This document shows positions 1 to 64,000 of a DNA stretch of 64,000 bases, in pieces. The DNA comes from Octopus vulgaris. Taxonomy: Eukaryota. Position numbers and translations under genes: made by a program. Below the pieces are notes generated by a model. The model was not told the origin of the DNA, did no database searches, and saw nothing but the letters and a program-made list of their open reading frames with translations. The stretch is taken from positions 91,512,001-91,576,000 of the forward strand of contig OX597815.1 of the NCBI GenBank assembly GCA_951406725.2, given 5' to 3'. The stretch's first letter is position 1, and each line of letters starts with the position of its first letter.

Positions 1-2002
1 AACAAATACATTTGAAAGCAGAGGATACCTTAGTATGTATTTTACGTTCAAATCAGCACATAGGTATCATATAAGAAACAAGTGAACTTGAATATCCAGG
101 CTGACTTACTCTTGTCACAGTGCATGATGACAATAATCATGGGAGCAGGGAGGCTCAACAACTAAATAGTAATGAACATAGCTGTCATTCTATTTTGTAT
201 TTGGGTTGTGTATTTAATTTTTTTACATTCTTTAGTTTCAATTTATGTACACCAGATTACCTGGGAAATTTATGTAATGTAAAAATTGTATCCAGCAGGA
301 GACTGATCTCTCATTGGTTTAGTCATTGTAAAACTAAAGCTAACTACTTTCATGTTGAAAGTCTCTCAGGTCTTTGGTGCATTTTTTTACATTATAATGA
401 ATTTTCAGTTCACTTTAGAAAATAATTATTAAACAGTAAAGCCAGATAGACATGAACAATTTCTGAAAACATTTATTTCTTGGGAAAACTATATTTCAAG
501 GAAGCATTTTAACTTCTAATACAATTCCTATCCAATCTTACCCACAGCATTTTTAACTATTATTGGATTCCACTCTTAAACTACATTAGTGCATCTGTTG
601 GTTTTTGGAGCCAATTAGAGTTGATCTTTTATGGGAACTATCTTTCTACTTCATCTTTGATTCCTTGAAGAAAGGAAACTGATATCTTAATGATCTTTTC
701 AGAAATGCCATGAAGGAAAAGTTTGTTAAAATTGTTTTCTTTTTTTATTTCCTCATAATTTCCTCATTGAAATAATGACTATCATAGAGTGCATCAATTT
801 AGGGTGCAGTTATTTCAATTGGTGCATTGAGACAAAATGGCAATGTTTCCGTAAGAAGAATAAATGGTAATGGATACTATGCCATGTGAGTGCAGAAAGG
901 GAGCTTAGTTTATTTGTATATGTATGACTAAAAATGGCAATGAGTAAAAGTAAAACTTTGTATATATTTGTAATAAACTTCAATATTTATCTGATTGTCA
1001 AATTGGTATATTTGTCAAAAAAAAAAGAAAATTGTGGAAAGTTACTGATTAAGAGCTAATCCATAGTTTGTTAGTGATCGGAACTAAAATAAACCGGCTG
1101 TGTATGAGTCATTAGATCAGATGACAACTAGTAGTTGTGTATACAGATATGAAAAGAAAGCAGATTTGCTTTAATAGCGGTTGCTATTCAATGTATGATT
1201 GTTATGAATTAGATAAATACTTTAACACTATTATTAGCAACAAGTTAATATCATAGTGTGATATGTAAACTGGAAATGCTTCTGTGGTGTGGATGTTGGT
1301 CATAAGGTCTATTGTTTATTTTGGACAGCTTTAATTTGATGTTTAACAAAAAAAGGATAAAACTACTCCTGGACAGAATGCTAGTTTATTGCAGCATCTT
1401 TTTCCAATGTTAAGTGCATTGTTCAAATATGCAATGCAGCACTTAAAATAGATTTAAATTCAAAACCTGTATGCTGGTAGTCCAATAACATATTCGATCA
1501 GCAATTTTGCTCATATAATTAATGTGGTATAATTGCAGGCAAATTATTATCTTAACTATCCATTCCTACCAACCTATTTAAAATGTTTCCAAAATTATTT
1601 TATTGAATGTATACACCCCTAGCCTTAGTTTATGCTTGTGGAATTGTTGATTTCTGCTGACAATATTCTTGTCTCACATAGAATTACTTCCACTGAGTTT
1701 TATTGAAATTTATAAAAGTGTTTCTGCTTCATTGATGCATGTGTGCATATGTGTTGTAATGGTGATTGGTATTGGAAGATTATTCACCATATTCTTGTGG
1801 GTTACTGATGTATTGTAAGCATTAAGAAGTTGAAAATATTTGTTGAAGTTTGTAGTGGTAAGACATTTTGTGAGACTGGTAGTAGAATGTATACATAAAT
1901 ATGTGAATGGGTCTTATGTTATTGATTTTTATCATGAATACTTGCACTTTTAATATGTTGTACTCTATGCTTGTGGTATCTACATACTAGTTACATAACT
2001 AC

Positions 2003-2004
<2 letters not shown>

Positions 2005-2055
<51 letters not shown>

Positions 2056-2370
2056 ATATATATATACATGTATGTATGTATATATGTATGTATGTATATA
2101 TGTATATATGTATGTATATATGTATGTATGTATATATGTATGTATATATGTATGTAAGTATATATGTATGTATGTATATATGTATGTATATATATATGTA
2201 TGTATGTATGTATATACATATGTATGTATATATATGTATGTGTGTGTGTATAAGTATATATATGTGTGTGTGTGTGTATATATATATGTGTATATATGTA
2301 TATGTGTATGTATATATATGTGTATATATATATATATGTGTGTATATATATATATATATGTGTGTGTGTC

Positions 2371-2412
<42 letters not shown>
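2005..2412. repeat. Compound (TA)n/(TATG)n/(TG)n microsatellite
   Basis: Directly visible; explains the YI/YV/MY-rich ORFs at 1971-2438. Confidence 0.97.
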
Positions 2413-3137
2413 ATAATAATAAGGGTAAAATTAATTAACTAGTAATTAATCATTTTACCAAGCAGTTCGTCTTTTATGTTATGATTATATGTTATACCTT
2501 GACTGCTACTTGTGTATGATGCAATTTAGTTTGCGGTTGTTTTTGTTGGGGGCTATACTGTGAATGGCAATATAGTTACTCGAGCCAGAGACATCCTGTC
2601 TTCAATATCTTGGTTTCTTGTATCTCAGGGCATGTTCCATTGAATTTTGATACCTTAAATTATCTTTTTGTATTAGTGTGTATTTTATGCTGGAAGGCTA
2701 AGTTTTTCGAAACAGGAAGAGAAATCAGTCATCAAAAGCTCTGCATAGAAGTCAGAAACACAACTTCTGTCTTTTAAGAAAATCCCCCAAATTAAAAACC
2801 TTAAGACATATTCATAAACATACGTCTGAAACACCATTTAGCTAAAGGAATTGCTGCATTAACCATACAAATACTGACAAATCTACAGAATCTGGAAACT
2901 CGGTAAAATCATAATTTTAAAATCTAACAAATATTCAATCAAAGCCATAGCTCGCAGAAATCTCTCCGGAGCATGAAATTTTTCTGAATATCATCTGCGT
3001 ACATTTATGTGTATGCGTGTGTCATTTAACTTTTCTCCTTCGTCCACTCTCCCCACTCACATTTGCCAACATGGATGTCTATAGTATTTTAAATGAGATT
3101 AAATGCTTCAATTCCAAATGTAAGAATATATGTAATT

Positions 3138-3300
3138 ATTTCTTTACTACCCACAAGGGGCTAAACACAGAGGGGACAAACAAGGACAGAGATCGACCCC
3201 AGTGCGTAACTGGTACTTAATTTATCGACCCCGAAAGGATGAAAGGCAAAGTCGACCTTGGCGGAATTTGAACTCAAAACGTAACGGCAGACGAAATACG
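3138..3300 (-). mobile_element. tRNA-derived SINE, Meta-domain-like, partial
   Basis: Reverse strand has B-box-like gagttcaaattcc followed by gtcgactttgcctttcatcctttcggggtcgataaattaagtaccag; matches the copies at 3427 and 16103. Confidence 0.85.
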
Positions 3301-3426
3301 GCTGTTAGCTCAGTGCTGGTGGTTAATTGTCAATGATTGGGATATATACATATAAACATATACACACACACACACATATACATATACACATATATCTACA
3401 CATCTATACATCATTATGTAACAAAA

Positions 3427-3638
3427 GGCAGCAAGCTGGGAGAAACGTTAGCATGCCGGGCAAAATGCTTAGCGGTCTTTAGTCTGTCTTTACGTTCTAA
3501 GTTCAAATTCCATTGAAGTCGACTTTGCCTTTCATCCTTTCGGGGTCAATAAATTAAGTACCAGTTTCACACTGGGGTCGATATAATTGACTGCCCCCCT
3601 CCCCAAAAATTCCAGGCCTTATGCCTAGAGTAGAAAAG
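3427..3638 (+). mobile_element. tRNA-derived SINE, Meta-domain-like, with 14-bp TSD
   Basis: Head ggcagcaagctgg..., B box aagttcaaattcc, central gcctttcatcctttcggggtc; attatgtaacaaaa duplicated at 3413-3426 and 3639-3652. Confidence 0.9.
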
Positions 3639-4949
3639 ATTATGTAACAAAATAAGCACACACACACATATACATTTATGTAAATGTGCATACAGCTAGG
3701 TATATATTTGTTTATATGCATCTGTGAGTGTGTGTGTGTGCTTGCAATAGAGTGATGGTAAGGTCCTGTTTCAATTCTTGGGTAAAGCAGTTCTCATTGC
3801 TTATACACATGCACTCACACACACATGCAACAAGCTATCTAGCTAGATGGATGGATGGATGGATAAGTACATAGGAAGGTAGGTAGGTTGGTTGGTTGGT
3901 TGGTTGGTAGCAAGAAAAACGAACAAAGTGGCAAACATTCCATTTTCTTTATCCAGTTCAATTCAAACAAGAAGTGTAAATATATGCATTTCATATATAT
4001 GTGAATGTGTGTGTTTGTGTGTGTGTGTGTGTTCTCCAGTTCTACTGAAGATTATTTTTTATGTTTGTATGGTTTTATATTTCTATTTTAGTTATGTTTG
4101 CTATTGAATATTCTCTGTAATATGTTACTTTATAGCATTGGTGAACTTGTCTTGAACAATTTTTCCTTTCAACCTTGCATCATTTATTCAAGGATTCCTT
4201 ACACTGTTTTTGTTTTGAAGAAAGTGTCACATTAAGCCTCTAATACTGCAGTTTGCTTTGCAAGTCAACAAAATTATGTTTTTTTCAAAAGAGATACTTG
4301 TTCAACTAATGTATTTATTACAATTTGATTTGCCTCATATTTAGGCAACACCAAAAAATTTCTTTATCATGCTCTGAATGAGACACTGTAAAAGTGTCAA
4401 TGAAATCTCAGAAAATGTTAGCATGGTTCCCATTTCAAGTTGTCTATATTGCTTCTTTTCTTTTTAATTTTCTCCTTGTTACTCATTCCTATAATAAAAT
4501 GCTTGAATAATTTAAATTTCTATTTCTAAATCTATATTCAGATATGAATAGTAAATATTATTTCAGAATTATACATTAATTAAGTTGATAGTGGAAGAAA
4601 ATTAATGAACCAATAGAAATTAGAATAATATTGGTTGAAATCAAAACAAAAATATTCTTCGGGAACTACAAGGCATTTTGGATCAAATAGCTAGCTTGCT
4701 TCTTGCTAACTTGGCAGGTTCATTCATCAACAGCATATATAGCACTAGATGTTTCAATTCTAATAGTTGAGATTGGATGGTTATTTGTTTAGTTCATAAC
4801 TTATTTTCTATTTCAAATTATGTATTAGTTTTTATGGACATTCATTTCAATAAAATGTGTCAGTGTCTAGGAAACTTCATCTTTACACTGACGATATTTA
4901 AAGAAATAATTAGGACAGCAATCTGTACTAGATTGCAAGATTAAAGATC

Positions 4950-5070
4950 TCTTGAAGTTGACTTTGCTTTTCATCCTCTGTGGCCTACAAAATAAGTGCC
5001 AGAAATATACTGGAGTCAATTCAAATGTCTACACACTATTCCTTATAAACTTTGGCCTTGTGTTTTGTCA
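4950..5070 (+). mobile_element. Degenerate fragment of the Meta-like SINE
   Basis: gttgactttgcttttcatcctct...aaataagtgccag resembles the central domain. Confidence 0.6.
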
Positions 5071-6134
5071 AAATCAATTAAAGCAATAATTTACATCATG
5101 TAAAGTGCAAGTCTTTAACTATGAATTGGAAGCAAAACAAAAAGTAAACAAAAATAAACACTTGTTTTTCCTATTTGGCAAAATATCAATAAAAAGTAAA
5201 AGCAGCAAGATAATCCTCATAAAAAAGTAGAAAACTTTCTGAAAATTTATTGTTTTGTTAGAATGAATTAAACTAGGTTTATTCAAAATCTGTACAATTA
5301 GCCACAGCAATTAACATTTAACATTAATTTTAAAAATATGATGCAATTAAGAATTACTTTCCTGCTGTTGATATTATTTCTACTGCTCACTTGTGCCATT
5401 TTCACCAACTTCTTGAGAAACAAATTGCAGACTATTTTTGTGTTAAACGTCATTCATAAGATAATTGTGTTTTGTCTGCATCTCCCAGCTGTCTATTTCC
5501 CATGAGCCTTTACTAAATCTCCAATCAAACTAGTTCCTCAGGTAAATAATCACTTGAAAGTATTTCCATACTGACACTAGTATTAAGATCAGCAGTTCAT
5601 AGTTCAATTATTGATATTAGAATGATATATTTCTGAGGAGTCACAGCAGCTGAGTGGGTGAATTGTCAGCTTTCCTGAAGAGTCTGCAACCTTATATACA
5701 ATATATCATATCATATCATCATATCATATCATTGACACCACTGTGTGTCCAAGGTATAGTATCGATGAGGAAATTGCCTCCAGTTACTTAGTAAGAAAGA
5801 GCATATTTTTAGAAAATGAGAGACCTAATTTCAGTTGATATGTTATTTGACTGTCTACAGTGTTTTACCAAACTTTAGCAGTTCTACAAAATTCATTCCA
5901 GAACTATTATATTTTTTATTATTATCCTATAACAATGTATTTTAACACTATCGACACTAAGTTCTCTCATGCAGAGCCTAGGAGGACCATGTGCATACTT
6001 TCCCTCCAGAGAAACCATTAAAAAAGAAAATAGATGCATAATAGTAATTGAGATACAGTTATTGAACTAAATTTCCTCCACCAAAAATAAGATGAATGTC
6101 TTGGAATTATACTCCATCTTACTTGAGCCAAATG

Positions 6135-6345
6135 AGAAATGTTAGCAGAATTTCCCTTAAATCACACTCTGCCATATTTTTTATATTTTTTTTAACATAA
6201 AAAGAGGAAAAGAAATGACATATTGGTTAATGTGGTTCTAGATAAACTGTCTCTGCAAAACAAATTACAAGGTAGCTATGACTGGAATGGTTTTTTTCAT
6301 AGGTTTACTTGATCAAGGCTAAGCTACAACAGCAGCAACCCTAAC
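6135..6345 (+). repeat. Old dispersed repeat ending in a (CAA)-like tail, unclassified
   Basis: Blocks aaatcacac..., ggtc/tatgactggaatg, tcatagg, gct..aacaaca recur near 7130, 15440, 18490, 44730, 48590 (+) and 23160, 24350, 56400, 57770, 58000 (-). Confidence 0.65.
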
Positions 6346-8412
6346 AAGAAAATTACATTGCTTTTTATTTTTTTAATTGTAATTATATCTCTAGAGGCAA
6401 TGACCTTTGTTTTGGTTTATTAGAACAATCATTTAGAAATAGCTTTTCAGAAAATAAAACTTTATCTGAGAAGGTTATAATCATGTACATTTTGTTGGTG
6501 TCCATAAATAATGTAAATAATACCATTATTATGATATTACACTACACTGACCATTTTACTGGGTAAATACATTGGAAAGCTATTGAGTGAAATGATGCAG
6601 ACAGTTATTTTATCTTAAGACTCTAATAAACCCTTTGACATTTGCTGCTCTCTACTAAATAATAAGCATTCAATAGTAAACCTATCATCTTGTGAACATA
6701 TTCCAACATAACACAAACATTTAAACATTTATTTTATTTTCTGTTATCATCTACTTCATTATTATCATCATTGTCATTATCAAGTTTTCCTCTTGTTTTC
6801 ACTCTTCTTTACTTTGAGAGTTTGTTACTATTCCTGGTTTATTTTTTTACTCATATCCATTGCTGTTTATATTGTATCAGGAAGTATAATGGCTCTGTAG
6901 TTTTATTAAATTGGTTCTTGTAGTTATATATTGTTTTTTCCTTCCCATTTACACCTATTCCTACTTACCTTATATCTTTTTATTGCATCTTTTTCCCCTT
7001 CTGCTTTATGCAGAAGTCCTAATCAGCTTCATTAAGTTGCTGAATTCCAGCATTCAGCAATGTAAGATCAGGATTTCAAATCATGCTTCCTCACCTGTAT
7101 CCATTCAAGAAAGATGCCTCATGAGCTAATTTTAATGTAGTCCTAGATATACAAAAAAAAAAGATGGAATGGTCATGGATGGAATGACTCTGATCGTAGA
7201 TCAATCAGATATGACTTTAGAGCTAAACAGCCACAACTTAGTTGACTGCAGTTTCCTTGGTTGACAAACTGCAGGTTTTACATGCATTTCATAGTTGAGT
7301 GCTTCAGTAGTGAAGAGAACATCATCTAATTGCAAAAAAAGTAAAGGAAAATTCCCTTTATCTAACAAACCCTATGTAAAAGATGAAATTTACAAAATGT
7401 GTCCCACCTCTATTAGCAGAGGAAAATTAATGTAAAACAAAAAGAACAGTAACAAAACCAACAGGAAAAAAAGATCAAAGAATAAAGACATATGCAATAA
7501 CATTAAACTAAGCTTCTTCTTCAACTCTGTACTGCTTGATTGCAACACAAAGATATTGATGTCATGCTTCATTGAAATTAATAAGATTTTGTGAAAAATA
7601 TATCTTTTAAAATTTTTTATTTATTTATTTCTTTTTCTATTGTTTTATTTTCCCAATTTTCTATTTTGTGCTTCATTCATTAATTATAGATGCTTTGAAG
7701 TTCCCACAACTTCCTCACCTCAATATTAGGCCTGTCTCCTAGATAATTATCATTAATGGAAAATGATCAGCAACATTACCACATTCTATTTATTTATTTA
7801 TTCAATATAAAAGGAAAAGCATGGAAAGAAACAGAATATTGCTCCATTAATTAAACAGGTTTAAGTGACTTTTCTATGCCTTTTTAATTATTGCTAGTTT
7901 TGAAGAGAAAGCAACTTTCCAAGGAGATGTTAAAACTTCGAAGGAGAGTAAATATACTTTAAGAATAATCTGTATAGTATGTGTATATGCTTACACTATT
8001 CTGCTGAAATATAGATGCCAATCATTTCCCAAGAACCACATTTTGTGCCCTACACAGCCAGTGACTGCATAGCAGAATGTACAGAATGGTCTCAATACAG
8101 ACTTACAGTCTGCAGCTAAACACAAAGATAACTAGCTCTATGCCATAGGTCTACTCTGTAGTAACTGACCTGGATAAGGGCAGACTCATGCCAATGAAAA
8201 CGATGCCTATTTCAGTTCAGTTTCCTTTTGACTAACTGTTCTTTCAATTGAATTTTCCTTAGATTGTATGTATTATTCTTCAAATGAAGTTTTAATCCAT
8301 ATAGTTGCAAACACTCAGCTTTATCTTGTCTATACCTCTGGGTTTTTGAAACTGTGTTTATTCTCTGCTTTCTTTTGATTACTGCTGCAAAATTTCCAAA
8401 TGAATTATCAAT

Positions 8413-8417
<5 letters not shown>

Positions 8418-8474
<57 letters not shown>

Positions 8475-8627
8475 ATACATACATATATAAATATATATAT
8501 ATATATATACGCTTATACATGTGATTGCATATGCATATGTATATATATATGTATACATACATACATATATATATGCTTATACATGTGATTGCATATGCAT
8601 ATGTATATATGTGTATATATATATACA
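8418..8627. repeat. Microsatellite with a duplicated gcttatacatgtgattgcatatgcatatg unit
   Basis: Directly visible; the unit occurs twice about 65 bp apart. Confidence 0.9.
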
Positions 8628-9267
8628 CAGTTCATCTTTGGTGTTACAAGGAGTTCTGTTGGTCTCTCGCTCAACTGTACCCCACAGATAATAATCAAGC
8701 AAGTTGCAGTCTGAAGTATTAGGTGGCAAAATGTTAGGAGTGATGTAGTCGCAGAAATTGTCTGACCCCCTGACTGGGTTCTCCTGCTTGTGGTTGCATG
8801 GTGCAGAGTCCTGTTGCCAGACACAGGGGCTTCCAGCAGCCACCCTCTTGACCCAGGGCAGCACTACCTCCTCCAGGCACTTGATGTAGGCCTCTGTGTT
8901 GAGTTTGAGGCTGTGTTGGAAGAGGAATGGAGGCATAATGTCGCCATAACTTGTGATCACTCCAAACACCATGATGTTGATTGGATATTTGAATTTTATC
9001 ACTCCCGGTAAATGTCCTCAGATTGACACCCAAGCACTCTGAAATGTTCGTATTGGAGCTTCTGGCATGAATGCCGAGCAGTACAGCATGTCGTTTCCAA
9101 ATTTCTGACTGAGTGAATTGGATCATGATGCTATTTTTCTCGCAGGTGGTGCCCAACTGACTATACTATATTGTGTCATTGACAAAATCAAAAACAAACA
9201 ATGTACATGCACGAAATTAAAAATATTAAAAAAAATAAAATGACGACAATTTACCCATCACACCCTG
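8628..9267 (-). mobile_element. Tc1/mariner DD37D (maT-type) transposon, internally deleted and 3'-truncated
   Basis: Translation IMVFGVITSYGDIMPP...VWQQDSAP-...-SDCNLLDYYLWG with 37 residues between the last two catalytic Asp; terminus cagggtgtgatgggtaaattgtcgtcat at 9267 abutting TA. Confidence 0.9.
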
Positions 9268-9287
9268 TATATATATGTATATATATA

Positions 9288-9884
9288 TATACATAATTAG
9301 GATAAAATCATTATTTGATGATTTATCAGTGGCCAGCATACTAAAAATACCATAATGATTAATTTGTAAAATAGACAGTGGGGATTTATAAAATAATTTG
9401 GATAGTCCCAAATCTATAGATTTCACAGTTTGAGTTATTAAAAACCTTTTCTGATCATCAGTGGTAGCATACTGACTGTAAATAATTGAAAAATACATTA
9501 TACATACCACCATAAACGCAAATAATGTACATGTATTTTGCATGTATTCTTTTTGCTGGCCACTGATAAATCATTAAATAATGATTTTATCCTAATTATG
9601 TATAAAAATATAAATTAATTCACTCCTATAACATATTTACTGCAGAAGTATTCTAAGTAAATAAGCACATGGTTGATATAGACGCTTGGATTTTAATTTG
9701 TGAATACATGCCAAATGCATGTACATTATTTGCACTTATGGCAGTATGTATAATGTAGTATAATGTATTTTTCATTCATTTACGTTCGGTATGTCGCCAC
9801 TGATGGTCGGAAAGCGTTTTTAATAACTCAAACTGTGAAATCTATAGATTTGGGACTTTCCAAATTATTTTATAAATCCTCACT
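9288..9884. repeat. Interleaved inverted repeats A-B-A'-B'
   Basis: A 9288-9338 vs A' 9554-9604 (50/51 complementary); B 9377-9549 vs B' 9702-9884 (long, imperfect). Confidence 0.92.
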
Positions 9885-9965
9885 TACAACCATGTGTAGT
9901 GGAGTAATAATCTAAGTGGTTCATAGATCATATGGGGTCTTACCATTATAATAATAATAATAATA

Positions 9966-10440
9966 TATATATATATATAAAGCTGAGAATTTGTGTGTGT
10001 GTGTGTGTGTGTAAACCTGCAGAACTTCTGAAGTTCACAGCTGATTTTCTCCAAACTAGGAACATACATTACCTATGTTCTAGAGAGGTTTTAAACTCTT
10101 AAAATTTTTGATATAATGAGTAATGGGGCCCCTGGGAGTAGAAAACCCCCTTTCCTGGGTAAACAATACGAAGGATCACATGACTTGGTTGCTTCATTGG
10201 TTCAAGGGACATTACTCTTGATAACGTACTTATGTTCATATATATATATATATATATATATATAACTGAGGATGTGTGTGTGTGTGTAAACCCACAGAAC
10301 TTCTGAAGTTCACAACTGATTTTCTCCAAACTAGGAACATACATTACTTATATTCCAGAGATGCTTTTAGAATCTTAAAATTTTTCACATAATGAGTAAT
10401 AGGACCCCTGGAGGCAGAAAACCCCCTTACCTGGGGTACA
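9966..10440 (+). repeat. Two direct copies (~190 bp) of a Helitron-like 5' segment
   Basis: (TA)n-a(a)gctgag-(TG)n-aaacc.cagaacttctgaagttcaca.ctgattttctccaaactaggaacatacattac at about 9970-10160 and 10250-10440. Confidence 0.75.
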
Positions 10441-11601
10441 TATGACTGCCTGTATGGTCCACATATTGCTTCTATGCAAACTGGAAAATACTGCTACTGA
10501 ATTGATATAAGTAGGTTGTATTAAATGGATGAATCATTGTAGACTTCAAACTGCGTTTTCTAAGTGGTAGCAATAATAACCTGTTCCTATAGAACCATAG
10601 GTAGCAATTTGTTGGAATAAAAATCGTTTAGAATGCATTGTTTATTAAGAAAAATATACTAAAATATGTTAAATCTTGTGCAACTATTCAGCTATTTTCT
10701 TTTAGCTTTCTCAATGTCTTTTTTCTAAGCATAGATGAAACCTATACAAATATTCTTCAGCTATTGATTACAAACCGAAATATCTCATGTACATTAACAT
10801 ACTAATTTATGGTGCCTAAGATGCAACCACATTAGTTAGAGACCATGTCCTCAGTGTCACCTTGCGTGCTGGACACTGCATGCTGAATTGTTTTCATTTG
10901 GAGCTGAGTTGTCCTCACAATGGTCACACACTGTTTACGTGAAGGAGTGCACAGTTGAGCCATTGATTCCCAGCCATGTCAGCAACCCAACGTCATGTGA
11001 CCCAACCATGTTTGTTCAAGACCATGTCCTTAACGGGACCCTGTGTACCATAACACTGCATGCAGAATTGTTTGAGTTGTCCTCACAATGGTCGCATGCT
11101 GTTTATGTGAAGGTGTGCACTGTTGAGCCATGACTATTGATTCCAAACCGAAATATCACATGACAGTGTTGTTTTCAAGCACTTTCTGCTAATCCCCCAC
11201 CCACCTTACATGTCATTTCTTTCATGTAGATTTCTCTCATGTGGTGCTGTTGAATGCACCCACAGGCTTAATTTCTCACATAGATGTAGTTCCTATGTCT
11301 GCTGATTGCTCAGCATGGTAGCAACAGCACCGACAGCTACAAAGGAGAGTTTATCCACTGAAACCTTTTTGGTGCATTCAAAAATCACATGCCCCCCACC
11401 CACTTCTCCATGATAAGGTTAGGACCTGGAATCTTCGAAACAGACGCAATACATGTCACTTAGTGAATTAACTCCTCATTTACTCCACAAATGTTTTTTC
11501 GTCACTGCTGCACTTCCCCATATTGCATGTTTCAACTTAACTGTACCATATATACAAACTATGCCATTTAAATTCCAACCAACACTGGGTATGTCTGTTA
11601 G
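10250..11601 (+). mobile_element. Putative degenerate Helitron
   Basis: Helitron-like 5' segment; decayed 3' end ccaaccaacactgggtatgtctgttagt resembling the hairpin+CTAG of the 13.6 kb copy; possible PIF1-helicase C-terminal trace near 10530-10660. Confidence 0.45.
10761..11165 (+). repeat. Tandem repeat, period ~180 bp, about 2 units
   Basis: gaccatgtcct at 10841 and 11020; gagttgtcctcacaatggtc twice; ctattgatt.caaaccgaaatatc at 10761 and 11134. Confidence 0.85.
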
Positions 11602-11633
<32 letters not shown>

Positions 11634-11640
11634 TATATAT

Positions 11641-11990
11641 GTGTGGTAAGAAGCTTGCTTCTTAACCACATGGCTCCAGGTTCAGTCCCACTGAAGTGTC
11701 TTCTACTGTAGCCAAAGCCTTGTGAGTGGATTTGATGTATGGAAACTGAGTGAAGCCTGTCCTATATATATATATATATGTTTGTATGTCTGTGTTTGTT
11801 CCCCCCCACCACCATCGTTTGACAACCGTTGTTGGTGTGTTTACATCACTGTAACTTAGCAGTTCAGCAAAAGATAGAATAAGTACTAAGCTTACAAAGA
11901 ATAAGTCCTTGGGTCGATTCTTTCGAGTTAAGCAGTGCTCCAGCATGGCTAAAGTCAAATTACTGAAACCTGTATAAGAATAAAAGAATA
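11641..11990 (+). mobile_element. tRNA-derived SINE, CORE-like family with internal microsatellite
   Basis: gtgtggtaagaagcttgcttc...ggttcagtccca head, gccttgtgagtggatttg, 3' gtgctccagcatggc; matches copies at 33920, 46605, 54308. Confidence 0.88.
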
Positions 11991-12006
11991 TATGTATATA
12001 TAATCC

Positions 12007-12237
12007 ATGGGATTATCGCTCAGACATAGATACACTCTGCACCAACAGCAGATTGCATTCCCAGAATACAGAATGATACCCTTTAGTGAACACATTGAGA
12101 GATGCGCAAAGCAACTGCTACCACAATTTGTAATCTTTCCAATTTATCAATGTGCCATTGGAACACCAACACAAGTTAGATTAAATAAGGAAACCTAATT
12201 CATTGAAAAATATAAGCCAAAACTTAACCATTTCTAG
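12007..12237 (+). pseudogene. Penelope-like element GIY-YIG endonuclease C-terminal relic
   Basis: GLSLRHRYTLHQQQIAFPEYRMIPFSEHIERC...FVIFPIY...RLNKET*FIEKYKPKLN fits the R...H, S.H...C, R...E..FI....P.LN pattern; one in-frame stop. Confidence 0.8.
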
Positions 12238-12616
12238 CATTTTTAAATAAGTAAACTTACCTCATTGAAAAATATAAAGCAAAACTTAACCACTTCTAAC
12301 ATTTTATTCTAGCAAAACCAAATCATGTTAAATTAATAAAATCGAATCATTCCCAACATTTTTGATTATCTCCCTTATAATTAAAAAATCCCTGATTGCC
12401 TCTCCCTGTTTGGAACTCTCCTACATCACACCATAGCAAAGAGATGACACAATATCAGTAAAGAAATTTGAGAAATTTGAATAGAAAATATGAAATCGGT
12501 TATTTCTCCAAAAACAATGTCACTACACACAAAATTTTATAACATTTTCCTAACATGACGATTTGAATATATTCTTTAATCATATAATACAAGTCCTCTA
12601 CATTCTATTTTGTGTT

Positions 12617-12684
<68 letters not shown>

Positions 12685-12827
12685 GTAAATTGTTTGTACA
12701 CTATTATATATGAAAATATGTTGTCTATTGACTTTATTACGCATACTAGCCACCAGTATGAAAATTTTTCTAAATCTTCTACCCTTATTATTTTCACAGT
12801 ATATATGTATATATATATATATATATA

Positions 12828-13131
12828 TCATCATTATCATTTAAAATCTGGTTTCCATGCTGGCATGGGTTCAACAGTTTGACTCTGGACTGGCAAGCCA
12901 GGAGGCCATACTAGGCTCCTAGCTGATCTAGCAATGTTTCTCCAGCTGGATGCCCTTCCTAATGCCAAACACTCCAAGAGTGTAATGGGTGCCACTGCCA
13001 TGGGAGCCAGTCAGGCGGCACTGGCATCGGCCACAACTACAATTTCCATTTGATTCTGGTATGATTTGATTTTGATTTGCTTGGCTTAATAGGTCTCCTC
13101 AAACACAGCATATCGCCCGACGATCCAAAAG
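12828..13131 (-). mobile_element. RTE-type LINE 3' end with (GAT)n tail
   Basis: ttccatgctggcatgggtt, ggatgcccttcctaatgcc; homologous to 24890-25585. Confidence 0.8.
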
Positions 13132-13194
13132 TATATATATGTGTGTTTGTGTGTGTATGTATACATATATGTGTGTATACATATATATACACAC

Positions 13195-13256
<62 letters not shown>

Positions 13257-13283
13257 ATATATATATATATACATATATATATA

Positions 13284-13318
<35 letters not shown>

Positions 13319-13357
13319 GTGTATATATATATATATATTCATATATATATGTGTATA
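13132..13357. repeat. (TA)n/(TG)n microsatellite
   Basis: Directly visible. Confidence 0.95.
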
Positions 13358-13649
13358 TCTTTAGAGATTGAAGTTGTGTGTGTGAAACTCTGTCTCCTCC
13401 GATTTAGATTCTTAACTACTCCCACATTTTGCGGTGCAGTTTAAACAAAAGTGGGTATCTTATAGTCGTCATTCATATCGAGCCGTTCTGGGTATTAGCG
13501 CGCGTCTACAATGAGTCTATGATTTAAAAAAAAATTTACCATCATTTTTAATGATTTTTGCTCGGGTTATATAAGGGAAGTAACTCTCTAAAAATGCTTA
13601 TATAGTTATTTCCCTTACAAACCCGAGCAACGCCGGGCAATACTGCTAG
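13358..13649 (+). mobile_element. Non-autonomous Helitron
   Basis: Starts TC, ends with hairpin cccg-agcaacgc-cggg then CTAG, lies between A and T with no TSD; second copy at 14381. Confidence 0.85.
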
Positions 13650-13775
13650 TATATATGTGTGTGTGTATATATATATATATAGATATAGATAGATTAATAT
13701 ATATATACACCATAGTAAGCACATAAATGTGAAACAAGGTGGAAAAAAGAGTACTCAATACCAGAGGGAGAGTAA

Positions 13776-13940
13776 TATGCTTTATTTAAAAGCAGCAGAA
13801 ATATAACAAAAGCTGTTACTCAGAGTATCACGTTCCTGTTCGTCGGACAGTTTTGTTAAAAAAAAACGTCCAACGAACGGGAGCATGAATCTCTGAGTAA
13901 CAGCTTTTGTTATATTTCTGCTGCTTTTAAATAAAGTATA
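13776..13940. repeat. Fold-back inverted repeat (~73-bp arms), each arm carrying a degenerate minimal hammerhead; Penelope pLTR-like
   Basis: Arms 13776-13848 and 13868-13940 with a 46-bp perfect stretch; consensus ctgt CCGACGA acg-ggaa-cgt GAAA ctc-t-gag TA acag. Confidence 0.85.
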
Positions 13941-14192
13941 TATATATATATAAAGAGTATGAGGGCTTTAGTTCACTGATGATCTAAATGAATAGGTACG
14001 ATGAGTAAGTGCTATAAATGGTGATCTGTTAGATTCCAAATTCACAGCTGAGGCTGGAGCTAGGAATCCACATTATGCTTCTGAGTTAGCAGGTATATAT
14101 ATTATATTAGAGGAAAAAGGATAACAAAAACCAAGGCAGGACAGGTATCTTAAGTCATTTACTATATTTAATTAGGGTAAGGTGAATTTAAA

Positions 14193-14237
14193 GTCTTACA
14201 CCTGTTTCTGTACACTCATTATTCTGTCACCAGAGAC
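14193..14237 (-). ncRNA. Degenerate type I hammerhead ribozyme motif
   Basis: Minus strand gtct CTGGTGA (18 nt) GAAA c-aggt-g TA agac; stem I gtct/agac; one core substitution and poor stem II. Confidence 0.55.
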
Positions 14238-14338
14238 AAAGTATGTATGAAAGATTCAGACAGGGAAATTCACTGTTTATAAGGAATAAAATAGTAGATA
14301 GAATATATATATATATCCACTTAGGTCAAAGCATTCAT

Positions 14339-14380
<42 letters not shown>

Positions 14381-14388
<8 letters not shown>

Positions 14389-14726
14389 AAAAGTAAGGTT
14401 GTGTGTCTGTCTCCTACGATTTAGATTCCTAACTACATATCGAGCCCTTCTGGGTATTAGCGCGCGTCTACGATGAGTCTACGATTTAAAAAGAAATTTA
14501 CCATCATTTTTTTCCATTTTAATGCATTTTTTCGCTATTATATAAGTATAAGGGAAGTAACTCTCTAAAAATGTCTACGATGAGTCAACGATTTAAAAAA
14601 AAAATTTACCATCATTTTTTTCCATTTTTAATGCATTTTTTTGCTATTTTTTGGCTATAACTCTCTAAAAATGCTTATATAGTTATTTCCCTTACAAACC
14701 CGAGCAACGCCGGGCGATACTGCTAG
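14381..14726 (+). mobile_element. Non-autonomous Helitron with internal ~105-bp tandem duplication
   Basis: Same body as 13358-13649; ends acccgagcaacgccgggcgatactgCTAG|T; gtctacgatgagtc...taactctctaaaaat occurs twice. Confidence 0.88.
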
Positions 14727-14954
14727 TATATATATAAATAAATGAAGGCTTTGACCTAAGTAAAATCTTTTGTTACGTGTTTTAGCAGGGAAATATTCAG
14801 TTAAAGTGAAAGCATTGTGTTATACTGGGTAAAAAAGGAAACTAATATTCAGGTCTGTTCCTATTATTGAATTATATTTTTACTAGGTAAAAAGAAAAAT
14901 TGATATTCAATTCTTTTTTAGTAAGTCATCATTATATGCATATGTTTGTGAAGA

Positions 14955-15065
14955 TATATATACACACACACACACATATGTACACACCACACATACGTAC
15001 ACACACATATATATATACACACACACACACACACATATGTACACACCACACATACGTACACACAC

Positions 15066-15098
<33 letters not shown>

Positions 15099-15110
15099 TA
15101 CATACGTGCA
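14955..15110. repeat. Higher-order microsatellite repeat (~58-bp unit)
   Basis: catatgtacacaccacacatacgtacacacacatata occurs twice. Confidence 0.85.
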
Positions 15111-16102
15111 TACATTGTCAGTGAAATAAGAGAGTAAGTTGTTGCCTGTGTTTTGTTACTTTATCCATGCCACTCTTTGATTTTGTTTGACAAGCCTAAA
15201 AGATAGCTTTCACAAACTTGTCAAGTAAAATTAGCTTCAAAATATCTCCAAATGAAACGCTGTAGAAAGTAGTTCCAACTGTTTTGTATGCTGTTCTAAG
15301 GTCTTTGAAAATATGACAAATATTAAAAATATGTGCACAGTTGGGTGTATATTCTCGCTAATATTTCCACAGCATACTCCAAGCTATCTTGTCCTAAAAT
15401 TAATTCACCAACCTGTATATTGAACATGCTAGGAATAGTACCCAAATCTCTGAAATTCCACCACATCCCACCAACTTAAAAATAAGACCGATACATTATA
15501 TAATTTAATCTTAAATGCATCATGTTTGTAAAAGATGGAATGATCATGGTTGCAACACCTTTTGTCATAGGTTTACTTTGTTTACTGTTACATAATATTT
15601 GCTTTTTCAACTGTTTCAACAGTTAAACAAACAGTTAAACAAACATAAAATTGGCCATCAAAAGTGTCATGGTCACAGAACAGAATACAATGCAGTGACA
15701 ATACTGCAATTGACTTTTTGGTTAGTTTCTCTACACACTCACCACTTAGCCATTTTTACTTTCTTTATGAAAAGACTGATATATGAAATCATGTCATATA
15801 ACTAAAAAAATGGTGTGTGGATGAATTGGGAATAAGTTAACATGTATGTTTAAGAAACATAAAACATGTAGCATTGTTGTCATAGACTCTGTGGTTAAGT
15901 GACAGAGCACCCACTGCAGGATGAAGCTGAAAAAACTCTCAGCATTGTTTTAGTTATTAATAGCTAATGTACACTCACAGAAAATATATACAAAAGAGTA
16001 AAACTGGTACCTGTTATGTGTTGCATTCTTTGTAAGTAATCTGTAAGCTGCTTGCTCTCATTGTTGCTCTCACAAACATGGTTATTGCTATATCTTAATG
16101 AA

Positions 16103-16322
16103 TGGCAGACACATTAGTGCGCCAGGCGAAATGCTTAGTGGTATTTCATCTGTCGTTACGTTCTGAGTTCAAATTCCGCCGAGGTTGACTTTGCCTTTCA
16201 TCCTTTCGCGGTCGATAAATAAAGTATCAGTTTCACACTGAGGTCGATGCAATCGACTTAATCCCTTTGTCTGTCCTTGTTTGTCCCCTCCATGTTTAGT
16301 CCCTTTGTGGGCAGTAAAGAAA
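16103..16322 (+). mobile_element. Meta-like tRNA SINE with 14-bp TSD
   Basis: tatatcttaatgaa at 16089-16102 and 16323-16336; B box gagttcaaattcc. Confidence 0.92.
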
Positions 16323-16439
16323 TATATCTTAATGAAATAGCAATAACCAGTCAAAACTAGTTGTTTTTTTAGTTTGTTTTGCATAGAAATCCCAATACTT
16401 TAACCACATGGTCTCTTTATACAATGACACTACATATAT

Positions 16440-16600
16440 ACATCATTGCTTTCCATGGTTTGAATGGATCCAACAGGCTGGAGGACTGTATCATGCTCCA
16501 ATATCTGCTTTAAGATAGTGTCTACAGCTGAATGCTCTTCCTAACATCAGTCACTGTACAGAATGTACTTGATGCTTTTTTTTTTTTGTGGCACCAGTAC
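16440..16600 (-). mobile_element. Degenerate RTE-family 3' tail
   Basis: gctttccatgg...tctacagctgaatgctcttcctaacatc. Confidence 0.6.
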
Positions 16601-18157
16601 TACTGTAGTTGCAAAACTAAAATCCCTTATACCTGAGTGGAACTACAGTAGAGAGAGACGCAGCTTTATGCTGGGGTATGAGAGGTTAAAACATGGAAGA
16701 AGTGGCTGGGACAGCTTTCCTGCAGTAGAGGAGATATCTGAACTTATTCACAATTTAAAGTTTAAGATAGTCTTTTCTTTCTTGTTAACCAAAGACAGTG
16801 AAAGTATCTCTGAAGAGAATTATCTCTCAGCAGTCATGGGAAAGACAGCTGTTAGAATATTAATGAGGAACAGTCGTCATTGCGAGACATATATGGAGTA
16901 ATGGTTAGATTTTTCTGTTAGCAATTATGGAATGGGGTAGGGTCACACTTCTGCTTTGATGATTAATAACATAACTCATCGTCTAGCAACTCCACCCATT
17001 ATTTTCTCTCTCTCTCTTGCTCTTTGTCACCCCTTTCTCTCCCCGTCTCTCTCTATTACTTTCTTCCTCTCTCTTTCTCTCTCTCATACATACACGCATA
17101 CAAACACACACATAGTATTTCTGTCTGTCCATAAATCTGTGATTTTATGGCTACATAAGAATTCATATATCATGTCATCATTATTATCATTAAACACTGA
17201 AAAAGATGATATATGATTTATTAGAAAGACATTTAGCCTCAGATTTGTAGATGAGTTGGAATGGCAGTTGTGATGTTCATGCCTTTTCCATAGACACCAC
17301 CCATAGATCACTCTTAATTCAACAAACTTCAATCTGCTAAACTTTTAGAGAATTGTACCTGATCATCTGAGAAATCTAAAAGAAAGCTAATAATGAAATA
17401 AAGAAAATTTTATTCAATGTGTTGGTCAAAAAGTCTCTGATTGTGAATACGTCTCTAGGAAATAAACTGCAATAAGAAAACATCTCAATAGAAATATTTT
17501 CTGTCTGCAGCCTTAATGGAAACTAACCTTTTTAATTTGTCTGAGAAGTTTTGGCTAGAATCGTATCCATTATTGGATCTTCATTGATACACATATATAG
17601 TAGTAATGATATAAACTTTGTCACATTTATGCAGTAAAGTCTATATTATTAGCAATCACAGAATATCTATATGTGAACATGTTGTCTATGACAAGATGCC
17701 TTAAGAGAAAAAAAATCAGTCGTGATCAAAGCTGCAGAGTGAAATGTCAGCAACCTAAGAATTAAAGAGGTGATCATCATCAAACGATTTCAACCAAAGT
17801 TTAACAACCTCTTTAAGTTGCTTCACTTTCATTGGTTAATTCAAATTTAGTGTTTACAACTCACCAATGTATATCATAATAGCTATCTTTAGTATTGTTA
17901 GTTTCTTTTTATTACACTTCCTTTCCCTGTGAAATTATATTCAAAATCAGGGTATTTTGTAACCAAAATATCGAATGAGATTTCATTACTTTGCCAGCAT
18001 TGTTTTTGGTTTTTGCATTATAATATACTTCCTTACATTTATTTAATATTGCTTCAAGCAAATTACCATATATATTTGTGGCTGTAGTTGTTGTTTTGTT
18101 TGTTCCAATCCTATTATCTTGGGAGAAGTCAGGTTATTAATTTTGAGTATGTGTTGC

Positions 18158-18200
<43 letters not shown>

Positions 18201-18249
18201 CACCAATAGCAATAATAACAACAACATTATGTAATAATGGTATTATATA

Positions 18250-18890
18250 ATAATAATTGCAGCATAAGATCAAAGCCCTTCTACCAGAAACTACCAAAAG
18301 CATGTAATGAAGCAGAATACATTAAGTAACTGCAGAATATGTGGAGGTTGGGAATAAACAATTAACCACATTTTCTCTGGCTACCCAGTTTTAACTAAGA
18401 AAGAATACATTTACAGGTATGATAGAGTCGTGGCTTTCATACAGTGGAAATTACATAACATCAGTATCATGAAATACCAACAAAGAAAGCCTGAATATGG
18501 TGACTCAACCAAATCTCTTTCAAATCACACAGTGCCAAATTAGAGAAGGTCACTTTGGGAAAAGTGGTTCAAGATTATGTGTACATAGAAAAAATATTGG
18601 ATAGTTGTGGCTGCTCCATCAGGTATAACATGGGGCTGAACATCAACCAAGAGAGAAAATGGTGGTTAAAAGATACACCAGAAAAGGTCTCAGAGAATGA
18701 TAAAGTGACCAGACAGGCACTGCAACATGCCAGTACACATAGACAGGAAACCTAAAGCTAATAAATTGGCTGTTGTCAAGGACCACCAGGAAGAAATGTG
18801 CTTCTTAATCAAGCTGTCAGTCCCATCAGACAAAGCTTTGCTAAAAGAAATACACAAATTACTCAAATGTAAAGATCTAGAAATAAATAA
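18250..18890 (+). pseudogene. RLE non-LTR retrotransposon (R4/Dong-like) zinc knuckle + endonuclease relic, interrupted
   Basis: IIAA*DQSPSTRNYQKH..CRICGGWE*TINHIFSGYPVLTKKEYIYRYDRVVAFIQWKL // KWWLKDTPEKVSENDKVT..DRKPKANK..VVKD..CFLIKLSVPSD..KE..K..KCKDLEI; a dispersed repeat sits at about 18470-18640. Confidence 0.8.
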
Positions 18891-18899
18891 CAAATAGAC

Positions 18900-18934
<35 letters not shown>

Positions 18935-19359
18935 TAGAAAGTATGTATACATATCTAAAAGAGTGTGTTACGTTGATGCAAAATTATATTGAGAAAGGTG
19001 CTGTCCAAGTTAAACTTCAGTGTCCTAACAGGTTAAACAAGCTGTTAGCAGCCTTGATATCTTCTGACCCACTGTGAACTATTATCAAAAGCATGATGAT
19101 GTTATTGGTGGTATTACTTTCCTTTCTGGTTGCCTACACTGCAAGATCATTCTTAATTTATCATTCTTAATTATGTTCTGAAACATTCCTAATTTACAAC
19201 CTAGGTACAGATTACTAGAGACAGTTGTGTTTCTGTGTGCAATATGTAACGATTGTATGATTTTGTGTGTGTACACGTTTTTGAGTCTGCATGGCTATAA
19301 TTATATATCGATGTAATACCTGCTTAACTCTATGAGTACATGTTGACATATCTTTTAGC

Positions 19360-19622
19360 TTTATCTTGTACTTATTTCAGTCATTAGACTGTGACCATGT
19401 TGGAGCACTGCCTTGAAGAATTTTTAGTCAAATGAATCAATTCCAGTCTTTTTTGTTTCAAGCCTGGTTACTTATTCCATCAAATTACAGGAATGTAAGT
19501 ACACCAGTACCAGTTGTCAAGTGATGGTGGAGAATAAACACAGATGCAAAGACACACACACACACACACACTCTCATACACATACATATGTATATAAACA
19601 CACACTTGTATGTATGTGTGTG

Positions 19623-19685
<63 letters not shown>

Positions 19686-19850
19686 GCATATACATATATA
19701 CAACAGGCTTCGTTCTGTTTCTGTCTACCAAATCCACTCACGAGGCTTTGGTTAGCCTGAAGCTATAGTGGAAAACACTTGCTCAAGGGACTGAACCCAG
19801 AACCATGTGGTTGAGAAGCAAGCATCTTAGCACACCGCAATGCCTGTGCC
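19360..19850 (-). mobile_element. CORE-like tRNA SINE with expanded internal microsatellite
   Basis: gggactgaacccagaaccatgtggttg, ccaaatccactcac, catgttggagcactgcc. Confidence 0.85.
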
Positions 19851-20754
19851 TATATTTGTTTTTTTATTAATACATGTATGTATGTTTGTACACATGTATG
19901 TCTATAGGTCTGTCTACTGTATATCTATGTCTTTATCTTGTATATATTTAGACATGTCTGTCAGTCTATTCAACTAGTGCCTACAAAATAAATTATTACT
20001 GTTGTTAATGTAGTATGGAAATCTCTAACAATACTCTACTGATGACGCCACAAATACAGCAGTACTGTCTGCAACTATTTTGAATACCTAAGGATTCAAA
20101 ACAAGCATAATGTTATCAATTTACTGGATGTTATTTCTTGTTTTTTGCTTTGGGGTGTGCACACATAATAATCACACATAATAATCCTTTTCCTATTGTC
20201 TTCTACTTCTTGGCATCCATTTCTCTGCTAATTTTGAATTTTCAATTACTTCTCAAAGACATTTTAGAAAAATTTCCTATATGTTTATTTAAATGTCATT
20301 TTTGTTTAATCATTTCTGTCTGTCTATTTTTTTCCCTTCTTCAAAAATGTCCTTATTGACAAATTGTAGTTTAAAGACTTGAGGGATAAAAGTCATACAC
20401 CTGGATGACTCCAGCTTGCAGTGTAAGAATTGATACACTAACTGTAATTATTAGTATGAAACACTTAAACCAAAAAAACAAAAAAAAAAGTAACATATTA
20501 GATTTCTTTAAGGAGGTTTACTTTATATTTAGGAGCAGAATTGTTCAGCAGAAAATAATTCTTCAATGAATGACTCTGGTACAGGAAACATTACATATTT
20601 CTTCTCTTTATGACATCTTGCAGCCCCTACTGATCATTTTCTCTTTCCTCCAAATTTCCTGTACTAGATGTGAGAAACCATGCAGATCCCTCTTCATGAA
20701 CCTGCTCGGCCCTCACCTCCCCCAGGGCTTGTCTTGCAAACTGCAGGACAACCT

Positions 20755-20910
20755 CAATAGTGTAGGTGGCACATAAAAAGCATCCAGTCGATGCTGTAAA
20801 GTGGTTGGCATTAGGAAGGGCATCCAGCCATAAAAACCATGACACTGGAGCTCAATACAATCCTTAGACACATTGGATCCTATCAAACCATGACATCACT
20901 GAACAGAAAA
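20755..20910 (+). mobile_element. RTE-family 3' tail fragment
   Basis: ggtggcacataaaaagca...gtggttggcattaggaagggcatccagc. Confidence 0.7.
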
Positions 20911-21014
20911 TACAAAAGAATTAATATAGAATATATATATATATATGGAAAAGAAGAAAATGGAGATTTTGAAGTTAATAAGAGTTTATTAAAAGCAACA
21001 AATCGATCATTATT

Positions 21015-21110
21015 CCTTACAGCTGTTTCAGTTATACGCAGTGAAATAAATCTAATATTAAATTCATATTTCTGAGCATAATCTCTGGATGACACCATCT
21101 CTTCATGAGG
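21015..21110 (-). ncRNA. Degenerate hammerhead-like motif with long stem II loop
   Basis: Minus strand cct C[--]ATGA ag...ct GAAA c-agct-g TA agg; stem I cct/agg requires a 2-nt core deletion. Confidence 0.4.
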
Positions 21111-21395
21111 CTAACATAATCTCTTACTGAATTCTATATATAATATATATATATATATATTTTTCAAACAACGAAAAAACAGAGTACAAGACATACAACA
21201 CAAGGAATATTCCCCTTCTTCAGTTGCCCCTGTTTCAGCAAAAAAAGTCCATTTCCATGTTTTTGTTTTTATGTTTTCGTTTCTCATTGTGTTCAACGTT
21301 TTCTTTTGGGTGTCCTGTACCCATGTATGCATGTATATATACATATAGATATAGGTATGTACATATATGTATGTATATATGCATGTTTTATATAT

Positions 21396-21439
<44 letters not shown>

Positions 21440-21660
21440 TATATTAATTCTTTTTTTCTGTTTGTCAAAACCCATCGGTATTAGTTTTATTAAATTCTAA
21501 TGATTATTTATTTTTTATAGTAATTTTCATATAGCTGTTCTCCTTTAAACAAATTTTAGAAAAGTATGTAATTATCCAATAATTCTAACTCTTGTTTATT
21601 AAATACATAAAGCCTGGATATGCAGCATTTGTGTACTTTATACTCTCTCTCTCTCTCTCT

Positions 21661-21696
<36 letters not shown>

Positions 21697-21700
<4 letters not shown>

Positions 21701-21880
21701 TTTTACTTGTCTCAGTCATTTGACTGCAGCCATGCTGGAGCACTGCTTTAGTCAAACAAATCAACCCCAGGACTTATTCTTTGTAAGCCTGGTACCTATT
21801 CCATCGGTCTCTTTTGCCAAACCACTAAGTTACGGGGACATAAACACACCAACATTGGGACAAACACAGACACACACAAA
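21697..21880 (-). mobile_element. CORE-like SINE 3' part
   Basis: tcttttacttgtctcagtcatttgactgcagccatgctggagcactg...ccccaggacttattctttgtaagcc. Confidence 0.85.
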
Positions 21881-23758
21881 TATATATTTATATATATATA
21901 TTTATATATATATATATTTATGTGTACATGTGTGTGTGTGTTTGCACAGTGCTTTGATTTCCATCATTAACAAAATTTGATGGTGGGGTGATGGTGATGA
22001 TAATATTCCTTCATGCCTGTGGTTCTTAACAAATATCAGTCATTGCAGAAAACTAGTTAACAACTCCTTAGTTACAGCTCTTTGGTATCAAGGAACTTTC
22101 ATCAAAATCTGACAGCATTTGAAAAGAGACAGATTATTATTTCATTTGAATCATTATTCTCTTTTTTATGAGACATCATTCCTTTATTCAGTACCTATTT
22201 ATTTATTTGTCTTCATTACCACCTCTCACTGTTTACATCCCTTACAGATTATTACATTAAGTCTGTTCAATTTTACTACCAGTGTGTTAAAGAAAGGAGG
22301 AGAGAGAGAGAGAAAGAGAAAGAAAGCTATAGGTTGAAGCTTTTAAACATTGAAAATATATTGATCTATTAATACAAGCAGGATTTATGCCACTTTTATC
22401 CTCATACAGCAGGTGTTTCAACTGTTGTTCTGTGTATATGTCTGCTTGCTTTTAACACACTCCATGAAAGCCATTCTAACTCCTCCAGTTATTTTAGATT
22501 CCTTCTGTGTCTGCATATGAACTCTTCAACTTTTATACTCTCTATTGCAGAAGTACATTCAATTTTAGTTGTAGTGGAAATGGTAGAGTTGGTAGAACAC
22601 TAAGCTTCATGTTTTGCTGTAGCTCTTTTGGCACATGGCCGTTCATTTTTCAGATCCAACTAGTGCTGAAAGTGCCATTACATTTCAGTAAAATATGTAA
22701 CATTTGTATAGTGCTTTATACTGAGGTTTATTTAATATTCTATACTTTAACTTAGACCAAACTCTTGTCTGTGATCTGCAAAAACAAATTAAATTTTGAT
22801 TGCTCTCAGTATATATAAATAAAATATCAATTTAAATACATTTAATATAATAAATAAAATTAATTAAATAGGAATTAATATAGAACACTCTGAATTCACA
22901 CCAGATAACACAGCAACATATCTTATCAGTACTCTTTGATGTACATTTAACTTTTGCATGAGTAGAAAAGTATTTGAAGGCTGAAATTTAGTGCATTTAA
23001 AGAAATTGTAAAATAATAAGGCATGTTTATCTAAATGGTTGCATGTGCACATAATAATGAAAAGGATTGGTATGTATTTCTTTATCCCATGTCCTTGCAC
23101 AATAAACAGTTACTTTGTAAGCAAATAGCTCTATTGAAAGGTCATCATCCCTGTCGTTGCTATTGTTTTAGCCCTTGTTCAATCCAGAGCAAGAAGACCA
23201 CTCCTTTTTTTTTTTTTTTTGTATAAAAGACTACCTTGTCCAATATGTTTTGAACTTTTTTAAGATGGTTGTGTGAGATTTTGTCTAGCAAGTTGTTTTG
23301 TCTAGCAATTCCTGATGAGCATTTAGAGGCCCTATCATTGACTTAAAGTCAGCAGAAGTCAAAGTTGTTCAGTTCTCAAATACTTTGCTTTTGTAGTCTA
23401 TTTAAACTGGGAATTCACTACATATCTTACATACAGGCTCTAATTGTTGTAAGATTTGGGCTCAATACAGCAAAACGGAACACTCTTCAGTTTATACACT
23501 TTTGTCTTTTTCATGTACATCACTAACTGCAAAGTGATAAAATCGATCCCTTGACTGGCAGACTACCATAAAGTCAAGTACCAAGTGCACAAGTTTTTTG
23601 TATAGTATTCTCCATTAATTCAAACAAACAAAAAAATCTGTTTATGTTCAACAGTAATGTATTGATATTATCAAACTATTAAAACTAAAACAGATTTCAA
23701 CATTTCAAACTATTCATTGCCCAGATAACAATTTGCAAGATAATTCTTAGCTTTTATA

Positions 23759-23804
<46 letters not shown>

Positions 23805-24349
23805 ATTTTATTATAAATACAAATTGCTTTCAAGTTTAGCCACTAGAGAATATAAATGTTTATATAGCTAACATAATACAAGCAGAATATGTTTTGAATC
23901 AAAATCATTTGTAGACTCTATTTCTTTTCCTCCTTCTTACAGTGGTCATGGTGATGTTGATGATGTAGATAAAAAGTATTATGTCTAAATCCATTATGTA
24001 TTTTAAGAGAAAAAAAAACCTGCTTTGTCAATGGTAGTTTTCAACTGACCAAATTTCTCTAGAGTGGGGTGTCAGAATGTGACAAAATATAAAAAGTGCA
24101 GAAATCTTTTGAACTAAATAAATGTTATTTTAAATAAATAAAAAAAAAGACTTGGACATTTTCCAAATGTCTGCAGTCTGTAAATGGGGGAGGAGAGATT
24201 CCATTATGTTTACTATTAAATTTATTTTCAATTGCTGGGAGGGAAAATAAATCAGTGTAGTTGTGTAGAATTCTTTAGTGTAGAACATAGAACAGGACCA
24301 TACTTAGAGCTAAAAGAATATTAATTGAACAAAGTGTAGGAGAGTTAAG

Positions 24350-24545
24350 TGCTTGTTGTTGCTTTATTCAAAATCTGCCCTAATTGGACAGACCTATTAT
24401 CAAAGCTGTTCCAGCTTTGACCATCTCATATTTTTCCCAACTGTAATCTATTTGAACTACACAGTCTATTGTGTCCTTTCTTTTTATGACAGTAAGTTGT
24501 GATTTCAGAAAAATTTGTCTGCTTTTTTTCTGGTAGGTAGAGCAT
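24350..24545 (-). repeat. Copy of the (CAA)-tailed dispersed repeat
   Basis: gacctattatcaaagctgttccagctttgaccatc...gtgatttcaga. Confidence 0.6.
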
Positions 24546-24889
24546 CTATGATGGTGCTACCTTCTTGTTCAAAAGTTCTTAACCTAGGTGGTAATGCCCT
24601 CTTAGCGGGTTGGTGTTGTATATTCACACAGGAGCAGCAAATGTCAAAAAGATACTATGCAGAATGCTGAGTTTTTACAAAGCTCGTGATTTTTCTTTGA
24701 ATTGAAATATTTAACAAGATGCAAAGCTCATTTTCAAAACAATTTTTATTGTGATTAGAATACATGAGTAGAACATTGTGTTATAAGCAATCAAAAACAT
24801 GGCTGATGATACACTATAGTCCATTATCGCCTCACCTTCTTTAATTTCCATAAAAATTTAACATGGGAGTATAAGTGAAAATATTTAAT

Positions 24890-25585
24890 AACAGGAAGAC
24901 TTGGGAAGAGATGGTGAAGCATGACCTTCGAAAATTGGGCCTCACTGAGGCAATGACTAGTGACTGAAATCTTTGGAAATATGCTGTGCTTGAGAAGACT
25001 CAGCAAGCCAAGCGAGACCATAACCCGTGGCCTATAACAGGGGTGTAACCAGCCCATTTATGCATACCTTTCCTTCATTGGACATTAAACTCTCCTTGCA
25101 AAGACCTGTTGAGGCAAGTGAAATCGAAATCAAATTTGATGACTGGCATCCATGCTAGTGGAGCACTAAGGGCACCATCCGAGTGTGATCATTGCCAGAG
25201 CAGCTGACTGGCTTCCGTGCCTGTGCCACGTAAAAAGCACCATTCGAGCATGAATGTTATCAGCATCGCTTTACTGGCATGTTAAAAGAATATTCAAGCA
25301 AGGTCGTTGCCAGTGCTGCTGAACTGGCTCCTGTGCAGGTGGCAAGTAAAAAACTCCATTTGAGCATGGCCATTGCCAGTACCGCCTGACTGGCCCTCGT
25401 GCCAGTGTCACGTAAAAGCATCCACTACACTCTCGGAGTGGTTGACATTAGGAAGGGCATTCAGCTGTAGAAACTCTGCCAGATCAGATTGGAGCCTGGT
25501 GCAGCCATCTGGTTCGCCAGTCCTCAGTCAAATCATCCAACCCATGCCAGCATGGAAAATGGATATTAAACGATGATGATGAGGA
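24890..25585 (+). mobile_element. RTE-type LINE 3' end: ORF C-terminus plus long 3' UTR with internal repeats and (GAT)n tail
   Basis: RKTWEEMVKHDLRKLGLTEAMTSD*NLWKYAVLEKT; repeated cacgtaaaaagca motif; ends catgccagcatggaaaatggatattaaacgatgatgat. Confidence 0.85.
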
Positions 25586-25621
25586 AGAGGAGGATTATAC
25601 TGGTTGAAATAGTAAAAGAAA

Positions 25622-25870
25622 ATCATCATCATCATTTGACATCCACTTTCTATGCTGCCATAGGTTGGATGGTTTGATATGGATCTGGCCAGCCGGGTAG
25701 CTGTCAAGACTCCAAATGTCTGTTGTGGCATGGTTTCTACAGCCGGATACACTTCCTAATGCCAACCACTTTGCAGAGTGTGTTGGGTGCTCTTTATATA
25801 CCACTGGCAGGGGTGGGTGTGTTTACACAGCACCAGCATGAATGCATTTTATGTGGCACTGGCACTGTAA
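25622..25870 (-). mobile_element. RTE-family 3' tail, inverted relative to its neighbour
   Basis: (CAT)n start, tttctacagccggatacacttcctaatgccaaccact. Confidence 0.8.
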
Positions 25871-28376
25871 AGAATAGATGATAAACCACTGCACAAAATT
25901 AGCTTCTGTAAAGATTATAGAGTGAGAATTGGGGGAAATCTGACTGCTATTTCAAGCAGGTAAAGTGACCACTTTCAGACTCTCACTGTTTCATTATGGT
26001 AGTAGTCACAGATTATGGTGGTATGGAGGTAGACATAAGTAAAGCTGAACAACCATGGGATGACTTAAGACATTTTACTCCCTTTTATTTGCAATTCCTT
26101 TTATTACTTTTTTATTACTTTTTATCATTCCTATCTTTGTTCAAATACAATGGAGTTGACTTCTAAGGTATTTTATAATAGTTTTTATGTTTTCATAGTG
26201 GGAAATAAACTAATTCTTCTTCAACTTTGTTTGTTTGTGTGTGTGTGTGTGTGTGTTAATGTATTTGTTTTGCAAGATTCTTGATGTGAAATCATGTGTT
26301 GAAACAGATGTTGTTATACTTGGAGATGGTTCATATTTTATGAATTAAACACATGCCCTATATATTTGGTCATGATTTCAGAATAAGCAGAACAAGAAGA
26401 GACACGTGGGATAGAGAGTCACTGAAGGAGTCACAGGATGTGTGATGAAAGAACTTTAACAAAGAAACCAAAATATTAATAATAAGGCTGAAGTAAAGTC
26501 CAAATACATAGCGCATGAGTTTAATTGGCAAAATATTACCATCCCAAAGTATAACATTGTGTGTGTGTGTGTGTTAACTAGAGGTGCATAAAGAGTTGAT
26601 TGAAAGATATGTATGTACACTTATATTTAACACATTTATGTACACTCGGACTTGGAAAGATCTTTGTTGTGAAAATAGTCTTGAGGGAAAAAATTTTCTG
26701 TATATATCTGTGTGTGTGTGTGTAATTCTATGTGGACATTATTATTCATATTGACTACACTCATTTTTGAGTAACTGCTGTTATTTCCTTTTGAGTATGT
26801 AATTCCAGGGAGCTGGACCATGATGCTAAAAAAAAAAAATGGGAAATAAAGATACTCCTAAAGACAGATCTAACAATATCTGTTTAGCTATTAACAATAG
26901 TCTTGAGTTGGAATAATCAACCTCTTGTAGAAATAAAATAATGAATTTGAAAAAGCAAATAAATAAATAGATAAATAGAAAAACCCGTTGAAACAACAAC
27001 AGTGTGTTTTATTTCTTTCGACTTTTGATACAGTTTTCATTTAATTCACTTGCCTAGACTCTCTTCTTATATATTAATAATCAAAGAAATAATTTCAAGT
27101 AGAAAAATCACGCTATACAGGATTGCGTACAGTGCAGCCAGTAAAAACAACAACAAGAATGAAAAAGAAACGATAATAAAATACAAAAGTGTTTACTTGG
27201 ATTGAACTGGTGTTTGAATGAGCAGCTTAACTAATATAAAGTGACATTTGATATTAAATATTGATTGTTATGTGGGAGGTAGTTTGACTGGGTGAGCAAG
27301 CGGGAAGGCAGCTGGGATGTTTTATAAGAAATATTAACATGGATAAAAGATTAACTAGGAAACACAGAAAATGGTGTACTTTTTTTTTCTTGTTATTCAT
27401 TTAGTTTTTTTTTTTTGTTTTTGTTTTTGTTTTGTTTTTTTTTTTTTGTATTTTTGGTGTTATTGTTATAATTTCATATTTGGATTAGGAAATAAAAACA
27501 GAAGTTTAAAATATGTTGAAGTAAAAACATAAAACAAATTAACATAGCTTAACATATAATTCCCATTTTCTTTAACCAGTTGTTTATTTTTGCTCATGTT
27601 TGTTGTTGCTGTTGCTATTGTTTCACAATATGCATGTGTGCTTGTGTTTCTTCGATTGTCGCCATCAGCAACAATAACATCAACACCAGTATATTGAACT
27701 TTCATCCACTCTCAGTTCTGCACTAAAATCTCTTTACCTTTGGGCCTTTGTGAGAGTGTGCGTGTCTGTGTGTATGTGTGAGAGTGTGCGCGCGTGTGTG
27801 TGTGTGTATGGACATAAAAAGTGTTTCTAATTAGCTTCATTATGAATTGGTGTAAAACTAATCTGGATGCTCCGCAACATTATGTCACATGTTTATGTTA
27901 TGACGCCTGCATTACATATATATATATACACCATGTTGCTGCTTATTAGTGTGCACTTAGGCACCGCATAAATGAACTCATCTATATCTCTGTCATTTTT
28001 CTTCTGTTTCACTCTCTTTTTCTTTCTCTGTCTCTTATTCATTCCACACATACACACACACACAGTTTTTCTCTGTTTTTCTCTTTTCTCTTTCTGTTTT
28101 CCACTCTCCGTTTATCCATGATGTTACTCTCTTCCCCTTCAGCCATCTCCTCTCCATTATCTATTCTTGAAATTTTACTTCCTACCGTTTTTCTTCTTTA
28201 TCTATCTTCTTCCACCTACCTATCTCTGCTTGTTTCACATCTTTTTATTTTTTTTCATTCATTCACCATGCTACCTATCCTCAGTCATTCTCTTAACCAT
28301 ATTTTTAACACACTCTTTCCTTTCGCCTCTCTTTCTTCTCTACTTTTCTCTATGATCCCAACTTTGTGATCGGCTG

Positions 28377-28608
28377 TTAACTCTTCAGCACTTAAACTGT
28401 CCATTTCTGGCCAAAATAATTTACCTGTTTCATCTTCAAACTGACCAGGTCCCACCTGTCACACTTACCCTACAATGTCATTATGAAAATCAACAATCAC
28501 ATATTTGAAATCTCCAAGCTATGGGATAATTAATGCCTGACTAATTCAGATCAATGTGAATAAATAAACACTGCATTTGACAGAGAAATCTGAATGCTAA
28601 AGAGTTAA
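28377..28608. mobile_element. piggyBac-type MITE
   Basis: TTAA ctcttcagca ... tgctaaagag TTAA: short TIRs plus TTAA target duplication, 224-bp non-coding body. Confidence 0.78.
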
Positions 28609-28953
28609 ATGAGCAAATTCATTACTTCTATAATTCAGAGTCTATACCATCATCTCGTCATCATCATCATCATCATTATCATCATGCAAACATGGGTTGG
28701 AAGGGTCTTTACAGGTTTAATTTGGAGTTAATCTCATAAACAGGTTAGAGATCATACCTTGCCAAGGTATTACATTTTCTTTTTTCTTTAAATGGTTTCT
28801 CTGGTGCTGATGGTTCTATCATGATACAACTGTTTCAAACCCGCCCCCACCATCTTCTCAGATCAAATCACTTATCATAAAAGTATGTGTGTATGCACAT
28901 GCATGTGTGTGTGTGTGTATATAATATATATATATATATATACACACACATCA

Positions 28954-28954
<1 letters not shown>

Positions 28955-28985
<31 letters not shown>

Positions 28986-29245
28986 TCTTTTTTATCTCAG
29001 GTTTTGTTCTAACTCCTGGAGTCTTGCATGCATAGCAGGCTTGCTGCCTGCAGCCTATGGTACCATGCTAACTGTTCTTTTCACCTATCTAATACTTTCC
29101 TGATTATTCTGGCTATGCCAAGGAGGCAAACCTTTTGTATTAACAACAGTTCTACTGGGCATTGTATTCTGATTTCCTTTATATTTCTCTTTATGCCTTC
29201 TGATATTGTCCCCAAGAACCCAACAATAATTGCCATTATTATTGT
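28955..29245 (-). mobile_element. R4/Dong-like RLE retrotransposon 3' end with (TAA)n tail
   Basis: IIVGFLGTISEGIKRNIKEIRIQCPVELLLIQKVCLLGIARIIRKVLDR*, ~90-nt UTR, then (TAA)n. Confidence 0.8.
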
Positions 29246-29289
29246 TGTCATTGTTGTTGTTGCTGCTGCTGCTGCTGCCGCCACCACCC

Positions 29290-29590
29290 TTGCACAGCTT
29301 TTAACACTGGAGATGTACAATGGTGTCAGCTGTTCACTACCAGTGAACTAAGGTAACACCTCTTATTTTTTGAGCACCTTCTGGAGTATTCGAGTGGTTC
29401 CAAGCAGTGCTGTTTTCTGCAAGTGCTCCACCCCTATTGCAACCTCTATTTGTTCCAAGTACTTCTCAAGATTTTTACTCACTGTTCCCAGGGCTCCGAC
29501 AATTATTGGTACCACTACCACCTTTTTCATCGACCACAACTGCTTTACCTCCCAAGCTAACCTGTCATACCTATTAACTTTTCTTTCTTC
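29290..29590 (-). mobile_element. Second R4/Dong-like RLE retrotransposon 3' end
   Basis: Open frame EERKVNRYDRLAWEVKQLWSMKKVVVVPIIVGALGTVSKNLEKYLEQI..HLQKTALLGTTRILQKVLKK*, stop at 29363-29365. Confidence 0.88.
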
Positions 29591-30384
29591 CTCACATGTA
29601 CCTTGTTGTCAGCTGGATGAGTTATGGGGAGTTTTGACAGAAAACAGAATGTGTGTGAGGGGTTCATGATAATAAATGACATGCCTGTTCTTGTGAATTG
29701 CCATTATGAAGTTGAGGCTTCTCCTCATTGCAAATATGAGTTGTACTTTGCTAGAAACAGAAAAATCAGATTATCAATGGAGGGATGTATACTTATATAA
29801 AAAAAATCAATGAACTGAAGGGACAAACAAAATTCAGCAAGGCACAGTAACATGCAACAATGATTGAGAAATCATATAACACTTGAATGTACAGTCCATG
29901 GTCATTGTCATCAGCTACATACAAATATCTTTGCCTGTAGCAAAGTTATTTAAAACCATTATTGTTGTAATTGGGCAATAGTAACAGTTCTCCACTGTGT
30001 ATGAGTTAAAAGACTCAAGCAGTTAGGGCAGTTATAAAGTAACATCAGCTGGACACATGGCAGTTTTAAACTATTAACATCTTCACATAAAGGATACATA
30101 GACCTGACTTGACCCAATCAGGTGGAAACACCTCTTTCACAATTTACCAACAATTTTGGCTTGCTTCCACATCTTTATAATTATTGTTCTTCACTTTACA
30201 GTGCTTGGGTGTCCAGTGTTAGGTTTTCTATTTTCATTTTTTTTTTCTTAGCTAGAATATAATGACCATTATATTCTAGCTACTAGACCACAAGGTGCAA
30301 TATGTTCTTGCACATCTTATCCAGGCTTATTGATTTATTCACACACACACACACACACACACTCATATATATTGATATATAGAT

Positions 30385-30625
30385 GCAGGTATGACTGTGT
30401 GGTTGAGAAGTTTGTTACCCAATCTCATGGTTATAGATTTAGTCACACTGCATGGTACCTTGGCTAAGTGTCTTCTATTATAATCCCAGGCCAACTAAAG
30501 CCTTGTATTTGGATTTGGTAGACAAATACTGAAAGAAGCCTATCTTATATGTCTATATGTAAGTTTGTGTGTGAATATGTATGTTTCTGATGCCTGTCTT
30601 GACATCACAATTGTTATAAATGAAT
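30385..30625 (+). mobile_element. CORE-like tRNA SINE, degenerate
   Basis: gcaggtatgactgtgtggttgagaagtt...accttggctaagtgtcttcta...ggatttggtagac. Confidence 0.75.
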
Positions 30626-30797
30626 ATACCACACACACACACACACACAATATAAGGACAAAAGAAGGCACACTGCCTATTTCTAATGCAGATTTGCTGC
30701 AAAGGTTTCCTGATGCTGAGCAATTTGAAGACAGTTATAGCTCTGGCAGTTACATGAAGAAAGAGGCACTACTTTATATTGTTGTCTTCATACACAT

Positions 30798-31012
30798 CCT
30801 TTTCTACTCTAGGCTCAAGGCCTGCAATTTTTAGGGGAGGGGGCCAGTCGATTAGACCGACCCCAGTACACAACTGGTACTTAATTTATCAACCTCGAAA
30901 GGATGAAAGGCAAAGTCGACCTTGGCGGAATTTGAACTCAGAACATAAAGACAGACGAGATACCACTAAGCATTTTGCCTGGCATGCTAACGTTTCTGCC
31001 AGCTCACCACCT
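30798..31012 (-). mobile_element. Meta-like tRNA SINE with 13-bp TSD
   Basis: tcttcatacacat at 30785-30797 and 31017-31029. Confidence 0.9.
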
Positions 31013-31444
31013 TTCATCTTCATACACATATGACCATACCAACATGCCCAGTTCTTCTCTCAATACAATTGCATTCAATTTCTCTTGGTACATTTGTATA
31101 TGCATACTAACATTGCAAATCCAGTGGAACATACTAGCTTCATTTTGTTCTAGTCTTCATATATCCTCTACATTCATAACCCATGGTGTTCATCTTGCTC
31201 TGATATATATTATGTTTTTAACACAACAAATTTATGAAGAGTTTTTATCTCAGACAATTCAATACCATCGAGCCTTCCAACAGTCTGCATATATTTAGTA
31301 CGATATACAGATGTATGATATACAGATGGCAGTTTCATAACACTTGACATAAAGCCACTTTCCTCTCTCCCACTTTGTTATAGATGTTTTTCCCCTTTTC
31401 CCATTTCCATTCTTTTTCTATTTTGCTATTTACTTGGTGACCTC

Positions 31445-31695
31445 ACTAGTGCTGGTGACACACAAAAAAGCCACTCTGTACACACTGTAAGATAGTTGGC
31501 ATTAGGAAGGGCATCCAACCATAGAAACCATGCCAAAACTGACTCTGGAGTTCACAGGCCTGCTGCTCATTAGATTCTGTCAAAATATCCAACCCATACC
31601 AGCAGATGTTAAAAGATGATGATGATGATGATATATATATATATATATGTTTATACATATATATATATATGTGTGTGTATATATATATGTGTGTA

Positions 31696-31734
<39 letters not shown>

Positions 31735-31955
31735 ATGTATGTATATATGTATATAAATGTATTTGTGTATATATGTGTGTATATATATATATGTATGTGT
31801 GTATATATGTGTGTATGTATATATATATGTGTGTGTGTGTATGTATATATATGACTGGCCTGGTGCAGCCTTCGAGCTTGCCAGACCCCAGTTGAACCGT
31901 CCAACCCATGCTAGCATGGAAAGCGGATGTTAAACGATGATGATGTATGATGATG
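31445..31955 (+). mobile_element. Two RTE-family 3' tails separated by a microsatellite
   Basis: aggaagggcatccaacc...(GAT)n at 31445-31630; ccaacccatgctagcatggaaagcggatgttaaacgatgatg at 31855-31955. Confidence 0.8.
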
Positions 31956-33542
31956 TATGTATATGTGTATATATGTGTGTGTGTGTGTATATATATGTGC
32001 ACATATGTATATATATATATGTATGTACACACACATACGCACATTTGAGTGCATATATATGTATTCTTATGTTCACATAAGTTTACAGTTGATAAATAAT
32101 CCTTACCAATAATATCTTTGTGTGTGTGTATGTGTGTGTGTGTGTGTGTGTTCATGTGTGTAATATTTTTATGTGTATAAAGTACACTGATAACGGCTTT
32201 ACCAGGGACTTGGTTCCAACTAAGAACCCTCAGATAGCCGCCTGGATTAAGATTGTTTTGATATACTTTGCTTCTGTTTTTCTTCTCCTTTAAACTTTAT
32301 TGATTGCCATAAAAACCTATATTTGTAGATGCCAGCTTAAACTGAAGCCAAAAACACTATTGCTCTTGCACGTCAAAGGGTTTTATTTTATTTTATTTTT
32401 TTAATCATAATAATTATTCTTGTTGTTTCCCTCTCCTCCTCCTCCCTCTTCTTCTTCTTCATATCATCATCATCATCATCATCACAACCATTTTTGTTAG
32501 AAACTCAACTATAAGAATCAATAATGCATCGCAGCTTATTATCTTTGGCCCAATAATCTTGACATATCGCTTTAATGATATGAAGCTCCAGCATTGCCAT
32601 ATCTAGTTCTGAACTTTCATCTCCACAGCCACACCACCACCACCACATCCTCCCCCTCCTCCTTACTGGCTCCCTAACAACAACCAAAACCTTCCAATAT
32701 TTGTTACATAATTGCTTTCCGTCTCCAATTTCGTTTTGCCTTGCACCAACAATTTTAAACTTATATGTGTGTATATTGCTTTATTTATGTATTTGGGCAT
32801 GTGTGTTTACAAATGTGTATACATACACACATCTGTGTGCATATATATATATGTATATACACACACACATACACACTCACATAATGCTCGGTGCATTGAT
32901 TGTGTTTTTACATCCACCATGAAGACTGGTTTCATAGCAAAACTATAGATAATTGATGGGCTTTGAACCCTACAGCTAAGTAGCTGCCTTGGTTTACAGC
33001 AAATTGTAAGAGCACCAGTGTAAGAGGAGTAATTTTTGAAGGTATTTTGATATATTTATCTACAACTGCCATATTGTTAGAATATCTAGGTACCTCAGAT
33101 CATAAACCTGTACTGGCGAAGCCCATCATCCCAGTGTACTGGTAGTAATTACACAAGTGGAAAATTTGGAGCACCAGAAGAACATACATTGAGTACATAA
33201 TATACCATGTTAAATTAGCAACTGATCAATTATTTGGTGGGGAAAAGTTTTCCTGAGAAGAATGCACTCAGTTACATCATTTGTGTACAAGGTCATGGAT
33301 AATTGTACCCTATGGAAAATTATTAATAAATAAACTAAATACAAAAAAGTAGATGTCAATGCTTTCGTCAGTGACAAACACAGAAAGAGCATCAAGAATA
33401 ACATACCATTCCTTCTGTCAATTAAAGAATCATAATACTTCGGAGAACAGAGTCTGGCAAAAAATAATGCAATTCCAAGCTGGAATGAACCCTGGCAAAC
33501 AGTAATATACACAACAAATAGTGACTCATTATAAGCCCTGCT

Positions 33543-33596
<54 letters not shown>

Positions 33597-33708
33597 TGCA
33601 CACACACACATACACATACACGCACACGTGCGCATGCACATACATACATAGTTTATTGTTCTGTTAAAGTAAGATCAACAAAAAAATGCCTCATCTAGTA
33701 AAAGATAA

Positions 33709-33915
33709 ATATTGTTAGATATACACAGTATATGTATAAGTGCTACTAATAGTTTCTTGCTGTGAAGACATGTGTCTAAGCAGGTTTTATAATGTGCCTT
33801 GTGAAGATTACTTTGAGACAGGAGTCTCCTTATAAAAACCAACCTAGTCATTGTCTTCACAGCAAGGAACTATTAGTAGCTCTTATCTTTATAGTCTGTA
33901 CATCAAATGAAATAT
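33709..33915. repeat. Imperfect fold-back (MITE-like palindrome)
   Basis: 33736-33770 pairs with 33852-33886 (33/35); looser pairing extends on both sides. Confidence 0.85.
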
Positions 33916-33919
33916 ATAT

Positions 33920-34260
33920 TTGCTTCCCACCCACATGGTTATGGGTTCAGTTCCACTGCATGGCACCTTGGGTAAGTGTCTTCTACTATAGCCTTGGGCC
34001 AACCAGAGCCTTGTGAGTGGATTTGGTAGACGGAAACTGAAAGATGCCTGTTGTATATATATGTATGTATGTATGTGTGTGTGTGTGTGTGTGTGTCTTT
34101 GTGTCTGGGTTGTTGGTATGTTTATGTCTCTGTAACTTAGGGGTTCAGCAAAAGAGACTGATAGAATAAGTACCAGGCTTAAAAAAAATAAGTCCAGGAG
34201 TCGATTTGTTCAGCTAAAAGGTGGTGCTCCAGCATGGCTGCAGTCACATGACTGAAACAA
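33920..34260 (+). mobile_element. CORE-like tRNA SINE, 5'-clipped
   Basis: gggttcagttccactgcatggcaccttgggtaagtgtcttctact...ggtgctccagcatggctgcagtcacatgactgaaacaa. Confidence 0.88.
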
Positions 34261-36789
34261 TATATTGTAGGAAAATGTCAGCTATCAAGCACTGATGATG
34301 AACCACCAAACATCTTACAATTTTATGCTACAATGCTATTGACTGTTATCTTGAAAACAAAGAACATCTTAAAGATGAAGTAACAACTTAAAGTTAATAA
34401 AGCCACTTATACTAACCAAATTCTAGCTAAAGTCCAATATGAATGCTGAATGAATTAGTCAGGCGCTAGGTTAATATTCTCCTCTGTGCTTTACTTACTA
34501 ATTATCTCTAAACCAGTGGGAGACTTCTCAGAGATTCTTATAAATATAAATTCATATCAATCTAAATCTTCACTCAACATTATCACCAAAGTAATAGAAT
34601 CAGAAGTCTACAAACAATTTCAAAATAGTGGGTCAATACATTTCATGTTGGCAAGGACTTTCTCATTCTTATTCAGACATATGACACCTGAATGTAGGTC
34701 AGAAATTATGTATCCAAAGCCTTGAATATTGCAAAAAACTTATGGTAAAGTTTGGCACAACAGTCTCTGCATCAAGCTAAACATCAAGCAGCTACACAGG
34801 AAACTGCTAAGGTGATTGGGTGATTGCAAAGCTACCTGAATAAATGATCCATTAAAGTCACTGTTACAGATCACTGATTGGTTGCATAACTCAAATCGTC
34901 AGTCCTGCAAAGTTTAATATTTGATCTAAGTTTTCAAAGTTTTTTTTTTTCATTATATACTCTTATTAATGCCTGTAAAAACTCATTGTTTTTGAGTGCT
35001 CATGTCTCCATGCAATTTGCACCATTAAGATATGCAAGCAAAACTTGCATATCTTATGCTACAGCTATCTTAACTAGAAATCTCATCAAAAGGAAATCTT
35101 GAATAGATGAATGGATGGAGAAATTTGAACTTTCAAAGTGCAGTCATGGTTTTATCAAGAAAAACAGTTTGATCGAGTCTTGAATAACACTTCAGGAAAA
35201 GTTAGCTATGAAAAAAGAACTTGAAAATTTTTAGGTTACCAGGAAAAATATATCATCACTATCTGTAATAAAAATAGTCCAAGGTTTGAATTACTATGCT
35301 AAAACATAAATGAGCATTACTTGCAAAATGCACATTCATAACATCATACTCAGTCACCTCAGTTCCACCCTAAAGAAAGCTCTCTTGGGTTCATCACATT
35401 TGAGAGAACTGCAGCTACCCAAAATATTTATCATTAACAGCCTGTAATACAAGAAACCGATTACTGCAACAACAAAATGCACACAAGCATATAATGCATT
35501 ACAACACAGATCTGTGCTGCTACAACACTGAAAAAAATGCATGATGCCAAGACTTACATACTGAGCTGAAGATTCTCATTCCAACATGAAAAGCAAACTT
35601 CTAGAATCAGTCAACATATCCTTTCAACCAATCAAATATAAATTTAAAAAGTAAGTACACAAGAACTCTGGTAGTACACCCATGCTAGCAGTCCCACCCA
35701 TGCTAGCATGGAAGGCAAATGTAAAATGATGATGATCATCATCATGATCATGATGACAATGATGATGATGATGATGATGAAGTTCCAGGTTTTAAAAAAA
35801 AGAACTAGGGTTGATTCATTCAACCAAAAATTCTTGAAGGTGGTGCTCCAGCATGGTCACAGTTGAATGACTGAAACAAGCAAAAGTTAAAAGATAAACC
35901 AGCTATAAGTTTTAACCTTAGAAGGAAAGGTAAGAATGATAAACTCTACTGCCAAAGACAAGACTCTTCGTTCTCAAGTGGGGCTCAGAAATATGATTAC
36001 CTTGCTGACAAAATCTTACAGAGGTTAAAGAATTTCTGCCTTGTTCTCTGGACTATGATTCTTTTAATATAAAAAAAGTACTTATTAAGCCATTGCTCTG
36101 CCATTTAGCTATAAGGTCTTAAATTGAACTAGAGGTAAGCATTTGTGCTTTTCAGATATTCTGTAGAATAAAGTTAGCAGGGTTAGATATTAATTAATCA
36201 CACAAGTAAAAGACAAAAGCAGCAACATTAATTATATTGATGTTGATGATAATAATTACAATAATGATGATGATGATGATGATTTAATAATGCTATTTTA
36301 AAAAAACAAAATAAGCATAACCTTAAATTAATAATATGATTAATGATGATTAAGATGATGATGATATTAATGAAGATAATTATCATAATTATGATGGTGA
36401 TAAACAGAAATTACTGAAGATGATGACAGAAAGTGCCACAAATAACAAAAAATGATAACAACAACAATAATAATAATAGTATTAATATACTATTATTATA
36501 CTATTATTACTATTGTTATGCTATTATTGTAGTTGTTTTCCTTTATTACCAGTGCTTTCTGTCAGTATCTTTAGTAATTTCTTATCATCACCATTATTAT
36601 TATTATTATTATTATTGAGTGAGAGAGCAGTGCATGCCATCAAAGTAATACCGGAGTAAAATATACAAAGCCCAGTGACTATCATGACTACCTGTCTGAT
36701 AAGGGTACGCTAGGCACATGCATCACAACCATATGTGCGCGACATAGTGATTTCATATCAAGATAAACAGCACATGACCTTGCAGGTAT

Positions 36790-36985
36790 TATTATTATTG
36801 TTGTTTTGATTCTCGCTGTTCTATTTGCAGTTGTCCTTTACTTCAAAGCAGGCAATAACAAATCATCAAAGGTTTCAAGTAGTGCCTTCTCCTGTGACTC
36901 AAAGAGACAATATACTCCTTAGAATGTGAGCTCTACCCAACAATGCTGTCTTCTGAATCACTTCAAGCCTGACAGCAGCTTGAAG
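36790..36985 (-). mobile_element. R4/Dong-like RLE 3' end relic
   Basis: LEVIQKTALLGRAHILRSILSL*, short UTR, (AAT)n tail. Confidence 0.75.
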
Positions 36986-37370
36986 GCAAGAATCTTTAAC
37001 ATGCTTGACAAAATGGTTAGCAGCATTTCATCCATCTTTACATTCTGAGTTCAAATTCCACTGATAAAATTCAGGGCTGATAAAATAAGTACCAGTTGAA
37101 CACTGAGGTCTATGTAATCAACTTGCCTGGAATTTCAGGCCTAATGTCTATAGTAGAAAGGATTATTATTAAGGCATCAAGCTGGCAGAATTATTAGCAT
37201 GCTGGACAAAATGCTTCATGGCATTTTTTCTAGTTTTACATTCTAAGTTCAAATTACACCATAGTCAGCTTTGTCTTTCATCCTTTTAGGTTTGATAAAG
37301 TAAGTTCTAGTTGAGCACTGGGGTCAATGCTATTGACTAGCCCCCTCCCACAAAATTTCAGGCCTTCTTG
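36985..37370 (+). mobile_element. Two tandem Meta-like SINEs
   Basis: gttcaaatt and ataa.(a/g)taagt..cagttga.cactg each occur twice, joined by (ATT)n at about 37165. Confidence 0.8.
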
Positions 37371-37699
37371 TTATTATCATATATATATATATCAGTTAAT
37401 AAACCGTATGGTATACACCGGGTAGTTAACTAGTAAAGCACTTTCACTTTCTCAGTGTTTGATGATATTTGATTAGTGAGAGAGATGGAAGATAGAAGAA
37501 AGTTTATTGACCACTGCAATTTTGTTGACCCATCTAGCATCAATCCCTTACAAGTGGGATACTGAACATCTAATTTAGGTGTGTCTGTCAGTGTAGATGT
37601 GTCTCCTCAGTGATTACAAGATGTATCTTATTAAAATAATGGCTGTTCCACAAGATTTCTTCTTGATATTTGTATACAAAAGCAGCAAATATATATATT

Positions 37700-38553
37700 G
37701 AGGGTGCAATGGGTAAACTGTTGCCATTTTATATATTTGATTTTATATATGCATATTGTTTGGTTTTGATTTTGTCAAATATACAGTATAGTAGGGTCAG
37801 ATAGGCACCATCTGTGAGAAAAACAGCACCATAATGCAATTCACTCTGCCAGAAATTTGGAAACAACATACTGTACTTCTTGGTATTCGTGCCGGAAGCT
37901 CCAATATGAACATTTCAGTGTTTGGGTGTCAATCTGCTGACATTGCATGCACTGCGAGTGATAAAATTCAAACATCCAGTCAACATCATGGTGTTTGGAG
38001 TGACCACTAATGATGGCAACATTATGCCTCCATTCATCTTCCTGCACAGAGGCCTACATCAAGTGCCTGGAGGAGGTAGTGCTGCCTTGTGTCAAGAGGG
38101 TGGCTACTGGAAGACCCTATGTCTGGCAACAAGACTCTGCACCACACAAGCAGGAGAACCTAGTCGTGGATCTCGGACAATTTCTGTGACCACATCACCC
38201 ATAATATCTGGCTACCTTACTCCCTAGACTGCAACCCCTTTGATTGTTATGTGTGAGGCACTGTTGAGTGAGAGTCCAACAAAACTCCTTGTAACACCAA
38301 AGATGAACTGAACTTAAGGATTACAGCAGCATTCATCAACTTAAACAAGGAGACCATCCAGAAGAGTTGCAGTAGATTCCAAAGGCATCTGGAAGCTGTC
38401 GTCGAAGCCAATGGCAATTTTATTGAATAAATTTACTCTTTGGCATTTCAAGATATTTTTATGTAATTTTGGTAAATATATCTGTTAAAATGAGATGTCA
38501 GTGTTATTTTCATTTTTGCATAATTTAGATGACAGTATATTCACCACACCCTG
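37700..38553 (+). mobile_element. DD37D (maT-type) non-autonomous transposon with both termini
   Basis: Termini gagggtgcaatgggtaaactgttgccat / atgacagtatattcaccacaccctg; VIKFKHPVNIMVFGVTTNDGNIMPPFIF, frameshifted WQQDSAP and SLDCNPFDCYV. Confidence 0.9.
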
Positions 38554-38554
38554 T

Positions 38555-38578
38555 GTATGTATGTGTATATATATTATA

Positions 38579-38670
<92 letters not shown>
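38555..38670. repeat. (TA)n microsatellite
   Basis: Directly visible. Confidence 0.95.
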
Positions 38671-38672
<2 letters not shown>

Positions 38673-39551
38673 AATAAGCCCAGTGCGGAGCTAAGAAGGT
38701 CATCATAATTCAAATTGATGTGTTTATGAGCAGCAAAAATCCCCACAGATAGCTTATCTGTTTATTTGTTTCCAGTAATATCATAGGTTTAATGTTACAA
38801 ATAAAGAAATAAACATCATCATCATCATCACTTTCATCATTGCTTTAATAGTGCTGGTAACAGTGATGGTGGCGGTGGCTTTTGTTGTTGTCATTTATTA
38901 TAACTATTATCTTCAAGATCATGAAGGTTGATTATCAGCATGAGAATAGTGATATGGTGGAGGAGGATAAATATATTAACTCTGTTGATCTTGATGATCT
39001 GGAAGACCAGAAGTATGATACTCACAAATGTTAGTTGTTAGTGAGCAGCATAATGATGCTGATAACGATAACAATGACGATTTTGACCCTCTTGAAATTC
39101 CTGTGTGTTAAGAATTTCTATTTGGTTTTGCAATTATTTTAGGCTTTAGGCTTCTTTAATTTCTTTGTTTACCAATCTTTCAGATTATTTAGTTTAAAGC
39201 TCAATGACTTTCTGCCATTAGAAGAAAACAAATTAGATTCAGGCAAACTTTTTCCTTCTTTTTTGTTTTGTTTTGTTTTGTTATAATGCTTCATCTCAAT
39301 AATTATTATTGCTTTATATATTTCTTTTCAACAATTGTTTTACATTATTTTATATTGCTTCCACTTTTACTGGCTTCTTTTTTGTCTTTTTTCTTTTTCT
39401 TTTATGCTGTCATGTAATAGTGTCTGTCTGTTTCTCTCTCTCTCTTTCTTTCTTCCCTTGTGTCTGCTTCTCTTTCTTTGTCTGTCTGCTTCTCTCTCTC
39501 TCCCTCCCTCTCTCAGAGTATTCCCTTTCTTACGCCTATGCTTCTATCTTT

Positions 39552-39586
39552 CTTGTGATGAAGGACTAATGTCCAAAACATTCAAG
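39552..39586 (+). ncRNA. Degenerate minimal type I hammerhead motif
   Basis: ctt GTGATGA a ggac-taat-gtcc AAAA cattc aag: intact 4-bp stem II, stem I ctt/aag, two core substitutions. Confidence 0.5.
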
Positions 39587-39676
39587 TACTTTCTCTTTCC
39601 ATTAGTGTTCATACTGTATTTATTAAGCTTTCTCCCTCCTTTGTTGTCATCATCATTGGTCGTTGTATTTACACTA

Positions 39677-39718
<42 letters not shown>

Positions 39719-40522
39719 TATATATAATATGCATATTTAATATACTTATATATCATGTATGTGCATGCATATATATAGATACATATATATATATATATAT
39801 ATATGCACGCACATATACACATGTGCACACACGCATACATGCAAACACACATGCACACATTAAGAGGTGTACATTTATATTTGACACACTTTTGTACTAT
39901 AAAACATGAAAAGCCATTTGCTATAAGATTTTATCGCACTGGAAAAACTTTCTCTGTATAGATTTCATGTATAAAAATAATGCTAAATTGAGGTTTATTA
40001 TTTCAAAGCAAAGTGAAAATAATAGCAATAACAGCAGAGCATTTACTAATAGAGGGACTCAATACTGACAGTTGAGTCGAATTTTATGTGAAGTTCCTGT
40101 CAACAATAATACAATATATATGTGTGTGTTCATGTGTGGGTGTATAAACTTATATAACCATTTATTCATAAGCACATACATTCATCATGTGTGTGTGTGT
40201 ATATCTACGTATGCATATAAATATAATAATGTATATCATCATCATCAAAGCCATCATTTAACATCTGTCTTCCATGCTGGAGTAAGTTGGACAGTCTGAT
40301 AGGAGCTGGCACAGCTCTTTACCTTGCCAGCTCCTGTCAAACTATCCAACCCATATCAGACTGGAAGAAGGACTTAAATGATGATGATGATGGTGGTGGC
40401 AATGACAGTGATGTATATATATTATACTATATTATATATATGTGTGTATATATATATGTGTGTGTGTGTGTGTAATGTATGTATATGTGTATATATATAT
40501 ATAATGTGTGTGTATATATATA

Positions 40523-40563
<41 letters not shown>

Positions 40564-40646
40564 TGATACATATGACATAATGACAATACATATTTTATAT
40601 TTTTGATATATCATTTATATATGAATAAATATATGCAATAATAACA

Positions 40647-40774
40647 ATGATATATTTGAATGATATATATATATATATATATATATATGATATATTTGAA
40701 TGATATATAATATATATATATATGATATACTTGAATGATATATAATATATATATATGTATGATATACTTGAATG

Positions 40775-40790
<16 letters not shown>
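40647..40790. repeat. Minisatellite, 4 copies of atgatata(t/c)ttgaatgatatat + (TA)n
   Basis: Directly visible. Confidence 0.9.
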
Positions 40791-40825
<35 letters not shown>

Positions 40826-42354
40826 GTATGTATGTATAATCATTTTGTGTTTGTATGTATGTATATATGTATTACTAGTGTGTGTGTATATAAACTTGTA
40901 GAGGATTTGCATGAGAGAAAACAAGAAAGGAAAAATTCTTCTCCTCCACTAAACATATTCTATCTACATCTGTTTTCTAGATATTCCAATTTGTTTTTAT
41001 TTACCTGTTTATTTATTTTCTATTTCATTTATTTAATCCAATACCGGAAATTCAAACATATATTCCATTTCTTCGAAAATAATCCCCTCCGTTTAGTATT
41101 CTTCTACGTATAAGTTTCTTACCCACTTACTCCCGCTTTCCCCCCTTATGTTTTCTCCTCTTTCTTTTGCTATTACCCTCCTCCCATACACACACATTTT
41201 TTCTTTCTTTCTCTCCCTCTTTTGCTGCCTTCTCTCTTTTCTCCCTCTCCCCCTCTCTCTCTCTGTCTCTCTTTGTTATGTCACAATTCTACATCGTACT
41301 AGTCATTTAACTAGCAAGGTTGAATACACTTCACTAAATTCCTCTTGCAAAACATTGTTGCACGAATTTGACTTCCCCCACCCATCGCCACTAAAGATTT
41401 CTTTCCTCAACAAACATCTATATCTTTATAGTGAAGGTTTCCACTCCCACACCACACCTACTTTTATTTTTATTCTTTATTTTTGTTTTGTTTCATGTTG
41501 ATTTAGTTGTGTATGTTGGCTTCTTTGTGTGTTTGTTGTGCTTCCTTTTCTTTATTTTTTTTATCATATTTTCTTCATTCAAAAAAAAGCATTGAGAAGA
41601 ACGTTTGATATTACTCTTGTAGATTTGTGATAGAATGGCTAGTGAAGAGAAAGAAGAAGCCTAGGAGTAACTGGAAGACAGTGGTTGTGCTAGTGGTGTT
41701 AGTGGTGGTGGTGGTGGTGGTGGTTGAGGGGATGTTGGTGACAATGTAGAAATGGATGCATATATGGCTGTTTGCAAGTTTATTTCAGGTGGGCTGGGCT
41801 GGGCTGAATAGTTAGGAAGAGGAAGAATATGATATAGGTATATTATTATTATTAACAACAATTATATATATATATATATATACACACACATACACACACA
41901 AACTGACAGACATATAGAAATTTAACTTGCAAAGAAACAAACAGATGAAATACATCAATACACCGATAGTAGAGAATTGGGAATAGTGTGAGGTGTGTAA
42001 GAAAAGTAAAATTAGCAAGACATAAATTTATCATTGGGGAAAGAAAATGGTCAACAAGATTGTCTGTATTGGCAGTGTAGTAGACAGGTAAAACATCAGC
42101 AACAACAGGTTCGGTGATTAAATAGCCATTCTGTAATCATTGCATTGTGTTGGTTTTGCAACTGGTTTGAATATTATATATTCCAGGGCTATCCAAATAT
42201 TGTTGATATAGACAAATTGACTGCTATTAGAGGCAACCTTGTTTTGTTCAAGAAGAATATTATGACTGTCGTATGAAACTGAGAGCAAACATGCATAGCT
42301 TACTGTGAAAGTAATATTTTAGTCTGTTGCTCAATTTGATATTACCACTATGCA

Positions 42355-42562
42355 AGGTGGCAAGCTGGCAGAATCGTTAGCTTACCAGGGCAAAATGCTT
42401 AGTGACATTTCATCCGAGTTTAACTTTTGAGTTCAAATTCTGCTGAGGTCAACTTTGCCTTTTGCACTTCCAGGCTCAATAAAATAAGTACCAGTTGAAC
42501 ACTGGAGTCGATGTTATCAACTTACCCCCACCCACCAAAGTTGTGCCAAAACTTGAAACCAG
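42355..42562 (+). mobile_element. Meta-like tRNA SINE with 11-bp TSD
   Basis: tattaccacta at 42340-42350 and 42563-42573; aggtggcaagctggcagaatcgttagc head. Confidence 0.88.
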
Positions 42563-44729
42563 TATTACCACTAAGCCCTCAGGTGACTTTAGCAGAGTTC
42601 ACTATGTTGCAAGCATTTAGATCAGATCTGTAATCTGAGGATAACCAGATGTCTTGGAGTGTTGACTCCAACTGTAACAACTCAAGAGTTTGTAGTTTTC
42701 TTCTTTCTCTTCCACAACTTTTAGTCTCAGATGCAGGACAAAACATCACTTGGTGGAACCCATCTTCCTTTCATCAAGCCATATATAAAATACAAGACTG
42801 TTGTGAATTTTGTATTAACAGAGAACAAGTATGTAAGATGATAGATGATACTAGTCAGAGATGTAAAGGGATTTTGTTGATAACTTCTACTGAGAGGAGC
42901 TATTTCTCACAGTGTCATGACAAAGGAGGAAATATAAGCAGTAGATGAATGTTTGGTTTGTTTTGTTTTTTCTTTTTTCCACTTGATACTTGATTTTAAA
43001 AATTAAGGGATAAACTGAAGAGCTAACTCAAATAAGAAAGTGGTATCGAATAATATTAAGAAAATTGTGCAGTTGATTTGTTTTTTATTTTTAGACAATT
43101 AAAAGTTGTTTACAGGATGTAAGGAAGCAAGATAGCTAGTTGTATAGTTCATAAGGAAACTGGTAAGTACTGTTGATTTTGGAAAGCCAGCAAGTTTGGT
43201 AAGGAAAATAACAATGTTATCAGGGAAAGTAACTGAGACTGAGGAGTTGAAAAATGTGTAAAACTATGGGTAGTAAAGTTTGCAAAACTGAAAAATTTGT
43301 TGGTGGAATTTGGGATATGAAAATGACATGCACAAAAAGTGAGTGATGATTTACACCATAACATCTTACAGTGTCCATAGCTGTACATCTTATATCATGG
43401 TCAGCTCCATTCTTATGTTGTTTACTGAAACTGTATATGAATCAAGTATTGATAAGAAGGAAAGCTAACCATATTCTAAAGTAAAAGTGAAAATGAAAGA
43501 ATCTGTTGATCTCTTAGAAGACAGATGTGCAGTAACAGTAGTCATTTTGTTTTGCTAGTTTGATATTCAGCTTTAACTTTATCCATATTTATTAATACTA
43601 ATTTTTCACAATGTGTTTTGAGATGCCAAAAATAATAATGTTTAGTTGCTATGCTTGGAAACATTCTTTTTATTTTTCACTTTATATTCGTGTGGGAATC
43701 AAACAATGTTTAGTTCATCCATAAATACTGCTCTATGTCATAATTTAATTTGGGAGGGACAGTGGCCAAATCCCCCTACTGACTGTAAATGTTTTATGGA
43801 TAGCTAGATGTTTTTATTTTTATTACTGTTGTTGTTTTTATTACTGTTTGTTTTTATTACTGTTGGTTCACTTAATGCAAATTCAGAGTCATTATAACAC
43901 CCTGCATGTGTGTATGTGTGTTTACACAGAGAGAGAGAAAGAAACACAGACATATCAGGGTAATGGTAGATAGATGGTTGGTTTCATTGAGGGATTCACT
44001 ACAGCAGTAACTGACAACTTGTGTTTATGGCTTTTCATTTTTATAACCAAAATATCCAATGTATATAAAGTATACAACAAATTCATAACTGCCATTCTTT
44101 CATTTCCCTATCCCATGAAGTCAGTAGAGCTGACCTATTTGGGGTCAGAAGGATAGATACCTTTGACTCTAAAAGGTCAACCAAGTGACTCTATTTGTTA
44201 CACTAGAAACAGTTGCCTGTTCTATATCCTGATCAGGTGATCATGTCATCCTTTGATATTGTCTTCTATGTCTTGGGCCCTTGTGACCAATAAAAGAAAT
44301 CATTATTATTTTTATGAATGACAAAGTTATAAAACATCTACATAAAGTTATAAAATATCTCCATTCTTGAACTGCACTACTACTACCATCTAGTCATGTA
44401 GTAAGGGTTCTCAGCAACTGAGAGCAAAAGTCACAAGTTCCCTCCTTTAATTAATTGGTAATTTTCACCCTCTTCACACCTGCATCTAGGAAAGGAGTGG
44501 TGAGGCTGTTACTACCCTAAACCTCACATCCCACTTGCTATATGTTTCTGCCACCATCTTTAATCTAGCTCTACAAAACACCTCTTGACAAAACATAAGA
44601 CATCTGCTTCAAAGTAGAGCACTGAGGCTACACAACACTGTCCCTTAATTCAGTAGAAGTTACTCAACACCACATGCTATAAACTGAAGCTACATGAGGC
44701 AAAGAGGAAACCTTTACAGAATTGCCTGA

Positions 44730-44920
44730 TCAAACAAGAAATAGCAGCCAAGTTTCCTTGAAATCACACCCAACATACAATCTTAAAGAGAGAAAAATGT
44801 ATTTAATAATGTAACCCTGAGTACATTGTCTGTATAAAATACAGGATAGTCAAATGTGCACTGTTTTGTTTTTATCATAGATTTGTTCAGTGAGGGTGAT
44901 TTTGGTGCTAAACAACAGCT
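44730..44920 (+). repeat. Copy of the (CAA)-tailed dispersed repeat
   Basis: gaaatagcagccaagtttccttgaaatcacaccc...gctaaacaaca. Confidence 0.65.
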
Positions 44921-46604
44921 GAAGTTATGCAACATAACTTCAAATTGAAACTACAAAACCACAGCACCAGAACCTTTTTCTACAGAACTTCTTACTTTAA
45001 AATAATGTTTGTGCAGCTTATTCCAATTTGAAGTAAACGAATGTAAAATCAAAAACAGAACTGTAAATAGTTTAGTTTGTTGTGGATCCAAATTTACTCC
45101 AATAAATGCAAGCCACCACCTAAACCACTTTAGATTTGAATATTTCATGCTGCAAACACACTGAATATTTTACCCATTCGTTCTTCACTTTAGATATCAT
45201 TTGTTATTCCTGCCTTTTTAATTTAATTTTGTAGTTGCTGGTTTTGTTATTAACACTAACCGTTATAGAAAAATATATGTATATCTTTAAATTAGTAAAC
45301 TTGTTTTTGTAAATCTTAAAAAGAATGTTTTTAGACGAAAAAAATCCTAAACCCCGAGCATGAGATAATCACATCATTATGAATATTAAAATTTATTATT
45401 TATGAAATCTTTATGAGATGATTTTCATTGAATAGTAAAAGATCCTGTTGTTATATGAATAGAAATCTTCCTCAGAGCACATACCTCAGTTATTTATATT
45501 GACTCATTAGCAAATCACCAGGCTAGTCAATCAATAGTTCTTTTTATTGATCGCACCAGTGCTACATGAAGAATTTTCATGAAGACAGAATATACATGCT
45601 AATTTGGTGTCTCTTGTATTCTATGCCTTGTTTCCTCTCTTGCATTGTTCCCAACTCCTGTTCGTGTACTATTTTAAGCACTTCTGATCTTGCATTCCAC
45701 TGGTTATTTCAGGAACAGACGCCCCTATCTCTAACTCTTTGAAAACTACCGAAAGAAACAAAAATAAATAAATTACCTCCTTTTGATTTTTAATTGCCTT
45801 AATAACTCTGTATCTCTCCTCTGTCGGTAAAATGGTCATTTAATTGCTCTGGGAGTTCCATTAAACCATGTTTTTACTTTCACTTTTTTTGCCATTACCA
45901 TCGTCATCGTCATCATCATGTCCAATCATTTTAAGTTTTTTTTTTTGTTGGGGAGTGGGTTTGCCCTGTTCAGAGGGGTTGGACATGTCTGAAATTCATA
46001 ATTTTGCTATTGATCTCAATCTCGTGATTTTTAAGTGTGACACAAGCTTAACCTAACACTCACATATAACCTTGCTATTTTCTCCCAAAAGAAATGTTTA
46101 TCCGTATGTGGTTATCCAAAAAATTAAAACTTAAGAATTTTAGGACCTTTGTGAGTTTATTGTTGCTTATTCATCAGTTATTCAAGTATATAGTAGAATC
46201 TTTGTTTCATATTTTGTGTTTGGTACATTGTTAGATATAGAAAATGTAGATATTTCATATTGAAATAAAATCTTCTTGGCATCATGAAATAATGGTAGTA
46301 TAATTGTAATTTTTAATGTAATATACACCTGCAACAATCTCTTAACGTTTTGCATTGTAATTGCTCCAAGAAAAGTAAAATAGTATAGTTAGTCATTATT
46401 CATATGAAGTATTTATGATGTGGGTGGGTGGGTGTCTGCATAAGTTTGTGTATGTAGGCTTCTTCCAGTTTCTTTTTATCAGATTTTGCTCAATTACAGC
46501 TATTGTGAAGGCACCTCTTATAAGGAAACCTAACCCCTAAATCTGTGGTTCTGAAGTGAGCTTCTTCACCACAGTCATGTCCATGTCTGCATATATATGT
46601 ATAG

Positions 46605-46980
46605 GCAGAGGCATGGCTGTGTGGTAAGAAGCTTGCTTTCCAACCACATGGTTCTGATTTCAGTCCAATTGAATGGTAACTTGGGCAAGTGTCTTCTACT
46701 ATAGACTCAGTCTAACCAAAAACTTGAGAGTGGATTTGGTACATGGAAACCATTGTATGTGGTGTGTGTGTGTGCCCCGCCACTGTTGGACAACTGGTGT
46801 TGGTGTGTTTACATCCATGTAACTAAGCAGTTCAGCAAAAGAGACTGATACTGTAAGTACTACCGGACTTTAAAAGAAGATTAGTACTAGGGTCCATTCA
46901 TTTGGCTAAAAATTCTTCAAGGTGATGCCCCAGCATAGCCAGAGTCTAATGACTGAAACAAGTAAAAGCTACAAGATAAA
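46605..46980 (+). mobile_element. CORE-like tRNA SINE, near full length
   Basis: gcatggctgtgtggtaagaagcttgc...cttgggcaagtgtcttctact...aatgactgaaacaagtaaaag. Confidence 0.88.
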
Positions 46981-47559
46981 ACATATATATATATATATTA
47001 TTCAGCTGTAAAGTTTACTTTCACACTCTTATGTATTGAGGTCTTCTCCTCTCATTTATTCCAACAAATTTCTGTGTGTGTGTTAAAAATTGTAGAATTG
47101 CAAGAAAAATTGATGCCATGTGACATTGGTGTATCTGTCAAGACGTCAAGGCCATTGTATAGTCTGCCACCTTTCAATGTTAACAAATTTACACTTTGTC
47201 AAGAAAATGTATGTATGTATGTATGTATGTATGTCAGTTAGTCAATCAGTCATCAGCATCATTGTTTCACCCACTTTTTCATGTTTGCATGAGTCTGAAC
47301 CCAAAACAAACACACACCTATGCTTATAAATACATGCACACACCTACCACCATCTGTGTATCATGCTAAATGTATACATGCCTATAGGAAACAGAATGCT
47401 GTGGAATCATCAATGATAAAAAAAATCTCTTCATAGATTTGTTGTTAAAACATGAAGTGTATTGAAGTGAGACCACCATCATTGCTGCAGTGACTCACAA
47501 GAATGGCAGATATGTTTTGCCCTTGTTGAGGCCAGTCTATATATATATATATATATATA

Positions 47560-47900
47560 TACTTACATACAAGGCCAAAGAGGGTACGGGCGCCGCTATA
47601 TATATTATATGTAGAAAAATACAAACTGGGACAAGAACGTAAAACATTTAGAAGACGATACAAAAAACATGGACGGGACATTCGAAGCCTTCAATCTTCA
47701 GTCAAGAACCGGATCATCCTCGCAATTTTGGCTGATTAATCTTGAGATCGCTCTGATCTGGCCAGCCCCAAGGAAAAACTAAGCTACGAGCATTAGATTT
47801 CTTGGAAAAAGGATCAAATGTATACGAAACAAGGACAGAAAAACGAACGATGCCACACGAATATAAATACAAAAAAACAATAATAGTAATAACAGGACAA
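47560..47900. mobile_element. CpG-rich insertion between (TA)n tracts, possibly Penelope-derived
   Basis: Abrupt CpG enrichment bounded by (TA)n on both sides; family assignment is an inference. Confidence 0.4.
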
Positions 47901-48019
47901 ATATATATATATATATACATATATATACATACATACATATATATACATACATAAAACATACATATATCTGCATACATACATACAAAAATGAGCCTATATG
48001 AGCAAAAGACTATGCATTG

Positions 48020-48520
48020 ATATGTTAGTAGAAAGTTCCGAGATGACAATAACATCAACCATCAAAGCAGTTTATCAGTGGCTGGATTACTACCTCCCAC
48101 TTTGAAGGGTATGCATTTGCAATCCATGAACAGGAAATATCAACTAAGTACCTGATGCACAAAAGGGATAGAGATGCGGGAAAAGCAGTAAAATGTGACA
48201 ACCGATGCAGACTTTGTGGAGTTACACCAAAGATAGCACCCCACATCATAAGCAGCTGTCTGAAGATGTCATCACGGTATTATCTACTAATGAGACATGA
48301 TGTTGTAGCTAGAACACTCTATAATGAAATCCATGGGAAGGATAACCTTGAGGACAAAGAAAGAACACACAGTATGGTAGAAGCAATAGCCACTCATAAT
48401 AAGGAGTACTGGTGGGAATGTATCAGTGAAGACCTCAATAAAGTGTAAGCACAACAGACCTGATATAAGGATTTGGGATAGAGAAGAGAAACTGTGCACA
48501 GTTGTGGAAATTGACTACAG
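48020..48520 (+). pseudogene. RLE non-LTR retrotransposon (R4/Dong-like) CCHC knuckle and endonuclease fragment
   Basis: SHFEGYAFAIHEQEISTKY..CRLCGVTPKIAPHIISSC..RHDVVA..EYWW / frameshift / KHNRPDIRIWDREEKLCTVVEI. Confidence 0.88.
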
Positions 48521-49049
48521 AAGTTACACTATACCTGCACATGATACATATATATTGTGAGCCAATGAAAAACTCTCTCCATGGTCACTTGATGTGTTAG
48601 AAATTGCTTACTAATCTCATTCACATCACACCACCTATACTGTTTATAATTGAAAAATGACATTGTATAATGAAATACTTCATAGACTGTTTGGAAAAAA
48701 GAGCAGTATGGTTATAACAGTACAGTCATAGATCTACTTAGTCATAACTGATATGTGGCTAAACAACATATTTACATTTCAGCAGACTCAATTCATATTG
48801 CATAGTGTACCACTAGTGAGAGGATGTGGACAGTCAACCCTTCCAGATGGCGATTCTGACATTAAGTCAACTAGTTGTAGTATAGGTTATTGTTTTATTA
48901 ATGAATGAGATTTATAGGGTTGCCTCACATTCCTATCCACAATGGATCAACTTCCTTTTCTTTATCTTCCCAATGTATGGTTTTAATCTGCACTGGATCT
49001 AACTAGCAGCTTGTACTCCATTCTCTCTCTCTCACTCTCTCTCTCATGT

Positions 49050-49267
49050 ATAATCCTTTCTACTATAGGCACAAGGTCTGAAATTTAGGGGAGGGGAATA
49101 GTCAATTGCATCGACCCCAGTACTCAACTGGTACTTAATTTATCAACCCCAAAAGGATGAAAGGCAAAGTCAACCTTGGCGAAATTTGAACTTGGAACAT
49201 AACTGCAAACAAAATACAACTAAACATTTCACCCAATGTGCTAACAATTCTGCCAGCTCACCGCCTT
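49050..49267 (-). mobile_element. Meta-like tRNA SINE
   Basis: aaggatgaaaggcaaagtcaaccttggcgaaatttgaac...ctgccagctcaccgcct. Confidence 0.88.
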
Positions 49268-49574
49268 CTCTCTCGTATGTAATAACTATCATCATCATCA
49301 CTTTATGGCTTTTTACAGTGTTGGTCTAGGTTGGACAGTTGAACAGAATCCAATGGATTAGAGGACCACGTCTTTTTTAACTTTCTAATATTGGCATGGT
49401 TTCTATGGCTAAATCCCCATCCTAATATTAACCACTATACAGATAAGATAACAGAATCTGCATTGTTTCTGCTCAAGTTGCCAACCACTTTACTTTTTCA
49501 TGGCACCAGTGTTTATGAGGTTGCCTTGTAACTCACAAAAATAAAGATCTCTCTTGATTGAGAAGGTGTAATGA

Positions 49575-49922
49575 CCAAAACAGTCTCCTCTCCTGCATAC
49601 TACATCTGATTCCTCTTATAAATAGCTTTTCTCTCAGGTCATTTGTACTCTATATCATTCATGCACAATTATATTACACATCTAACAAAGTATGCTTGCT
49701 TCCTTTCTTTATCCTCTGCATTCAAGGCTCCTGTTTCACTATCATGTAGCATTTCACTTTGCACTCAAGCCTCATACAATCTGCTCTCAATCTGAGGGAG
49801 AGGTCTTTGATGCCAGTGACATAGTTGCTCCTTGAACTTATTCAGTTCAGTCTTACTCTGGTGGATGCTTTAAAAGCATCCACCCACACTGGTAATTAGG
49901 TTACCTATGTATCGGAAACTCT
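49575..49922 (-). pseudogene. RTE LINE reverse-transcriptase C-terminal relic
   Basis: ESFRYIGNLITSVGGC...RLYEA*VQSEMLHDSETGALNAED...STNDLREKLFIRGIRCSMQERRLFW across frameshifts. Confidence 0.78.
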
Positions 49923-50871
49923 CTCTCATACACATATATATATCAAATATATATGATTGTGTATGTATATCCTACATACGCATATTTATTTTCATACATT
50001 ATGGTACCTGATTTTTGCCACTGCTTGGTAAGTTTCCATTTAGTTGTGAAACTAGTTGGATTTTCCTCAACTGCTACTGCCATCAGTAAGTGCTTCTGCC
50101 ACCACCGCCACCACCTTGGTCATTATCAGCATCAGAGCTGCAGAGATTGATTCCCTGGTTTTAAGAAGCCCTCAAGCGATTTCATCCAGATCAGTGTATT
50201 AGAAAGGTAATATGTGGTTTCAACAGTAGCCAGTCTGTACACGAGTTACTACCTCACCACCTGTCAAACATGCTAACAGCCTCATTGAATCGGTTCTAGC
50301 CATTAATTTTAGCATGCAGCTAAACGGTAAATAGTGTGTAGTGTGTACATTAGTTCCAACCATTAAGTCTGCTAACTTTTTGTTTTTATATTCTGCAGTC
50401 CATTCCTGTCACTAAACTGCAAACTTATTCTATCAGTCTTTTATATATGTATATCTGCTCTTTTGTGTCCTCTGGGAATAAATTTGGTGAACCCTGAAAA
50501 GCTACCACAAAAATAAATAAAAAAAAAAAATGTCTCATCTCTTATGATGTGTTATAATTTATTAGCCAAAATTTCCAGTGAGATGTTAACAAAAATCAAT
50601 AACAGAGGCAGAATCTCTTCACATCTTACTAAAGGCTGTAGTCTGAATTGCCAAGATGCTGTTTTATATCCAGTATATTGCTCCCTCGCTGAAAACTTTG
50701 TTCTGTAGCAGAATACTAGAAGTTCTCAAAACAATTATACAAAGACAATTTCACTCTAGCTTCTGTAGATATTATTTTTTTGCCTTCTTTGTTTCATCTT
50801 GTTTTGTTACTTTGATTATTATTAATTTTCTTGTTACTATCAGTTTTTTTTTCTTTGTGCTTTCATAGTCT

Positions 50872-50872
<1 letters not shown>

Positions 50873-50941
<69 letters not shown>
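50873..50941. repeat. (CT)n microsatellite
   Basis: Directly visible. Confidence 0.97.
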
Positions 50942-50943
<2 letters not shown>

Positions 50944-53679
50944 GTTTACCCCTCTAACTTAACTACTCTTTGATTATTTCACATGGAATATTTAAACTGT
51001 TAAGAGGATATGTAAACATTTCAGTGAGTTTTTTTTTTGTTTTTTGGCTAATTTTTTTTTGTTCTTTGCCTGGAGATAAAATGCTGTTAAGAATGAAAAC
51101 TTGCCAAAAAAAAGCAAAAAATAAAAAAGGAAATAAAATATGAATGAAAAATAAAAAAGAAATAAAATGAAAATGAAATTATGAAATATAATTCCCAGCC
51201 ATTTAAAAATTCCAATCAATTTATATTTATTAAAGTTATTCTGATAAAGTGTTTCAGATTAGAAACTTTAAATAAGGAAAAAAAAAGTTTTGCTGTAACT
51301 GCTTTGATCGAATGAATTCTTCTTGCTGTTGTCATATCAGTTAGATCAGATAAATGTATATTAATAATTTTGATGCTGGTAAGTTGTGCTTACATCAAAG
51401 ATGCTAACGCATACAAAAAGGAAGTAGTTTTTTACCCCCTTTTATTTTATTTTATTTTATTTTATTTTATCTATTTATTATTTTTTTCAATACCCCTATC
51501 TCTAAATGTTCTAGCCTCTTTAAACCAAGAAGTTCTTTTGAAATTGAATATTGAGCCAACGTGGCATTACATTTTCTTTTCTTTTTTTTTTTTTGTAATT
51601 TTTGTTTGTTTGTTTGCTTGTTGTTTTATATAATAATCTAATTTATATTTAAATGGAAATTCTGAAACCTGTTTTATTTCCTGTCTTCACTGTATGCCAT
51701 CACATATTTTTCGTTTTTTGTTTTCATTTTGTTTTTTTTCCTTCCTAACACTAGTAGCTGTCTGCTACTTCTTTCTCACCTTATTCTTTTCTTACTAATA
51801 TTACTACAACAACTACTACGACTGTGTCTTCTGTCTCCTTCATCACAGTATATCTTCTGTTTCCCACCCATCCACCCAGCCCCCCTACACTATTGCATCA
51901 TTGAGACAAAGTTTCTGAATATCTTTAATAAAGTGTGGGGTTTGAGGGAAATGCAGTCTGCCTCAGTCTAACAATATTTGGAAAGATATTACTAAAACTA
52001 ATCTCTGCCAACAAAATATATTGTTTTCTTTAGACTAGGTGAGTGGAAAGTTTTTGGAAAGGGTCTGTAATGTTTGCAAGTATGAACATTATCAAGCAAT
52101 ATAAGTGAATTGAAAGTAGTTTCAACTAGCAAATGAAATTAGTCTGTGATCTATGTTCACTGTGATCTTACCACTTGCTTCACCACAACTCTCCACCTTT
52201 TCACAACATATAAACGTTTTTAGACACAATCTGTCATTTAAGTGTGTGTGTGTGTGTGTGTACATGCACACACACACAAATATGAATAAACAATCACAAG
52301 CTTATGGAATATATTTACATGAGTTGTTACATAATATTACATGATATAACTCGTATCTTTACAGCTGTTTCAATGTATCCAATGAATAGTAAATATTAAG
52401 TCTGAACATAATGGTAAATATTAAGTGTTAACATAATAAGGCAATATTTATTCAAAAGCACATAAGTGGACATGATATAAATATACAGGAATGATGATAA
52501 ATAAGTATTAATAACTTGATTCATCAATCACAGTACATCATCTTTAGAACATGCGGCAAATGCAAAGGAGGAGATAATTCCCAGAAAGGAATTGTGACAT
52601 TATGTAGGGTGGATATAAAGAAACTAAATAGAGTATGAACCGTTCAGCCTATGCCAGCATGGAAAATGGACATTAAATGATGATGATGATGATGATGAGA
52701 GACAGGCTGAAAAAGAATAAGAACATGAAAGCTATGAGTATCAGTTAGGAAGAAAGATATAAAATATAAGGGACAAGGATTAAGATTAAGAGATAAGAAG
52801 GAAAGGAATAAGGAAAGAATGAGCTATGAAAGTGCTGGAGAGGGAGAGATAGTGATGATGTGTAAAGAGATGGAGAAAGAAAGATAATGAAAGAAAAAGG
52901 GAAATGGAAGTGCCATGAGTGCTATGCTGGTCTGTGCACAAACTTTAACCTGCTACAAGGAAGAGTTATAAAGCATTTATAAGAGTTATGAATGAGAAGA
53001 GGGATGAGGTTGAGAAGTAAGTGAAATCTATCATAACAAAGATATTAAATGAAAATTTTTCAGAAAAAAAAAAACAAGGTAAAAACAAGGTTTTTGAAGA
53101 ACGGTAAGTCTAAATGAATACATTAAAAAATATCAAAAATGTATGTATGCAGTAAAGTTTACAAAAGGGTAAATGAAAGTGCTGAACCATAAAGTATAAG
53201 CCAGTCACCATATACACAAAAGAGGCGAAGTGACTGAAAAAATTGTTGGAGAATCATTAATAAATTCAAATTTCCACTTAATTATACATAATTCATAATT
53301 TCTACCAGGTTGTCTAGTTAAGTATAAAAATGAGGTACAAGGAAAAAGTTTAGAGTGGAGAGGAGAATCTAAAATTTAAAAATGAAACTAAGACTCATAG
53401 AAATCAATTTTAGCAATCACTCTGTGATAGAAAGAAAAGGCTTTATGAAATTTGTGATGGCAAGAGATGGTTACATCATTTAACATATTGAACAGAATTT
53501 CCTTCCTCTAAATATCTTGAGAGGTATTCAATATGCTTTTAGCATTGAGGTGATAAATTTAAGTTGTCAACAAAATGGCAGTTTTGTGCTTAGTGTTAGA
53601 GAAAGAACTGATATGTGCCAGGTAGCAGTACTTAAAATTGATTGAAGACTCAAAGTATATTTTGATAGTGACTGCGCAC

Positions 53680-53790
53680 TTACACCATTATAGTGCAAAT
53701 AATAACTACTCAAAGGGCATTTAGTGGTTACTCTACAGTTACATTTCTTCTTCTCATGAGTTAGGGGCAGTGATGGAATTCTATTATTAT
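53680..53790 (-). pseudogene. Penelope-like zinc-finger linker relic
   Basis: KKKCNCRVTTKCPLSSYYL resembles the CNCR-x4-CPL-x-G-x-CL motif that precedes the GIY-YIG domain. Confidence 0.55.
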
Positions 53791-54307
53791 TATAATCATT
53801 ATTATTATTGTCATTATTGTTACTGTTATTGGAATGATTGTTATAAATAAATGCACCATCAACACTGTTTAAGGATTTGAGCAGTCCAAGCACTAACCTG
53901 GTGCCTATGTATTCTTGCATAAGCATCCTCATAGCCACATTACACACATACACATACATACACATTAAAAGTGTGCGTATATGCATGCATAACTGAGTGT
54001 ATGTCTTTTTCCTTAACATGTGCATACTAATTGTAAGCAAAGAGTCACTGTTTAAGAAATGGTTTTATTTGTAATCTTCCACAAAAGTATGCCCACTCTC
54101 TTCATTGTTCAATAGACTAGGGAAATCTTTACTTTGCTTGAACACTAATAAGGGTTATGACAGGAAAAGCATCCAACCATAAAGAAATTTGCCTCAACCA
54201 TGTCTCATTGATGCAGATGGAGGAATTCCTGAAATAAGTCCAGTGGCATTTATATCTATACTGTTGATGACATGAGGTAGCCACAGACAGTGAATGTGCT
54301 TTAATCA

Positions 54308-54655
54308 GCAGGCATGGCTGTGTAGTAAGAAGCTTGCTTCCCAACCACATAGTTCTGGGTTCAGTCCCACTGGGTGGCACCTTGGGCAAGTGTCTTCTAC
54401 TTATAGCATCAGGCCAACCGAAGCCTTGTGAGTGGATTTGGTAGATGGAAACTAAAAGAAGCCTGTTGTGTGTGTGTGTGTGTGGTTGTCCCCCTCCCAT
54501 CACTTGACAACCGATGTTGGTGTGTTTACATCCCCGTAACTTAGCTGATAGAATAAGTACTAGGCTTACAAAAAATAAGTCCTGGGATCGATTCATTTGA
54601 CTAAAGGTGGTGCTCCAGCATGGCCACAGTCAAATGACTGAAACAAGTAAAAGAA
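54308..54655 (+). mobile_element. CORE-like tRNA SINE, near full length
   Basis: gcaggcatggctgtgtagtaagaagcttgc, gggttcagtccca, accttgggcaagtgtc, 3' tgactgaaacaagtaaaaga. Confidence 0.92.
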
Positions 54656-54749
54656 TACACACATATATATATATATATATAAATTGAAAGTGTGTATGTG
54701 TGTATATATATATATATTTATATATAATGAAAGTGTGTAATATTCATAC

Positions 54750-54910
54750 AATTTGAAAGGACTTAATCTCCTTCATGAGATTCATCTTCTTCAAAACCAA
54801 CCTCAATCACTTCTTCCTATGCCTTCCTCAATCCTTCACTTCTGCAGATTTCTTCGATTTGGATCACTTGGCACTTCTTTACCCAACCATCATCCTTCAT
54901 GTCTGTGCTA
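54750..54910 (-). pseudogene. RTE LINE C-terminal relic
   Basis: MKDDGWVKKCQVIQIEE...GRHRKK resembles the RTE ORF end. Confidence 0.45.
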
Positions 54911-55201
54911 GCACAGCCTTATCTCTTTAGTGTTCTTCAGATTATTCCTTTTTCACCCAAACTTTCCCTAATCTCATTCATGCGTATTAATATTGCACAT
55001 CTATCTAAACGTGCTTGGCTTGTTCCCTATATTGCTGTTTCCTATTCTAACACCACCACCCTAATAGAAAAAATGTGTGTTTAATTTTAGCAGGACTTGA
55101 ACTTGGGTCAGTGATATAAATGATGCATCTGTAGTAGAACATGCTTCCATTCTCAAGAATATATGTATTTGCAGCAAAGGCAGTATTAATACCAAAAGGT
55201 A

Positions 55202-55299
55202 ATATTTATCCCCACTTAAACATGGATGTTCTGTTGGAACAAACTGCTACAGTATAGCTAGTTCTAATAGAACAGCTGCGTTTAAGCGGAGATAAATAT
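55202..55299. repeat. 98-bp imperfect hairpin
   Basis: 39-bp arms atatttatccccacttaaac...gaac / gttc...gtttaagcggagataaatat around a 20-nt loop. Confidence 0.82.
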
Positions 55300-57189
55300 A
55301 TGCTTTCCTTCATATTTCCATCTTAGGCACAAAGTCAGTAACATTCCCTCCTCGATATATTAACTGCCACTTAATTTATAAACTTTGGCAGTGGTTAAAG
55401 TTATATTCAATAGCAGAATTTCTTCAGAGAATTGCTGTTGGGGGACTAAAACTAAGCATTGTATTGCAACATCTTGACCGGTGCTCTACCACTTCTAGCA
55501 GTTCACGGCCTTTCAGTTCTGTAAAATATATCCAATAAGGCACACAATTCAGTCTGAGTCCCTTTGATAAAACCAGAGTTAAACTGCGGCCAGATCGTAA
55601 GGAAGTGATAGTAATGCTGGTGGTGGCGACGGCGGGTGGGACATGAGAGCAACAAAGCGTAAGATCTATCTCTATGCCATTTTTCAATATTTGTTATCTA
55701 GGCATCCTGGCATACAAAGGTCATTGAATTCCACAGATATAATTGAATTTGTCATTTACAACACTGTATTCATAAATATCTGACCAGTTGACGATTTTAA
55801 TTTGCTGGACTTACAAAATTTTCACACCTCACTGGCCTTCCTAATCAACCAAATAGCTTCTCTGCCAGTTACACGAACATGCACACACACACACACGCAC
55901 ACACACTTTGTTAGCTCCCTATAGCCACCAAGAACAAGTCCAACATTCCAGTACTAATAATAACAATAAGAACATCATAGACTAAGTCAAAAACAATTAG
56001 TGAAACGTGACTATTGGTGGTGGTGGTAATAACAATAATAATAATAAAAATAATAGTAATAATAATAATAATAATGATAATAATAATAATAATATCCACT
56101 TTAACAACTGCTTCCATGAACAGTAGTTTAACAAAAGTGAAAGGGCTCAATGTCAGGTTTTATGTTGTTGTTTGGAGGAATTTGCACTACATCACCCCAC
56201 TCACCACCACCATCTCATGCCAGTATGAAAAGATGAACATTAAAATATAATGGTGATCTTGCAGAAATATTGGGGTTTTTTTTGTTTTTGCTTTCCTTTT
56301 GGTTTCTTTTTTATGTACCTTTTGTTCTGTTGTCTTAAATTTTTGATTGATTAAGAAATGTTTATCCTATTGTCGGTGTTCTTGATGCTGCAGATCTGTT
56401 GTTACTGCAGTCAGCTGTTACCAGTCAAACAAACCTATTATTAAAGGCATTCCAATGATGACCATCCTATTATATTTTCAGTTGTTTCTGGAACTACATC
56501 ATCAGATGTGTCCTTCCTTCCTTCCTTCTTATTGTAAATCAGTAGGATATGATTTGAGTGAGATTTGGCTGCTATTTCTAGCAAATTCAGCTACCATATT
56601 GTGGTTTACTCATTGGGTTGGGCACCTTCATGGCTTTGCAAGTGTTGGTTTTTAGGCTTTATTTGTTTATTTATTCATTAAGGTAAAAAGCTAGCATAAT
56701 TTTGGAACAGTAGATAGATGCCTTGTAGTAATTCTTCTGGCTCTCTACATTCTGAGTTCATATCCCATTGAGGTCATCTTTGCTTTTCATTCTTTTGAGG
56801 TTGATAAAAAAACAATCAAGTAATGGAGTCTATGGTATTAATTTACCCTCCCCTCAAAATTACTGATTGTGTAACTATCTTAGAAACCTTTTTTTTTCTT
56901 TTTGTATTAGAAGAGGAAGTTTAGCACCTATGACCCATCACTGATAGGTAAAAGGGAGCAAGATATCATCAGACGAGGACCAGGCCCAAATGCTTGCTAC
57001 AATTTGATCTATGATAAAGGCACCCAAGGGTCTAGTGGTGGTATTGAACTGGGGGACATCTTACCAACAGGCTTCAACACAATTTCCATCAACCACACAA
57101 GATGCCATGCAATGGAATCAGTGTTATCACTGTAGTTTGTGCTGTTATTGTTGATTCTCTCTGATCACATACACCTTCAGTTTCTCTCA

Positions 57190-57700
57190 TCAACATCATC
57201 ATCATTATTTTTATATCTGCTTTCCATGCTGACATGAGTTGAAGGGATCATCATGGTCTGAATCATCTTCTTTTGAACACTGTTATCTCTACAGTCATTT
57301 GGGTTGGTTTCTACAACTGGATGCTCTTCCTATCACCAACGCCTTTACAGAGTATTCTGATGCATTTTCTATGGCACTAACAATAGAGAGATTGAATAAA
57401 GGGATCTCAGAACCCTATGCGTTTGCTACTCAAAAATTGCTACAGTTACTTATTTCTCTTTGTTCTGTATGATAATATACTTGTTCCCATTCCCTGTTTA
57501 TGTACTGTATCTAATTCATCATCATCATCATCATCAACATCATATATAACATCCATTTTCCATGCTAGAATGGGGTTGGACAGTTTAATGGAGTTGGTAT
57601 GGTCAAGGGTTGCACCAGGTTCCATTGTCTGTTCTGGCATAGTTTCTACAGCTGGATGCCCTTCCTAACAGCAACCACTCCATAGAGTGTACTAAGTGCT
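57190..57700 (-). mobile_element. Two RTE-family 3' tails
   Basis: (CAT)n + ttccatgct at about 57195 and 57520; ctggatgc(t/c)cttcc in both. Confidence 0.72.
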
Positions 57701-58869
57701 TAGACACCTCCCAATTTTTGGTGGTTACATACTTCTTTTAGTTCCCTTTCATTTCAGACAATTCTATAGTTGTTGTTTAGTCCTTGATCAAATCTAATCA
57801 AGCAAACTTATGATCAAGAAGATACAACTATACCCTTACTATCTTATTTCTTCAGAAATAGGGTATCTAGAACTATTTTATTCAGTGTATCCTTTGTTTT
57901 CTCAAACTGTAGGATATGGTATAGGGAAATTTGACTGCTATTTTCAGCAGCTCGTGAAACCAGAACAAGGTTCCCTCAATAATGTTATAGTTAGGTGCTG
58001 CTGTTGTCTAGACATGTGTCAGCCCTGATCATACAAGTTCGTTATTAGGAATGATTATACCTGTTCATCATATCTTTTGAGTATAGATCAATCAGACTTT
58101 TGGTCAGTTCCAGCTTTGACCATCTCACTTTTCATAAGGGTATCAAGAAGACTGACCATATGTATCCTTTCTTTATTTATAACAATGCATTGTGATTTGT
58201 GGGGGATTTGGCTACTATTTCAATAATGTTAGTGTTGTTCTCATTACTGGTGTTAGTTGTGTTCTTTATGATGTCATCATTCATGGTGGGAACGGTGATG
58301 GTGGTGGTGGTTGTGGTGGTGGTAATGAATTTTTTGTTTTTGTTATTGTTAGTAGTCATATCATTAATGTATGTTATAAAAAAATTGGAATCAGAGAAAG
58401 AGATGGGGACACTGCTCTGTCTCAGTAAAGATTGCTGCTACAAGTAATTGAAACTTGTGTCTCTGAGAAATTTTTTGCATATATATATGTGTGTGTGTGT
58501 GTGTTGCTTTTTTTCCATGAGATTGATATCGTTTCATTGTTGAACTTTTGTTTTTAAAACTCAGTCTGGTTTGTTATGTCAATGTTTACTTGTATTTCCT
58601 GGAAGTTGATACAAGACAAAAGTAAAAAAAAAATAAAAGAGTAATTGAACAAGATGCAAATAGTCAATCACAAAAACGTCATCAACGAGGCTAAAACAAA
58701 ATAATCATAATAATAATAATAATAATGGTGGTGGTGGCAGTGGTGGTAATGGCGGAAATGGTGGCAGCAGCAGGAAACTCAGTAGCAGCAGTCACAAATC
58801 AAGCCATATAGCAAGTTATAATAGAAGTGAAAAGTTCAACAACTACAACCTGATCTGTAATGATAACAC

Positions 58870-60177
58870 TTGTTTCTAATGCTGGCACAAGGCCACAGCT
58901 TTTGAAAAGAGGTGTTAGTCAATGTAATCATCTGCAACAATTAACTGATAGTTTATGTTATTTACATTTGAAAGATGAATAGCAAAGGTGACTTTGGTGG
59001 GATTTGAACTGAGAATGTAAAGAGCTGTAATAAAACCCTAAAAGGCATTTTGCCCAACACTCTATCAAATTTTGCCAATTCACTCATAATAATTAATTAT
59101 CATCATCATTATCATTGTCATCATCGACAACATCATCATTGTTTGGTGTCCATTTTCCATGCTAGCATGGAAAATTTTGAAAAGAAGAGCTTATTCAATT
59201 ACATTGTATCCAGTACTTAAATGGTGCTTTATTTTATTGATCCCAGTGGGATGAAAGGCAAAATTGTTCTTAGAGGGATTCGACTGCAAAATGTAAAGCG
59301 CCAGAAGAAATACCGCAAGGCATTTTGTCCTGTACTCTAACAATTCTGCCAAGCTACTACCCTCATAATGATAATAATAATAATAATAAGTGAAGGCACA
59401 TCACTCAGTGGTTAGAGTGTCAAGCTTACGATCGTGAGGTTGTGAGTTCGATTCCCAGACCAGACTGCATGCTGTGTTCTTGTACAAGACACTTTATTTC
59501 ACGTTGCTCCAGTTCACTCAACTGTAGAAATGAGTTGTGACATCACTGGTGCCAAACTGTATTGGGCCTTGCCTTTCCCTTGGATAACATCGGTGGTGTG
59601 AAGAGGGGATGCTGGTATGCGTGAGCGACTGCTGGTCTTCCATAAACAACTTTGCCCAGACTTGCGCCTCAGAGGGTAACTTTCTAGGTGCAATCCCATG
59701 GCTATTCAGGACCGAATGGGATCACCCAGTAATAATGATAATTCTTTCTACTATAGCCACAAGGCTTGAAATTTTGGGAAGAGTTATAGTTGATTACATT
59801 GAACCTAGTTCTCAGCTTATTTCATCAACCTCAACTGGATGAAAGCAAATTCAACCACTGCAGAATTTGAACTCAAAACGTAAAGAAGGACGAAATGTCA
59901 CTAAGCATTTTGCCCAGTATGCTAACAATTCTGCCAGCTAACCACCTTAATAATAATGATAATGGTTTCAAATTTTGGCACAAGACCAGCAATTTCAAGG
60001 GAGAGGGATAAGCCGATTACATCAATCCCAGTGCTCAACTGGTACTTATTTTATCAACCCCAAAAGGATGAAAGGCAAAGTCGATCCAGGTGGAATTTGA
60101 ACTCAGGACATAAAGATGGATGAAATACTGCTAAGCATTTTGCCTGGTGTGCTAACAATTCTGCCAACTCACCCCCT
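58870..60177 (-). mobile_element. Cluster of four same-orientation Meta-like SINEs
   Basis: Copies at about 58870-59090, 59200-59365, 59745-59950, 59965-60177; each shows gatgaa..gcaaa, gatt(t/c)ga(a)ct, gcattttg and ctgcca motifs. Confidence 0.82.
59392..59725 (+). mobile_element. tRNA-derived CORE SINE of a different family
   Basis: A box ctcagtggttagag, B box gagttcgattccc, CORE-like tgtgttcttgtacaagacacttt...cagttcactcaactgtagaaatgagt. Confidence 0.85.
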
Positions 60178-60356
60178 TAATAATAATAATAATAATAATT
60201 ATGATAATAATAATAATAATAATAATTATGATGATAATAATAATAATAATAATAATAATGATGATGATGATAATAAGTATGATGATAATAATAATAATAA
60301 TAACAATAATTATGATAATAATAATAATAATTATTATTATTATTATTATTATTATG

Positions 60357-60391
<35 letters not shown>

Positions 60392-60420
60392 CATGATAAT
60401 AATAATAATAATGACAATGA
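60178..60420. repeat. (TAA)n/(TGA)n microsatellite
   Basis: Directly visible; explains the poly-N and poly-I ORFs. Confidence 0.97.
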
Positions 60421-62082
60421 TTGACAATAGTCTATTTTAATAGCACAAATGTGTAAATGAGGGATCATTCCTCGGATAAATTACAAAGCTGTTGGGGTTT
60501 GCATCCAATATAAGAAAACAAACAAAAAAAAATAGCAGATCTACACTGAAATGGAATAGTATTAATAACTAGGGATAATTAGTGTATTTCACAGATACCC
60601 TGACAACCAAGAACAAATGACCCATTCTAGTTGTAGTAGCAACTTAAAAACAACAACAACACTAACAATAAATCATTTGATCTAAGCTCTTCAAAGAAAT
60701 GCCTTGTTTTAATCCCATTGATTGAATGAAATGTATAAAAGGCTTCTCTTGGAGCTGGACTTTGATGGCCATGAGCTTGTTTCATCCTTTATCTTAAGGG
60801 AAGTGTTAGAGGTGCTGTTGTTTTATTTTTTGCTCTGTTTTTGTTTTGTCTTTATTTACTTATTCTGATATGGTTATCCAGGGTTGTATAGTTCTGTAAA
60901 TTTGGAATTATGATTAAATTGTAGAAGCAAATATTGTATGCATCATCAGATAGATACGAAATGTTAAATCTACATTTTTAATGAAGTAAATGAGATATGT
61001 AGTCATGCTACTTGCATTAGGATACAACATATCTTAATGCAATACTTATCTCATTTGAATTTTGCTGAGAGATAAGCAGCTTCTAATATTATATTTAAAT
61101 ACTGAGAAAGTGAGATGCCCAAAGATGCTTAGAGAGAGAGAAAATACACTTTTATATAAAACTACTTGTATTGTTGAGATATGGTTCCATCCAAGAGAAC
61201 AGCTTCTTCAAAAGTAGATATGATTTATGTATTGCAAGTCTATGAGAATTTTTTTTCTTTTTTAAGATTGTATTACATGTTGCACAACTATTCCTGCAAT
61301 CCTGTGATTTGAGTTTATTTGGCAACAGTATTTAATTGTGGGCGGAGAACCCCTTGCACCAAACCAAATATTCATCCTATACATCATTTGTTCAGTGTTC
61401 TAGTCACTGCCATTTGGTCTTTGTCATGTGTTTACTTTCTGAAGCTTTAGGTTATTGCTTGCGATTCCAATTTCAGACGTGGTAGAGTGAGAGGTGGGGG
61501 CTGGGGGGGAGTACAGAGAGAGAGAGAGAGAGATAGGAGAGGGGGGATTTGGCTTCTGCATTAAAACTGAGCAAATCAAGCAACATTGCTTGGAAACCTC
61601 CTCCCTAGTTCATTAATGGCAAGCATGGAAAACAAACACAGTTGTTTTTGTTTGTTTAGTATGTGTGTGTGTATGAGAGATTTTTCAATTGGCTAGAAAC
61701 ACCTGGAGGGATGTGTGTGGATCCACCTTAACTTGGCTTTTGTTGCAAAACGTCACTGAATATACACATCACATCACTATAAACTGCATTGTGTCACTGT
61801 TGTTGGTTGCTGCCACTGTTATATTATTGTGGCTATTGTTGCTGTAGCTATCATACTTTTACTGTTGTACTGCTGTTTTCATTCTTACTTCTCTTCCTGT
61901 TGGTACCACCCACAACAGCCAATTTAGATCTCTATCTTGTTTTAGATGATCACTTATCATAATCACAGTGATTGTCATCAGTTTCAGCCATAATAAGCAA
62001 CTCCAAGTTTATCTCTTATGTCTTCTTGCCAGACTGGAAAAAAGAACAGATGTAGTCTGTCTGTCTGTCTATCAATATATGC

Positions 62083-62120
<38 letters not shown>

Positions 62121-62786
62121 ATATCCCATTTTTCTCTTTTTCACTCCTATTTTTCTTTCTCTTTTGCATGTAATATGTATGTGTGTGTATATAAAATGTT
62201 TATAAGCATATGCGCACCAGTATGTGTGTGTGTATTATATATATATAGAGAGAGAAAGAGAGATACATACATGCATGAACACATAGACACACACACACAG
62301 TATTGCTGTCCTCTGATAAAACACGGTAAGTCAACTTATTTTCTTCTTCAGAGAATGGATTCTCAAATTCCTTGGACCTTGCCTTATACATAATTAGAGA
62401 TATGATCTTGGAAAATTTTCAACGTTTCATTATGAAGCAACCTATGACACAGAGCAAGTTGAAAAAGCTAGGACTGGATATTTTTTTTTGCAATTTTATG
62501 CAATTATCTCAGTTTCTTGTTTTTTGACTTTCTATGTTTTGTCAGAGGAAGGTGTACATGTATACGGACACAAATATGTAAACCTTGGTGTCAATGAATA
62601 TCCAGTTGCTCAATCAACTCAACTTCCTGTTCAGTAAATCACATGGTAAGTGGCTGAGTATTCCACAGGTACTTGCTCCCTTAACATAAACATCCGGCAG
62701 GAGTAGCATGACACAGTATGTAATGATGCAAGCTTCTAAAACTTTTGTTTCCTCTTTTTCACTTTGAAAGTTTGCATTGATTCAAA

Positions 62787-62853
62787 GGCAAGATGGAGTT
62801 GAACCCAGAGCCTTATAACTTAGAAGTAAACGTCTAAACCACTCAGACATACC
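62787..62853 (-). pseudogene. tRNA-like relic (SINE head or tRNA-Arg(UCU) pseudogene)
   Basis: ggtatgtctgagtggtttagacgttta-cttctaa-gttataaggctctgggttcaactcc: A/B boxes and an anticodon-loop-like CTTCTAA; stems broken. Confidence 0.5.
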
Positions 62854-63939
62854 ATCATTTTTGAGACTCAAATGTATATGTTTATATGTACACAATATGT
62901 ATATTAGTATGCCAAGATTACCAAATTTTATTAGTTTAGCAATTTCAGCAGGTGAAATGTTGTTTGAGATTTAATAACATTTAGATAAATTTGTCTATAC
63001 TCATTCTCATTCTATTGAAAACAAAATAATAAAATAAAAGATGATCAAAGTTCAGATGTAAGGAATAACAACAGTCACAGTATTTACTTATGCAGAATTA
63101 ACATGATTAGTGGCATTCAGAAATTTCATTATATCTGTGAGTAGAAGAAATTAGTAACTTAATAAGAGAATATTTGTTGTATGTGTAAAAACCAAACAGA
63201 TGAGAGGATTTCTCATTAAATAAAGGCAAGTTAAATATATTTAAATATTAGATATTGAACATACATGTCTGTGTAGATAACAGTACAAAAGATGTACTAA
63301 ACTCAGTTTAACGTTGATTATGCTTGTCTTAAAAAAAAAGTACTCACTTTGGGACATCACGACACAACTCTCAAAGTAATACTTAACTATGGATTAGGTG
63401 TGGATTTCTCTTTGCATAAGCTTCTCATTATTTATTGTCATTACTGTTCTCTATTAATCTCAGGTCAATCATAAGGGAGCGGATATACGGTCTAAGGCAT
63501 ACCAATTATGACTCTTGTTATTTTGTAATTCTACAACTGCATTATTTTTAGTGGGCCTCTCTTTTTGAAAAATGGTAGGGTGCAATTTTGAATTTAGATT
63601 TAGTTGCTATTTCTTGAAAATTGGGCAACAACATAGAGGTTGTTTCACTGGTTTGTGAGGTTGCTTCTGTGTGTGTGCGTGTGTGTTGCATGCAACATTA
63701 AATTATTGAAATTGTTGATGAAAGGCTCTGGTTAGGCTCCTATGGGAAATTGTGTAAAACTTTAACTGCTGTAAACATTGTTGTCATAGTGGAATAGGCA
63801 CAATATTCAATTTGATGTAAACATGGTTACCATATTGATAATATATTTGCTTTTTTAAACTGTTGCTATACAATAAAAAGGTCACAAGATACAAAGAAAA
63901 TACCCAAATGGTCACTTATCATTACACACACATATACCT

Positions 63940-63940
<1 letters not shown>

Positions 63941-63997
<57 letters not shown>
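63941..63997. repeat. (CT)n microsatellite
   Basis: Directly visible. Confidence 0.97.

Positions 63998-64000
<3 letters not shown>

What the first reader, a model, noticed from the sequence alone, without database searches (positions are those of the whole stretch)
13776..13940. Mirror pair of minimal hammerhead ribozymes inside a 165-bp fold-back
Seen: two ~73-bp inverted arms. Minus-strand copy: ctgt CCGACGA aca-ggaa-cgt GATA ctctgag TA acag. Plus-strand copy: c-gt CCAACGA acg-ggag-cat GAAT ctctgag TA acag. Their consensus is a complete type I hammerhead: stem I ctgt/acag, CCGANGA variant of CUGANGA, 3-bp stem II, GAAA, palindromic stem III actc-t-gagt, GUA cleavage triplet. Known: Penelope-like elements carry minimal type I hammerheads with palindromic stem III that work as dimers, and often have inverted pLTRs. 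Inference: this is a tiny ribozyme-bearing palindromic element, so either transcript holds one ribozyme plus its antisense. All arm mismatches but one fall in the ribozyme half, while the outer 46 bp are perfect.
Basis: partly seen in the sequence, partly recalled or inferred. Interest (0 to 1): 0.72.

Follow-up and report, generated by a model that had tools for sequence, protein, structure and literature searches.

The report
Mirror-image stub of Penelope jumping gene
This hairpin is two short, head-to-head leftover ends of a common Penelope-type jumping gene, likely left by an aborted insertion, each with a mutated and likely dead copy of that element's hammerhead RNA motif; the family has over ten thousand such motifs in this genome, about half with an unusual core letter whose effect on cutting is untested.

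Summary
The fold-back and both hammerhead-like motifs are real. They are not a self-contained tiny element. The insertion spans 13710-13936 in (TA)n. It is the 3' end (pLTR) of a Hydra-clade Penelope-like retrotransposon twice over, head to head, with a 70-nt tail on one arm only: the published PLE architecture. Walking upstream gave the RT-endonuclease parent (L090) and a young sister subfamily with open 727-codon frames. The genome holds 10,679 intact-core motifs, 5,687 with C at position 4. Clade relatives show strong stem covariation but U4 in 50 of 51. Both copies here have core mutations and would sit in a -113 kcal/mol hairpin, so they are predicted inactive. Not found in the papers I could search: a long-lived C4-core lineage, and 5' truncations piling up just upstream of the ribozyme (90 of 126 within 30 nt). 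Copies show no excess of ends at the predicted cut site. The scan noted similar Penelope palindromes in other families of this genome; a sequence look-up found none of this family.

The parts
13710..13936 (.). Whole insertion: two head-to-head, 5'-truncated 3' ends (pLTR pieces) of a Hydra-clade Penelope-like element
   Evidence: Family alignments end at these two points; 92% to parent L090 and 87% to young sister L124
13710..13779 (-). 70-nt 'tail', on this arm only; in full elements it is the sequence between the pLTR and the ORF start
   Evidence: exactly one arm tailed in 68 of 72 short copies with an inverted partner (a pair counts twice if both arms matched)
13780..13861 (-). Tailed arm, truncated about 15 nt upstream of the ribozyme core
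   Evidence: alignment: 2 differences from the subfamily majority in 81 nt
13804..13858 (-). Hammerhead copy 1 with extended stem I: core C3-A9 at 13846-13840 (C4 variant), stem II 13839-13830, mutated GAAA 13829-13826 (A14U), palindromic stem III, predicted cut between 13817 and 13816; one CpG transition in stem II
13858..13866 (.). Inversion junction (A-run) joining the two truncated 5' ends
   Evidence: junction varies between copies
13867..13912 (+). Hammerhead copy 2: 1-nt loss in stem I, G5A, loop change, CpG transition in stem II, A15.1U; predicted cut between 13899 and 13900
13862..13936 (+). Tailless arm ending at the family's second fixed 3' end, 37 nt past the predicted cut site
13651..13709 (.). 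(TA)n-rich target microsatellite, left flank
   Evidence: TA-rich flanks in nearly all of 29 copies shown
13937..13951 (.). (TA)n target, right flank; no target-site duplication can be read

Best explanation
This is a head-to-head pair of 5'-truncated 3' ends of a Hydra-clade Penelope-like retrotransposon, each holding a mutated copy of the element's minimal hammerhead motif, likely made in one aborted insertion into a (TA)n tract and predicted to be inactive. Shown: parent element, family size, two fixed 3' ends 70 nt apart, tail on one arm only, variable junction, truncation hotspot just upstream of the ribozyme, core mutations in both copies. Inferred: the element's endonuclease nicks both strands; its reverse transcriptase primes twice on element RNA (once at the tail end, once 70 nt earlier); both runs stop soon after copying through the ribozyme's extended stem I; the ends join by A/T microhomology. 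In the parent RNA the motif would cut slowly as a dimer through its palindromic stem III. The copied template spanned the cut site intact (uncut or re-ligated).
For: 1,254 first-look candidates for the fold-back; 10,679 intact-core motifs, control 0. Upstream walk: homology runs continuously into an RT + C-terminal endonuclease frame with the motif on both sides (L090). Young sister subfamily with open 727-codon frames, tandem and inverted copies, unit 3,356 nt, 74% identical to the L090 C-terminal frame. Hydra diagnostics RWK, DKT, CxCX5C, CxxC, CxH present (against PMC8557442 section 11). Inverted 5'-truncated copy, one-sided tail and (TA)n targets are published PLE traits (PMC8557442 passages); opposite-strand hammerhead pairs 100-700 bp apart are reported in PMC4209133. 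Clade covariation with stem I not required: 61 sense vs 3 antisense distinct core hits in 79 loci, 51 of 61 with 4/4 stem I pairs in 4-5 pair types. Two-copy folding of an intact copy pairs stem III between molecules (-7.9 kcal/mol duplex). Truncation: 90 of 126 copies end within 30 nt upstream of the core, 26 at 31-200, 10 beyond; partner arms not selected for the motif: 19 of 27 start at -35..0, 8 inside or downstream, none further up, tailed and tailless alike.
Against: No cleavage was tested. Pfam gave no family for the proteins and PDB none, so RT/GIY-YIG identity rests on motifs, Atlas look-alikes and homolog annotations. No tree against published Hydra proteins was built. Some junctions recur (spacing 54 in 4 of 14 pairs), which a small transposing unit would also give. 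Zero changes in the outer 92 nt is lower than the 4.8% rate predicts (about 1%, post hoc). The truncation sample was chosen by intact cores and 5 of its copies served as references. Double priming is inferred from DNA ends only.
Confidence: 0.86

Rival explanations
1. The fold-back is itself a non-autonomous unit (retrozyme- or MITE-like) that is transcribed and copied whole by the PLE machinery.
For: Constant outer ends in 29 copies chosen for likeness to the query; recurring junctions in young subfamilies; PLE-derived non-autonomous retrozymes are described (10.64898/2026.07.22.740005, part 1 and passages).
Against: The constant ends are shared with long and solo copies. Junctions differ among copies sampled by motif. 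Each successive subfamily has fold-backs with its own motif variant, usually on both arms. No tandem arrays. An 83-bp hairpin masks the ribozyme.
Confidence: 0.08
2. Short fold-backs are collapsed remains of long inverted insertions, shortened later by central deletions during DNA repair.
For: Long head-to-head pairs 1-4 kb apart exist; palindrome instability is general knowledge (recalled).
Against: Solo copies with no inverted partner stop in the same zone (about 20 of 26 short solo copies within 23 nt). Short fold-backs are already common in subfamilies only about 1% diverged.
Confidence: 0.05
3. This locus was kept by the host as a functional double-stranded RNA (small-RNA source or editing substrate).
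For: Perfect outer 46 bp; strong hairpin.
Against: Divergence is that of its subfamily; copies decay with CpG bias and no significant core protection (non-CpG core 5/204 vs flank 45/794, p=0.07). No gene was evident in the window among 18 frames of 130 aa or more (read by eye).
Confidence: 0.03

Closest known systems
Hydra-clade Penelope-like elements (Craig et al. 2021, PMC8557442; passages, section 11, supplement part 2 and search hits seen)
   Same: RWK, DKT, CxCX5C, CxxC and CxH motifs, one ORF, (TA)n targets, hammerhead near the 3' end, inverted truncated copy. Hydra-2_aMil has the same 4-bp stem I and stem III as this family.
   Different: Unit is 3.36 kb (paper: generally <3 kb); tail 70 nt (paper: 30-40 bp, stated for Naiads). 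All 26 Hydra rows of File S2 have U4; this lineage mostly has C4. The one cephalopod member listed, Hydra-1_Obim, has another ribozyme and a different N-terminal protein sequence, so this is another family.
Minimal PLE hammerheads (Cervera and De la Pena 2014, PMC4209133; parts 1-2 of 4 read, one of two supplement files searched)
   Same: Type I, tiny palindromic stem III, dimer model, thousands of truncated copies, opposite-strand pairs.
   Different: Stem II is very short (2 bp plus variable closing pair, GNAA loop) instead of 6-8 bp with G10.1-C11.1; C4 is not among the core variants in the parts read.
U4C hammerhead of a viroid (passage in Perreault et al. 2011, PMC3088659)
   Same: Same core change; said there to lower in vitro activity yet allow infectivity.
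   Different: There a rare viroid variant; here the state of several retrotransposon subfamilies with 5,687 matches.
Non-LTR retrozymes (10.64898/2026.07.22.740005, part 1 and passages)
   Same: Short non-coding type I hammerhead repeats derived from PLE pLTRs.
   Different: Retrozymes are head-to-tail tandem units; this is a head-to-head pair with variable junction.

Membership tests
Hydra-clade PLE | RWK motif and DKT motif in the N-terminal RT region | tested here: met
   P0002; the L090 parent copy is broken in this part
Hydra-clade PLE | CxCX5C linker; CxxC before conserved E and CxH after conserved N | tested here: met
   P0002 and 20 homologs; L090 keeps CxxC and CxH, its first linker C is mutated
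Hydra-clade PLE | Single ORF, RT followed by C-terminal GIY-YIG endonuclease | tested here: met
   727-codon frame with RT motifs; Atlas look-alikes with HTH_animal and GIY-YIG on 17-69% of members; Pfam scans blank
Hydra-clade PLE | CCHH motif absent from the endonuclease | tested here: inconclusive
   None seen, but no alignment to CCHH-bearing clades was made
Hydra-clade PLE | (TA)n insertion preference | tested here: met
Hydra-clade PLE | Generally under 3 kb (a tendency in the paper) | tested here: not met
   Unit 3,356 nt in tandem L132, owing to a 3' UTR of about 1 kb
Hydra-clade PLE | Placement in the clade by RT phylogeny | not tested
   Published proteins were seen only cut in the supplement
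PLE insertion architecture | pLTR or partial tandem, inverted 5'-truncated copy, tail at one end only | tested here: met
Minimal type I hammerhead (family motif) | Conserved C3, G5, A6, G8, A9, G12-A14, A15.1-U16.1 and NUH triplet | tested here: met
   Unchanged between the window subfamily and the young subfamily found by protein search; 10,679 matches
Minimal type I hammerhead (family motif) | U4 in the core | tested here: not met
   C4 in the window subfamily, 5,687 of 10,679 matches; U4 in the young subfamily and 50 of 51 clade relatives
Minimal type I hammerhead (family motif) | Covarying stems I-III, palindromic stem III | tested here: met
   Across the clade. Within this genome stems I and III are invariant, so they give no covariation
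Minimal type I hammerhead (family motif) | G10.1-C11.1 closing pair | tested here: not met
   A with U, G, C or A; U.U in 25 of 51 relatives
Minimal type I hammerhead (family motif) | Self-cleavage as a dimer | not testable with these tools
   Folding only; no genomic footprint of cutting
Minimal type I hammerhead (the two window copies) | Intact catalytic core | tested here: not met
   A14U in the minus copy; G5A, A15.1U and a stem I deletion in the plus copy
Non-LTR retrozyme / non-autonomous unit | Head-to-tail tandem units or one fixed internal structure | tested here: not met
Non-LTR retrozyme / non-autonomous unit | Abundant circular RNA | not testable with these tools
   Only assembled contigs of uncertain type were served

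The most novel reading that the evidence does not exclude
In this lineage the hammerhead works mainly as a folding and pairing scaffold for integration rather than a fast cutter: a detuned C4 core leaves the RNA intact, the palindromic stem III holds two templates together for double priming, and the extended stem I stops reverse transcriptase at the ribozyme's 5' edge, so the genome fills with mirror pairs of ribozymes.
Probability: 0.15. Interest if true: 0.65.

Novelty: new member of a known kind. Interest (0 to 1): 0.3.

Why it matters
The locus is a dead stub, but its family bears on an open question: what PLE hammerheads do (called unclear in PMC8557442). It offers a young subfamily with many open-frame copies, natural C4 and U4 versions of nearly the same ribozyme for a direct rate comparison, and thousands of insertion ends showing that the copied RNA spans the cut site and that copying tends to stop at the ribozyme's 5' edge. 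CUGANGA descriptors would miss about half of these motifs.

Tried and rejected
Rfam: no hammerhead. Pfam and PDB blank for the element proteins. My first guess of the Neptune clade was dropped after reading the Hydra definition. One search was faulty (one reference held an inverted arm) and was redone. Fixed RNA 5' end or start site at -15: rejected, 0 of 35 full-frame copies end at -20..-1 and 17 run more than 400 nt upstream (37 loci given, 35 scored). Footprint of cutting: not found. Young-subfamily 5' ends at the cut site 22 vs 8 and 18 at control positions, about half of the 22 being small internal deletions; 3' ends at the cut site 21 vs 15 at a control with the same local letters. Editing or selection behind the mismatch asymmetry: not general. 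'One-unit' copies ending at +61..65 (4 of 35): 3' ends mixed, 2 tailed and 2 tailless, inconclusive. RNA: no RNA holder listed on record; contigs only, no ends or strand; the unique right flank had no cover in three guessed-RNA runs, which proves nothing. Lunse et al. 2016 (PMC5785218) is not held and may list C4 variants. File 1 of the PMC4209133 supplement was not searched; the PMC8557442 supplement is cut. Searches for prior reports found no paper on C4 PLE hammerheads, this family or the truncation hotspot; PMC13282606 (passages) has no 'hammerhead', 'ribozyme' or 'Hydra'. PMC13481778 uses a CYGANGA descriptor (listing only, not read).

Full report
Observation. The window holds an inverted repeat with arms 13775-13857 and 13859-13941 (88%) that folds at -113.5 kcal/mol, z -22.4. 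Rfam does not detect them. The window lies on contig C2 of a 2.8-Gb animal genome, likely an octopus (my inference from size and repeat style; no call names it).

It is a repeat family. The 165 bp gave 1,254 first-look candidates, 40 scored, 80 matches at 84-100%. Aligned copies share two fixed outer ends in TA-rich flanks; one arm runs 70 nt further than the other. The element here is 13710-13936. The first 30 of these, not chosen for the fold-back, include solo stubs, fold-backs with different junctions, and longer copies with upstream sequence.

The parent. Searching with that upstream sequence gave copies whose homology continues for over 1.5 kb into an endonuclease frame. L090 holds motif, tail, a broken RT-endonuclease frame, a 3' UTR and the motif again. 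Its RT piece found 7,646 candidates, 150 scored, many with an open 727-codon frame, in tandem and inverted arrays with a 3,356-nt unit. The protein has the motifs that define the Hydra clade in PMC8557442 section 11. Pfam and PDB scans were blank; Atlas and homolog annotations point to HTH_animal and GIY-YIG. The one cephalopod Hydra family in that paper's supplement has a different ribozyme. Inverted truncated copies, a one-sided tail and (TA)n targets are described there, and opposite-strand pairs of minimal hammerheads are described in PMC4209133. In my sample exactly one arm has the tail in 68 of 72 short copies with an inverted partner.

Is the motif a hammerhead? At clade level, yes. In 79 metagenome loci encoding relatives, a full descriptor hit 58 loci on the sense strand, with 0 antisense hits and 1 hit in shuffles. 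A core search that did not require stem I gave 61 distinct sense hits against 3 antisense; 51 of 61 had 4 of 4 stem I pairs in four to five pair types, and the first free stem III pair and the second stem II pair formed in 51 of 51. In this genome 10,679 matches keep the core and palindromic stem III, reversed control 0. Between the window subfamily and the young one, found by protein alone, the motif differs at five places: positions 4, 7, a loop-2 base, 11.1 and the centre of stem III. Stem I extends about 8 bp past a bulge, and two copies of an intact motif are predicted to pair through stem III. Cleavage itself is untested; PMC4209133 reports low, dimer-dependent activity for such motifs.

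The C4 core. 5,687 of the 10,679 matches have C at position 4. C4 is found in subfamilies from about 8% down to 0.9% divergence, U4 in one at 1.3% (tailed copies, n = 4-13 per group), so C4 masters amplified repeatedly. It is rare elsewhere: 1 of 51 relatives, 0 of 26 Hydra rows in the published table. U4C is known from a viroid, with lower in vitro activity but enough in vivo (PMC3088659 passage). Lunse et al. 2016, which I could not read, may already list it.

This locus is predicted dead. The minus copy has A14U and a CpG transition in stem II; the plus copy has a stem I deletion, G5A, A15.1U and two more changes. A transcript of either strand is predicted to form the long hairpin. In 30 loci picked by upstream sequence (those with enough alignable sequence scored), non-CpG divergence is 4.8% in both halves and 14% at CpG; unselected partner arms give 5.2% vs 6.7%. 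The zero in 92 outer sites is a roughly 1% event noticed after the fact.

Mechanism. All common 3' ends lie 37 or 107 nt past the predicted cut, not at it. Ends at the cut site are no more common than at control sites, so the copied RNA spanned the site, either uncut or re-ligated. 5' ends pile up just upstream of the core: 90 of 126 within 30 nt, 26 at 31-200, 10 beyond (selected for intact cores). Partner arms, not so selected, start at -35..0 in 19 of 27, whether primed at the tail or 70 nt earlier, and solo copies stop there too. This favours a position-specific stop at the 5' edge of the extended stem I over a length limit. It is not a fixed RNA start: 0 of 35 full-frame copies end at -20..-1. 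I infer two primings at opposite nicks, early stops and joining by A/T microhomology (0.86). A self-copying palindromic unit (0.08), later collapse of long inversions (0.05) and host function (0.03) are the rivals. Ribozyme dimers need not cause the inversion, since Naiads make the same structures without canonical hammerheads.

Verdict. A real but ordinary product of a known class of element; a family of that class not in the tables I saw. Interest rests on the C4 lineage and the truncation hotspot, neither found in my ten paper searches. Earlier scan notes report Penelope palindromes and ribozymes in other families of this genome; none matched this sequence. Interest 0.3.

Noticed in passing
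G000, e.g. L124:2200-6040, L125-L128, L132, L303-L334: Young Hydra-clade subfamily with many near-identical copies of an open 727-codon frame and a canonical U4 hammerhead; likely recently active. Words of it are held by runs of five coded organisms.
   Followed up: partly
L307, L317, L319, L127: 4 of 35 full-frame copies have their 5' end at +61..65, next to the tailless 3' end position (+67), i.e. close to one exact unit; could hint at a circular template, but 3' ends are mixed and some are inversion junctions.
   Followed up: partly
family 5' flank, about -14..-10 from the core (window 13856-13859): A 4-nt palindrome sits at the same place in old (TTAA) and young (CTAG) subfamilies and recurs at fold-back junctions; in young ones the flank also resembles a splice acceptor.
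   Followed up: no
L229:2168-2205: A hammerhead with C4 core and 6-bp stem I upstream of a Hydra-like ORF in a metagenome contig, the only C4 case among 51.
   Followed up: no
L251:1938: Hydra-like element with the U3-A8 core covariation.
   Followed up: no
window 13389-13656 and 14406-14733: Two copies of another repeat that ends in a short hairpin and CTAG and sits in TA tracts (Helitron-like by recall); the same repeat abuts the 3' end of L124.
   Followed up: no
window 53708-53749 (-): Weak match (E 0.47) to the Hydra linker CxCX5C region; possibly an old fragment of a related element.
   Followed up: no
window 8577-9165 (-): Frames that look like a decayed Tc1/mariner-type transposase (label recalled).
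   Followed up: no
L131:7054: A second, unrelated canonical-core minimal hammerhead with longer stem II near a Hydra copy, so other PLE families are present.
   Followed up: no
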